A program made the translations under genes and the position numbers. The notes beneath the pieces are model-generated. The model was given only the letters and a program-made list of their open reading frames with translations, was not told where the DNA came from and did not search any database. This document shows positions 1-32,000 of a DNA stretch of 32,000 nt, piece by piece (position 1 is the stretch's first letter; the number at the start of each line of letters is the position of its first letter). The stretch spans positions 4,440,001 to 4,472,000 of the forward strand of contig NC_009664.2 of assembly GCF_000017305.1 (NCBI RefSeq), in the 5' to 3' direction. The DNA is from Kineococcus radiotolerans SRS30216 = ATCC BAA-149 (GTDB taxonomy: Bacteria > Actinomycetota > Actinomycetes > Actinomycetales > Kineococcaceae).

Positions 1-936
1 TTCGACAAGACCCAGCGAGCCGGGGCGCCGGCGCCGGTGCTCATCCTGGACATGTCCACCTCCGGGCAGGTCTCCTGGGTCTCCTCCCTGCTCGCCGGCC
101 CGGAGCAGGCTGCGGCCGTGGAGGCGCTGCGGGTGCTGGACCAGGACTCGATCAAGGCCGCGATCTTGCGCAAGGCGTGCCGCACCCTGAAGGAGGCCTC
201 CGAGTCCGCCTTCCGGCTGGGCGACACCCTGAACACGATGGTGGTCTTCGACGAGGCGTGGCGCTACGCCCCGCCGCTGCACCTGGCCGGCGACGAGGAG
301 ATCAAGGCCCTCTCGGCCGACATCGCCGGCTACTTCCGCGACACCCGCAAGTTCGGTATCGGCTGGACGCTGATCAGCCAGTCCCCCCGCAGCGTGAACG
401 CGGACTGCTTCGACCAGATGGCGGTGCGCATCATGGGCTACGGCCTCGGTGGTGCGGACCTGGCCAAGGTCGCCGAGCAGATGGACGACCCGGAGCACCT
501 GAAGCTGTACCGGGCCTTCGCCCCGCCGGACTCCACCAAGCCCAAGGTGTACCCCTTCATGGTGACCGGCCCCGTCTCGCCGCTGTCCTTCACCCGGGCG
601 CCGGTGTTCCTGGCCGCCTACACCGACTTCGAGACCTTCCGCAGCGACAACCATCCGTGGATCAGCCAGGCCCGCCGCAGTCAGGGTCTGCCGGTCCTGT
701 CCGGCGTCCCCCAGCTGAGGGGCACCGGGCCGGTCGTGGCCGCCCGGGTCCCACGCCCCACTGCCACGGCCGGTCCTGTGAAGGGTGCTGCGGGGACGAA
801 GGAGGCGATGGAGCGGGTCCGCGAGAACGCCGCCACCGGTGGGATCGCCCCTGGTGCCTTCGCCGGGCTGGCCGGCGACACCTGGTTCGGCGGGGGACTG
901 GGCAGCATCGACGACGACGACCCGCCGCCGTTCTGA
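1..936 (+). CDS. FtsK/HerA/VirB4-superfamily P-loop ATPase, C-terminal part (5' end lies outside the window)
   Basis: Frame 1 is open from base 1 (FDKTQRAGAPAPVLILDM...), so the listed 37..936 ORF is only the in-window tail. There is a Walker-B-like VVFDEAW at 241-261, followed by a RDTRKFGIGWTLISQSPRSV block typical of DUF87/HerA-like and VirB4-like ATPases. The last ~80 aa are Gly/Pro/Ala-rich and end in DDDDPPPF. Confidence 0.7.
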   Translation, partial: FDKTQRAGAPAPVLILDMSTSGQVSWVSSLLAGPEQAAAVEALRVLDQDSIKAAILRKACRTLKEASESAFRLGDTLNTMVVFDEAWRYAPPLHLAGDEEIKALSADIAGYFRDTRKFGIGWTLISQSPRSVNADCFDQMAVRIMGYGLGGADLAKVAEQMDDPEHLKLYRAFAPPDSTKPKVYPFMVTGPVSPLSFTRAPVFLAAYTDFETFRSDNHPWISQARRSQGLPVLSGVPQLRGTGPVVAARVPRPTATAGPVKGAAGTKEAMERVRENAATGGIAPGAFAGLAGDTWFGGGLGSIDDDDPPPF

Positions 937-1126
937 CCGCGCCGTGGCGCTCGCGTGCCGCCGCTCGCTGGGACGGTCCGGGACGTCCGCGTCGCCCGGG
1001 CTCACTTCCGTGAGGCTCCGGAGGCCTCGCCTCGTGTCGGTCCGGCATGGGTCCCTGCACGGCGCGGCGCCGCCGGCACGTCAGTGAGCCCGGCGTGCCG
1101 CCTGCCCAGTGAGACATCATGTCCGA

Positions 1127-1156
1127 CGGTGCCCCTACGGTCGGTGCCCTTACGGT
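1127..1156. repeat. Two tandem 15-bp repeats (CGGTGCCCCTACGGT / CGGTGCCCTTACGGT) in the ATPase-mre11 spacer
   Basis: Counted directly: copy 1 is 1127-1141 and copy 2 is 1142-1156, with 14/15 identity. They lie ~40 bp upstream of the mre11-like start. Confidence 0.8.
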
Positions 1157-1197
1157 GTCGGCCGAGCAAGTGATCACGGTTGAAGGAGCTAGCGCAG

Positions 1198-2745
1198 GTG
1201 AGTGAGCCCGTCTACGAGGTCGGCTTCGTGGCCGATGCCCACCTCGGCTACGCCGCCCGGTGCGGCTCCCACCCGGCCTCAGGACTGAACCACCGGGTTC
1301 GCGACGGCTACCTGAGCTACCGCGCGGTCGTGCGGGACATGATCGCCAAGGAGGTGGACCTGGTCATCGACGGCGGGGACACCTTCCACCAGTCCCACCC
1401 CAGCATCGGGGCCATCGTCTGGGCCCGCCGGCAGATGGAAGCCCTCGCCGCCGCGGGCATCCCCGTCATCGGCAACACCGGCAACCACGACGCCTCGGCA
1501 GACCGCAGCAAGTCCCCGGCCACCGCAGCCATCAACGACCCCGCCCGCGGCATCGACTACGTCACCGAGCCCTACAGGGTCTTCGAGCCCCTCGAAGGTC
1601 TGGCCGTCCACATGATCAGCCACTACGGGCTGGCGCAGAGCGAGCGCCTGCTGCCCGAGCCGATCGACGGGGTCGTCAACCTGCTCTCTGCGCACGGGGC
1701 GGCGATGCTGCCCGGGCACGAGGTGTTCCGCTCGGTGGACTCCCCCGGGGAGGTGCCGATCGGGCTGGACATCCTGGCCGATGACCGGTTCGCGTTCAAA
1801 GCGCTCGGCCACTACCACGGCATGGGGGAGATCCTGCCCAACGTCTGGTACGCCGGCTCGCTGGTGCGGCGCGGGTTCGCCGACCCCGCGGGAGGTCGCG
1901 GCTGGCTGCTGTGCAAGGTGTTCGCCGACGGTCAGGTGGTGGTGGAGCCGCAGTACATCGACCAGCGCCCGCAGTTCGACCTGCCGCGCATCGACGCCAA
2001 GGGCAAGACCGGGGCGCAGGTCGAGGAGGAGATCCGCGCCAACCTGGAGACCGTGGACGTCGCCAACGCGATCATCCGCCAGGTCGTGGTCAACTGCTCG
2101 ACCAGCACACGCCGGGGCATCGACCAGCCGGCCCTGGCCAAGCTGACGGAGTCGGCGTTGATGTGGATGCCGGACTTCGTGCGCCCTCAAGCCTTCGATC
2201 AGACCCTTGATCGAGTCAGTGACCAATTGATCGATCCCGTCACCGGCCTGGTGGTCGACTCGGTCGGTGACGGCGTCACGGAAGCAGTCCCTGGAGCGGC
2301 TGCCGCAGTGGTCGCCGCGCGGACTGCCGACAGCGTCGCAGCGTCGCTGACGAGTGCCGGATCAGCCGATCTGCCCACGGTGTACGGATCCTGGGTGGAG
2401 GACTACGCGAGCGCTGTGGGTCTGGCGCAGGAGATGAAGCCAACCGTGATCACCGAGGGGATCCGGCACCTGAAGGCTGCGTCCCAGTTCGTCGAGACCG
2501 GTGACTTCGCCATCCCCGACGCCCGCGCCCGGCGCAGTGAACAGGAGCAGACCGCGGCTGAGCAGACACAACGTCTGCGGGCTGCAGCGCGGCGTTCCCC
2601 CTCTCAGGCCGTGGCCGGTGCAGACGTGCCGGGCACCAGCCCAGACACCAGCCCAGACACCAGCCCAGACACGAACCCAGGCGCAGGTGCGGATCCGGCA
2701 CCTGGGGTCCCCACGGACGCCGGCGCCGGGGAGGGGCTCTTCTGA
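1198..2745 (+). CDS. sbcD: Mre11/SbcD-family metallophosphoesterase nuclease with a long low-complexity C-terminal extension
   Basis: All six calcineurin-like/Mre11 motifs are readable: VADAHLG (DxH), DGGDTFH, GNTGNHD, ISHYG, LSAHG, GHYHG. The GTG at 1198 is preceded by AAGGAG (1183-1188), which makes it a better start than the track's TTG at 1180. The stop TGA (2743-2745) overlaps the ATG of the next gene by 1 nt. Confidence 0.85.
   Translation: MSEPVYEVGFVADAHLGYAARCGSHPASGLNHRVRDGYLSYRAVVRDMIAKEVDLVIDGGDTFHQSHPSIGAIVWARRQMEALAAAGIPVIGNTGNHDASADRSKSPATAAINDPARGIDYVTEPYRVFEPLEGLAVHMISHYGLAQSERLLPEPIDGVVNLLSAHGAAMLPGHEVFRSVDSPGEVPIGLDILADDRFAFKALGHYHGMGEILPNVWYAGSLVRRGFADPAGGRGWLLCKVFADGQVVVEPQYIDQRPQFDLPRIDAKGKTGAQVEEEIRANLETVDVANAIIRQVVVNCSTSTRRGIDQPALAKLTESALMWMPDFVRPQAFDQTLDRVSDQLIDPVTGLVVDSVGDGVTEAVPGAAAAVVAARTADSVAASLTSAGSADLPTVYGSWVEDYASAVGLAQEMKPTVITEGIRHLKAASQFVETGDFAIPDARARRSEQEQTAAEQTQRLRAAARRSPSQAVAGADVPGTSPDTSPDTSPDTNPGAGADPAPGVPTDAGAGEGLF
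2635..2670 (+). repeat. Three perfect in-frame 12-bp tandem repeats (ACCAGCCCAGAC) encoding (TSPD)3 in the Mre11 tail
   Basis: Counted directly: 2635-2646, 2647-2658 and 2659-2670 are identical. Confidence 0.9.
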
Positions 2746-5234
2746 TGATCACCATCGAATCGGTGGAGCTGGTCAACGTCCGCTCCATCGGCCGGGCCGT
2801 CGTCGAGCCGCTCGTCGACGGCGGAGTGACCGCCCTGAACGGCCCGCGCGGGGTGGGCAAGTCCACGGTCCTGATCGGCTTGCTGTACGCCCTGTTCGGC
2901 ACGACGCCCGACGGGGTACCGGCTCAGGCGCTGCGCCGACAGGGCAGTGAAGGTGAGGTCAAGATCGTCGTCACGTTCGTGCACGACGGTCAGCGCATCG
3001 TCCTCGAACGCGGCCTGAAGGGCAGGAACGACACCCCGTACGCCAAGGTCACCCTGAACGGTATCGAGCAGACCGTCGGCAAGATCAAAGCCGCGAACGA
3101 GTGGGTGATCCGCCGTTTCGGGGACCTGGACGCCACGGGATTCCTGGCTGCTTTCGTCGTGCGCCAGAAGGAGCTGGACGCGCTGGTCAAGGCCCGCGCC
3201 GCGGACCGGCGTGCGCTGTTCGAGCGCCTTGCGGGCATCGACCGGATGAGCGATGCCGTCAAGACCGCCCGCGCGGAGGAGACCGCCGCCAAGACCACCC
3301 TGGAGCACCTGCCCGGCTCCGCCGAGGAAGCCGCCGCCGCCCGCACCGACCTTCAGCGTGCCCAGGAACACGCCGCTACGGCCTGGAAGGACTTCGAGGC
3401 CGCCAGCGCCGCCGTCGGTGCTGAGGACCAGGCCCTCGCACAGGCCACCGAGCACTTCGAGGACGTCACGGCCCGGGTCCGCGCCCACCAGGAAGCCGCC
3501 CAGACCGCCCAACAGGTCGAGCACCACCGGGTCCTGACCGCCGAACGCGCCCAGCACGCCGCCCGCGAGGTCGACCGGCTCACCGCCGCCTCCGCCGGCG
3601 GCACCGCCGAAGCCGTCCACGCCGCCCGCGCCGCGCTGACCCAGGCTCAGCAGGCCGTCGCCGAGAACCAGGCCGCCCGTGCGGCCGCCCGCACGGCCAC
3701 CGCCGCTGCCACCGCCGACGCGCGCCGGGCTCAGCAGGCCCAGGCGGCAGCAGCACGAGCACGGACGGCGCTCACCGCGGCAAGCGCTGAGGCCGACAAG
3801 CAGGCCCGGCTGACTACCGCCGTCCCGGCGGACCTGCCCCAGCAGCTCCAGGCCGCCAACGCCCGGGCCGGCGAGCTGCAGGAACAGCGAGGGGTGTTGC
3901 GCGGGGAGTACCAGCGCCTCGAAGGATCCATCAAAGCCCTCAGCGCCACGGTGGACCCCACCTGCCCGACCTGCTCCACAGCCCTGGCCGACCCCCAGGA
4001 GCTGCTGCAGACCCTGCGCACAGCCCTGGACCGCGTCCGTGAGCAAGGGGTGACGGCCAAAGCCCAGCAGGAACAGGCCGCCGAGCGAGCACAGGCGCTG
4101 GCCGCGCAGATCGCCCAGGCCCAGCAGATCCAGCAGGCCGCCGAGTTCGCCCGACAGCAGCACCAGGCAGCGCTCGCGGCCGCGCAGGAGGCCGAAGCCG
4201 CCGCGGACTTGTTGCAGGCCGAGGCCGAGGCCAGCGCTCAGGATGCGCGGCAGGCGCAGACACGGGCGGAGGCGGCGGTGGCTGCCGAAGGCGGGGTACG
4301 AACCGCGTTCGAGGCCGCCTCGGCCAGGCTGCGCCAGGCCGAGTCAGCCGCCGAAGCCGCTGCGGCGCTGGCGCAGGCACTGGCCACGGCGGAGGAGGCG
4401 CAGACCGCAGCGGCCGCCGCGGTCACCGCCGCTGAGCAGGCCGCCGCGCTGGCTGCCGCCGCGGCCGTTCCCGACACTGAGCGGGTGCAGGCGCAGGCGA
4501 TGCTGACGGCGGCCGGTCAGCGCGTGCAGGAGCTGCGCTCGGCGATGCAGGCCGCGCAGGCCGAGCACCGGCTGGCGGAGCAGCAGGTCAAGCACAGTGA
4601 GATGGCCCGGGACCAGGCTGAGCTGCGGCTGAAGAACCGGGCCGCCGCCGCCGCGGAGTACGAGCGGCGGACCGCGGTGCGCGAGGCGCTGGACACCTTC
4701 CGCAAGGACCGGATCGCGCGCCTGGCTCCGGAGGTCTCGGAGGTGGCCACCGACCTGATCGCGCGGATGACCAGCGGCCGCTACGTCTCGATCGAGCTGG
4801 ACGAGGAGTTCACCGCGGCGGTCACCGACGACACCGGCCAGACGCGTCCGGTCACCTGGCTCTCCGGAGGCGAGGAGTCCGTCGTGGCCTTCGCGTTGCG
4901 GGTGGCGCTGGGTGAGCTGTGGGCCGGTCAGCGCGGAGGGCTGCTGTTCCTCGACGAGCCGTTCACCGCGCAGGACGTCGCCAGCCGGACGGCGATGATG
5001 GCCGCCATCCGGGACCTGCCGAACCGGCAGGTCATCATCATCAACCACGCCTCCGAGGCCACCGACATGGTGGACCTGGTCCTCAACGTCGTGCCCGACG
5101 ACGAGACCGGCGCCCGGATCGAGGGAGCCTCCGCGTTCATCGAGATGCCCGAAGCGGTGTTGGCCGGCATCGACGAGGACGACCTCACGCCGGGTCCGAT
5201 CGCCTCGGACGATCGTTCGGCGAGCATTCCGTGA
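2745..5234 (+). CDS. sbcC: Rad50/SbcC-family SMC-like ATPase with coiled coil and zinc hook
   Basis: Readable motifs: N-terminal Walker A GPRGVGKST (2841-2867); Q-loop-like VVRQKE; a ~550-aa Ala/Gln/Glu-rich coiled-coil region; a central CPTC hook at 3963-3974 (residues 407-410 of 829); C-terminal signature LSGGE (4860-4874); Walker B LLFLDEPF (4941-4964); H-loop-like IIINHASE. Confidence 0.9.
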   Translation: MITIESVELVNVRSIGRAVVEPLVDGGVTALNGPRGVGKSTVLIGLLYALFGTTPDGVPAQALRRQGSEGEVKIVVTFVHDGQRIVLERGLKGRNDTPYAKVTLNGIEQTVGKIKAANEWVIRRFGDLDATGFLAAFVVRQKELDALVKARAADRRALFERLAGIDRMSDAVKTARAEETAAKTTLEHLPGSAEEAAAARTDLQRAQEHAATAWKDFEAASAAVGAEDQALAQATEHFEDVTARVRAHQEAAQTAQQVEHHRVLTAERAQHAAREVDRLTAASAGGTAEAVHAARAALTQAQQAVAENQAARAAARTATAAATADARRAQQAQAAAARARTALTAASAEADKQARLTTAVPADLPQQLQAANARAGELQEQRGVLRGEYQRLEGSIKALSATVDPTCPTCSTALADPQELLQTLRTALDRVREQGVTAKAQQEQAAERAQALAAQIAQAQQIQQAAEFARQQHQAALAAAQEAEAAADLLQAEAEASAQDARQAQTRAEAAVAAEGGVRTAFEAASARLRQAESAAEAAAALAQALATAEEAQTAAAAAVTAAEQAAALAAAAAVPDTERVQAQAMLTAAGQRVQELRSAMQAAQAEHRLAEQQVKHSEMARDQAELRLKNRAAAAAEYERRTAVREALDTFRKDRIARLAPEVSEVATDLIARMTSGRYVSIELDEEFTAAVTDDTGQTRPVTWLSGGEESVVAFALRVALGELWAGQRGGLLFLDEPFTAQDVASRTAMMAAIRDLPNRQVIIINHASEATDMVDLVLNVVPDDETGARIEGASAFIEMPEAVLAGIDEDDLTPGPIASDDRSASIP

Positions 5235-5354
5235 CGTCGCCCGCGTCGAAGTCGCGATAATCAATAGTCAGGCGAGTGCGACGCCTGTGACCGCGGTCTC
5301 GCCCTCACCTTGCAGCCCAATGTTTCGCTGCTGGACCCGGACGGGGTGTAGGAG

Positions 5355-6227
5355 TTGATCGGCTACCCCTACAGGACCCTGCCGCGGTCGCTGCTGGCGT
5401 GGCTGACGACGGAGGCGGTGCGGACGAAGAGCCGCACCATCCCGCTGGGGGAGTCCCTCAGCGACTTCTGCCGCCAGCTCGAGCTGCCCATCACCGGGCT
5501 GCAGATCCGCCGGCTGAAGGACCAGGCCCGGCGGCTGTTCAACGCCCGCCTCTCCGTGCACTACGTCGAACACCTCGAGACCGACCCATCCCCGCGAGGA
5601 CAGCGTCGTCAGGTGCGTCAGGAGGCGGGGCAGAACCTGCTCATCGCCTCCCGCTACGAGCTGTGGACCACCACCCAGCGCAGCGCCAAGACGTCCGAGC
5701 TCGAGGCGGCCGCTGAGCCCACCGCGAAGCCGGCCGTGCGGCGTGGCACCAAAGCAGACGCCGCCCAAGCCGCCGCCCAGAGCGCTGCCCAGACTGGCGC
5801 CGCCCAGCGGGGTGCGAAGCCAACGGCAGTGACGGTGGAGACCAGCTTGCCCTCCAGCGTCACCCTCAGCGCGGAGCTGTACGAGGAAGTCACCCACCGC
5901 CCCGTCCCCGTCGACATCGGCGCGCTGCGGCTGCTGCGCGGCTCCCCGTTGCGCTTGGACGTGTACACGTGGCTGACGTACCGGATGAGCTACCTGCGCA
6001 AGCCCGTGGTCGTTACCTGGGAGCAGCTGCGGTTCCAGTTCGGCACCCAGGTCTCCACCCCACGTGGCTACCGGCACTTCCGGGCGGACTTCTCCGAGGC
6101 GTTGCGGTGGGTGCTGGCTATCTACCGGGAGGCGAAGGTGGACGAGGTCGGCAACGGGATCCGCCTGCGGCCCTCTCCACCGCACGTGGGACGTGGCAAG
6201 CGGCCCGCGCTGAACCAGCGCGGCTGA
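5355..6227 (+). CDS. repA: Plasmid RepA-family replication initiator-like protein (RepA_C type), possibly N-terminally short
   Basis: The blocks LPRSLLAWLTTEAVRTKSRTIPLGESLSDF and VPVDIGALRLLRGSPLRLDVYTWLTYRMSY...WEQLRFQFG match my recollection of the plasmid-encoded RepA family. The TTG start comes immediately after an in-frame TAG. The 3' end overlaps a 13-bp tandem repeat array. An Ala/Gln-rich low-complexity insert sits mid-protein. Confidence 0.7.
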   Translation: MIGYPYRTLPRSLLAWLTTEAVRTKSRTIPLGESLSDFCRQLELPITGLQIRRLKDQARRLFNARLSVHYVEHLETDPSPRGQRRQVRQEAGQNLLIASRYELWTTTQRSAKTSELEAAAEPTAKPAVRRGTKADAAQAAAQSAAQTGAAQRGAKPTAVTVETSLPSSVTLSAELYEEVTHRPVPVDIGALRLLRGSPLRLDVYTWLTYRMSYLRKPVVVTWEQLRFQFGTQVSTPRGYRHFRADFSEALRWVLAIYREAKVDEVGNGIRLRPSPPHVGRGKRPALNQRG

Positions 6228-6280
6228 CGCACGTGGCTGACGCACGTGGCTGACGCACGCGGCTGACGCACGCGGCTGAG
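6222..6280. repeat. Iteron-like array: 4 full plus 1 partial copies of a 13-bp unit GGCTGACGCACG(T/C)
   Basis: Counted directly: 6222-6234, 6235-6247, 6248-6260 and 6261-6273, with a partial copy at 6274-6280. The array starts on the repA stop codon (TGA 6225-6227). Degenerate copies lie at ~6181-6198 and ~6289-6300. An exact rotated unit (CACGTGGCTGACG) lies inside repA at 5966-5978. Confidence 0.85.
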
Positions 6281-6433
6281 ACGTAGGGCGTAACGCACGG
6301 GACGGACGTTCGTGGCCGACGCGTGGGGTCGAGAGTCGGTATCTCTTGCGTCCGGTGATTCTTCTGCGTTCACTGACCACGACGAATCTCCTCCACGGTC
6401 GACCACCCGCCCTTTGAGAACCGGAGCACCGCC

Positions 6434-7591
6434 ATGGCCAAAGCTGACCACGCCGTCTCACTGAACATGTCCGCCGCCATCACCGTCGGCTCCCGCACCG
6501 TGGAGGTGCCGGTACGGCGCAACGGCCGCCGTGTCGGGGTGCTGAGCATCAGCGGTCAGGGCGTGCAGTGGGACCCATCGACTACCCGGCCACCGGTCAA
6601 CGTCAGCTGGGAGGACCTCCCCGCCGTTCTGAAGTCGGCGACGTCCTCATCCGCTACCCCGGCGAGCAGCCCGAGGCCGTCCACCAAGCGCAGCGCGGCC
6701 CCTGCCTCCCGCAACCGAGCGGCAGCCGCCTCGAGAAGCACCGCCAGTACACCGGCCGGACCCGCGCCAGCTGACAAGACCAGCGACCGCAAGACCAGCG
6801 ACCGCGAGACCAGTGACCGCGAGGCCGGTGAGCGTGAGGCCGGTAGCAACGAGGCGGCACCTCAGCGCTCGCGCCCAGCGGGTAGGAGCGCAGCACGCCG
6901 CAAGACCGCCGGGGCGGCACGCCAGGCGAGCGGACGCACCGAGGCCACCACGAATGCGGTCACCTCCCTCTCCGACATGCCGACCACGGCAGGCTCGAGC
7001 GACGAGCCGCCGACCACGGCAGCCGCCACTGCTGAGGCGCTCTCCCTGGAGGCCTTCCTGGAAGGGGCCGCGCCGTCGGGGACACCCGCGACCACGGACA
7101 CCACCGTCAACCCCGCCGACACCTCCACCGCCGGCAGCACCACCGTCGGCAGCACCACAGGTGACGTGGGCAGCGGGCAGGTGCCGGGGCAGCAGGCGCT
7201 ACCTCTAGAGGGACGCGACCCCCTTGATCCCACCGGGGCCGGGGCTCAGATCAGTATCGAGGCCGACGACACACTCACCGCACTCACCTCTGCGCCCGAA
7301 CCCGGTGCCGAGTCGGACGCCACAGCGGCAGCGGAGCCGGCGAGCCGCAGGGCCGCGGCTCGTAGGGGCGCGAAGAAGGCCCCGCCGCGTCAGGCGGGGG
7401 AGCCGGCCGCGCGGGAGGTGACCTCAGCCCCTGCCCGGGCGAAGACCTCCACCGTCCCCGGCGCGGGCACCGACACCACGCCGTTGGATGCGCGGGTGGT
7501 GCGGCAGTGGGCGGCGGCCAACGGCATCACTGTTCCCCCGCGCGGCCCGCTGAGTACCAAGGTCCGGGAGCAGTACCTGGCCGCTCACTGA
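6434..7591 (+). CDS. Mostly disordered protein with an Lsr2-type C-terminal DNA-binding domain
   Basis: The C-terminal VVRQWAAANGITVPPRGPLSTKVREQYLAAH resembles the Lsr2 DNA-binding domain (mycobacterial ...[29 protein letters not shown]). GGAG lies 7 nt upstream of the ATG. About 270 aa of Ser/Thr/Ala/Pro/Arg-rich linker separates it from a small N-terminal ~65-aa globular-looking segment of unknown type. Confidence 0.7.
   Translation: MAKADHAVSLNMSAAITVGSRTVEVPVRRNGRRVGVLSISGQGVQWDPSTTRPPVNVSWEDLPAVLKSATSSSATPASSPRPSTKRSAAPASRNRAAAASRSTASTPAGPAPADKTSDRKTSDRETSDREAGEREAGSNEAAPQRSRPAGRSAARRKTAGAARQASGRTEATTNAVTSLSDMPTTAGSSDEPPTTAAATAEALSLEAFLEGAAPSGTPATTDTTVNPADTSTAGSTTVGSTTGDVGSGQVPGQQALPLEGRDPLDPTGAGAQISIEADDTLTALTSAPEPGAESDATAAAEPASRRAAARRGAKKAPPRQAGEPAAREVTSAPARAKTSTVPGAGTDTTPLDARVVRQWAAANGITVPPRGPLSTKVREQYLAAH
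6776..6850 (+). repeat. Five in-frame 15-bp tandem repeats (two perfect, then decaying) encoding KTSDR-KTSDR-ETSDR-EAGER-EAGSN
   Basis: Counted directly: 6776-6790 and 6791-6805 are identical (AAGACCAGCGACCGC). The next three units diverge progressively. Confidence 0.85.
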
Positions 7592-7622
7592 CCATGGCTC
7601 ACTGACTGCGGCTCACTGACCG
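7581..7622. repeat. Three tandem 14-bp repeats with an invariant core GCTCACTGAC
   Basis: Units are 7581-7594, 7595-7608 and 7609-7622. The first unit contains the stop codon of the Lsr2-like gene. Related single copies are GCGTTCACTGACCAC at 6366-6380 and GTCTCACTGAA at 6456-6466. Confidence 0.8.
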
Positions 7623-7645
7623 CGATCCGCGACCGGCGTGACGAG

Positions 7646-7684
7646 GGCGGGTGGCTGCGTGCACGAGATGCGCAGCCACCCGCC
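7646..7684 (+). terminator. Perfect 14-bp stem hairpin downstream of the Lsr2-like gene (candidate intrinsic terminator, no U-tract)
   Basis: GGCGGGTGGCTGCG (7646-7659) is the exact reverse complement of CGCAGCCACCCGCC (7671-7684), with an 11-nt loop. Confidence 0.5.
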
Positions 7685-7924
7685 GCCGCAGACACCGCGG
7701 GCATCGCGGCGTGAGCCTGCGGTCACTCTCTGCGGGGTCAGGACGGTAGATCTGAGACGGGGGCCTGGGGACGTACCCGAATCGGCCTGGCCGTTCCGGC
7801 CATGCTGTCCCGGCCGTGCTGTCCCTATGGCTGTCAGGCCCACGCAGGGGGCGGGACCGCTCCTCGCGCCTACCCTGGGTGGGACCGCACCCGTCCTGCG
7901 TTGAGAAGAGTTCCTCCTGTGTCT

Positions 7925-8308
7925 ATGCCGTCCCCGCGCCCCTCAGCGCTGCTGCGCGCGCCTCGAGCCGGCGCGCAGCTCGCCGCGTTGTTGTGGAAGC
8001 GGCGCCGGCTACGCCAGGACGTGGAGACCATCGTCGCCGGCTACGTCGCCGGTCTGCACCCGCGGGAGAACGTTGCTGAGGGGTTCAGTGCCCACCGGCG
8101 CTGGTCGGTCTTCCCCACCGGCCGTGGCAGCGTCATGGTCACCGTCAGCGTGGCGCACATCAGCGCCACCTCCACTGAGAGCGTGGCCCGCCTGGATTGG
8201 GAGTACGGGCTGCTGCAGGAGCTGCGGGTCCTGCTGGAGCAGCACGGTCACCGGGTGGTCGAGGTCTTCACCGACTGGCGGGTCACCGCCTTGGACGTGC
8301 ACTCCTGA
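7925..8308 (+). CDS. Hypothetical protein (127 aa from ATG 7925)
   Basis: The ORF frame has consistently G/C third positions from about 7925 onward. I recognise no motif. The track start at 7802 looks like a non-coding extension. The true start is uncertain. Confidence 0.45.
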   Translation: MPSPRPSALLRAPRAGAQLAALLWKRRRLRQDVETIVAGYVAGLHPRENVAEGFSAHRRWSVFPTGRGSVMVTVSVAHISATSTESVARLDWEYGLLQELRVLLEQHGHRVVEVFTDWRVTALDVHS

Positions 8309-8749
8309 GAGTGGGGGGCAGCTGAGGTCGGGGATCAAACGTGGCGGCAGCGGACGCAGGTGGCCGCGGCGGCGCTCCCTACCTACGCCCGTGCGTTCGC
8401 GTACGGACGGAAAGCCGAGCCCACGAGAGTGGTTGCTCATCGTCAGCGGAGTGCTGCCTTCGTCGGTCACCAGCTCGAGCACCCTCCCGCGGTCAGGCTG
8501 GCCAGGTCTCATCGGCCGCAGCGACTTGAGCGGTCTCGGTGGCCTCGGTCGCCTCGGCCGTTCGGTGAGCCGGAGTGAGATGGGTCGCACGTCGCCTCGC
8601 TGCGGCCTGTTGCGGTTGCGTCCTCAGCGAGTAGGGGATCATGGTGAGGTGTCAACCGGTCAGGTCGTGGCGGCGCACCCTGCCTACCGTCCGTCATCCG
8701 TCTGCCCCCGTCGTCTATCCATCGTCTGTGCAGCACATCTGGGAGAACA

Positions 8750-9631
8750 TTGATCACGTCGCCGCGGGCCAGGTTGCGAGGCGCCTGGGGTCCTCTGTTG
8801 TGGAGCAGCGCGGTGCTGGTGGTGTGGGACGTCCTGGTGACGGTGGCCTACTTCCAGCGTCCGGGGTGGTTCGAGACGGCGAACTTCCCTTTCACCCTCT
8901 TCGGCAGCGCCATCGCACTGTTCGTGGGGTTCGCGGTCAACGCCGCGTACAACCGGTGGTGGGAGGCGCGGACGTTGTGGGGGCAGGTGGTCAACTCCTC
9001 GCGCAGCCTGGCCCGCCAGGCGGTAGTGCTGATCGACGACCCCGTCACCTCCACGGAGGTGGTGCACGCCCAGATCGCCTACGTGCACGCGCTGCGGACG
9101 TCCCTGCGAGGTCAGCCGCTGCCGGAGGAGGCGCTGACGCGGCTGCGGCCCGAAGCGGTGAAGGCCGTGGAGGCGGCCACCAACAAACCCTCAGCGGTGC
9201 TGGTGGCGGCTGACCGTGCGGTGAGTCGGGCCCGGGCCGGCGGGGACGTCGAGGAGATCTCCCGGGCTCAGCTGGAGGAGAGCTTCGTCGCCCTCTCCAA
9301 CGCCCAGGGCGGGTTGGAGCGCATCAGGAACACGCCTCTGCCGGTGCACTACCGGGTACTGCCGGGGTTGTTCGCCCGCGTGTTCTGCGTGGTCCTGCCG
9401 TTCGCGGTGGTCCAGGACCTGGGGTGGGCCACGCCGATCGGTTCGGGCCTGGTCGGGGTGATGTTCCTCCTGGCCATCAAGGTGGGCCAGGACCTCGCGG
9501 AACCGTTCCGCGACGGGGTGCACGACATCCCCATGACGTCGTTGTGCCGCACGATCGAGATCGACTTGACGCAGGTCCTGGGGGAGAGGTCCCCGGACCA
9601 GCTCGGCGCGGTCGACGACGTCTTGTGGTGA
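8750..9631 (+). CDS. Bestrophin/YneE (UPF0187) family anion channel homologue
   Basis: FPFTLFGSAIALFVGFAVNAAYNRWWEARTLWGQVVNSSRSLARQ and NTPLPVHYRV...LPFAVVQDLGW...LAEPFRDGVHDIPMTSLCRTIEIDL parallel the conserved blocks of E. coli YneE and bacterial bestrophins. The TTG start is uncertain. Confidence 0.8.
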   Translation: MITSPRARLRGAWGPLLWSSAVLVVWDVLVTVAYFQRPGWFETANFPFTLFGSAIALFVGFAVNAAYNRWWEARTLWGQVVNSSRSLARQAVVLIDDPVTSTEVVHAQIAYVHALRTSLRGQPLPEEALTRLRPEAVKAVEAATNKPSAVLVAADRAVSRARAGGDVEEISRAQLEESFVALSNAQGGLERIRNTPLPVHYRVLPGLFARVFCVVLPFAVVQDLGWATPIGSGLVGVMFLLAIKVGQDLAEPFRDGVHDIPMTSLCRTIEIDLTQVLGERSPDQLGAVDDVLW

Positions 9632-9791
9632 CAGCACGTTTGCCGTTCGCCGCGAGTGGGCGCGTCGCGGAACATGGGTAAACGTACGTCGCGGGCCGAT
9701 GTTTTCATGTTGAGGATCTTTGTGCGGTGGTTGATGCCCATCGCCGCCTACCGCCGACCGGCCCTGTCAGCCATGGGCTCGGACGACGGTG

Positions 9792-9823
9792 GGGGATGAC
9801 GCCCGGTTCGGACGTCATGCCCC
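9792..9823 (-). terminator. Imperfect hairpin just downstream of the xylanase stop
   Basis: GGGGATGACG ... CGTCATGCCCC forms 6+4 bp of pairing with a 1-nt bulge and an 11-nt loop. It begins 12 bp beyond the stop codon at 9835. Confidence 0.35.
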
Positions 9824-9834
9824 ACCGGTGCCTC

Positions 9835-11232
9835 TCAGGCCGCGGGCTGAGCCTGCACCTCCGGTCGCGCGAGCAAGGCGGTGACTTCGTTGATGCCCCG
9901 GGTGAGGGAGTCGTGGGCAGTGGCGCTGACTCGGTCGGTCCGCTTGACGTTCTCGAGTCGTGAGAGGGCTCGCTGAAGGGCGGACACCGCCTCGGCGTCC
10001 CGATCGGCTGCCTCGTGGCGTTCGGCCTGACGCAGCACGTTGGTGAGCTGCTGCGCGAGCGGGCCGCGCGCCTCACCGGCGGCGATGTAGCGGTCCAGGT
10101 CGGCCTGCACACCCTGCAGGGCCACAGCGGGTCGTGCCTCGAAATCCTGCAACGCGTCGAGGACGGCGAAGTAGGCCGCCTTGGGCTGATACTGCTCATC
10201 GAAGATGAGTGGCTTCGCTCCGGGCAGCCAGGTGTAGAGGTGCTTGTCTGTGAAGCCCCAGAAGCTGATCTCGGTGATCCCGGAGTTCAGTGCCTCGGCG
10301 ACCACGTCGTGGTAGATCTGCGCCTGCGCTGCGGAATCAAGGGTGTGCACATCCAGTTCGGCGATGGAGACCTCAAGGCCCAGCGCGTGGTAGGCGTTGG
10401 CCATCTCGGTGATCACGCCCGGCTGCGGCCCTTGCAGGGTTTGGTGCATCTGCAGGGCGACACCGTGGATCGGGACGCCGTCAGCGACGAGGCCGGAGAC
10501 GAGCTCGTAGAGCTCCTGCCGCTTCTGCGGGAACGCTTCAACCAGGTTCTCGTTGAGGAACAGCTTTGCGTTCGGGTCTGCGGCGTGTGCGATCCGGAAC
10601 GCCTCGGCGACGTATTCCGGGCCCAATGCCTGGTAGAAGTCGGTGTGCTGCAGCCCTTCTCCGCCGTAGGTCGTGAGCGCCTCGCTGACGACGTCCCACC
10701 GGTCCATTTTGCCGGCGTAGCGCTGCATCACCGTGGTGAAGTGCTCCACCATGGCAGCGCGGAACGCGACCGGGTCGCCGATCTTCGCGACCAGGTAATC
10801 CGGGTTGCAGCAGGCGGAGATAAGGCCGTGGCCCTTGACTTCCATGTCGTTCTCCTGGGCAAAGGCGACCAGCCGGTCCAGGCCCTCGAAGTCGTAGACG
10901 CCCTCCTGAGGTTGGACGAAGGTCCACTCCAGGTCGTTCTCAGGGGACAGACTGTTAAACTCCTCGGCCAGCACCTCCCGGAACTGAGGTTCGGCCAGAT
11001 AGTTCGAGGGCCGCCCGTCGGACGTGGTCGTCATGCTCTTGATCGCGCCGGAGCCGATCAGCACTCCAGCGCTTTCAGCCACTTCGCGTAGCGAGTTGGG
11101 GTCATCGGAGCTGCGCGGGTGCGCAGGCTGCGCCCCACTGGGGGCGGCGGTAGCGTTCTGGGTGAGGCCTGCTGACAGCGTCAGCCCAAGACCGACGGCC
11201 GCGAGCATCGCGACACTGCGGTGCTTCTTCAT
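9835..11232 (-). CDS. Secreted GH10 endo-1,4-beta-xylanase with a C-terminal helical (FIMAH-like) domain
   Basis: A signal peptide is readable (MKKHRSVAMLAAVGLGLTLSAGLTQNATA). GH10 blocks include EFNSLSPENDLEW, EVKGHGL, acid/base WDVVSEA and nucleophile SIAELDV. The last ~95 aa are helical and hairpin-like (LDRYIAAGEARGPLAQQLTNVLRQAERH...). Confidence 0.85.
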   Translation of the reverse strand: MKKHRSVAMLAAVGLGLTLSAGLTQNATAAPSGAQPAHPRSSDDPNSLREVAESAGVLIGSGAIKSMTTTSDGRPSNYLAEPQFREVLAEEFNSLSPENDLEWTFVQPQEGVYDFEGLDRLVAFAQENDMEVKGHGLISACCNPDYLVAKIGDPVAFRAAMVEHFTTVMQRYAGKMDRWDVVSEALTTYGGEGLQHTDFYQALGPEYVAEAFRIAHAADPNAKLFLNENLVEAFPQKRQELYELVSGLVADGVPIHGVALQMHQTLQGPQPGVITEMANAYHALGLEVSIAELDVHTLDSAAQAQIYHDVVAEALNSGITEISFWGFTDKHLYTWLPGAKPLIFDEQYQPKAAYFAVLDALQDFEARPAVALQGVQADLDRYIAAGEARGPLAQQLTNVLRQAERHEAADRDAEAVSALQRALSRLENVKRTDRVSATAHDSLTRGINEVTALLARPEVQAQPAA

Positions 11233-11462
11233 CGTTCAGGTGTCCCTTCATTGGGAAGGCAGAGCGAGAGGCGCTGGTGGCCCGGGGGGGGCTGAGTCTG
11301 AGATCCCCGCTGCGGCGCACCCGCGGACGATGTACAGCGAATGTAGAGCACCTGAAACAATTCTGTCCAGAGGAGTGACGTCCTGCGCCCGCGGTCGGAC
11401 CTGGTCGTCGTGCAGCTCAGTGACGGGGCGAGGTCACGGACTCCGGATGGGGTTCGTCACTG

Positions 11463-11512
11463 ACCGCGGCGCCGCGGCATGCATCGCCGCGGCATGCATC
11501 GCCGCGGCATCA
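11463..11512. repeat. 15-bp tandem repeat GCCGCGGCATGCATC: two perfect copies plus partial flanking copies
   Basis: 11471-11485 and 11486-11500 are identical. Partial copies lie at 11463-11470 and 11501-11512. Each unit carries the palindromes CCGCGG and GCATGC. The array lies between the TetR stop (11728) and the xylanase start (11232). Confidence 0.85.
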
Positions 11513-11727
11513 CGACTACCTCATGACAGGAATCACGGCAGGCGGTATCAAGAACTCCTGCCGCCGCAGCAGCCGGCACGTCGCCAGGCTCCCTAGCGCG
11601 ATCCGGATACGCCATGTCCCCGTGCTGGTCGTGATCGCGGCGACGGTAGTTGTCCAGCCACCCTCGTCATCGATGAGGCGTTGGTTGTTTATTGGCGCCA
11701 CCCGGGGACGGCAGACCTTCTGGGGAA

Positions 11728-12351
11728 TCAGTCCAACGTGGCTTCGGGCAGCTTCCACTCGAAGAACTCCCGCATGGTGGCGACCATGTCGATCGACGGA
11801 TCGATCAGCCACTGCAACTGCGCTCCGTCCCACGTGCCGATGAGGAGGCGGCTCAAGGCGTGGGGGTCATGGGCGGGGTTGATGCGGTTGCGTTCCTGGT
11901 CATAGGCGAAGGCCGCCGCCAGCGACTCTCGCTTGCGCCGGTAGCGGTCGACGAACCACTCGTGGGCGGGGTGTCCCGGTTCGGAAGACTCCGCCGCCAG
12001 GATCGCGAACAGCCGCAACAGCGCGGGGCGGGTCAGACCTGACCGAACGCGTTCCAAGGTGGCTGCGGCGACACCGTGCTCGGCGCAGGCGGCGTCGAAG
12101 TCGAACACCTCGGTGCCGGTCTCGGTCTTGTCGGCTCGTTCCAGGACGGCTTCCAGTAGGGCGTACTTGGTGCCGAAGTGATGGACAATGCTGGTCAGGC
12201 TCACGTCGAGCTGGCGGGCGATGTCGCGCATCGAGCCACCGCGGTACCCGTGGGTGGAGAACGTCTTCGTGGCGGCGTCAAGGATGTCGTTGGCGCGTTG
12301 GGCCGACTTCGCGTAGGGACCTCGCGGTCCGGCCTGCCTCTCTACAGTCAC
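11728..12351 (-). CDS. TetR/AcrR-family transcriptional regulator
   Basis: An N-terminal HTH is readable (ILDAATKTFSTHGYRGGSMRDIARQLDVSLTSIVHHFGTKYALLEAV). The start is a GTG at 12351. Confidence 0.9.
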   Translation of the reverse strand: MTVERQAGPRGPYAKSAQRANDILDAATKTFSTHGYRGGSMRDIARQLDVSLTSIVHHFGTKYALLEAVLERADKTETGTEVFDFDAACAEHGVAAATLERVRSGLTRPALLRLFAILAAESSEPGHPAHEWFVDRYRRKRESLAAAFAYDQERNRINPAHDPHALSRLLIGTWDGAQLQWLIDPSIDMVATMREFFEWKLPEATLD

Positions 12352-12403
12352 CCGCCGAAGGTTAGCCCGTGACGGCCGCCGGCGTGCGCCCGCCGCTCCT
12401 CGG

Positions 12404-12423
12404 CTCGAGCCGGACCGCTCGAG
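12404..12423. promoter_or_regulatory. Inverted repeat CTCGAGC-N6-GCTCGAG in the TetR / ABC-operon divergent region (candidate operator)
   Basis: The 7-bp arms are exact reverse complements. The site is 53 bp upstream of the TetR start. Confidence 0.3.
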
Positions 12424-12710
12424 GTGACCTGTGACCCGACGAGCGCGCCGTGCTTCGCTCGATGCGAGCTCGCGCGTGGCTCGCCCGTGGCCCGCGCGTG
12501 GCTCATGTCTGGCTCGCGTCTGGATCAGCGGGCGGCGTCGGGTAGCGCATGGGGTGGCGGCGGGTTGCCCACCCAGGGGGCGTGGTCACGGGGTGATAGG
12601 GGGCGTAGGAGTGCCATCTCCACGAAAATGTTCACTTGTTCTGGTTTGGGGGGTACAGTCCTCCCCGAAGGCTCGAGGACGAGCCTTGCCGTGCTCACAA
12701 GGAGGTCCGC

Positions 12711-14039
12711 ATGCCGTTCACATCCCCCCTCTCCCGGCGCGCCACCCTGACCGGGGTGGTGACCGCCGCCGCGGCCTTGCCGATCCTCAGTGCCTGCACC
12801 AGCGGGGCGAGCTCCTCGGATGGGACGACACTCACGGTGATGGCCGGAGCCCAGGATCTCTCCAAGGAGCAGATCGCAGAGTTCGAGGCGCAGAACGCCG
12901 GCGTCAAGATCAACGTGATCAACACCGATCCCACCCGCCTGAGCACCATGCTCGGCTCCGGCAACCCCCCCGACATCGCCACCGGGCCTGCGGTCGGCAG
13001 TGCGAACTTCAACGCCCGCGGCCTGGCCACCGACCTCACTCCGTACCTCGACAAGAGCGCGGTACTGAAGGAAGCCGACCTGCAGCCGGTCAACGACAGC
13101 TTCCGCTGGGACGGCACCAGCAGCGGTCAAGGGCCCCTCTACGGCATCGTCAAGGACTGGAGCCAGGACGCCTCGCTCTGGTACAACACCGCCCTCTTCG
13201 ACCAGGCCGGCATCCCCTACCTCAGTGAGACCGAGCCCATCACCTACGACCAGCTGCTGGAGATCGCCAAGAAGCTGACCCTCAAGGACGGTGCCACCAC
13301 CACCGTCTACGGCCTGGGCATGGAGTGGGCCTGGGGCCTCTACGGACCCATCGCCACCATGATCCACCAGCAGGGTGGGGAGCTCTACAACGGCGACCTC
13401 ACCGAGATCGACCTGACCTCCCCGGCCGCGGTCAAGGCCTTCACCTGGTTCGTCGACTTCGCCAACGCCGGGGTGGGGCCCACCTCGCTGAATCCGCTGG
13501 CCGACGCCTCGGACTACTCCACCTTCGCCGCCGGGCGCATGGCCATCACCCAGGACGGGTACTGGTTCGGCGGCAACTTCGCCGCCCCCGACTCCCTGCA
13601 GACCGCTCGCATGGCCCCGGCACCGGTCATGGGCGAGACCCGGGCCAACCCCACCTTCTCCGGACAGGGCTGGTGGATCCCGGAGAAGGCCAAGAACAAG
13701 GACCTGGCCTGGAAGCTCATGGAGTACTTCATGGCCGGCCCCCCGGCTCAGGCCCGCGCCGAGAGCGGGTGGGGGTTGCAGTCGCTGACGCCCCTGCTCA
13801 CCGAGCTGCCGCAGGAGACGCCGCTGCAGCAGAACGCCTACGCGGTGGCACAGAACGAGCTGCAGTACGCTTTCGCGCTGCCGGACTCCCCCTACATCAC
13901 CAACGAGTTCTTGATCTCCACCCTGGACAAGTACGTGGTGCGAGCGATCAAGCAGGAGCTCACGATCGAGGCGGCCTGCGCCGGCGCCACGGATGAGATC
14001 AACAAGGCCCTGGCGCAGGGCAAGGAACAGATCGGTTAA
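12711..14039 (+). CDS. ABC transporter extracellular sugar-binding lipoprotein (family 1 / CUT1)
   Basis: The ATG at 12711 is preceded by AAGGAGG (12699-12705). There is a Tat-like SRRATL followed by the lipobox LSAC. The overall solute-binding-protein composition fits. The track start at 12636 is an upstream extension. Confidence 0.9.
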   Translation: MPFTSPLSRRATLTGVVTAAAALPILSACTSGASSSDGTTLTVMAGAQDLSKEQIAEFEAQNAGVKINVINTDPTRLSTMLGSGNPPDIATGPAVGSANFNARGLATDLTPYLDKSAVLKEADLQPVNDSFRWDGTSSGQGPLYGIVKDWSQDASLWYNTALFDQAGIPYLSETEPITYDQLLEIAKKLTLKDGATTTVYGLGMEWAWGLYGPIATMIHQQGGELYNGDLTEIDLTSPAAVKAFTWFVDFANAGVGPTSLNPLADASDYSTFAAGRMAITQDGYWFGGNFAAPDSLQTARMAPAPVMGETRANPTFSGQGWWIPEKAKNKDLAWKLMEYFMAGPPAQARAESGWGLQSLTPLLTELPQETPLQQNAYAVAQNELQYAFALPDSPYITNEFLISTLDKYVVRAIKQELTIEAACAGATDEINKALAQGKEQIG

Positions 14040-14984
14040 GTGATGAGGAAGACACGGAAGTGGAGCCGGTACCCGACGGGGGCGTTCTACGCCTTCATCA
14101 GCCCCTGGCTGATCGGGTTCACCCTGCTCACCGCCATCCCGCTGGTCTACGGGCTGCTGGTCAGCTTGACCAACTACGACGGCAGCTCCCCGCGCTGGAA
14201 GTGGATCGGACTACGCAACTACACCGAACTGCTCAGCGACGGTGACGCCTGGTCCGCGCTGCTGCGCACCCTGGCCTTCACCGCCATCGTCGTCCCGCTG
14301 AGCATCGCCGGGTCCCTGGGGCTGGCGGTCCTGCTGAACCGCAGGCTGCGGGCGGTCGGGTTGTGGCGGACCGTGTTCTTCCTCCCCTCCGTCGTCCCCG
14401 TCGTGGCGATGGCGATCATGTGGAAACTCGTGCTCAACCGCGACGCCGGCATCCTCAACGCGGCCCTGGGAGCCATCGGCCTCGGACCGGTCGCGTGGCT
14501 GTCCGCCCCGGCCTCCTTCTACGCCCTGGTCATCCTCATGCTCTGGGCCCTGGGCGGGGGCATGGTCATCATGCTCGCCGCACTGCAGGGCGTCCCGGTG
14601 GAGCTGGAAGAGGCGGCCACGATGGACGGTGCGGGTCGCTGGCGGGTCTTCCGCCACGTCACCGTCCCGATGATCTCCCCGATCCTCTTCTTCCAGGTCA
14701 TCACCGGCGTCATCGGCGCCCTGCAGGTGTTCGTCCAGCCCCTGCTGCTCACCGGCTCCAGCGGAATCGCCGGGGCCGGAGCGGTCCCGGAGAGCAACCG
14801 CCTCTTTATGGTGCAGGTCTACCAGGAGTTCTTCCTCAGCAACCGCTTCGGTTACGGCTCGGCCATGCTGTGGGTCTTCTTCCTCATCATCCTGGGCCTG
14901 ACCCTGATCCTGCTGCGCAGCAGCCGCTCCTGGGTGTTTTACGAAGTCGACACCGACGAAGACCAGAAGGCGGCAGCTCGATGA
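14040..14984 (+). CDS. ABC sugar transporter permease (MalF/UgpA-like)
   Basis: Six predicted TM stretches and the EAA loop EEAATMDGAGRWRVFRHVTVP. The gene starts (GTG 14040 or ATG 14043) 1-4 nt after the binding-protein stop. Confidence 0.9.
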   Translation: MMRKTRKWSRYPTGAFYAFISPWLIGFTLLTAIPLVYGLLVSLTNYDGSSPRWKWIGLRNYTELLSDGDAWSALLRTLAFTAIVVPLSIAGSLGLAVLLNRRLRAVGLWRTVFFLPSVVPVVAMAIMWKLVLNRDAGILNAALGAIGLGPVAWLSAPASFYALVILMLWALGGGMVIMLAALQGVPVELEEAATMDGAGRWRVFRHVTVPMISPILFFQVITGVIGALQVFVQPLLLTGSSGIAGAGAVPESNRLFMVQVYQEFFLSNRFGYGSAMLWVFFLIILGLTLILLRSSRSWVFYEVDTDEDQKAAAR

Positions 14985-15883
14985 CCTCCGAGACCACGAC
15001 CCAGCCGGCGCCGGTGCAGCCGCCCAACTCCCGGGCACTGCGCAAGCAGCGGGTCCCGATTACCCGCCGCCGCCCCGGCTTCGTCTACGTCCTGCTCCTG
15101 GCTCTGGCGGTCTTCTTCGTCGGGCCCTTCCTGTGGCTGGTGATCTCAGCGCTGAAGAGCCCAGGGGAGTGGGCGGCCCTGCCCCTGCGCCTGCTGCCCG
15201 AGCAGGCGCAGTGGAGCAACTTCACCCGCGCCCTGGGCGACATGAACTTCGTCGGGTACGCGGGCAACTCCCTGTTCCTCTCCACCGCGTACTCCCTGCT
15301 CATTACCTTGACCAGCGCCGCGGTCGGCTTCGGTTTCGCCCGGCTGAAGGCCCCCGGCAAGCGCGGCCTGTTCCTGGTCGTCCTCTCGACCATGATGCTG
15401 CCCAACATCCTCACCCTGCTCCCGACGTACGTGCTGTTCTCCCGCATCGGGCTGATCAACACCTACTGGCCGTGGATCCTGTGGGGACTGGCAGCCTCGC
15501 CCTATCTGGTCTTCCTCTTCCGGCAGTTCTTCTCCGGCCTGCCCAAGGAGCTCGAAGACGCCGCCATCATCGACGGCGCCGGCTGGGGACGGATCTTCTT
15601 CGTCATCTTCCTGCCCCTCTCCCGGCCCGTCCTCATCACTTCCTTCCTACTGTCCTTCACCATGACCTGGGGGGACTACATCGCTCCCGCCCTGTTCCTG
15701 GACCTGGACCGTACGACCCTGGCCGTGGCCATCACCGCCTACTACCAGGACCCCAACGGCAACGTCATCCCCACCGTGCAAGCCGCCGCGGCCGGCATGT
15801 ACATCCTGCCCGTGCTGCTGATCTTCTTCTTCGCTCAGCGCTACTTCATCCGATCCTCGGTCGGCTCGGGTATCAAGGGCTGA
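14981..15883 (+). CDS. ABC sugar transporter permease (MalG/UgpE-like)
   Basis: The ATG at 14981 overlaps the upstream stop (ATGA). The EAA loop is LEDAAIIDGAGWGRIFFVIFLP. The track ORF 14363..15883 is the same frame extended upstream. Confidence 0.9.
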   Translation: MTSETTTQPAPVQPPNSRALRKQRVPITRRRPGFVYVLLLALAVFFVGPFLWLVISALKSPGEWAALPLRLLPEQAQWSNFTRALGDMNFVGYAGNSLFLSTAYSLLITLTSAAVGFGFARLKAPGKRGLFLVVLSTMMLPNILTLLPTYVLFSRIGLINTYWPWILWGLAASPYLVFLFRQFFSGLPKELEDAAIIDGAGWGRIFFVIFLPLSRPVLITSFLLSFTMTWGDYIAPALFLDLDRTTLAVAITAYYQDPNGNVIPTVQAAAAGMYILPVLLIFFFAQRYFIRSSVGSGIKG

Positions 15884-16033
15884 CCGCACCTGCGCGCCGC
15901 ACGCTGGCCGCCGGGTCGCTGCCGGATGGGTGCCGGGGTAGCGCGGTCCACAACGGACCGACCGCGGCGCACCCCGCTTCCGGTCAGCGCTGCGGCAGCC
16001 GCTTCGAACGCCCTGCACAGCAGCACCACCCGG

Positions 16034-16174
16034 CTGGACCTGCTGCTCGACCCGCTGCTCGACCCGCTGCTCGACCTGCTGCTCGACCTGCTGCTCGACC
16101 TGCTGCTCGACCTGCTGCTCGACCTGCTGCTCGACCTGCTGCTCGACCTGCTGCTCGACCTGCTGCTCGACGCG
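16034..16174. repeat. About 11 copies of a 12-bp tandem repeat CTGCTCGACC(C/T)G; nine consecutive copies are perfect
   Basis: Counted directly. Units start at 16043 and recur every 12 bp to 16163. The first two carry C at unit position 11 and the next nine are identical. A degenerate lead-in sits at 16034-16042 and the last unit is CTGCTCGACGCG. The array lies in the 385-bp gap between the permease stop (15883) and the isomerase start (16269). Confidence 0.95.
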
Positions 16175-16268
16175 GTGACGGGCCCTGTCGATGCGCCAGC
16201 GCCACCCGGCTCTACCGGCACCGCCGGCTGCCTCACCCGTTCCGCCTTCCACCGTTTGGAGCCTTGTC

Positions 16269-17084
16269 ATGTCAGCGTCTGCGTCCTCGTCCCCTTCCGT
16301 GCAGCTGTACAGCGTCAGAGACGCCATGGAGCGTGACCTCTCGGGCACGATCGCCCGCCTGGCCGACATCGGCTTCACCCATGTGGAGCCCTACGCCTTC
16401 GCGGAACGGACCGAGGAACTCGCCGCCGCCTTCACCGCCGCCGGGGTCAGTGCCCCCTCCGGACACGCCGCCGTCATCGACGCTGACGACCCCGCCCGGA
16501 TCTTCGACGCGGCTGAGCGCCTGGGCATCAACGCCGTCATCGATCCCTTCGTGCCCAGCGAGCGCTGGCAGAGCATCGACGACGCTCACCGCCTCGCCGA
16601 GCGCGTCAACGAGCTGCAAACCCTAGCCGCAGCGCGCGGACTGCGCTTCGGCTACCACAACCACCAGTGGGAGTTCGCCAACCGCGTCCAAGGCCGCCCC
16701 GTCTACGAGCACTTCGTCGAGCACCTCAACTTCGACGTCATCCTCGAGCTGGACGCCTTCTGGTCCACCGTCGGCGGCATGGACACCCCCGCCCTGCTGC
16801 AGTCGCTGGGCGCGCGGGTGCAGTTCATCCACGTCAAGGACGGCATCATCGGCGGCGACATCGCCACCTCCCTGCCCAGCAGCGACAGCGCCTTGGACGT
16901 ACCGCCCAGCCTTAGCGCCGCCTTCAAGCAGCAGACCCCCGCCGGTCAAGGCGAGGTCGGCGTGAAGGCCATCCTCGCCGCCGCCCCGCAGGCCGTGCGC
17001 GTGGTGGAGTTCGACGACTACGCCCACGACATCTTCGAGGGCCTCGCCGCCTCCCTGACCTGGCTGCAGGAGAACGACCGATGA
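16269..17084 (+). CDS. Sugar phosphate isomerase/epimerase (xylose-isomerase-like TIM barrel)
   Basis: The ATG at 16269 has GGAG 8 nt upstream. VQLYSVRD...LADIGFTHVEPY...HNHQWEF...IHVKD is the typical pattern of this family. The stop overlaps the next start (ATGA). Confidence 0.85.
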   Translation: MSASASSSPSVQLYSVRDAMERDLSGTIARLADIGFTHVEPYAFAERTEELAAAFTAAGVSAPSGHAAVIDADDPARIFDAAERLGINAVIDPFVPSERWQSIDDAHRLAERVNELQTLAAARGLRFGYHNHQWEFANRVQGRPVYEHFVEHLNFDVILELDAFWSTVGGMDTPALLQSLGARVQFIHVKDGIIGGDIATSLPSSDSALDVPPSLSAAFKQQTPAGQGEVGVKAILAAAPQAVRVVEFDDYAHDIFEGLAASLTWLQENDR

Positions 17085-18220
17085 GCATCCCCACCACCCC
17101 GGGCGTGAAGGTGACCCCGAGCGCGAACGCCGTCGGCGTCGGCGTCATCGGCGCCGGCGTCATCAGCGGCACCTACCTCGAGCACATGCACCAGTACCCC
17201 GACCTGCGCGTCCTCGGCATCGCCGACGTCGACGCCGAGCGGGCCCGCGCCCAGGCCGAGGCCTACGCGGTGCCCTGGCACGGCAGCGTCGCGGACCTGC
17301 TAGCCATCGACGACATCGAGATCGTCGTCAACCTCACGATCCCCGCCGTGCACGCCGAGATCGACCACCAAATCATCGCCGCCGGCAAGAACGTGTGGAG
17401 CGAGAAGCCGCTGGCCCTGGACCGCGACTCCGCCACCCAGCTGCTCAAGGCCGCCGAGGCGGCGGGGGTGCGGGTGGCGTGCGCACCGGACACCGTCCTG
17501 GGCGCGGGCATCCAGACGGCGATGCGTCAGATCGCCGCCGGGGCGATCGGTGAGCCGTTGACGGCGAGCACCACCTTCCAGGCCCCCGGCCCCGAGGCCT
17601 GGCACCCCAACCCGGACTTCCTCTACGCCGCCGGCGCCGGCCCGCTGCTGGACATGGGCCCGTACTACCTCACCACCCTCGTCCACACCTTCGGGCCCGT
17701 CGCCGCGGTCAGTGCCGTCTCCTCCCGCTCCCACGAGCAGCGCACCATCGCCAGCGGCCCCCGACAGGGGGAGCGGTTCAGCGTGCAGGTGCCCACCCAC
17801 CACGCGGCGCTGATCCGCTTCGAGTCCGGGCAGTCCGCCCAGTCCACCTTCAGCTTCCAAAGCGCCCTCATGCGCCTCGGCGTGGTGGAGATCAGCGGCA
17901 CCGAAGGCACCCTCGTCCTGCCCGACCCCAACACCTTCGAGGGGGAGAGCACCCTCTGGCGCTTCGGTGAGGACACCCCCACGACCGTGCCGCAGCAGGG
18001 CAGCGCCTACGGGCGTGGAGCGGGAGTCGTCGACCTCGCCCGCGCCTTGCGCGCGGGAACGCCGGAGACAGCCAGCGGTGCGGTGGCCGCCCACGTCCTC
18101 GACACCCTGCTCGCCATCTCCGAAGCGGCTGAGCAGGGCCAGAGCGTGGACGTGACCTCCACGGTGCCCCAGCCCACCCGGCTGGCGGAGACCTGGGATC
18201 CGCGGGAAGCTACCCTCTGA
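17081..18220 (+). CDS. Gfo/Idh/MocA-family NAD(P)-dependent oxidoreductase
   Basis: The N-terminal Rossmann motif VGVIGAGVISGTYL and the EKPLA motif (WSEKPLALD) are both present. Confidence 0.9.
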   Translation: MSIPTTPGVKVTPSANAVGVGVIGAGVISGTYLEHMHQYPDLRVLGIADVDAERARAQAEAYAVPWHGSVADLLAIDDIEIVVNLTIPAVHAEIDHQIIAAGKNVWSEKPLALDRDSATQLLKAAEAAGVRVACAPDTVLGAGIQTAMRQIAAGAIGEPLTASTTFQAPGPEAWHPNPDFLYAAGAGPLLDMGPYYLTTLVHTFGPVAAVSAVSSRSHEQRTIASGPRQGERFSVQVPTHHAALIRFESGQSAQSTFSFQSALMRLGVVEISGTEGTLVLPDPNTFEGESTLWRFGEDTPTTVPQQGSAYGRGAGVVDLARALRAGTPETASGAVAAHVLDTLLAISEAAEQGQSVDVTSTVPQPTRLAETWDPREATL

Positions 18221-18313
18221 CCCTTGGGTAGCGCTCGACCCACTGTCGCCGCCCCAGCACGACGCGACGCGACGCAGCGCGCCTCAGTACGTCTCGCCCC
18301 GGTCGCCTCGACG

Positions 18314-18355
18314 CCCCTGTCTGCTTAGCGCCGCTGAGTCGCGAGCAGGCAGGGG
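18314..18355 (+). terminator. 12-bp stem hairpin (1 mismatch) downstream of the oxidoreductase gene
   Basis: CCCCTGTCTGCT (18314-18325) pairs with AGCAGGCAGGGG (18344-18355), with an 18-nt loop. Confidence 0.3.
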
Positions 18356-18661
18356 ACGTCAGCGATTCCACCGAGCGAGCACCTGAGCCGAGACACAGCC
18401 GGTAGGGCGACCGATCCACCGCGCTAGACGCAGACAGCTGCAGGTTGCGTCGTTGCCGTAGTGACCCGGGAGTCCGCCAGACTCCACCGGTGCGCCACGT
18501 ATCTTCGTAGCCCGCAGCGCCCAGCCTGTTCGCCTCCGCTCATGCTCCCCGGCTGAGACAGCGCCGGTTCTCCGGCCGATACAGCGCCAGGGACCTGAGG
18601 CACGAGCAGCAGCCTTCCACGACGCACTAGGGACGACGACGTCGTCAGCGAGAGGAACACC

Positions 18662-21043
18662 GTGTCGGTACCCGAAGCTTTCCGCGATGCGTCCTTGTGC
18701 GTCGACGAACGCGTCAGTGACCTCCTGGCCCGCATGAGCCTGCAGGAGCGGGCAGCGCAGGTGGCTGCACCGTTCGGGGCCACCGTCGATGTCCACCACC
18801 CCCCAGTCGAAGGGTGGGGTTGCGTCCTGGCCGGCTTCTCGACCCTGGGGCTACCATCGCGCGAGACGGCCATCAGGATCAACGAGCTGCAGCGCAAACA
18901 CCTGGAGCAGACTCGCCTGGGCATTCCCGTGCTGGTGGCGGAGGAGGCGCTGCTGGGCCTGAAGGTCCGCGACGCGGTGACCTTCCCCGAGGCCATCGCC
19001 CAAGCCGCCACCTGGGATCCGCAGCTCATCGAGACGATGGGGCGCACCATCGGGGGCCAGATGAGTGCCCTCGGCGTGCGCCAAGCCCTCGCCCCGCTGG
19101 CCGACGTGGCTCGCGACCCACGCTGGGGACGCGTGGAGGAGACCTACGGCGAGGAGCCCTACCTGGTCGGCGCCATGGCCACCGCCTTCGTCCGCGGGGT
19201 CCAGGAAGCCGACCCAGTCCGGCCCTCGATCGCCACCCTGAAGCACTTCGTCGGCTACAGCGCCAGCGCCGGCGGACGCAACACCGACGCGGTGTCCCTG
19301 GGGCCGCGGGAGCTGCGGGAGGTGCACACCGTCGCTTTCGAGATGGCCATCCGCGACGGCGGCGCCCGGGGAATCATGCCCTCCTACAACAGCATCGACG
19401 GTGTTCCCGTCACCGGCTCCCGCGCCCTGCTCAGCGACCTGTTGCGCGACGAACTCGGCTTCGACGGGCTCGTCATCTCCGACCTGGCCGCGGTCAGCCA
19501 ACTGCACACCAAGCACCTCACGACCCCTGACCTGGTGGCCGCTCAAGCCCGGGCCATCGGGGCCGGTGTCGACCTGGATCTGGACAACCAGGTGTCTACC
19601 TCCGCCCTGGTGCAGGCGGTGCAGCGCAGGCTGCTCACCGAGGCCGACCTGAACCGGGCGGTGGCTGCGGTCCTGCGGGCGAAGTTCGAGCTGGGCCTGT
19701 TCGAGAACCCCTACGTCGACGTGGACGCCGTTCCGCAGACCTTCGACTCCGATGCGGAGCGCGCACTGGCTCGGCGCATCGCCGAAGCCTCCATCGTGCT
19801 GCTGCAGAACGATCCGGTCGCTTCCACGCCCGACGATGCGCCGGGGAATACTCCGTTGCTGCCCCTGAACCCCGCCATCGCCACCGTCGCGGTCATCGGT
19901 CCCAACGCCGATCGCCTCATGGGGCAGCTGGGCCACTACAGCTACCACGTCCTGGACAGCACAGTCCGGCGTTTCGCCGCGGCCGCTGACCCCAGCGCCA
20001 GGGCGGAGGACGTGGCCGACCTGGCCGGACAGACCGGCGCCGATGCGGCCCACCGGATGGTGGAATCAGTTCCGGTGGTGACGTTCCTGGAAGGTATTCG
20101 CCGTCGCCTGCCCCACGCGCAGGTGCTGCACGAGCGTGGTTGCCCGGTCGCCGAGGCCGACCGTTCCGGCTTCGCCGCCGCCGTGCAGGCGGCCACCCGC
20201 GCCGAGGTTACCGTCCTCGTCGTCGGTGACCAGGCGGGCATCAACTCCTGGGGCACGGTGGGGGAAGGCCTGGACAGCGCCGACTGTGACCTGCCCGGTG
20301 TGCAGCGCGAGCTCGTCGAGGCCGTGGTAGCGACCGGTACTCCTACGGTCGTGGTCCTCAGCCACGGGCGGGCCTATGCCATGGACTGGCTGCCCGCGAC
20401 GGTTCCGGCGATCGTCACCACCTTCTTCGGCGGTGAGGAGGCCGGTACCGCGTTGGCGTCGGTGCTGTTCGGGGATGTGAACCCGGCCGGACGCCTGCCC
20501 ATCGCGCTGCTGAACACCGCCGCAGCCGCACCCCTGCCGTACTGGCGCGCGCTGCAACAGCCGAGCTACGTCGATGGTGTCGCTGAGGCCGTCTTCGCCT
20601 TCGGCCACGGCCTCAGCTACACCCGCTTCGCGTACAGTGACCTAGCCCTCGCCCAGGCCGCGGTGGGTACCGAGGACGTGATCAGGTTGTCGTTCACGGT
20701 GGCCAACGTGGGCGATCGTCCCGGCGATGAGGTGGTTCAGGTCTACGGCCGAGACGTCACCGCCCGCACCGCCCGCCCCTATCGCAAGCTGGTGGGCTTT
20801 CACCGCCTGCACCTTCAAACCGGTGAGAGCGCGCGGGTGAGCGCAGTCGTTCCCGCCAGCCTGTTCGCTCTGTGGGATCCCGAAGACGGCTGGATCGTCG
20901 AACCCGGTGCTGTGGAGCTCTTCGTCGGTGGCTCCTCGGCTGAGACGCCCCTGCGCGCGGGGGTGACACTGACCGGCGACGTTCACCGCGCCGGCGCCAC
21001 CCGCGCTCTGAGCAGCACGGTGCGGGCGCACTCCCTGCCCTGA
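18662..21043 (+). CDS. GH3 beta-glucosidase/beta-xylosidase-type glycoside hydrolase
   Basis: Readable blocks are DPRWGRVEETYGEEPYL, KHFVGYS, the GFDGLVISDL nucleophile region, and a C-terminal FnIII-like segment (VSFTVANVGDRPGDEVVQVY). The start is a GTG with GAGAGGA upstream. Confidence 0.9.
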   Translation: MSVPEAFRDASLCVDERVSDLLARMSLQERAAQVAAPFGATVDVHHPPVEGWGCVLAGFSTLGLPSRETAIRINELQRKHLEQTRLGIPVLVAEEALLGLKVRDAVTFPEAIAQAATWDPQLIETMGRTIGGQMSALGVRQALAPLADVARDPRWGRVEETYGEEPYLVGAMATAFVRGVQEADPVRPSIATLKHFVGYSASAGGRNTDAVSLGPRELREVHTVAFEMAIRDGGARGIMPSYNSIDGVPVTGSRALLSDLLRDELGFDGLVISDLAAVSQLHTKHLTTPDLVAAQARAIGAGVDLDLDNQVSTSALVQAVQRRLLTEADLNRAVAAVLRAKFELGLFENPYVDVDAVPQTFDSDAERALARRIAEASIVLLQNDPVASTPDDAPGNTPLLPLNPAIATVAVIGPNADRLMGQLGHYSYHVLDSTVRRFAAAADPSARAEDVADLAGQTGADAAHRMVESVPVVTFLEGIRRRLPHAQVLHERGCPVAEADRSGFAAAVQAATRAEVTVLVVGDQAGINSWGTVGEGLDSADCDLPGVQRELVEAVVATGTPTVVVLSHGRAYAMDWLPATVPAIVTTFFGGEEAGTALASVLFGDVNPAGRLPIALLNTAAAAPLPYWRALQQPSYVDGVAEAVFAFGHGLSYTRFAYSDLALAQAAVGTEDVIRLSFTVANVGDRPGDEVVQVYGRDVTARTARPYRKLVGFHRLHLQTGESARVSAVVPASLFALWDPEDGWIVEPGAVELFVGGSSAETPLRAGVTLTGDVHRAGATRALSSTVRAHSLP

Positions 21044-21206
21044 TGCCGACCAGCCTGAGGACACCCCGGCTGTGAGCGCGCCTCCAGCGCCGAGGACTCC
21101 TGGGGTGGCGGGGCACCTCGTCACTGACGGAGCCCGGAGCACCTGCGACTACCCTCTTCAGGTGGGCGTGCAGCCAGGACCTCGACAACGACCGGGGAAG
21201 GCTCAG

Positions 21207-22397
21207 GTGCTCCTCCGCGCCCGAGCACTGTGGCGTGGCAGCCCTTTGTGGCTCACCGCCCGGGTGTGGGAGCGCATCTGGGACCTCGTCCTCATCGCGA
21301 CGCTGGTGGTGGTGGGTCTGCGTTTCATCGTGGGTAGCGCCGACGCGCTGGAGCTGGCCGGCACCTGTGCCGGGGTGGCGATCGCCACGGTCCGCCGGCG
21401 CGCTCCGCGGGCGGTGCTGGTGCTGTTGATGCTGGCGTCGGTCATCCTGCCGTGGTGGCACCCCTCCTCTCCGGTGGGCTTGTGGGTCACGACCCAGGTG
21501 GCGCTGTTCGCTGTGTCCCTGCGATGCGAGCGCCGGTGGTCGTTGACGGTGGCGGCTCTGCTGTGTGTCGGTCTGTACCTGGTCACCGTCGGCGTCTACG
21601 GCCCTGCGCCGCTGGATCCGATGTCGCTGGCGGTGCTGCTGTGGACCGTGGCGGTGGCCGGCGCCGCCATGACGCTACGCGCCCAGCACGAGACCGTTCA
21701 GGCCCTGACGGAGAGGACCGCGGCGGTGCTCGCCGCGCGAGACAGCGAGATCGAGCAGCATCTGAGCGCCGAGCGGCTGCGCATCGCTCAGGACCTGCAC
21801 GACTCCGTGGCTCACACCATCTCCGGGATCTCCCTGCAGGCTGGTGCCGCCGAACGGGCCCTGACCCAGCGTCCTCAGGACGCCGCCGCCGCCTTAGCCG
21901 CCATCCGCACCGCGAGCCGGGAATCCCTCGTGGAGCTGCAGCAGATCCTCGGAGTCCTGCGCGATCAAGACCCTGCCGCCTCCGCGCCTGCTCCGGCCCT
22001 GGCCTCCCTGCTGGTTGAGACAAGCAAGGAGGGGGGAGCGGTCACCGTGGCACCTGACCTTGAGCTCTCCGCCCTGCCCGCCGCCACCGCCGTGGCCTTG
22101 GTCCGCATCGCCCAGGAGGCGGTCACCAACGCCCGCCGCCACGGCACCGGGCCGGTCAGCGTGGAGCTCAGCACCGTCGGGGACGACGTCGTGCTGCAGG
22201 TCAGCAATACCATCGCTGCACCGCCCTCCGGGACCGGGGCGCAACGCGGTGATGTGATCAGCGGGGGATTCGGCCTGATGGGGATGCACGAGCGGGCCAC
22301 CGTGCTCGGGGGGACGTTGATCGCCGGTCCGTCCGGCCGCACCTTCCGGGTGCAGGCGGTACTACCGCTGCGCGCTGCCTCGACGGTGCGCCCGTGA
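21207..22397 (+). CDS. Sensor histidine kinase, NarL/DesK type (HisKA_3 + HATPase_c)
   Basis: Readable motifs are the H-box RIAQDLHDSVAHTIS, N-box EAVTNARRHG and G-box GGFGLMGMHERA, with N-terminal TM segments. The GTG at 21207 (GGGGAAGG upstream) is preferred because codons between 21072 and 21206 have poorer G/C third positions. 21072 is the alternative start. Confidence 0.85.
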   Translation: MLLRARALWRGSPLWLTARVWERIWDLVLIATLVVVGLRFIVGSADALELAGTCAGVAIATVRRRAPRAVLVLLMLASVILPWWHPSSPVGLWVTTQVALFAVSLRCERRWSLTVAALLCVGLYLVTVGVYGPAPLDPMSLAVLLWTVAVAGAAMTLRAQHETVQALTERTAAVLAARDSEIEQHLSAERLRIAQDLHDSVAHTISGISLQAGAAERALTQRPQDAAAALAAIRTASRESLVELQQILGVLRDQDPAASAPAPALASLLVETSKEGGAVTVAPDLELSALPAATAVALVRIAQEAVTNARRHGTGPVSVELSTVGDDVVLQVSNTIAAPPSGTGAQRGDVISGGFGLMGMHERATVLGGTLIAGPSGRTFRVQAVLPLRAASTVRP

Positions 22398-23122
22398 CCG
22401 GGTCGGCGACCGCGTTGCGGGTCCTGGTCGTCGACGACCAACCGCTGGCTCGATCGGGCATCACCGGCATCCTCGCCGGTGCCGCGCAAGTGCAGGTGGT
22501 GGGGGAGGCTGCCGACGGTCAGCAGGCGCTGGAGCTCATGGAAGAGCTCGAGCCCGACGTCGTGCTGCTGGACCTGCGGATGCCGGTGCTCGGTGGCGTG
22601 GAGGTCCTGCGCCGCCTGCGGGCCCAGGAGCGCTTCGCCGCCGTCCGGGTCGTGGTGCTGACGACCTTCGACGGCGACGATGAGGTCGTGCAGGCCATGG
22701 CCGCCGGCGCCGACGGCTTCCTCAGCAAGGCCAGTGACCCCGACGACATCCTGCAGGCGATCACGAGCGTGGCCTCCGGTGACATCGCCTTGTCCCAGCG
22801 CGCCCTACGGGCCGTCGTCGCGGGCCTGCCCACCCCCACACCCGCCGACGACCGCGCCCAGAGAACGGGGGCTGGAGGTGAGGGGGCAGTGGAGGTCGCA
22901 CGCCTGCGGGCTCGAGTGGAGCTGCTCACCGCCCGTGAGCGAGACGTCGTCGTCGCCGTCGCCCGAGGCTTGGACAACACCCAGATCGGTGAAGAACTCT
23001 TCATCTCACCCTTGACGGTGAAGACGCACGTCTCACGGGCCATGACCAAGCTGCGCGTGCGAGACCGTGCCCAACTGGTCGCCATCGCCTACCGCGCCGG
23101 GATCGCCAACCCGCCGCGCTGA
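22394..23122 (+). CDS. Response regulator, NarL/LuxR family
   Basis: The receiver domain is readable (VLVVDDQPL, DVVLLDLRMP), as is the C-terminal LuxR HTH (LTARERDVVVAVARGLDNTQIGEELFISPLTVKTHVSRAM). The GTG overlaps the kinase stop. Confidence 0.9.
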   Translation: MTGSATALRVLVVDDQPLARSGITGILAGAAQVQVVGEAADGQQALELMEELEPDVVLLDLRMPVLGGVEVLRRLRAQERFAAVRVVVLTTFDGDDEVVQAMAAGADGFLSKASDPDDILQAITSVASGDIALSQRALRAVVAGLPTPTPADDRAQRTGAGGEGAVEVARLRARVELLTARERDVVVAVARGLDNTQIGEELFISPLTVKTHVSRAMTKLRVRDRAQLVAIAYRAGIANPPR

Positions 23123-23325
23123 GCGGCGCACCGTTCCGACTCCGGTGCGCCCCCGGCGCCCTGCGTACTCCCGTGGGAGTACTCCCCGGCGAGGACCGGC
23201 GCGCTCCGGCTGGACGACGACACGACCCCGCCTCGAGGGCGAACCTGGTGGAGTCAGGTTTCTCGCGCTCACCGACCACCCGGCTGGCTCGCCGGTCCGG
23301 TGCTGCGCTTTCGGAGAGGTTTCTC

Positions 23326-25671
23326 ATGGCTCGTCTGCTCTACCGGTTGGGCGCTTTCAGCGCCCGGCACCGGATCGCCTTCCTCATCGGCTGGCTGGTG
23401 GCGTTGGGCGTCCTCGTCGTCACCGCGCTGACCGGGATGCGTTTCAGCGACGGGTCCTTCGACGTCCAGGGCACCGAGTCCAGCCGGGCGCTGACCACGG
23501 TGCAGGAGGACTTCCCCAGCGGGCCGAGCGACTCCTCCCTGCAGCTGGTGACCCGAGCAGAGGCCGGCGCAATCAGCGACCCGGCCCACGCCCAGGATCT
23601 GCAGACGGCGTTGCAGCAGATCCGAGACCTCCCGCACGTGACGTCGGTCAGCGACCCGCTGGACCCGACGAACCCTCGCGTGTCCGGTGACGGGAGCACC
23701 GCCGTGGCCACCGTGACCGTGGAGGAAGTCTCCGAGCACGAGGCCGACCGGGTGCACCAGAGCGTCGTCGACGTAGCGAAGACCCTGCGCGCGGATGGCT
23801 TCGACGCCGAGGTCGGGGGGACCCTGGCCAACCCCATCCCGCAGATTTTGGGCCCGACCGAGATCGTCGGCGCGCTGCTGGCCTTCGGCGTCCTCGTGCT
23901 CACTTTCGGCTCCCTGGTCGCGGCCGGGGCCAACATGGCCGGCGCGCTGCTCGGGGTCGGCGTCGGAATCCTGGGGGTCCTGGCCGCTTCGGTGGTGCAC
24001 CCCATCGGCAGCACCACCCCCATCCTGGCCGTGATGCTGGGGTTGGCCGTCGGCATCGACTACTGCCTCTTCGTCATCGCCCGCTTCCGCTCAGAGCTGC
24101 TGGCCGGGCGCGACGTCCTCGACGCCATTGGGCGTGCGACTGGCACCGCCGGCTCCTCGGTCGTCTTCGCCGCCGCCACGGTCATCATCGCTCTGGCAGG
24201 ATTGAGCCTGGTCGGCATCTCCTTCATCACCGAGATGGGGTTGGCCGCCGCCTTCGCCGTCCTGGTCGCGGTGCTGATGACGCTCACCTTCCTGCCGGGC
24301 CTGCTGGCCGGCATGGGTCACCGCGCGCTGAGCCGACGTGACCGACGCCGCCTCGAGGCCGGCCGGGCCTACGCCCAGCAGGAGGAGCACACGCACGACT
24401 CGCACGACGAGTCGCACCAGACCGCGCGCGAGGCCGCGCACCGCGCCTCGACGCCGGGCTTCCTGCGCAGCTGGGTGCTGCTGGTCACCCGCCGCCCGAT
24501 CGTCTCGGCCCTGTCCGCGATCGTGGTGTTGCTGGTGGCTGCGGTGCCGGTGCTTTCGCTGAGCACCACCTTGAACAATCCTGGCGGCGAGGACCCCGAC
24601 AGCACCCAGCGCGCCGCCTACGACCTGATCGCCAAGGAGTTCGGCGCCGGCTTCCAGGACCCGCTGGTGGTGCTGGCTGAAGGGGACGCGGCGGCCCTGA
24701 CCCCGTCCTTGCCGCAGGTGCAGAAGCTCATCGCCGGTGTCGAGGGGGTCGCCTCTGTGACACCGGCGCTGCCCAGCGCAGACGGCGCCGCGGCGCTGCT
24801 GCAGGTGGTCCCCACCACCGGCCCGCTGGACGAGCGCACCCGCGAGCTCGTGCTGGACTTGCGCGAACACGCCGCCGACGTACCTGGGGTGCGGCTGTCG
24901 GTCACCGGGGCCACCGCCTTGGGACTGGACTCCGACCAGCAGTTGCGCGATGCGCTCGCGACCTACTTGGTCGTCGTCGTCGGCCTGGCCCTGCTGCTGC
25001 TCATCGTGATGTTCCGCTCGATCCTGGTCCCGGTCATCGCCACCCTGGGCTTCCTGCTTTCGCTGGGCGCCGGCATCGGTGCGGCGGTCGCGGTGTTCCA
25101 GTGGGGCTGGCTGGACGCCGTCATCCCCGCCCCGCAAGGCAACCCGCTACTGAGCTTGCTGCCCATCATCCTCACCGGCATCCTGTTCGGGCTGGCGATG
25201 GACTACCAGGTGTTCCTCGTCTCCCGCATGCACGAGGCGCACGTGCGTGGTGCCTCCCCGCGCCAAGCCATCATCGATGGATTCAGTCGATCGGCTCCGG
25301 TCGTGGTCGCCGCGGCTTCCATCATGGCCGCCGTCTTCGGTGGGTTCGCTCTCAGCCACTCCTCCCTGGTCGCCTCCATCGCCTTGGGTCTGGCGGTGGG
25401 AGTGATTGCCGACGCCTTCCTGGTCCGCATGATCTTCGTCCCCGCCACCCTGGCCCTGCTGGGGCGGACCGCGTGGTGGATGCCGCGCTGGTTGGAGCGC
25501 GTCCTGCCCCACCTGGACACTGAGGGACTGTCGCTGGAGGACGCCGAGCACCGTCTCGATCACCGCCCTGATCAGCACCCTGTTGCTCCTCAGGCCACAC
25601 CGCCGTCGTCGCCATCTCTGGCTCCCCGCGGTCCCGCTGCCTCGGAGCAGCTCGACTCCCAGCGAGAGTGA
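23326..25671 (+). CDS. MMPL-family (RND superfamily) membrane transporter
   Basis: The ATG at 23326 has GGAGAGG upstream. There are two 6-TM bundles with GIDYCLFVIARFRSEL and AMDYQVFLVSRMHEA motifs. The track start at 23173 is an upstream extension. Confidence 0.9.
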   Translation: MARLLYRLGAFSARHRIAFLIGWLVALGVLVVTALTGMRFSDGSFDVQGTESSRALTTVQEDFPSGPSDSSLQLVTRAEAGAISDPAHAQDLQTALQQIRDLPHVTSVSDPLDPTNPRVSGDGSTAVATVTVEEVSEHEADRVHQSVVDVAKTLRADGFDAEVGGTLANPIPQILGPTEIVGALLAFGVLVLTFGSLVAAGANMAGALLGVGVGILGVLAASVVHPIGSTTPILAVMLGLAVGIDYCLFVIARFRSELLAGRDVLDAIGRATGTAGSSVVFAAATVIIALAGLSLVGISFITEMGLAAAFAVLVAVLMTLTFLPGLLAGMGHRALSRRDRRRLEAGRAYAQQEEHTHDSHDESHQTAREAAHRASTPGFLRSWVLLVTRRPIVSALSAIVVLLVAAVPVLSLSTTLNNPGGEDPDSTQRAAYDLIAKEFGAGFQDPLVVLAEGDAAALTPSLPQVQKLIAGVEGVASVTPALPSADGAAALLQVVPTTGPLDERTRELVLDLREHAADVPGVRLSVTGATALGLDSDQQLRDALATYLVVVVGLALLLLIVMFRSILVPVIATLGFLLSLGAGIGAAVAVFQWGWLDAVIPAPQGNPLLSLLPIILTGILFGLAMDYQVFLVSRMHEAHVRGASPRQAIIDGFSRSAPVVVAAASIMAAVFGGFALSHSSLVASIALGLAVGVIADAFLVRMIFVPATLALLGRTAWWMPRWLERVLPHLDTEGLSLEDAEHRLDHRPDQHPVAPQATPPSSPSLAPRGPAASEQLDSQRE

Positions 25672-25830
25672 GCCGCTTGGCAGTGCGGTTGGTCGATCAC
25701 GAAGTAGGCGTGACCGGCGACCCGACACTGGGCTCACACCACTGAGGGGAGCCGAGGAGCTGCGCGAACTGACGCCTTGCACGGGTGACGGGTTGTCCGG
25801 GCTGGTGCGTGGCACGTCCTGACCTGCCGC

Positions 25831-25870
25831 GTCGTTCGCCGCGACCGCTCAGCGGCCGCGGCGAACGACG
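25831..25870. terminator. Perfect 13-bp stem hairpin between the convergent MMPL and MFS genes
   Basis: GTCGTTCGCCGCG (25831-25843) is the exact reverse complement of CGCGGCGAACGAC (25858-25870). The loop itself contains CCGC-TCA-GCGG. A second GC-rich dyad lies at ~25913-25936. Confidence 0.5.
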
Positions 25871-25944
25871 TCAGGCGTGGTCGCGACCAGTCGCCGATCT
25901 TCCTCTCAGGGGCTGACGTGCCGGCGCCGACGTCAGCGCCGGCG

Positions 25945-27885
<1,941 letters not shown>

Positions 27886-28079
27886 TCACCTGGCAGTGCT
27901 GGCGAGGACGTGGTGGCGCTAGCGCGCTGCATCGACGCCGTGGGTGCGAACGCGTCGACGGCGCAAGGTGGTGGTCGTCCTGGTTGCAACGAACGCCTGC
28001 GTAGGTATGGGCTGAACGCAGGTCGGTGCGTGGCTACCCGAGCAAAGCTTGGCACGATTCAAAAAGTACCCGACGCCGG

Positions 28080-28093
28080 TTGACGCGCGTCAA
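28080..28093. promoter_or_regulatory. Perfect 14-bp palindrome TTGACGCGCGTCAA in the divergent MFS/MFS intergenic region (candidate operator; also carries a -35-like TTGACG)
   Basis: The self-complementarity was verified base by base. The site is 89 bp upstream of the ATG at 28182, next to the most AT-rich stretch of this spacer. Confidence 0.35.
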
Positions 28094-28181
28094 TAGACCA
28101 TGGTTCTCTACAGAGGCCTCACGCAGGTGTGAGCCCTCGACCGTGCCGCCCACCCGATGATGGGTCGCGAAAGGACACGTC

Positions 28182-29522
28182 ATGAGACGTCGGCCAGCCA
28201 ATCCCGCTGTACCCCTCGACCCCGCGACCGAAGCGTCACTCGACCTCACCGGCGCCAATCTGATCACGGACGATCAGGTATCCGCGTCCGCGTCCGCGCC
28301 CACGCGCCGGGTCGGGGCCGGCTTCACCGCCGTCTACACGTTCACCTACTTCGGCTTCTTCCTCGTCCTGTTCATGCCGGCCCTCTTCAGCCTGGCCTAC
28401 AAGATCCAGATGATGGACCCGGCGAACAAGGAATCCGGCCTCGGGGTCGTGGTGGGCGTGGGGTCCCTCGTCAGCCTCGTCGCCGGGCCGATCTTCGGCG
28501 TTATCAGCGACGCTACCCGCCTGCGGTGGGGACGCCGCCGGCCCTTCCTGGTCGCTGGCTTGCTGCTCAGCGCCCTCAGCGCCCTCATCGTCGCCACCGC
28601 CTCCAACCTCGCCATCGTCCTGCTCGGCTGGATCGTGGCGCAGTTGGGCGGTAGCGCCATCAGCGCCGCGCTGAACCCCGCCCTTCCCGAACACGTGCCC
28701 CCCGCCCAGCGCGGAAAGATCGGCGCGCTCAGCGGAGTGGCCTCTTCGGTCGCCGGCGTCGGGGCGACCCTGCTCGGCAGCTTCCTCACCGGCAACCTGC
28801 TTCTGCTCTTCCTCCTTCCCAGTGTCGTGCTGGCCGTCGGCGTCGCGTTGTGGCTCATCGTCATCCCTGACGCGCCCGCTCCCGCCGAGATGCCACGACC
28901 TTCACCTGCCAGTGTCCTGCGCGCGCTGGTGTTCGATCCCCGCCGCCACCGCGATTTCGCCTGGGTGTGGTTGGGCAAGTTCTGCCTGCAGATCGGAATC
29001 GCCTTCTTCGGCACCTACCAGCTGTACTTCCTGCTCGAACGGCTTGGTTACAGCGCTGAGGTGGCAGGCCGCCAGCTCGCTGCGGTCGGGGGCCTCAGCC
29101 TGGTGGTGACCATGATCTTCACCCTCGGTGGAGGGTACCTCTCCGACCGGCTGCGCCGACGCAAGGCGTTCTTGTACGTGGCCGCATTCCTTGTGGCCAC
29201 CGGCTTGGTGGTCGCCAGCCTGGCCCCCAACTTCCTCGTGTACGCCATCGGTGGGCTCATCCTCGGAGCCGGTACCGGCGCCTTCAACTCCGTCGACCTC
29301 GCACTGGCCGCCGACGTGCTGCCCAGCCAGAGCGAGGGCGGCAAATGGATGTCCATCTACTACCTCTCAGGCTCTCTCGCCGGGGCCATCGGACCGATCG
29401 TCGCGCCCCTCGTGCTGGCCATCGGAGCCGGTGGAGCCAACTACACGGTTCTCTTCGCCGCCGGCGGGGTCATCTCCCTGGGCGCGATCATCACTGCCTC
29501 GCAGGTCAAGGGTGCCCGATGA
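28182..29522 (+). CDS. MFS transporter, GPH/MFS_2-like (probable glycoside:cation symporter)
   Basis: GAAAGGA lies 6 nt upstream of the ATG. The motif GPIFGVISDATRLRWGRRRPF (D-x-x-x-x-W-G-R-R-R-P) is characteristic of GPH-type carriers. There are 12 TM-like stretches. Confidence 0.8.
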   Translation: MRRRPANPAVPLDPATEASLDLTGANLITDDQVSASASAPTRRVGAGFTAVYTFTYFGFFLVLFMPALFSLAYKIQMMDPANKESGLGVVVGVGSLVSLVAGPIFGVISDATRLRWGRRRPFLVAGLLLSALSALIVATASNLAIVLLGWIVAQLGGSAISAALNPALPEHVPPAQRGKIGALSGVASSVAGVGATLLGSFLTGNLLLLFLLPSVVLAVGVALWLIVIPDAPAPAEMPRPSPASVLRALVFDPRRHRDFAWVWLGKFCLQIGIAFFGTYQLYFLLERLGYSAEVAGRQLAAVGGLSLVVTMIFTLGGGYLSDRLRRRKAFLYVAAFLVATGLVVASLAPNFLVYAIGGLILGAGTGAFNSVDLALAADVLPSQSEGGKWMSIYYLSGSLAGAIGPIVAPLVLAIGAGGANYTVLFAAGGVISLGAIITASQVKGAR

Positions 29523-32000
29523 CGGCGGCGGAGGGGGCGCCGCCCCCCGCAGAACCCGACCAAGACCGAGACCAGGACCAGGAAGGACCGCACCCCGTGC
29601 CCACGCCGTGGACCGCCCACTTCATCAGCACCGCCACTCCCGCCGCGGCCGAAGACCCCGCGCTGTACTTCCGGCGGGACTTCACCGTCGCACCGGGACT
29701 GCGTCGCGCCGTGCTCCACGTCAGTGCCCTCGGCGTCATCGAGCCGTACCTGAACGGGCGTCGGGTCGGGGACGACGTCCTGGCCCCCGGCTGGACCTCC
29801 TACCGGCACCGTCTGAACGTCAGCCGTCACGACGTGACCGCGGAGGTGAGAGAGGGACCCAACACCGTGGGCGCCGTCGTGGGACAGGGGTGGGCGGTCG
29901 GGCGCCTGGGTTTCGAGCACCAGTGCCACCACTACAGCGACCGGCCCGCGCTCTTCGCGCAGCTGGAGCTGGAGTACGCCACGCACAGCGAGGTCATCGG
30001 CAGTGACGCCACCTTCCGGGTCGGCACCGGGGGAGTGCGCGCCAACAGCATCTACGACGGCGAAACCTACGACGCGGGCCTGGAGCCCGAGGGGTGGTGC
30101 GCTCCCGGCTTCGACGACTCGACGTGGCAGGCACCCACCCACCTGGACTGGCCCTCGCACACCCTGCAGGTGGCCATCACCCCACCCATCCGACGCGTCG
30201 AGGAGCTCGCTGCGCTGACGGTGCTGAGCACCCCGAGTGGACGCACCGTCGTAGACTTCGGCCAGGTCTTGACCGGCTGGGTGCGCCTGCAGGTGCAGGG
30301 AGACGCCGGGCGCACGATCACCCTGCGCCACGCCGAGGTGCTGACCTCCCAGGGTGAGCCGGAGTACGAGACGCTGCGCACCGCGCAGGCCACCGACCGC
30401 TTCGTCCTGCGCGGCGCTGGCGTGGAGCACTTCGAGCCCCGCTTCACCTTCCACGGGTTCCGCTACGTCGAGGTGGAGGGCTGGCCCGGTGAGCTGAACC
30501 CCGACGCGATGCGTGCTGTCGTCGTGCACAGCGACATGACCCGCACCGGCTGGTTCGAAAGCTCCCACGCCCTGCTGAACCGGTTGCACGAGAACGTGGT
30601 GTGGTCCATGCGCGGCAACTTCGTCGGGGTACCCACCGACTGCCCTCAACGCGATGAGCGACTGGGCTGGACCGGAGACCTCAACGCCTTCGCCCCCACC
30701 GCTGCCTTCCTCTACGACGTCCGCGGCGTCCTGGGCTCCTGGCTGGCCGACCTGGCCGCGGAGCAGGCGGACAAGGGGGTCGTGCCCTGGGTGGTCCCCG
30801 ATGTCCTCAGCACCCCCTCCGCCCCCACAGCCCTGTGGAGCGACGTCGCCGTGAGCCTGCCGTGGACCCTGTACTGGGAACACGGCGACCTGGAGATCCT
30901 GCGCCGCAGCTACCTGTCCATGTCCGCCTTCGTCCACCAGGTCGAGGCGCTGCTCGACGAGCGGGGCCTGTGGAACACCGGCTACCAGTTCGGTGACTGG
31001 CTGGACCCCGACGCCCCGCCCGAGGACGCAGCCGGCGGTAAGACGGATCGGTACCTGGTGGCCTCGGCCTACTTCTGCCGCACCACGCAGATCATGGCCC
31101 AGACCGCGGCCCTGCTGGAGCAGACCGCGGACGCCGAGCACTTCGCGGATCTGGCGCGACGCGTGCGCAGCGCCTTCCGCCACGAGTTCGTCAGCGCCTC
31201 CGGACGCCTGGTCAGCGAATCGGCCACCGCCTACTCCCTTGCCCTGTGTTTCGACCTGCTCGAGGAGGACCAGCGGCGGACCGCCGGCGACCGGCTGGCC
31301 GAGCTGGTGCGCAAGGCCGGCTACACCGTCTCCACCGGCTTCGCCGGTACCCCCCTGGTGGCCCACGCCCTCTCTGAGACCGGGCACCTGGACGCGGCCT
31401 ACTTCCTACTCACCGAGACCGACCGGCCGTCGTTCCTCTACCCCGTCACGATGGGTGCTACGACGATCTGGGAGCGGTGGGATGCGGTCCTGCCCGACGG
31501 AACGCTCAACTCCACTGGCATGACCTCGCTGAACCACTACGCGCTGGGGGCGGTCGCCAGTTGGCTGCACCGCGTCGTCGGTGGCCTGCAAGCCGAGGAA
31601 GCTGGCTACCGACGGATGCGCATCGCCCCGCAGCCCGGCCCGGGGGTCACCTCAGCCCACGTGAGCCACCAGACCGGGTACGGCACCGTAGACGTCGCAT
31701 GGGTGGTGCAGGCCGGCACGGTTTCCCTGGACGTGACCATCCCCGAGGGCACCAGAGCTCGCGTCGTCCTTCCCCTGCACCCGGACCTGACCGAGACCGA
31801 GGTGGGTGGCGGCACCCATCACTGGTCCTACCCGGCGCCGGCGGGATGGGGCGAGCGCACGATGTTCACGCTGGACACGCCGCTGAAGACCATCGCTGAC
31901 GACCCGCTCACCTGGAAGGCGGTCAGCCGGGTCTTCAAGAAGCACCTGCCCTTTCCCGTCGACGGCTCGGCGCCGGAAGCGGCAGCCATGCCGCTGCGGA
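29519..32000 (+). CDS. GH78 alpha-L-rhamnosidase (3' end lies outside the window)
   Basis: This ORF is not in the supplied track because it has no in-window stop. I translated it by hand from ATG 29519, which overlaps the MFS stop as ATGA. Readable blocks include ...LYFRRDFTV...VSALGVIEPYLNGRRVGDDVLAPGWTSY..., FHGFRYVEVEGWP and the hallmark PTDCPQRDERLGWTGD. The frame stays open to base 32000. Confidence 0.85.
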   Translation, partial: MTAAEGAPPPAEPDQDRDQDQEGPHPVPTPWTAHFISTATPAAAEDPALYFRRDFTVAPGLRRAVLHVSALGVIEPYLNGRRVGDDVLAPGWTSYRHRLNVSRHDVTAEVREGPNTVGAVVGQGWAVGRLGFEHQCHHYSDRPALFAQLELEYATHSEVIGSDATFRVGTGGVRANSIYDGETYDAGLEPEGWCAPGFDDSTWQAPTHLDWPSHTLQVAITPPIRRVEELAALTVLSTPSGRTVVDFGQVLTGWVRLQVQGDAGRTITLRHAEVLTSQGEPEYETLRTAQATDRFVLRGAGVEHFEPRFTFHGFRYVEVEGWPGELNPDAMRAVVVHSDMTRTGWFESSHALLNRLHENVVWSMRGNFVGVPTDCPQRDERLGWTGDLNAFAPTAAFLYDVRGVLGSWLADLAAEQADKGVVPWVVPDVLSTPSAPTALWSDVAVSLPWTLYWEHGDLEILRRSYLSMSAFVHQVEALLDERGLWNTGYQFGDWLDPDAPPEDAAGGKTDRYLVASAYFCRTTQIMAQTAALLEQTADAEHFADLARRVRSAFRHEFVSASGRLVSESATAYSLALCFDLLEEDQRRTAGDRLAELVRKAGYTVSTGFAGTPLVAHALSETGHLDAAYFLLTETDRPSFLYPVTMGATTIWERWDAVLPDGTLNSTGMTSLNHYALGAVASWLHRVVGGLQAEEAGYRRMRIAPQPGPGVTSAHVSHQTGYGTVDVAWVVQAGTVSLDVTIPEGTRARVVLPLHPDLTETEVGGGTHHWSYPAPAGWGERTMFTLDTPLKTIADDPLTWKAVSRVFKKHLPFPVDGSAPEAAAMPLR

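Follow-up and report, generated by a model that had tools for sequence, protein, structure and literature searches.

The archaeal genera Sulfolobus and Pyrococcus carry a herA-mre11-rad50-nurA operon (Constantinesco 2004; PMC3326311; PMC2288612), and both of the encoded pairs, HerA-NurA and Mre11-Rad50, act in end resection (PMC3326311, PMC9960219, PMC7752040). Bacterial NurA-HerA systems are described for Deinococcus radiodurans (PMC9960219) and for Thermus, with the ATPase HepA (PMC5448004). The nurA-hepA-sbcD-sbcC cluster of Oceanithermus profundus is the published bacterial precedent for SbcD and SbcC encoded downstream of herA (PMC5448004). The genome paper on Kineococcus radiotolerans, an actinobacterium resistant to radiation, lists Krad_2553 as SbcC and Krad_2554 as SbcD, gives no other such pair and notes the lack of RecJ and Ku (PMC2587704). 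This annotated SbcCD constitutes the last two genes of a nurA-herA-mre11-rad50 set.

The window, a stretch of 32,000 nt, was assigned to K. radiotolerans SRS30216 and to the loci Krad_2550 to Krad_2555 by exact protein look-ups with accessions. Positions 1-5234 encode the C-terminal part of HerA and the complete Mre11 and Rad50 (Table 1). The herA frame (frame 1) enters open from the left edge with a GC3 of 0.94 and ends with ...DDDDPPPF*. The sequence left of the window was read from the identical public contig, which encodes the full HerA of 700 aa and, directly upstream, a NurA homologue of 423 aa. Hence, the unit in K. radiotolerans is a four-gene nurA-herA-mre11-rad50 operon of the archaeal type, presumably Krad_2556 to Krad_2553, and positions 1-5234 probably represent its downstream three quarters on a linear chromosome. 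A preliminary description of the window had recognised the archaeal-type arrangement from the three visible genes, and the NurA homologue bears this out; of the neighbours it had considered upstream of position 1, a NurA-like nuclease or genes of a type IV secretion system (T4SS), the former is present and the latter are absent.

Table 1 Features of the K. radiotolerans locus, in window positions
Feature	Position	Strand	Remarks
HerA ATPase, C-terminal 311 of 700 aa (Krad_2555, ABS04030)	1..936	+	Walker B VVFDEAWRY and disordered linker
HerA acidic C-terminal tail	892..933	+	GGLGSIDDDDPPPF; clade-specific
Inverted repeat	996..1093	.	17-nt arms, 88% complementary, 64-nt loop; in herA-mre11 spacer
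Mre11/SbcD-family nuclease, 515 aa (Krad_2554)	1198..2745	+	alternative TTG start at 1180
Rad50/SbcC-family ATPase, 829 aa (Krad_2553, ABS04028)	2745..5234	+	Pfam, motifs
Zinc-hook codons CPTC, residues 407-410 of 829	3963..3974	+	also in plasmid-borne homologues
G+C-rich hairpin	5269..5287	.	just 3' of rad50
Plasmid-type replication initiator RepA, 290 aa (ABS04027; by inference Krad_2552)	5355..6227	+	RepA_C
Iteron array, 4.7 copies of 13-nt unit CGCGGCTGACGCA	6219..6279	.	95% matching, TRF score 108
385-aa protein, mostly disordered, C-terminal Lsr2-type DNA-binding domain	6434..7591	+	RepA block
Small ORF Krad_2550 (ABS04025)	7802..8308	+	final gene of block common to sister assembly

The upstream protein itself stays below the gathering score of the Pfam family NurA (PF09376; 13.6 bits vs 21, E 0.047), but 13 of 30 aligned homologues match this family (best E 1.9e-12) and no other. 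The sole PDB match of the homologue profile was NurA from P. furiosus (3tai, E 0.015), in an alignment spanning the catalytic VDG(S). Residues D59, E118 and D133 are invariant. In 72 of 80 genomes, archaea among them, a nurA homologue lies immediately upstream of herA. Together, the identical contig and the Pfam affiliation of the homologues place the NurA partner gene adjacent to herA in K. radiotolerans.

Taken alone, the 311-aa HerA fragment yielded zero Pfam matches and only weak matches to NCBIfam HerA models (1e-4), whereas the full-length protein affiliates with DUF87/HerA (PF01935; 28.3 bits vs a cut-off of 23.2). The Walker A residues G195, G198, G200 and K201 and the Walker B residues D473 and E474 are invariant in the alignment. 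A profile search of the PDB retrieved HerA structures as the best matches (9c1m at 7e-13, 4d2i at 5e-11, plus other HerA entries). With 32 bits vs a cut-off of 970, the protein does not reach the NCBIfam equivalog of the archaeal double-strand-break-repair HerA (NF040819 / NF040937) and is, judged by its sequence, a divergent family member and not an equivalog. An ATPase of the VirB4/TraC conjugation type that belongs to a T4SS operon and has no connection with the nuclease pair can be ruled out for practical purposes: faint P-loop matches to TrwB_AAD_bind (E 0.005), VirB4_plasma (E 0.034) and TraB (E 0.036) were all that pointed in this direction, against a DUF87 score above the Pfam cut-off, the HerA structures as the best PDB profile matches, the NurA gene directly upstream and the absence of any T4SS gene from the window and the upstream contig.

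The mre11 frame has a GC3 of 0.87. All five phosphoesterase motifs (DAH, GGDTFH, GNHD, SAH and GHYH) are present in the translation and invariant in 44 homologues, and the Pfam family Metallophos was matched with 27 bits vs a cut-off of 21.5. The AlphaFold model has a pLDDT of 80, mostly above 90 for residues 1-330. In a fold search with this model, the top 50 PDB matches were all Mre11/SbcD proteins, with E-values down to 8e-19 and target-normalised TM-scores of 0.6-0.73, and E. coli SbcD ranked under archaeal Mre11 structures. The protein thus has, as modelled, the nuclease and capping-domain fold. Helices predicted with mixed confidence at residues 392-465 are candidates for the C-terminal Rad50-binding helices.

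The rad50 frame (GC3 0.88) encodes the Walker A motif GPRGVGKST, the Q-loop, the signature LSGGE, the Walker B motif LLFLDEPF and the H-loop. Pfam matches were SMC_N (43.2 bits vs a cut-off of 40) and AAA_23 (39.2 vs 27). The best NCBIfam model was archaeal Rad50 (9e-30), with SbcC behind at 2e-10, and Rad50 heads in the PDB matched at 1e-15. A coiled coil probably surrounds the hook, as the composition rich in Ala, Gln and Glu suggests. All four proteins score far below the NCBIfam equivalog cut-offs, so that their functional orthology is presumptive. The initial assignment of the three window genes to an ATPase, Mre11 and Rad50 holds on Pfam, motifs and structures, and the length of Rad50, its central CPTC and the overlap of the rad50 start codon with the mre11 stop codon (TGATG at 2743-2747) were read directly from the sequence.

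Similar to the archaeal operons, the locus clusters the same four families in one orientation, with adjacent and translationally coupled mre11 and rad50 genes and a Rad50 in the range of ~830-880 aa with a central CxxC hook; Rad50, Mre11 and HerA all match the archaeal NCBIfam models best. In contrast to these operons, the genes here belong to a mesophilic actinobacterium and run in the order nurA-herA-mre11-rad50, with 261 nt between herA and mre11, the scores fall far short of the equivalogs, HerA carries an additional linker of ~90 aa and an acidic PPF tail, and NurA, Mre11 and Rad50 possess long low-complexity tails. The inverted repeat within the spacer could act as a terminator or in regulation. 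With the bacterial NurA-HerA systems of Deinococcus and Thermus the locus shares nurA directly before herA, but it derives from a different phylum, its HerA shares only ~27-30% identity with the majority of the retrieved bacterial HerAs, and the SSB-like tail is specific to its HerA clade. E. coli SbcCD belongs to the same superfamilies and is likewise encoded by a nuclease-ATPase gene pair; however, its ATPase comprises ~1048 aa, whereas the Kineococcus protein is shorter and scores far better with the archaeal Rad50 model than with the SbcC model, and the Kineococcus pair has the nuclease gene first and the ATPase gene second, embedded with nurA and herA.

The locus was compared with K. aurantiacus, Kineococcus sp. 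DK005 and DK006 and a sister K. radiotolerans assembly (n=4). The four genes are contiguous in all four. Homology across Kineococcus is confined to the stretch from nurA to ~34 nt past rad50 (ending at ~5268), and the cassette lies in three different contexts, the flanks in DK005 and DK006 being alike. In the sister assembly, herA and mre11 are each 98.4% and rad50 is 95.5% identical at the nucleotide level, with substitutions mostly at third codon positions. The operon is probably under purifying selection and intact throughout the genus.

The 120 nt past rad50 lead to a RepA gene. The RepA block of 3.1 kb (5269-8334) comprises RepA, the iterons, the protein with the Lsr2-type domain and a small ORF. 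RepA matches RepA_C (PF04796) with 52.7 bits vs a cut-off of 26 and aligns in full length with plasmid RepAs (1084 plasmid records, best identity 42%). Iteron plasmids with a PF04796 RepA include Pseudonocardia pLS2-1, Corynebacterium crudilactis pCRULAC1 and plasmids from Micrococcus and Xanthomonas. The iteron array starts inside the final repA codons, with degenerate copies at 6298, 5966 and 5399; direct repeats just downstream of repA are also found in pCRULAC1. The RepA gene and iterons of the preliminary description are thus real. Unlike in the iteron plasmids, the Kineococcus RepA is chromosomal with no par, tra or mob genes nearby and contains an Ala/Gln-rich insert of ~60 aa. In the sister assembly, repA is 91.8% identical and carries a frameshift, the eroded iteron region is 88.7% identical with 26 nt deleted and two iterons gone, and an in-frame stop interrupts the small ORF; the RepA module decays while the repair genes stay conserved. 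SRS30216 retains an intact repA gene and an iteron array with 95% regularity, which gives no obvious sign of a dead replicon.

Only the K. radiotolerans lineage has RepA next to the cassette; K. aurantiacus, DK005 and DK006 have none beside their four genes. We therefore favour, as the likelier though by no means settled explanation, a selected double-strand-break-resection operon adjoining the remnant of an integrated plasmid replicon, which looks like a lineage-specific insertion and not a part of the resection machine. By analogy to the archaeal system, a Mre11 dimer together with Rad50, its zinc hook and its coiled coil would recognise and clip DNA ends, a HerA hexamer would next translocate the duplex into a NurA dimer for 5'-3' resection, and the resulting 3' tail would be used by RecA in recombinational repair. 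An iteron plasmid would have integrated beside these genes in the K. radiotolerans lineage, with the RepA block as its basic replicon, and the operon would function without this block.

The preliminary description had proposed that the block travels with, or had inserted into, an extrachromosomal or integrated element, and this claim fared unevenly. The variable flanks fit it, as do the conservation of cassette and RepA block as one unit to ~8334 in both K. radiotolerans assemblies and the occurrence of homologous sets on plasmids. Against it stand the three Kineococcus species without an adjacent RepA, the decay of the RepA module beside conserved repair genes, and the content of the window, which lacks integrase, transfer and partition genes, in which searches for tRNA, att-type and flanking repeats found none, and whose other genes are ordinary chromosomal ones. 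The GC3 of the cassette also agrees with that of the host genes.

At least five large plasmids of actinobacteria carry sets of NurA, HerA, Mre11 and Rad50 homologues; HerA homologues occur on eight and Mre11 homologues on 17 of such plasmids (144-437 kb). On plasmids of Dietzia, Rhodococcus and Corynebacterium, the four homologues are ordered as in Kineococcus, Rad50 has the CPTC hook and HerA ends in the PPF tail, and pCRULAC1 carries a RepA of the same family (E 5e-22) and about six iterons of 21-22 nt directly upstream of nurA. These plasmid sets, read from sequence, keep the mobile-element idea alive. The four genes could accordingly be cargo of large actinobacterial extrachromosomal replicons that reached the chromosome by plasmid integration, with the RepA/iteron block as the trace of the vehicle; the set would then serve the replicon itself, a megaplasmid or linear replicon, for instance in break repair, end processing or recombination-dependent replication. 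This we regard as a tentative minority reading. In its favour, the cassette has sharp edges, and the contigs of the nearest metagenomic relatives abound in genes with no Pfam match and also encode TK, dCTP deaminase, NrdJ, a lone GyrB, HNH and PNKP. Yet the plasmid Mre11s (29-38% identity) are much more distant than those metagenomic relatives (55-62%), the plasmid and metagenomic loci have no genes in common except the four, and in the Mycobacteriales megaplasmid sets (Rhodococcus p1-type, Dietzia, pCRULAC1) unrelated genes on either strand lie between them. The favoured reading of a resident operon next to a plasmid remnant has its own counterpoints: variable flanks and a conserved cassette-RepA unit also fit a mobile cassette, and the homologous megaplasmid sets include one beside a RepA origin. 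In the literature searched, no description of the megaplasmid sets was found, and their proteins are annotated merely as hypothetical, DUF87 or SMC.

The variable genomic neighbourhood would also accommodate an anti-phage or anti-plasmid defence, in which a HerA ATPase and an SMC-like sensor act with nucleases, cf. Sir2-HerA, DUF4297-HerA, Lamassu and MADS. PADLOC models mad3 (5.5e-30) and LmuB (3e-27) match Rad50, and mad8 (3.8e-10) and HerA models (2e-7) match HerA. These matches concern generic SMC and P-loop heads and do not surpass those to the Rad50 and HerA repair models; NCBIfam anti-phage HerA models reach only E 0.02-0.03 vs 5e-8 for the repair HerA model, PADLOC matched neither Mre11 nor NurA, effectors of the Sir2, DUF4297 or LmuA type are absent, and nurA-herA is an ancestral repair pairing common to archaea. 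The anti-phage role considered before thus finds no support, and a defence function appears improbable.

Among the 80 retrieved genomes, linkage of herA with Mre11-Rad50 was confined to Kineococcus and one Bacteroidia MAG, in which it arose convergently; two related metagenomic loci, one of them from a MAG assembly, also link herA with Mre11-Rad50. The HerA clade to which the K. radiotolerans protein belongs ends in the acidic …IDDDDPPPF, which we take to resemble the C-terminal tip of SSB, and PF forms the C-terminal end in 78 of the 87 HerA homologues with at least 41% identity.

Three co-oriented genes, picked out by a codon-position G+C filter (GC3 0.87-0.94), occupy positions 1-5234 of the window and encode the C-terminal part of a HerA-type ATPase, Mre11 and Rad50. 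Mre11 contains the motifs DAH, GGDTFH, GNHD, SAH and GHYH, and Rad50 the Walker A, Q-loop, LSGGE, Walker B and H-loop motifs together with a CPTC hook (residues 407-410). The two genes are translationally coupled by the overlap of the mre11 stop and rad50 start codons in TGATG (2743-2747), just 5' of which lies GGAGGGG. The gene identities, the CPTC hook, the codon overlap, the gap before repA, the RepA assignment and the iterons had been read from the sequence in a preliminary description, whose observations were correct throughout. The best NCBIfam models were archaeal Rad50 for Rad50 (9e-30 vs 2e-10 for SbcC) and archaeal Mre11 for Mre11 (4e-11), all far under the equivalog cut-offs. An AlphaFold model of Mre11, calculated with 44 homologues as input, reached a mean pLDDT of 80; all 50 of its best PDB fold matches were Mre11/SbcD proteins, with archaeal structures ranked first. 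Low-complexity C-terminal tails are common to NurA (see below), Mre11 and Rad50, and TSPD repeats in the Mre11 tail derive from an in-frame 12-nt unit present three times (2629-2676).

Features at the left side of the window and their nucleotide identity to the sister assembly GCA_014191015.1
Feature	Position	Strand	Characteristics	Identity to sister assembly
HerA, C-terminal part (ABS04030)	1-936	+	frame 1 open at left edge; terminates ...GGLGSIDDDDPPPF*	98.4%; substitutions chiefly at third codon positions
Mre11, 515-aa metallophosphoesterase	1198-2745 (alternative TTG start 1180)	+	five Mre11 motifs	98.4%; substitutions chiefly at third codon positions
Rad50, 829-aa SMC-type ATPase (ABS04028, Krad_2553)	2745-5234	+	ATPase motifs and CPTC	95.5%; substitutions chiefly at third codon positions
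RepA (RepA_C; ABS04027, annotated 'replication protein RepA')	5355-6227		120 nt after rad50	91.8%; frameshifted there
Iterons	6219-6279		4.7 near-perfect 13-nt repeats	88.7% (iteron region); two iterons deleted, remainder degenerate
Lsr2-like gene				91.2%
Small ORF (Krad_2550)	7802-8308			89.7%; in-frame stop

The accessions obtained by cluster look-ups (Table) place the window on the chromosome of K. radiotolerans SRS30216. Its sequence is extended leftward by a public contig of 8.4 kb (exact Rad50 match) that agrees fully with it at an offset of 3097 nt. Full-length HerA comprises 700 aa and scores above the Pfam HerA (DUF87) cut-off. It is preceded, at a distance of 149 nt, by a gene for a 423-aa protein matching Pfam NurA below threshold (E 0.047). 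Among 30 aligned homologues of this protein 13 matched Pfam NurA (best 1.9e-12) and no other family, and the alignment profile had P. furiosus NurA as its sole PDB match, spanning the catalytic VDGS motif. The HerA profile matched solved HerA structures; alignment profiles were required for these PDB matches, as searches with the single NurA or HerA sequences gave nothing. A homologue of the 423-aa gene was located by phmmer immediately 5' of herA in 72 of the 80 genomes encoding a HerA relative, including those of the archaea Ferroglobus, Methanomassiliicoccales and Promethearchaeota. In the NCBIfam ranking of HerA, the repair HerA model (5e-8) stood far above anti-phage HerA, VirB4 and TraB (0.02-0.04). 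The NurA tests, the HerA structure-profile matches and this ranking identify the unit, at the level of sequence, as nurA-herA-mre11-rad50. The preliminary description had pointed to the region upstream of base 1 as the place to look for either a NurA-like nuclease or type IV secretion genes; a NurA homologue was found there, and together with the HerA structure matches and the ranking of repair HerA it refutes the secretion-system alternative. Inteins (Hom_end/LAGLIDADG_3) interrupt HerA in K. aurantiacus, Kineococcus sp. DK006 and several metagenomic homologues; the K. radiotolerans HerA has none.

The 261-nt spacer between herA and mre11 contains an inverted repeat, and the operon may hence be split into two transcription units. 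No sigma-70-like promoter was found, inspection by eye upstream of nurA gave no convincing match to a LexA-type or RecA-independent damage box, and the window contained no Rfam families. An identical 8437-nt Logan assembly unitig occurs in at least nine sequencing runs, ending 106 nt past rad50 (window ~5340) and 510 nt before nurA; no terminal repeats that could account for these shared ends were found.

Among known systems, the archaeal herA-mre11-rad50-nurA operon is the nearest. NurA-HerA pairs are already known from the bacteria Deinococcus and Thermus, and Oceanithermus profundus, in which sbcD-sbcC lie downstream of nurA-hepA, provides a bacterial precedent for the four-gene layout (PMC5448004). 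In the literature searched we found no paper describing this layout in Actinobacteria or on plasmids. By analogy with archaeal and Deinococcus systems (PMC3326311, PMC9960219, PMC2288612, PMC7752040), Mre11-Rad50 would detect and clip DNA ends, a HerA6-NurA2 complex would then perform ATP-driven 5'-3' resection, and the resulting 3' tail would be loaded with RecA. The gamma-radiation resistance of K. radiotolerans approaches that of Deinococcus, and the Deinococcus-specific repair genes are absent from its genome (PMC2587704). The genome paper entered ABS04028 (Krad_2553) as SbcC and the pair Krad_2553 and Krad_2554 simply as SbcCD (PMC2587704). As half of a complete NurA-HerA-Mre11-Rad50 operon, the pair becomes a concrete candidate for double-strand-break processing in this organism. 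Since K. radiotolerans is without RecJ and Ku and no other SbcC is listed (PMC2587704), the operon is plausible as a major end processor. It would also offer a mesophilic bacterial model for a machine studied almost exclusively in hyperthermophilic archaea.

At the HerA C-terminus (window 850-933), the clade of K. radiotolerans carries a disordered linker and then a conserved terminal peptide of the form ...GL(S/D)xIDDDxPPF; of the 87 homologues with at least 41% identity, 78 end in this peptide, the last two residues being PF. The next HerA clade ends in acidic residues followed by F[ILMV], and more distant HerAs are without such a tail. We take the tip of this tail to match the C-terminal protein-interaction tip of SSB, which reads DDDIPF in E. 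coli and ...FGGGDDEPPF in mycobacteria; the SSB alignment itself ended 11 residues before the mycobacterial C-terminus. It is in this clade with the SSB-like tail that HerA and the Mre11-Rad50 pair occur together. A PDB search with the tail peptide returned nothing useful, and no paper on an SSB-like tip of HerA was found in the literature searched. The 32 nt coding for the HerA tail segment GSIDDDDPP (899-930) are 81% identical to the stretch for AGIDEDDLTP at the C-terminus of Rad50 (5161-5192), a likeness that may reflect chance or a common peptide motif.

Besides repA and the iterons, the block that follows rad50 comprises a small ORF and the gene for a 385-aa protein that includes an Lsr2 DNA-binding domain. 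Its make-up resembles that of an iteron plasmid's basic replicon. RepA aligned over its full length with the RepAs of 1084 plasmid records, the best being from Pseudonocardia plasmids (42% identity). At the DNA level, searches of plasmids with the first 8 kb or with the RepA block gave nothing or merely short stretches of RepA. In some public sequencing runs a 12-nt insertion adds DIST after RepA residue 74, so that K. radiotolerans material is polymorphic for this indel. The Lsr2-domain gene contains an in-frame 15-nt tandem unit in three to four copies (6777-6855).

The sister assembly, likewise labelled K. radiotolerans, shares cassette and RepA block as one stretch, and homology stops at window position 8334. 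The herA, mre11 and rad50 genes are conserved under purifying selection. The graded identities, together with the frameshift in repA, the loss of iterons and the in-frame stop (Table), show that selection maintains the repair genes and not the replicon. On its left flank a Pfam scan of the sister assembly gave orphan ORFs and a YhcG fragment and nothing else. The window contains no integrase, tRNA, flanking repeats, partition or transfer genes, and a search of the ends of the cassette and of the RepA block for att-type repeats, direct or inverted, gave none; downstream of 8334 it encodes ordinary carbohydrate-utilisation, transporter and regulator functions.

The four repair genes are also contiguous in K. 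aurantiacus and in Kineococcus sp. DK005 and DK006, with no RepA there. Translated homology to K. radiotolerans extends from the nurA start to ~34 nt past the rad50 stop (window ~5268), and the flanks share no homology among the K. radiotolerans, K. aurantiacus and DK005 contexts. The K. aurantiacus cassette is flanked by luciferase-like and AraC/SDR genes. In DK005 a 1028-aa RecG-like helicase and a 559-aa RadA/Sms-like protein are encoded upstream, and an SSB ending ...GAPF and a DinG-like helicase downstream; the latter two genes recur in DK006 along with a patatin-like gene. The DK005 cassette is thus embedded in a cluster of further DNA-repair paralogues (contig L004, 42-17251). Considering these neighbourhoods, the decay in the sister assembly and the gene content of the window, we prefer to read the locus as an operon beside which the remnant of an unrelated plasmid is integrated.

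The genome paper locates dnaA (Krad_0001) close to the middle of the linear chromosome (PMC2587704); judged by locus-tag numbers, Krad_2553 would then be a few hundred genes away from one of the ends. In K. aurantiacus ~0.2 Mb separates the cassette from the end of its 4.85-Mb contig. The G+C content averaged over window 1-32000 (~0.69, about 70%) is below the 74.2% reported for the genome (PMC2587704) and the sister assembly is wholly divergent past 8334, which suggests a variable, possibly arm-located region. A location on a chromosome arm would account for the variable flanks without mobility of the cassette.

Tblastn against plasmids detected HerA homologues on 8 and Mre11 homologues on 17 large actinobacterial plasmids of 144-437 kb, the latter from Rhodococcus (14), Dietzia, Corynebacterium crudilactis (pCRULAC1) and Streptomyces anulatus (one each). 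Dietzia, Rhodococcus and Corynebacterium plasmids encode all four homologues in the same order with few interspersed genes (NurA 1e-12 to 1e-17, HerA 1e-79 to 1e-90, Mre11 1e-36 to 1e-48, Rad50 1e-25 to 1e-28); their Rad50 proteins possess the CPTC hook and their HerA copies the same PF-ending tail. The conserved region reads NurA, two unknown minus-strand genes, HerA, Mre11 and Rad50, and is annotated merely as hypothetical, DUF87 or SMC. An AAA-ATPase gene follows the set on the Dietzia and C. crudilactis plasmids, on the former beside a vWA gene, and DnaG and cutinase genes precede it on the Dietzia and Rhodococcus plasmids. Directly 5' of nurA, pCRULAC1 encodes a same-family RepA (5e-22) accompanied by about six iterons of 21-22 nt (L092, the pCRULAC1 sequence, 4906-6125). 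The earlier proposal that the cassette belongs to a RepA element therefore holds in part: the megaplasmid sets and the RepA neighbour on pCRULAC1 agree with it, but the other Kineococcus cassettes are without RepA and the replicon of the sister assembly is decaying. The megaplasmid family of Rhodococcus, Dietzia and Corynebacterium suggests that end resection is linked with replicon maintenance, and the SSB-like tail of HerA that it is linked with the SSB interaction network.

At least ten metagenomic contigs, which may be chromosomes or giant elements, encode both HerA and Mre11 homologues at 45-70% identity, in arrangements that vary from divergent clusters to genes 15-25 kb apart, with NrdJ in between on three contigs. 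They contain many genes without Pfam hits as well as TK, dCTP deaminase, a lone GyrB, HNH and PNKP. In the closest non-Kineococcus relatives (loci L086/L094, L088/L095 and L098) the order NurA-HerA, class II ribonucleotide reductase, Mre11-Rad50 is recurrent, and the nucleotide-metabolism genes TK, dCTP deaminase and NT5C surround this neighbourhood, as do HNH and PNKP genes and the lone GyrB. Plasmid and metagenomic loci have just the four families in common, which marks NurA, HerA, Mre11 and Rad50 as one putative functional module. Compared with the metagenomic copies, those on plasmids are further removed from the Kineococcus genes and are therefore not their direct donors. A phage origin is not supported: HerA had no tblastn match among GenBank phages, and its IMG/VR relatives are distant (at most 39% identity).

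A wider reading, which we regard as rather unlikely, is that a distinct actinobacterial module of NurA, HerA with its SSB-like tail, Mre11 and Rad50 forms a replicon-associated machine for end processing or recombination-dependent replication. Its range would take in chromosomes, at least five megaplasmids and metagenomic contigs in which many genes lack Pfam hits, and it would be associated with replication origins, as RepA and iterons adjoin it both in K. radiotolerans and on pCRULAC1. The module might have a further role at chromosome ends in Kineococcus, for whose linear chromosome no telomere system is known (PMC2587704). The HerA hexamer would display six mimics of the SSB C-terminal tip (...FGGGLGSIDDDDPPPF), which would either connect the machine with the SSB interactome of the host or act as competitors of SSB.

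Follow-up and report, generated by a model that had tools for sequence, protein, structure and literature searches.

Genes and features at the herA locus

The stretch of DNA analyzed here (the window; 32,000 nucleotides of the Kineococcus radiotolerans SRS30216 genome) opens within a herA-like gene, which is followed by genes for an Mre11/SbcD-like nuclease and a Rad50/SbcC-like ATPase. The features on which the analysis draws are the following.

1–936, + strand: 3′ part of a herA-like gene (C-terminal 311 codons plus TGA stop, from translation)
241–267, + strand: Walker B/catalytic segment VVFDEAWRY of the RecA-like core
568–678, + strand: final conserved core elements, GPVSPLSF ... DNHPWISQARR
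679–795, + strand: first part of the predicted disordered linker, SQGLPVLSG...GAAG, Pro/Gly/Ala/Arg-rich (from pLDDT of the equivalent region of homologue P0002 and from divergence within Kineococcus)
796–843, + strand: conserved short tail helix, TKEAMERVRENAATGG (predicted in P0002; pattern aligned in family members)
877–906, + strand: aromatic-glycine element DTWFGGGLGS, directly preceding the tip
907–933, + strand: SSB-Ct-like acidic tip IDDDDPPPF-COOH (from the family consensus and invariance within Kineococcus)
934–936, + strand: TGA stop codon of herA
1198–2745, + strand: Mre11/SbcD-like nuclease gene (Pfam Metallophos and NCBIfam Mre11 matches)
2745–5234, + strand: Rad50/SbcC-like ATPase gene (Pfam and NCBIfam matches; motifs)

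Frame 1 translates without a stop from position 1 to 933 (...VLSGVPQLRGTGPVVAARVPRPTATAGPVKGAAGTKEAMERVRENAATGGIAPGAFAGLAGDTWFGGGLGSIDDDDPPPF) and is the coding frame because GC at its third codon positions is 0.87 over 700–933 and 0.94 over the entire ORF. The protein terminates in ...GDTWFGGGLGSIDDDDPPPF, with the final Phe encoded at 931–933; the DDDDPPPF codons occupy 910–933 and are followed directly by the stop codon, so that translation bears out the tail sequence and all tip coordinates given in a preliminary description of the locus. Walker A and the HAS-barrel region belong to the N-terminal part of the protein, which is encoded outside the window. Between positions 600 and 1400, neither a terminator nor a sigma-70 promoter match was found.

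The ATPase is a HerA by predicted fold

The window protein is 92% identical to a K. aurantiacus protein (P0001) and 84% identical to a second homologue, P0002. A RecA-like ASCE core is indicated by Walker B in the window, in which D, E, A, W and R of VVFDEAWRY are invariant columns of the family alignment (A1), and by Walker A (GMSGSGKT) in P0002; in full-length relatives, about 200 residues lie N-terminal to Walker A. NCBIfam returned weak HerA matches for the window gene, and sequence similarity to HerA proteins in the PDB is very low (E about 3e-5). An AF2 model of P0002 (overall pLDDT 86) retrieved HerA structures as all top 15 Foldseek matches in the PDB (9x1l, 7wrx, 8zir, 4d2i and others), with E-values from 5e-11 down; nearly all of the top 50 were HerA, the remainder being the related ATPases DndH and TdpAB. 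Judged by this modeled fold, the window ATPase is a HerA. The preliminary description had called it a HerA/VirB4-type ATPase; the HerA part of that assignment holds, with HerA proteins as all top structural matches and NurA encoded upstream in relatives, and the VirB4 part found no support.

While the HerA fold is shared with the anti-phage systems Sir2-HerA/Nezha, DUF4297-HerA and TdpAB, the window locus has no adjacent Sir2 or DUF4297 effector, its partners being NurA, Mre11 and Rad50. It was rejected as a known defence system, with PADLOC giving weak generic similarity only, to HerA, mad8, mad3 and LmuB. A phage origin was likewise rejected, with zero matches in IMG/VR and among GenBank phages.

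Partners of HerA in the gene cluster

The mre11-like gene starts with GTG at 1198, with AAGGAG upstream at 1182–1187, and its product carries the motifs DAH, GGDTFH and GNHD, followed by a long disordered tail that ends in ...GAGEGLF. The ATG of the rad50-like gene overlaps its stop codon (TGATG); the encoded protein contains Walker A (GPRGVGKS), a CPTC zinc hook at residue 407, the LSGGE signature and Walker B (LLFLDE). The phosphoesterase features of Mre11 and the Walker, signature and zinc-hook features of Rad50 are thus all present in the window neighbours.

The gene order of the module is nurA-herA-mre11-rad50. The protein encoded upstream of K. aurantiacus herA (P0275) scored E = 0.1 for NurA in Pfam, and PDB profile searches came back empty; its identity was resolved solely by an AF2 model (pLDDT 87), for which the top 10 Foldseek matches were all NurA. 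NurA adjoins HerA in Kineococcus, Quadrisphaera, Euzebya and four further loci (L019, L030, L033 and L034); in Quadrisphaera, nurA is in turn translationally coupled to a gene for a RecG-like protein. The arrangement resembles the archaeal HerA-NurA-Mre11-Rad50 operon and Deinococcus NurA-HerA in the folds of HerA and NurA (Foldseek), and the archaeal operon also in its Mre11 and Rad50 motifs and in gene order. It differs from both in its very low sequence similarity (E about 3e-5 for HerA in the PDB and 0.1 for NurA in Pfam) and in being a module of Actinomycetota that is often found on megaplasmids or beside plasmid-type genes.

A long C-terminal tail with a basic linker and a conserved helix

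Tail-less HerA relatives end shortly past the DNHPWISQARR core element, and characterized HerA proteins have a short C-terminal protrusion only (PMC9960219). The Sulfolobus HerA brace, which contacts another subunit, extends past the RecA-like core as the tail described here does, but it is short and ordered, whereas the extension of the window type spans 70–90 residues of predicted disorder and has a conserved PF-COOH peptide at its end. Gly, Pro and Ala together make up 46% of the last 80 residues of the window protein, compared with 26% in the remainder of the fragment.

In the AF2 model of P0002, the core has a pLDDT of about 95 and its final confident helix stops at residue 440, while the linker and tip fall below 50 (residues 454–474 and 500–520). 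The disorder that had been ascribed to the linker is also predicted by modeling. Between the two low-confidence segments, a helix is predicted at residues 474–486 (pLDDT about 76), and family members at 46–50% identity share a corresponding (V)RENxxxxG pattern in the alignment. The HerA tail is, as a side observation, not uniformly featureless, with a conserved short helix inside it. Across the family, the linker carries a basic net charge of about +4.5. As SSB linkers differ in these respects, the net-basic linker and its conserved helix could serve another role, for example in DNA contact or as an inter-subunit brace.

The acidic Pro-Phe tip is conserved across the family

The C termini of eight homologues found by word search are all acidic-PF variants. 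A profile search yielded 430 relatives, and tails were counted among the matches listed together with copies encoded at the scanned loci. In this set, an exact PF-COOH end is present in 40 of 56 long-tailed members as opposed to 2 of 88 tail-less ones, and the tip is retained at identities as low as about 30%. The consensus reads [DE][DE][DE/P]-[P/A/F/L/V/M/I]-P-F, with P at −1 and F at 0 in 43 of 43 sequences, P, A, F, L, V, M or I at −2, acidic residues in 49–67% at −3 to −5, and K or R nearly absent from the last 10 positions. Such an end is commoner than expected by chance: the scanned loci contain 2,560 six-frame ORFs of 80 or more amino acids, of which 20 end in PF; 16 of these have at least two acidic residues among the preceding five positions, and all 16 are tip-bearing members of the HerA family.

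Five Kineococcus genes encode the same segment, GGLGSIDDD(D)PP(P)F, which varies only in length, by two residues (D, P); the linker of these genes has meanwhile accumulated many non-synonymous changes and indels. The length of the tail beyond the core is constant at about 97–131 residues, tip-bearing loci span 42–77% GC, and PPF ends occur in members with GC-poor-like as well as GC-rich-like core amino-acid composition. A sister clade, one member of which (Actinoplanes) is found together with DruA and a gene of PLD-like type, has DDFI, DDPFI or DDLFV at the C terminus, with one more residue beyond Phe, and would thus present no Phe α-carboxylate.

These comparisons demonstrate that the tip is conserved clade-wide, under purifying selection. 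The preliminary description had held that the tail would have to be considered an accident if homologues had no conserved acidic-aromatic C terminus; they clearly have one. Although Gly/Pro/Ala-rich low-complexity tails arise readily in high-GC genomes and PPF could stem in part from GC-rich codons, a biased read-through extension with no specific role is thus highly improbable, and the conservation data (the range of GC content and of identity over which the tip persists, the steady tail length and the invariant tip on a divergent linker) have effectively refuted it already.

The tip has the sequence of an SSB C-terminal tip

The SSB of E. coli ends in the tip DDDIPF. Mycobacterial SSBs terminate in DDEPPF in 101 of 120 cases and in SGSFGGGDDEPPF in 76 of 120. 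Published SSB peptides include the mycobacterial FGGGDDEPPF (PMC7847540) and GADDEPPF (PMC3575820), and S. coelicolor SsbA ends in DEPPF (PMC3616714). That the HerA tip is the same as that of bacterial SSBs had been proposed from the window alone, and the two indeed match position by position: both have Pro-Phe with a free carboxylate at the extreme C terminus, two to four acidic residues just upstream, Pro or an aliphatic residue third-last, and a preceding disordered linker in which an aromatic residue lies about 10–14 positions upstream (compare mycobacterial ...SFGGGDDEPPF and ...SDEPPF of a Rhodococcus plasmid SSB). DTWFGGGLGS, with the family counterpart GFGDPL, may be compared with SFGGG and DPWG of actinobacterial SSB tails. 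In both cases, multiple copies are displayed on an oligomer, six per presumed HerA hexamer and four per SSB tetramer. The carrier differs, being a HerA ATPase and not an OB-fold protein, with a linker that is net basic and contains the conserved helix; we therefore speak of an SSB-Ct-like motif and not of an SSB.

Further instances underline the resemblance. The Quadrisphaera HerA ends in exactly DDEPPF, the Rhodococcus plasmid NZ_CP133327.1 encodes both a HerA ending in ...DDDPPPF and the SSB ending in ...SDEPPF, and in Quadrisphaera and two Kineococcus genomes (L004, L006 and L029) an SSB paralogue with a PPY, PPF or APF end adjoins the operon. A search for the primary Kineococcus SSB with M. 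tuberculosis SSB as the query returned mycobacterial clusters only.

Other C-terminal motifs were considered and rejected. The β-clamp-binding motif is a QL[SD]LF-type pentapeptide (Gln-Leu-x-Leu-Phe-like), and neither DDDDPPPF nor the family consensus has Q or L at the required positions; HbYX and Pup-type motifs were likewise ruled out on sequence. A literature search found no description of an SSB-like tip on a HerA, in line with the initial impression that the feature had not been reported for this family.

A proposed docking module on the HerA translocase

Given its conservation throughout an entire clade of HerA motors, the tip probably serves as a genuine recruitment handle. We suggest, with somewhat more confidence than doubt, that the tail is a functional docking module on the HerA hexameric translocase and that it most likely works by an SSB-Ct-type mechanism, since the motif is, by sequence, that of the bacterial SSB tip. 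HerA would cooperate with the NurA nuclease and, in Kineococcus, with the Mre11- and Rad50-like proteins. The module would comprise a disordered, mostly basic linker of roughly 70–90 residues, a short helix, the aromatic-Gly element and, strictly at the C terminus, the motif [D/E]2-4-(P/hydrophobic)-P-F-COOH. The side chain of the terminal Phe and its free α-carboxylate would insert into a hydrophobic, basic pocket of the partner, and the acidic residues would lie along the partner's basic ridge. A hexamer would thereby display six tethers, through which a resection motor may bind the readers of SSB tails; on an equal footing, the hexamer may instead compete with SSB for these readers.

We infer that the tip would bind SSB-Ct-type pockets and, likewise, which proteins may bear them. 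Candidates, encoded by the host or by the mobile element, are RecJ, RecQ, RecG, RecO, PriA, SbcC-type proteins and ClpX. For some of these, there are precedents elsewhere: localization of SbcC in B. subtilis requires the SSB C terminus (PMC3000357), HerA binds RecJ in D. radiodurans (PMC4663267), and the SSB-Ct is needed in the case of E. coli RecG (PMC10164576). In mycobacteria, RecO fails to bind the cognate SSB-Ct (PMC3575820), so the SSB interactome of E. coli cannot simply be carried over to actinobacteria. More tentatively, a family of largely plasmid- or island-borne NurA-HerA machines, with or without Mre11-Rad50, each with six mimics of the SSB tip, might join or compete for the SSB interactome.

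A close analogy is the T7 gp4 helicase-primase, a hexameric ring motor with an acidic, Phe-terminated tail like that of its own system's SSB. The gp4 tail binds T7 DNA polymerase, and work from the Richardson laboratory reportedly found the gp4 and gp2.5 tails to be functionally interchangeable. The resemblance of the gp4 tail (DTDF) to that of the SSB gp2.5 has been noted (PMC12339929). In three genomes, the HerA operon similarly adjoins a gene for an SSB paralogue whose tip ends in PF or PPY. However, the motor in the window is of the HerA/FtsK type and would act in end resection, whereas gp4 is DnaB-like (SF4) and acts in replication.

Alternative roles for the tail

It is unlikely, in our view, that the tip is a private tether within the module, docking on a protein of its own cluster through a pocket not common to SSB and resembling the SSB-Ct by convergence. 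The NurA dimer, the Mre11-like and Rad50-like proteins, the cluster-encoded SSB paralogue or the RecG-like helicase could be the receptor. Such a role would fit the tight gene linkage in Kineococcus, Quadrisphaera and Mycobacteriales plasmids and the interaction reported between archaeal HerA and Mre11 (PMC2288612). Moreover, the Mre11-like proteins of Kineococcus and Quadrisphaera also have acidic-aromatic C termini (GEGLF, GEELF, EETPW and QEVPW), which suggests a shared receptor inside the module. Nevertheless, PF-COOH is invariant at five loci that have no Mre11 or Rad50 within about 6–10 kb (L007, L016, L026, L030 and L033), and the tip is kept at L034, where their absence was scored on the upstream side only. 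It is also invariant at L014 and L016, where an unrelated, nuclease-like protein of ~300 amino acids takes the place of NurA (homology to NurA was rejected at an hhalign probability of 0.1%). Retention of the tip with no nearby Mre11/Rad50 or with a different nuclease makes a receptor private to Mre11-Rad50 unlikely, and of the three uses put forward in the preliminary description (joining the host SSB interactome, competing with SSB and recruiting Mre11-Rad50) it speaks against the last as an obligatory one. HerA alone is constant across the loci, although partners could yet be encoded elsewhere in the genome. Inspection of the ~300-residue protein, by eye only, brought up a PD-(D/E)xK-like motif.

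Just as improbable, we think, is a tail that works inside the HerA hexamer itself, be it as an extended C-terminal brace around the neighbouring protomer, as in Sulfolobus HerA, or with the acidic tip mimicking nucleic acid and occupying either the DNA channel of HerA or the basic linker. HerA is the sole protein present in all tip-bearing loci, and a tail that combines a conserved helix and a basic linker with an acidic tip would suit an autoinhibitory switch. In Hfq, SSB and T7 gp2.5, the acidic tip acts on the protein's own core, with precedents described for Hfq (PMC5606850) and, as cited in PMC3616714, for gp2.5. On the other hand, the AF2 monomer displays no docking of the tip in cis (pLDDT below 50). 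A scan of the core for basic or hydrophobic residues that set the PF clade apart brought up only R249, K446 and F497 (P0017 numbering), which give no clear pocket signature. In addition, a strict terminal P-F is more usual for a pocket-binding peptide than for a DNA mimic.

Implications for HerA-NurA systems

Even in archaea, the coupling of HerA-NurA to Mre11-Rad50, to SSB and to downstream recombination proteins is unsettled, and bacterial HerA-NurA has barely been studied beyond Deinococcus-Thermus. The present work documents a little-known clade of NurA-HerA-Mre11-Rad50 systems in actinobacteria and on megaplasmids, and a conserved, peptide-sized handle with known binding chemistry offers a direct experimental route to the partner. 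If the HerA tip reads SSB-Ct pockets, mimicry of the SSB tail would no longer be confined to SSBs and phage T7 but would include a translocase of cells or plasmids, the first non-SSB motor of such origin to imitate the SSB-Ct. Some elements may then pair the motor with an SSB paralogue encoded in the module, the two tails working in a T7-like hand-off. Mimicry of the SSB tip would also make the NurA-HerA module portable between hosts, and would hint at how mobile repair modules connect to a new host.

Identity of the ATPase and its operon

An open frame spans window positions 1-933, running off the 5' edge, and translates to the C-terminus ...AGLAGDTWFGGGLGSIDDDDPPPF; a GC content of 0.87-0.94 at third codon positions marks it as the coding frame. 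Tip and stop lie where the preliminary description had placed them, and the tail is, as it had stated, rich in Gly, Pro and Ala (46% of the last 80 residues vs 26% elsewhere in the fragment). The fragment shares 92% identity with a protein of Kineococcus aurantiacus and 84% with a 'DUF87' protein of K. vitellinus; it had no match in Pfam and only weak HerA matches in NCBIfam. Its earlier assignment as a HerA-type ATPase was borne out by an AlphaFold2 (AF2) model of the K. vitellinus homologue, P0002 (mean pLDDT 86; 26-sequence alignment), whose best PDB matches in a structure search were all HerA (T. kodakarensis HerA-NurA, D. radiodurans HerA, DUF4297-HerA, Sir2-HerA and Sulfolobus HerA). For the K. 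aurantiacus gene directly 5' of herA, sequence searches were of no use (Pfam NurA, E = 0.1); the ten best Foldseek matches of its model (pLDDT 87) were all NurA. Given these HerA and NurA folds and the Mre11-like and Rad50-like genes downstream, the ATG of the latter overlapping the stop of the former, the unit is an actinobacterial nurA-herA-mre11-rad50 operon, with the window beginning within herA.

Features of the window (coordinates, strand, feature)
796-843, +, short tail helix of HerA, TKEAMERVRENAATGG (AF2; P0002 residues 474-486, pLDDT about 76)
910-933, +, DDDDPPPF codons (translation)
934-936, +, TGA stop of herA (translation)
1198-2745, +, Mre11/SbcD-like phosphoesterase (motifs DAH, GGDTFH, GNHD; Pfam/NCBIfam)
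2745-5234, +, Rad50/SbcC-like ATPase (Walker A and B, LSGGE, central CPTC hook)
5355-6227, +, RepA_C-domain ORF 3' of rad50 (Pfam E = 8e-14, GC3 0.91)
6434-7591, +, Lsr2-domain protein after the RepA-like ORF (385 aa, C-terminal DNA-binding domain)

The herA-mre11 spacer (937-1197) is unusually long at 261 nt (112 nt or none in relatives) and contains a 17-nt inverted repeat (996-1012/1077-1093) and, at 1127-1156, a 15-nt repeat in tandem; searches for terminators and sigma-70 matches gave none in it. The Mre11-like protein has a long, low-complexity, Pro/Ala/Gly-rich tail (2440-2745) with three TSPD copies and an acidic-aromatic end, ...GAGEGLF, which may be a second docking tip of the same operon; relatives end in GEELF, EETPW or QEVPW, and the tip is absent in loci L002 and L019 and in plasmid copies. 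On Rhodococcus/Corynebacterium plasmids (L023 12730-14079; L024 12510-13838), Mre11-like proteins have Cys for the first catalytic Asp, with GCAH/GCQH in place of DAH.

Many HerA family members carry an intein within the P-loop (GSGK/ALALD...THN/T), giving proteins of 900-1,300 aa (L001 7435-11467; Quadrisphaera L029 10334-14272; L004, L005, L015 and L016; family protein P0004, whose N-terminus MIPTHNT is the intein C-terminus). The K. aurantiacus intein region falls in two frames, owing to a frameshift or an assembly error. The window begins 3' of the intein site.

Conservation of the tip and its likeness to SSB tails

A word-indexed search found eight homologues only, and the pattern was visible in their C-termini (DDDDPPPF, DDDPPF, GLDDGLPF, DDEDTSF, ELPFSET, DDPFI and GDPFI); a profile search, run over 1.84 billion representatives, returned 430 relatives. 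Among the best 150 of these 430 plus locus-encoded copies, 40 of the 56 proteins in which a long tail follows the core motif GPxSPL end exactly in PF, vs 2 of the 88 that lack such a tail, so the acidic-aromatic C-terminus is conserved in homologues, the point on which the preliminary description had made its proposal depend. Several long-tailed exceptions end near a GFGDPL element just 5' of the tip position and may be truncated gene calls. The consensus of the last six residues is D/E (49%), D/E (67%), D/E (58%, otherwise mostly P), P/A/F/L/V/M/I, P (100%) and F (100%). Lys and Arg are nearly absent from the last ten residues of tip-bearing HerAs, and the 68 residues preceding the tip have a net charge of +4.5 and are rich in Ala, Lys, Gly, Pro, Thr and Ser. 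Tail length past GPxSPL is kept at about 97-131 residues. In five Kineococcus genes the amino acids of GGLGSIDDD(D)PP(P)F are unchanged save for the D/P length difference, while non-synonymous changes and indels build up in the linker. Of 2,560 six-frame ORFs of the scanned loci, 16 combine a PF end with two or more acidic residues in the preceding five, and all 16 belong to the HerA family. More distant relatives, typically about 600 aa, end directly after the core; with no tail in these and the tip retained within the clade, the tail is a clade-specific acquisition maintained by selection.

Sister-clade proteins end in DDFI, DDPFI or DDLFV, presenting no terminal Phe carboxylate. One ending in DDFI, from Actinoplanes utahensis (L008 3754-9673), lies in the order DruA, NurA-like, HerA, PLD-like and a 1,286-aa protein, a gene set that looks like a defence island.

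Mycobacterial SSB clusters end in DDEPPF (101 of 120) and in SGSFGGGDDEPPF (76 of 120); published SSB peptides include FGGGDDEPPF and WGSAPASGSFGGGDDEPPF (PMC7847540), GADDEPPF (PMC3575820) and DEPPF of S. coelicolor SsbA (PMC3616714). An exact DDEPPF end is seen in HerA of Quadrisphaera sp. DSM 44207. On the Rhodococcus plasmid NZ_CP133327.1, HerA ends in ...TNRLDDDPPPF and an SSB, encoded 25 kb from the HerA gene, in ...AATSAASDEPPF. A convergent SSB paralogue gene lies 3' of rad50 in Kineococcus sp. SYSU DK005 and DK006 and in Quadrisphaera (L006 12353-12934, L004 10383-11195, L029 18358-18855, all minus strand), at 86-99 bp in DK005 and Quadrisphaera and about 1.5 kb in DK006; it is absent from that position in the window and K. 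aurantiacus. The C-termini of these paralogues (...RLEGAPF, ...RLENPPF, ...GADDQPPY) are weakly acidic.

Genomic setting

Family loci number 11 among 185,579 species genomes, weak archaeal matches included; they come from six Kineococcus species (one a 394-bp fragment), A. utahensis, a 'Polynucleobacter' MAG, a Gemmatimonadales MAG and archaea. The family was not found in IMG/VR or GenBank phages. It occurs on large plasmids of Rhodococcus (three), Corynebacterium crudilactis, Dietzia and Euzebya pacifica, where all HerAs are PF-ended (PPF in all but Euzebya, PFPF) and dnaG, repA, dnaB-like, ruvA, rusA and ssb genes lie nearby. In the window, the plasmid-type replication gene directly after rad50 suggests an integrated plasmid-like element; the antisense ORF overlapping it (5268-6461, minus strand, 397 aa) had no matches and is probably spurious. 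The remainder of the window encodes ordinary chromosomal metabolism, with no GC anomaly.

Candidate receptors of the tip

We favour, with moderate confidence, the explanation that the HerA tip is a docking peptide of the SSB-Ct type. A partner would take up the terminal Phe and its carboxylate in a pocket that is both hydrophobic and basic, with the acidic run along a basic ridge, a chemistry established for SSB-Ct with RecJ (PMC4846377), ExoI (PMC3159472) and RecG (PMC10164576). Each presumed hexamer would carry six flexible tethers, which would link the NurA-HerA motor to SSB-tail-reading proteins; alternatively, HerA tips might compete with SSB for them. Circumstantial support comes from the requirement of the SSB C-terminus for SbcC localisation in B. 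subtilis (PMC3000357), the binding and stimulation of RecJ by D. radiodurans HerA (PMC4663267), SSB binding by S. tokodaii NurA (as cited in PMC8910471), the acidic, Phe-terminated tail that T7 helicase gp4 has like T7 SSB gp2.5 (PMC12339929), and a RecG-like gene that overlaps the nurA start by 4 nt in Quadrisphaera (L029 6302-9004). The latter encodes a 900-aa helicase with wedge, DEAD, Helicase_C and RecG_dom3_C domains and appears to belong to the operon.

The tip might instead act on HerA itself, as a brace or an autoinhibitory nucleic-acid mimic, which we consider doubtful. The linker is basic, a brace is known in Sulfolobus HerA (PMC9960219), and the tail helix is conserved, aligning together with the aromatic-Gly element that follows it (WFGGG in the window, GFGDPL in relatives) in members at 46-50% identity. 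In the P0002 model (core pLDDT about 95; residues 454-474 and 500-520 below 50), however, the tip is undocked from the monomer core, and a scan of the HerA core gave no clade-specific pocket signature; both speak weakly against self-docking.

Docking on a protein of its own cluster, as a private tether, likewise seems unlikely. The four genes are contiguous in Kineococcus and Quadrisphaera and lie within about 10 kb on Mycobacteriales plasmids and the skin-metagenome contig L019; Euzebya, L030, L033 and L034 have nurA-herA and no Mre11/Rad50 in the fetched sequence (L034 without downstream flank), Mre11/Rad50 were not found within about 6-10 kb in L007 and L016, and another conserved protein of about 300 aa replaces nurA 5' of herA in L014 (8475-9371) and L016 (8601-9485). 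PF-COOH (Pro-Phe as the last two residues) is invariant whichever of these arrangements a locus has, which makes it unlikely that the receptor is private to either Mre11-Rad50 or NurA, although partners may be encoded elsewhere in the genome. This leaves as candidates HerA itself and proteins that have generic SSB-Ct pockets. A tail without any function is highly improbable.

The L014/L016 protein shows by eye a PD-(D/E)xK-like motif, GTADF...D.K.G; it had no match in Pfam or PDB searches, hhalign ruled out NurA, and the subclade would represent a putative nuclease swap. In metagenomic L030, L031, L032 and L019, a NurA-like gene directly follows a class A penicillin-binding protein gene (PASTA-containing where intact), without herA nearby in L031 and L032; nucleotide-metabolism genes (RNR, thymidine kinase, NT5C, dCTP deaminase) surround it on these large contigs.

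HerA-NurA-Mre11-Rad50, SSB-Ct and the T7 precedent are already known, and bacterial NurA-HerA has been reported for only few bacteria, such as Deinococcus-Thermus (PMC9960219). Full-text literature searches brought up neither an account of an SSB-like tip on HerA, in agreement with the preliminary description, nor one of a non-SSB bacterial protein mimicking SSB-Ct. The SSB-Ct-like tip on HerA is a finding of genuine if moderate interest, since it lends itself to a simple test with a decisive outcome.
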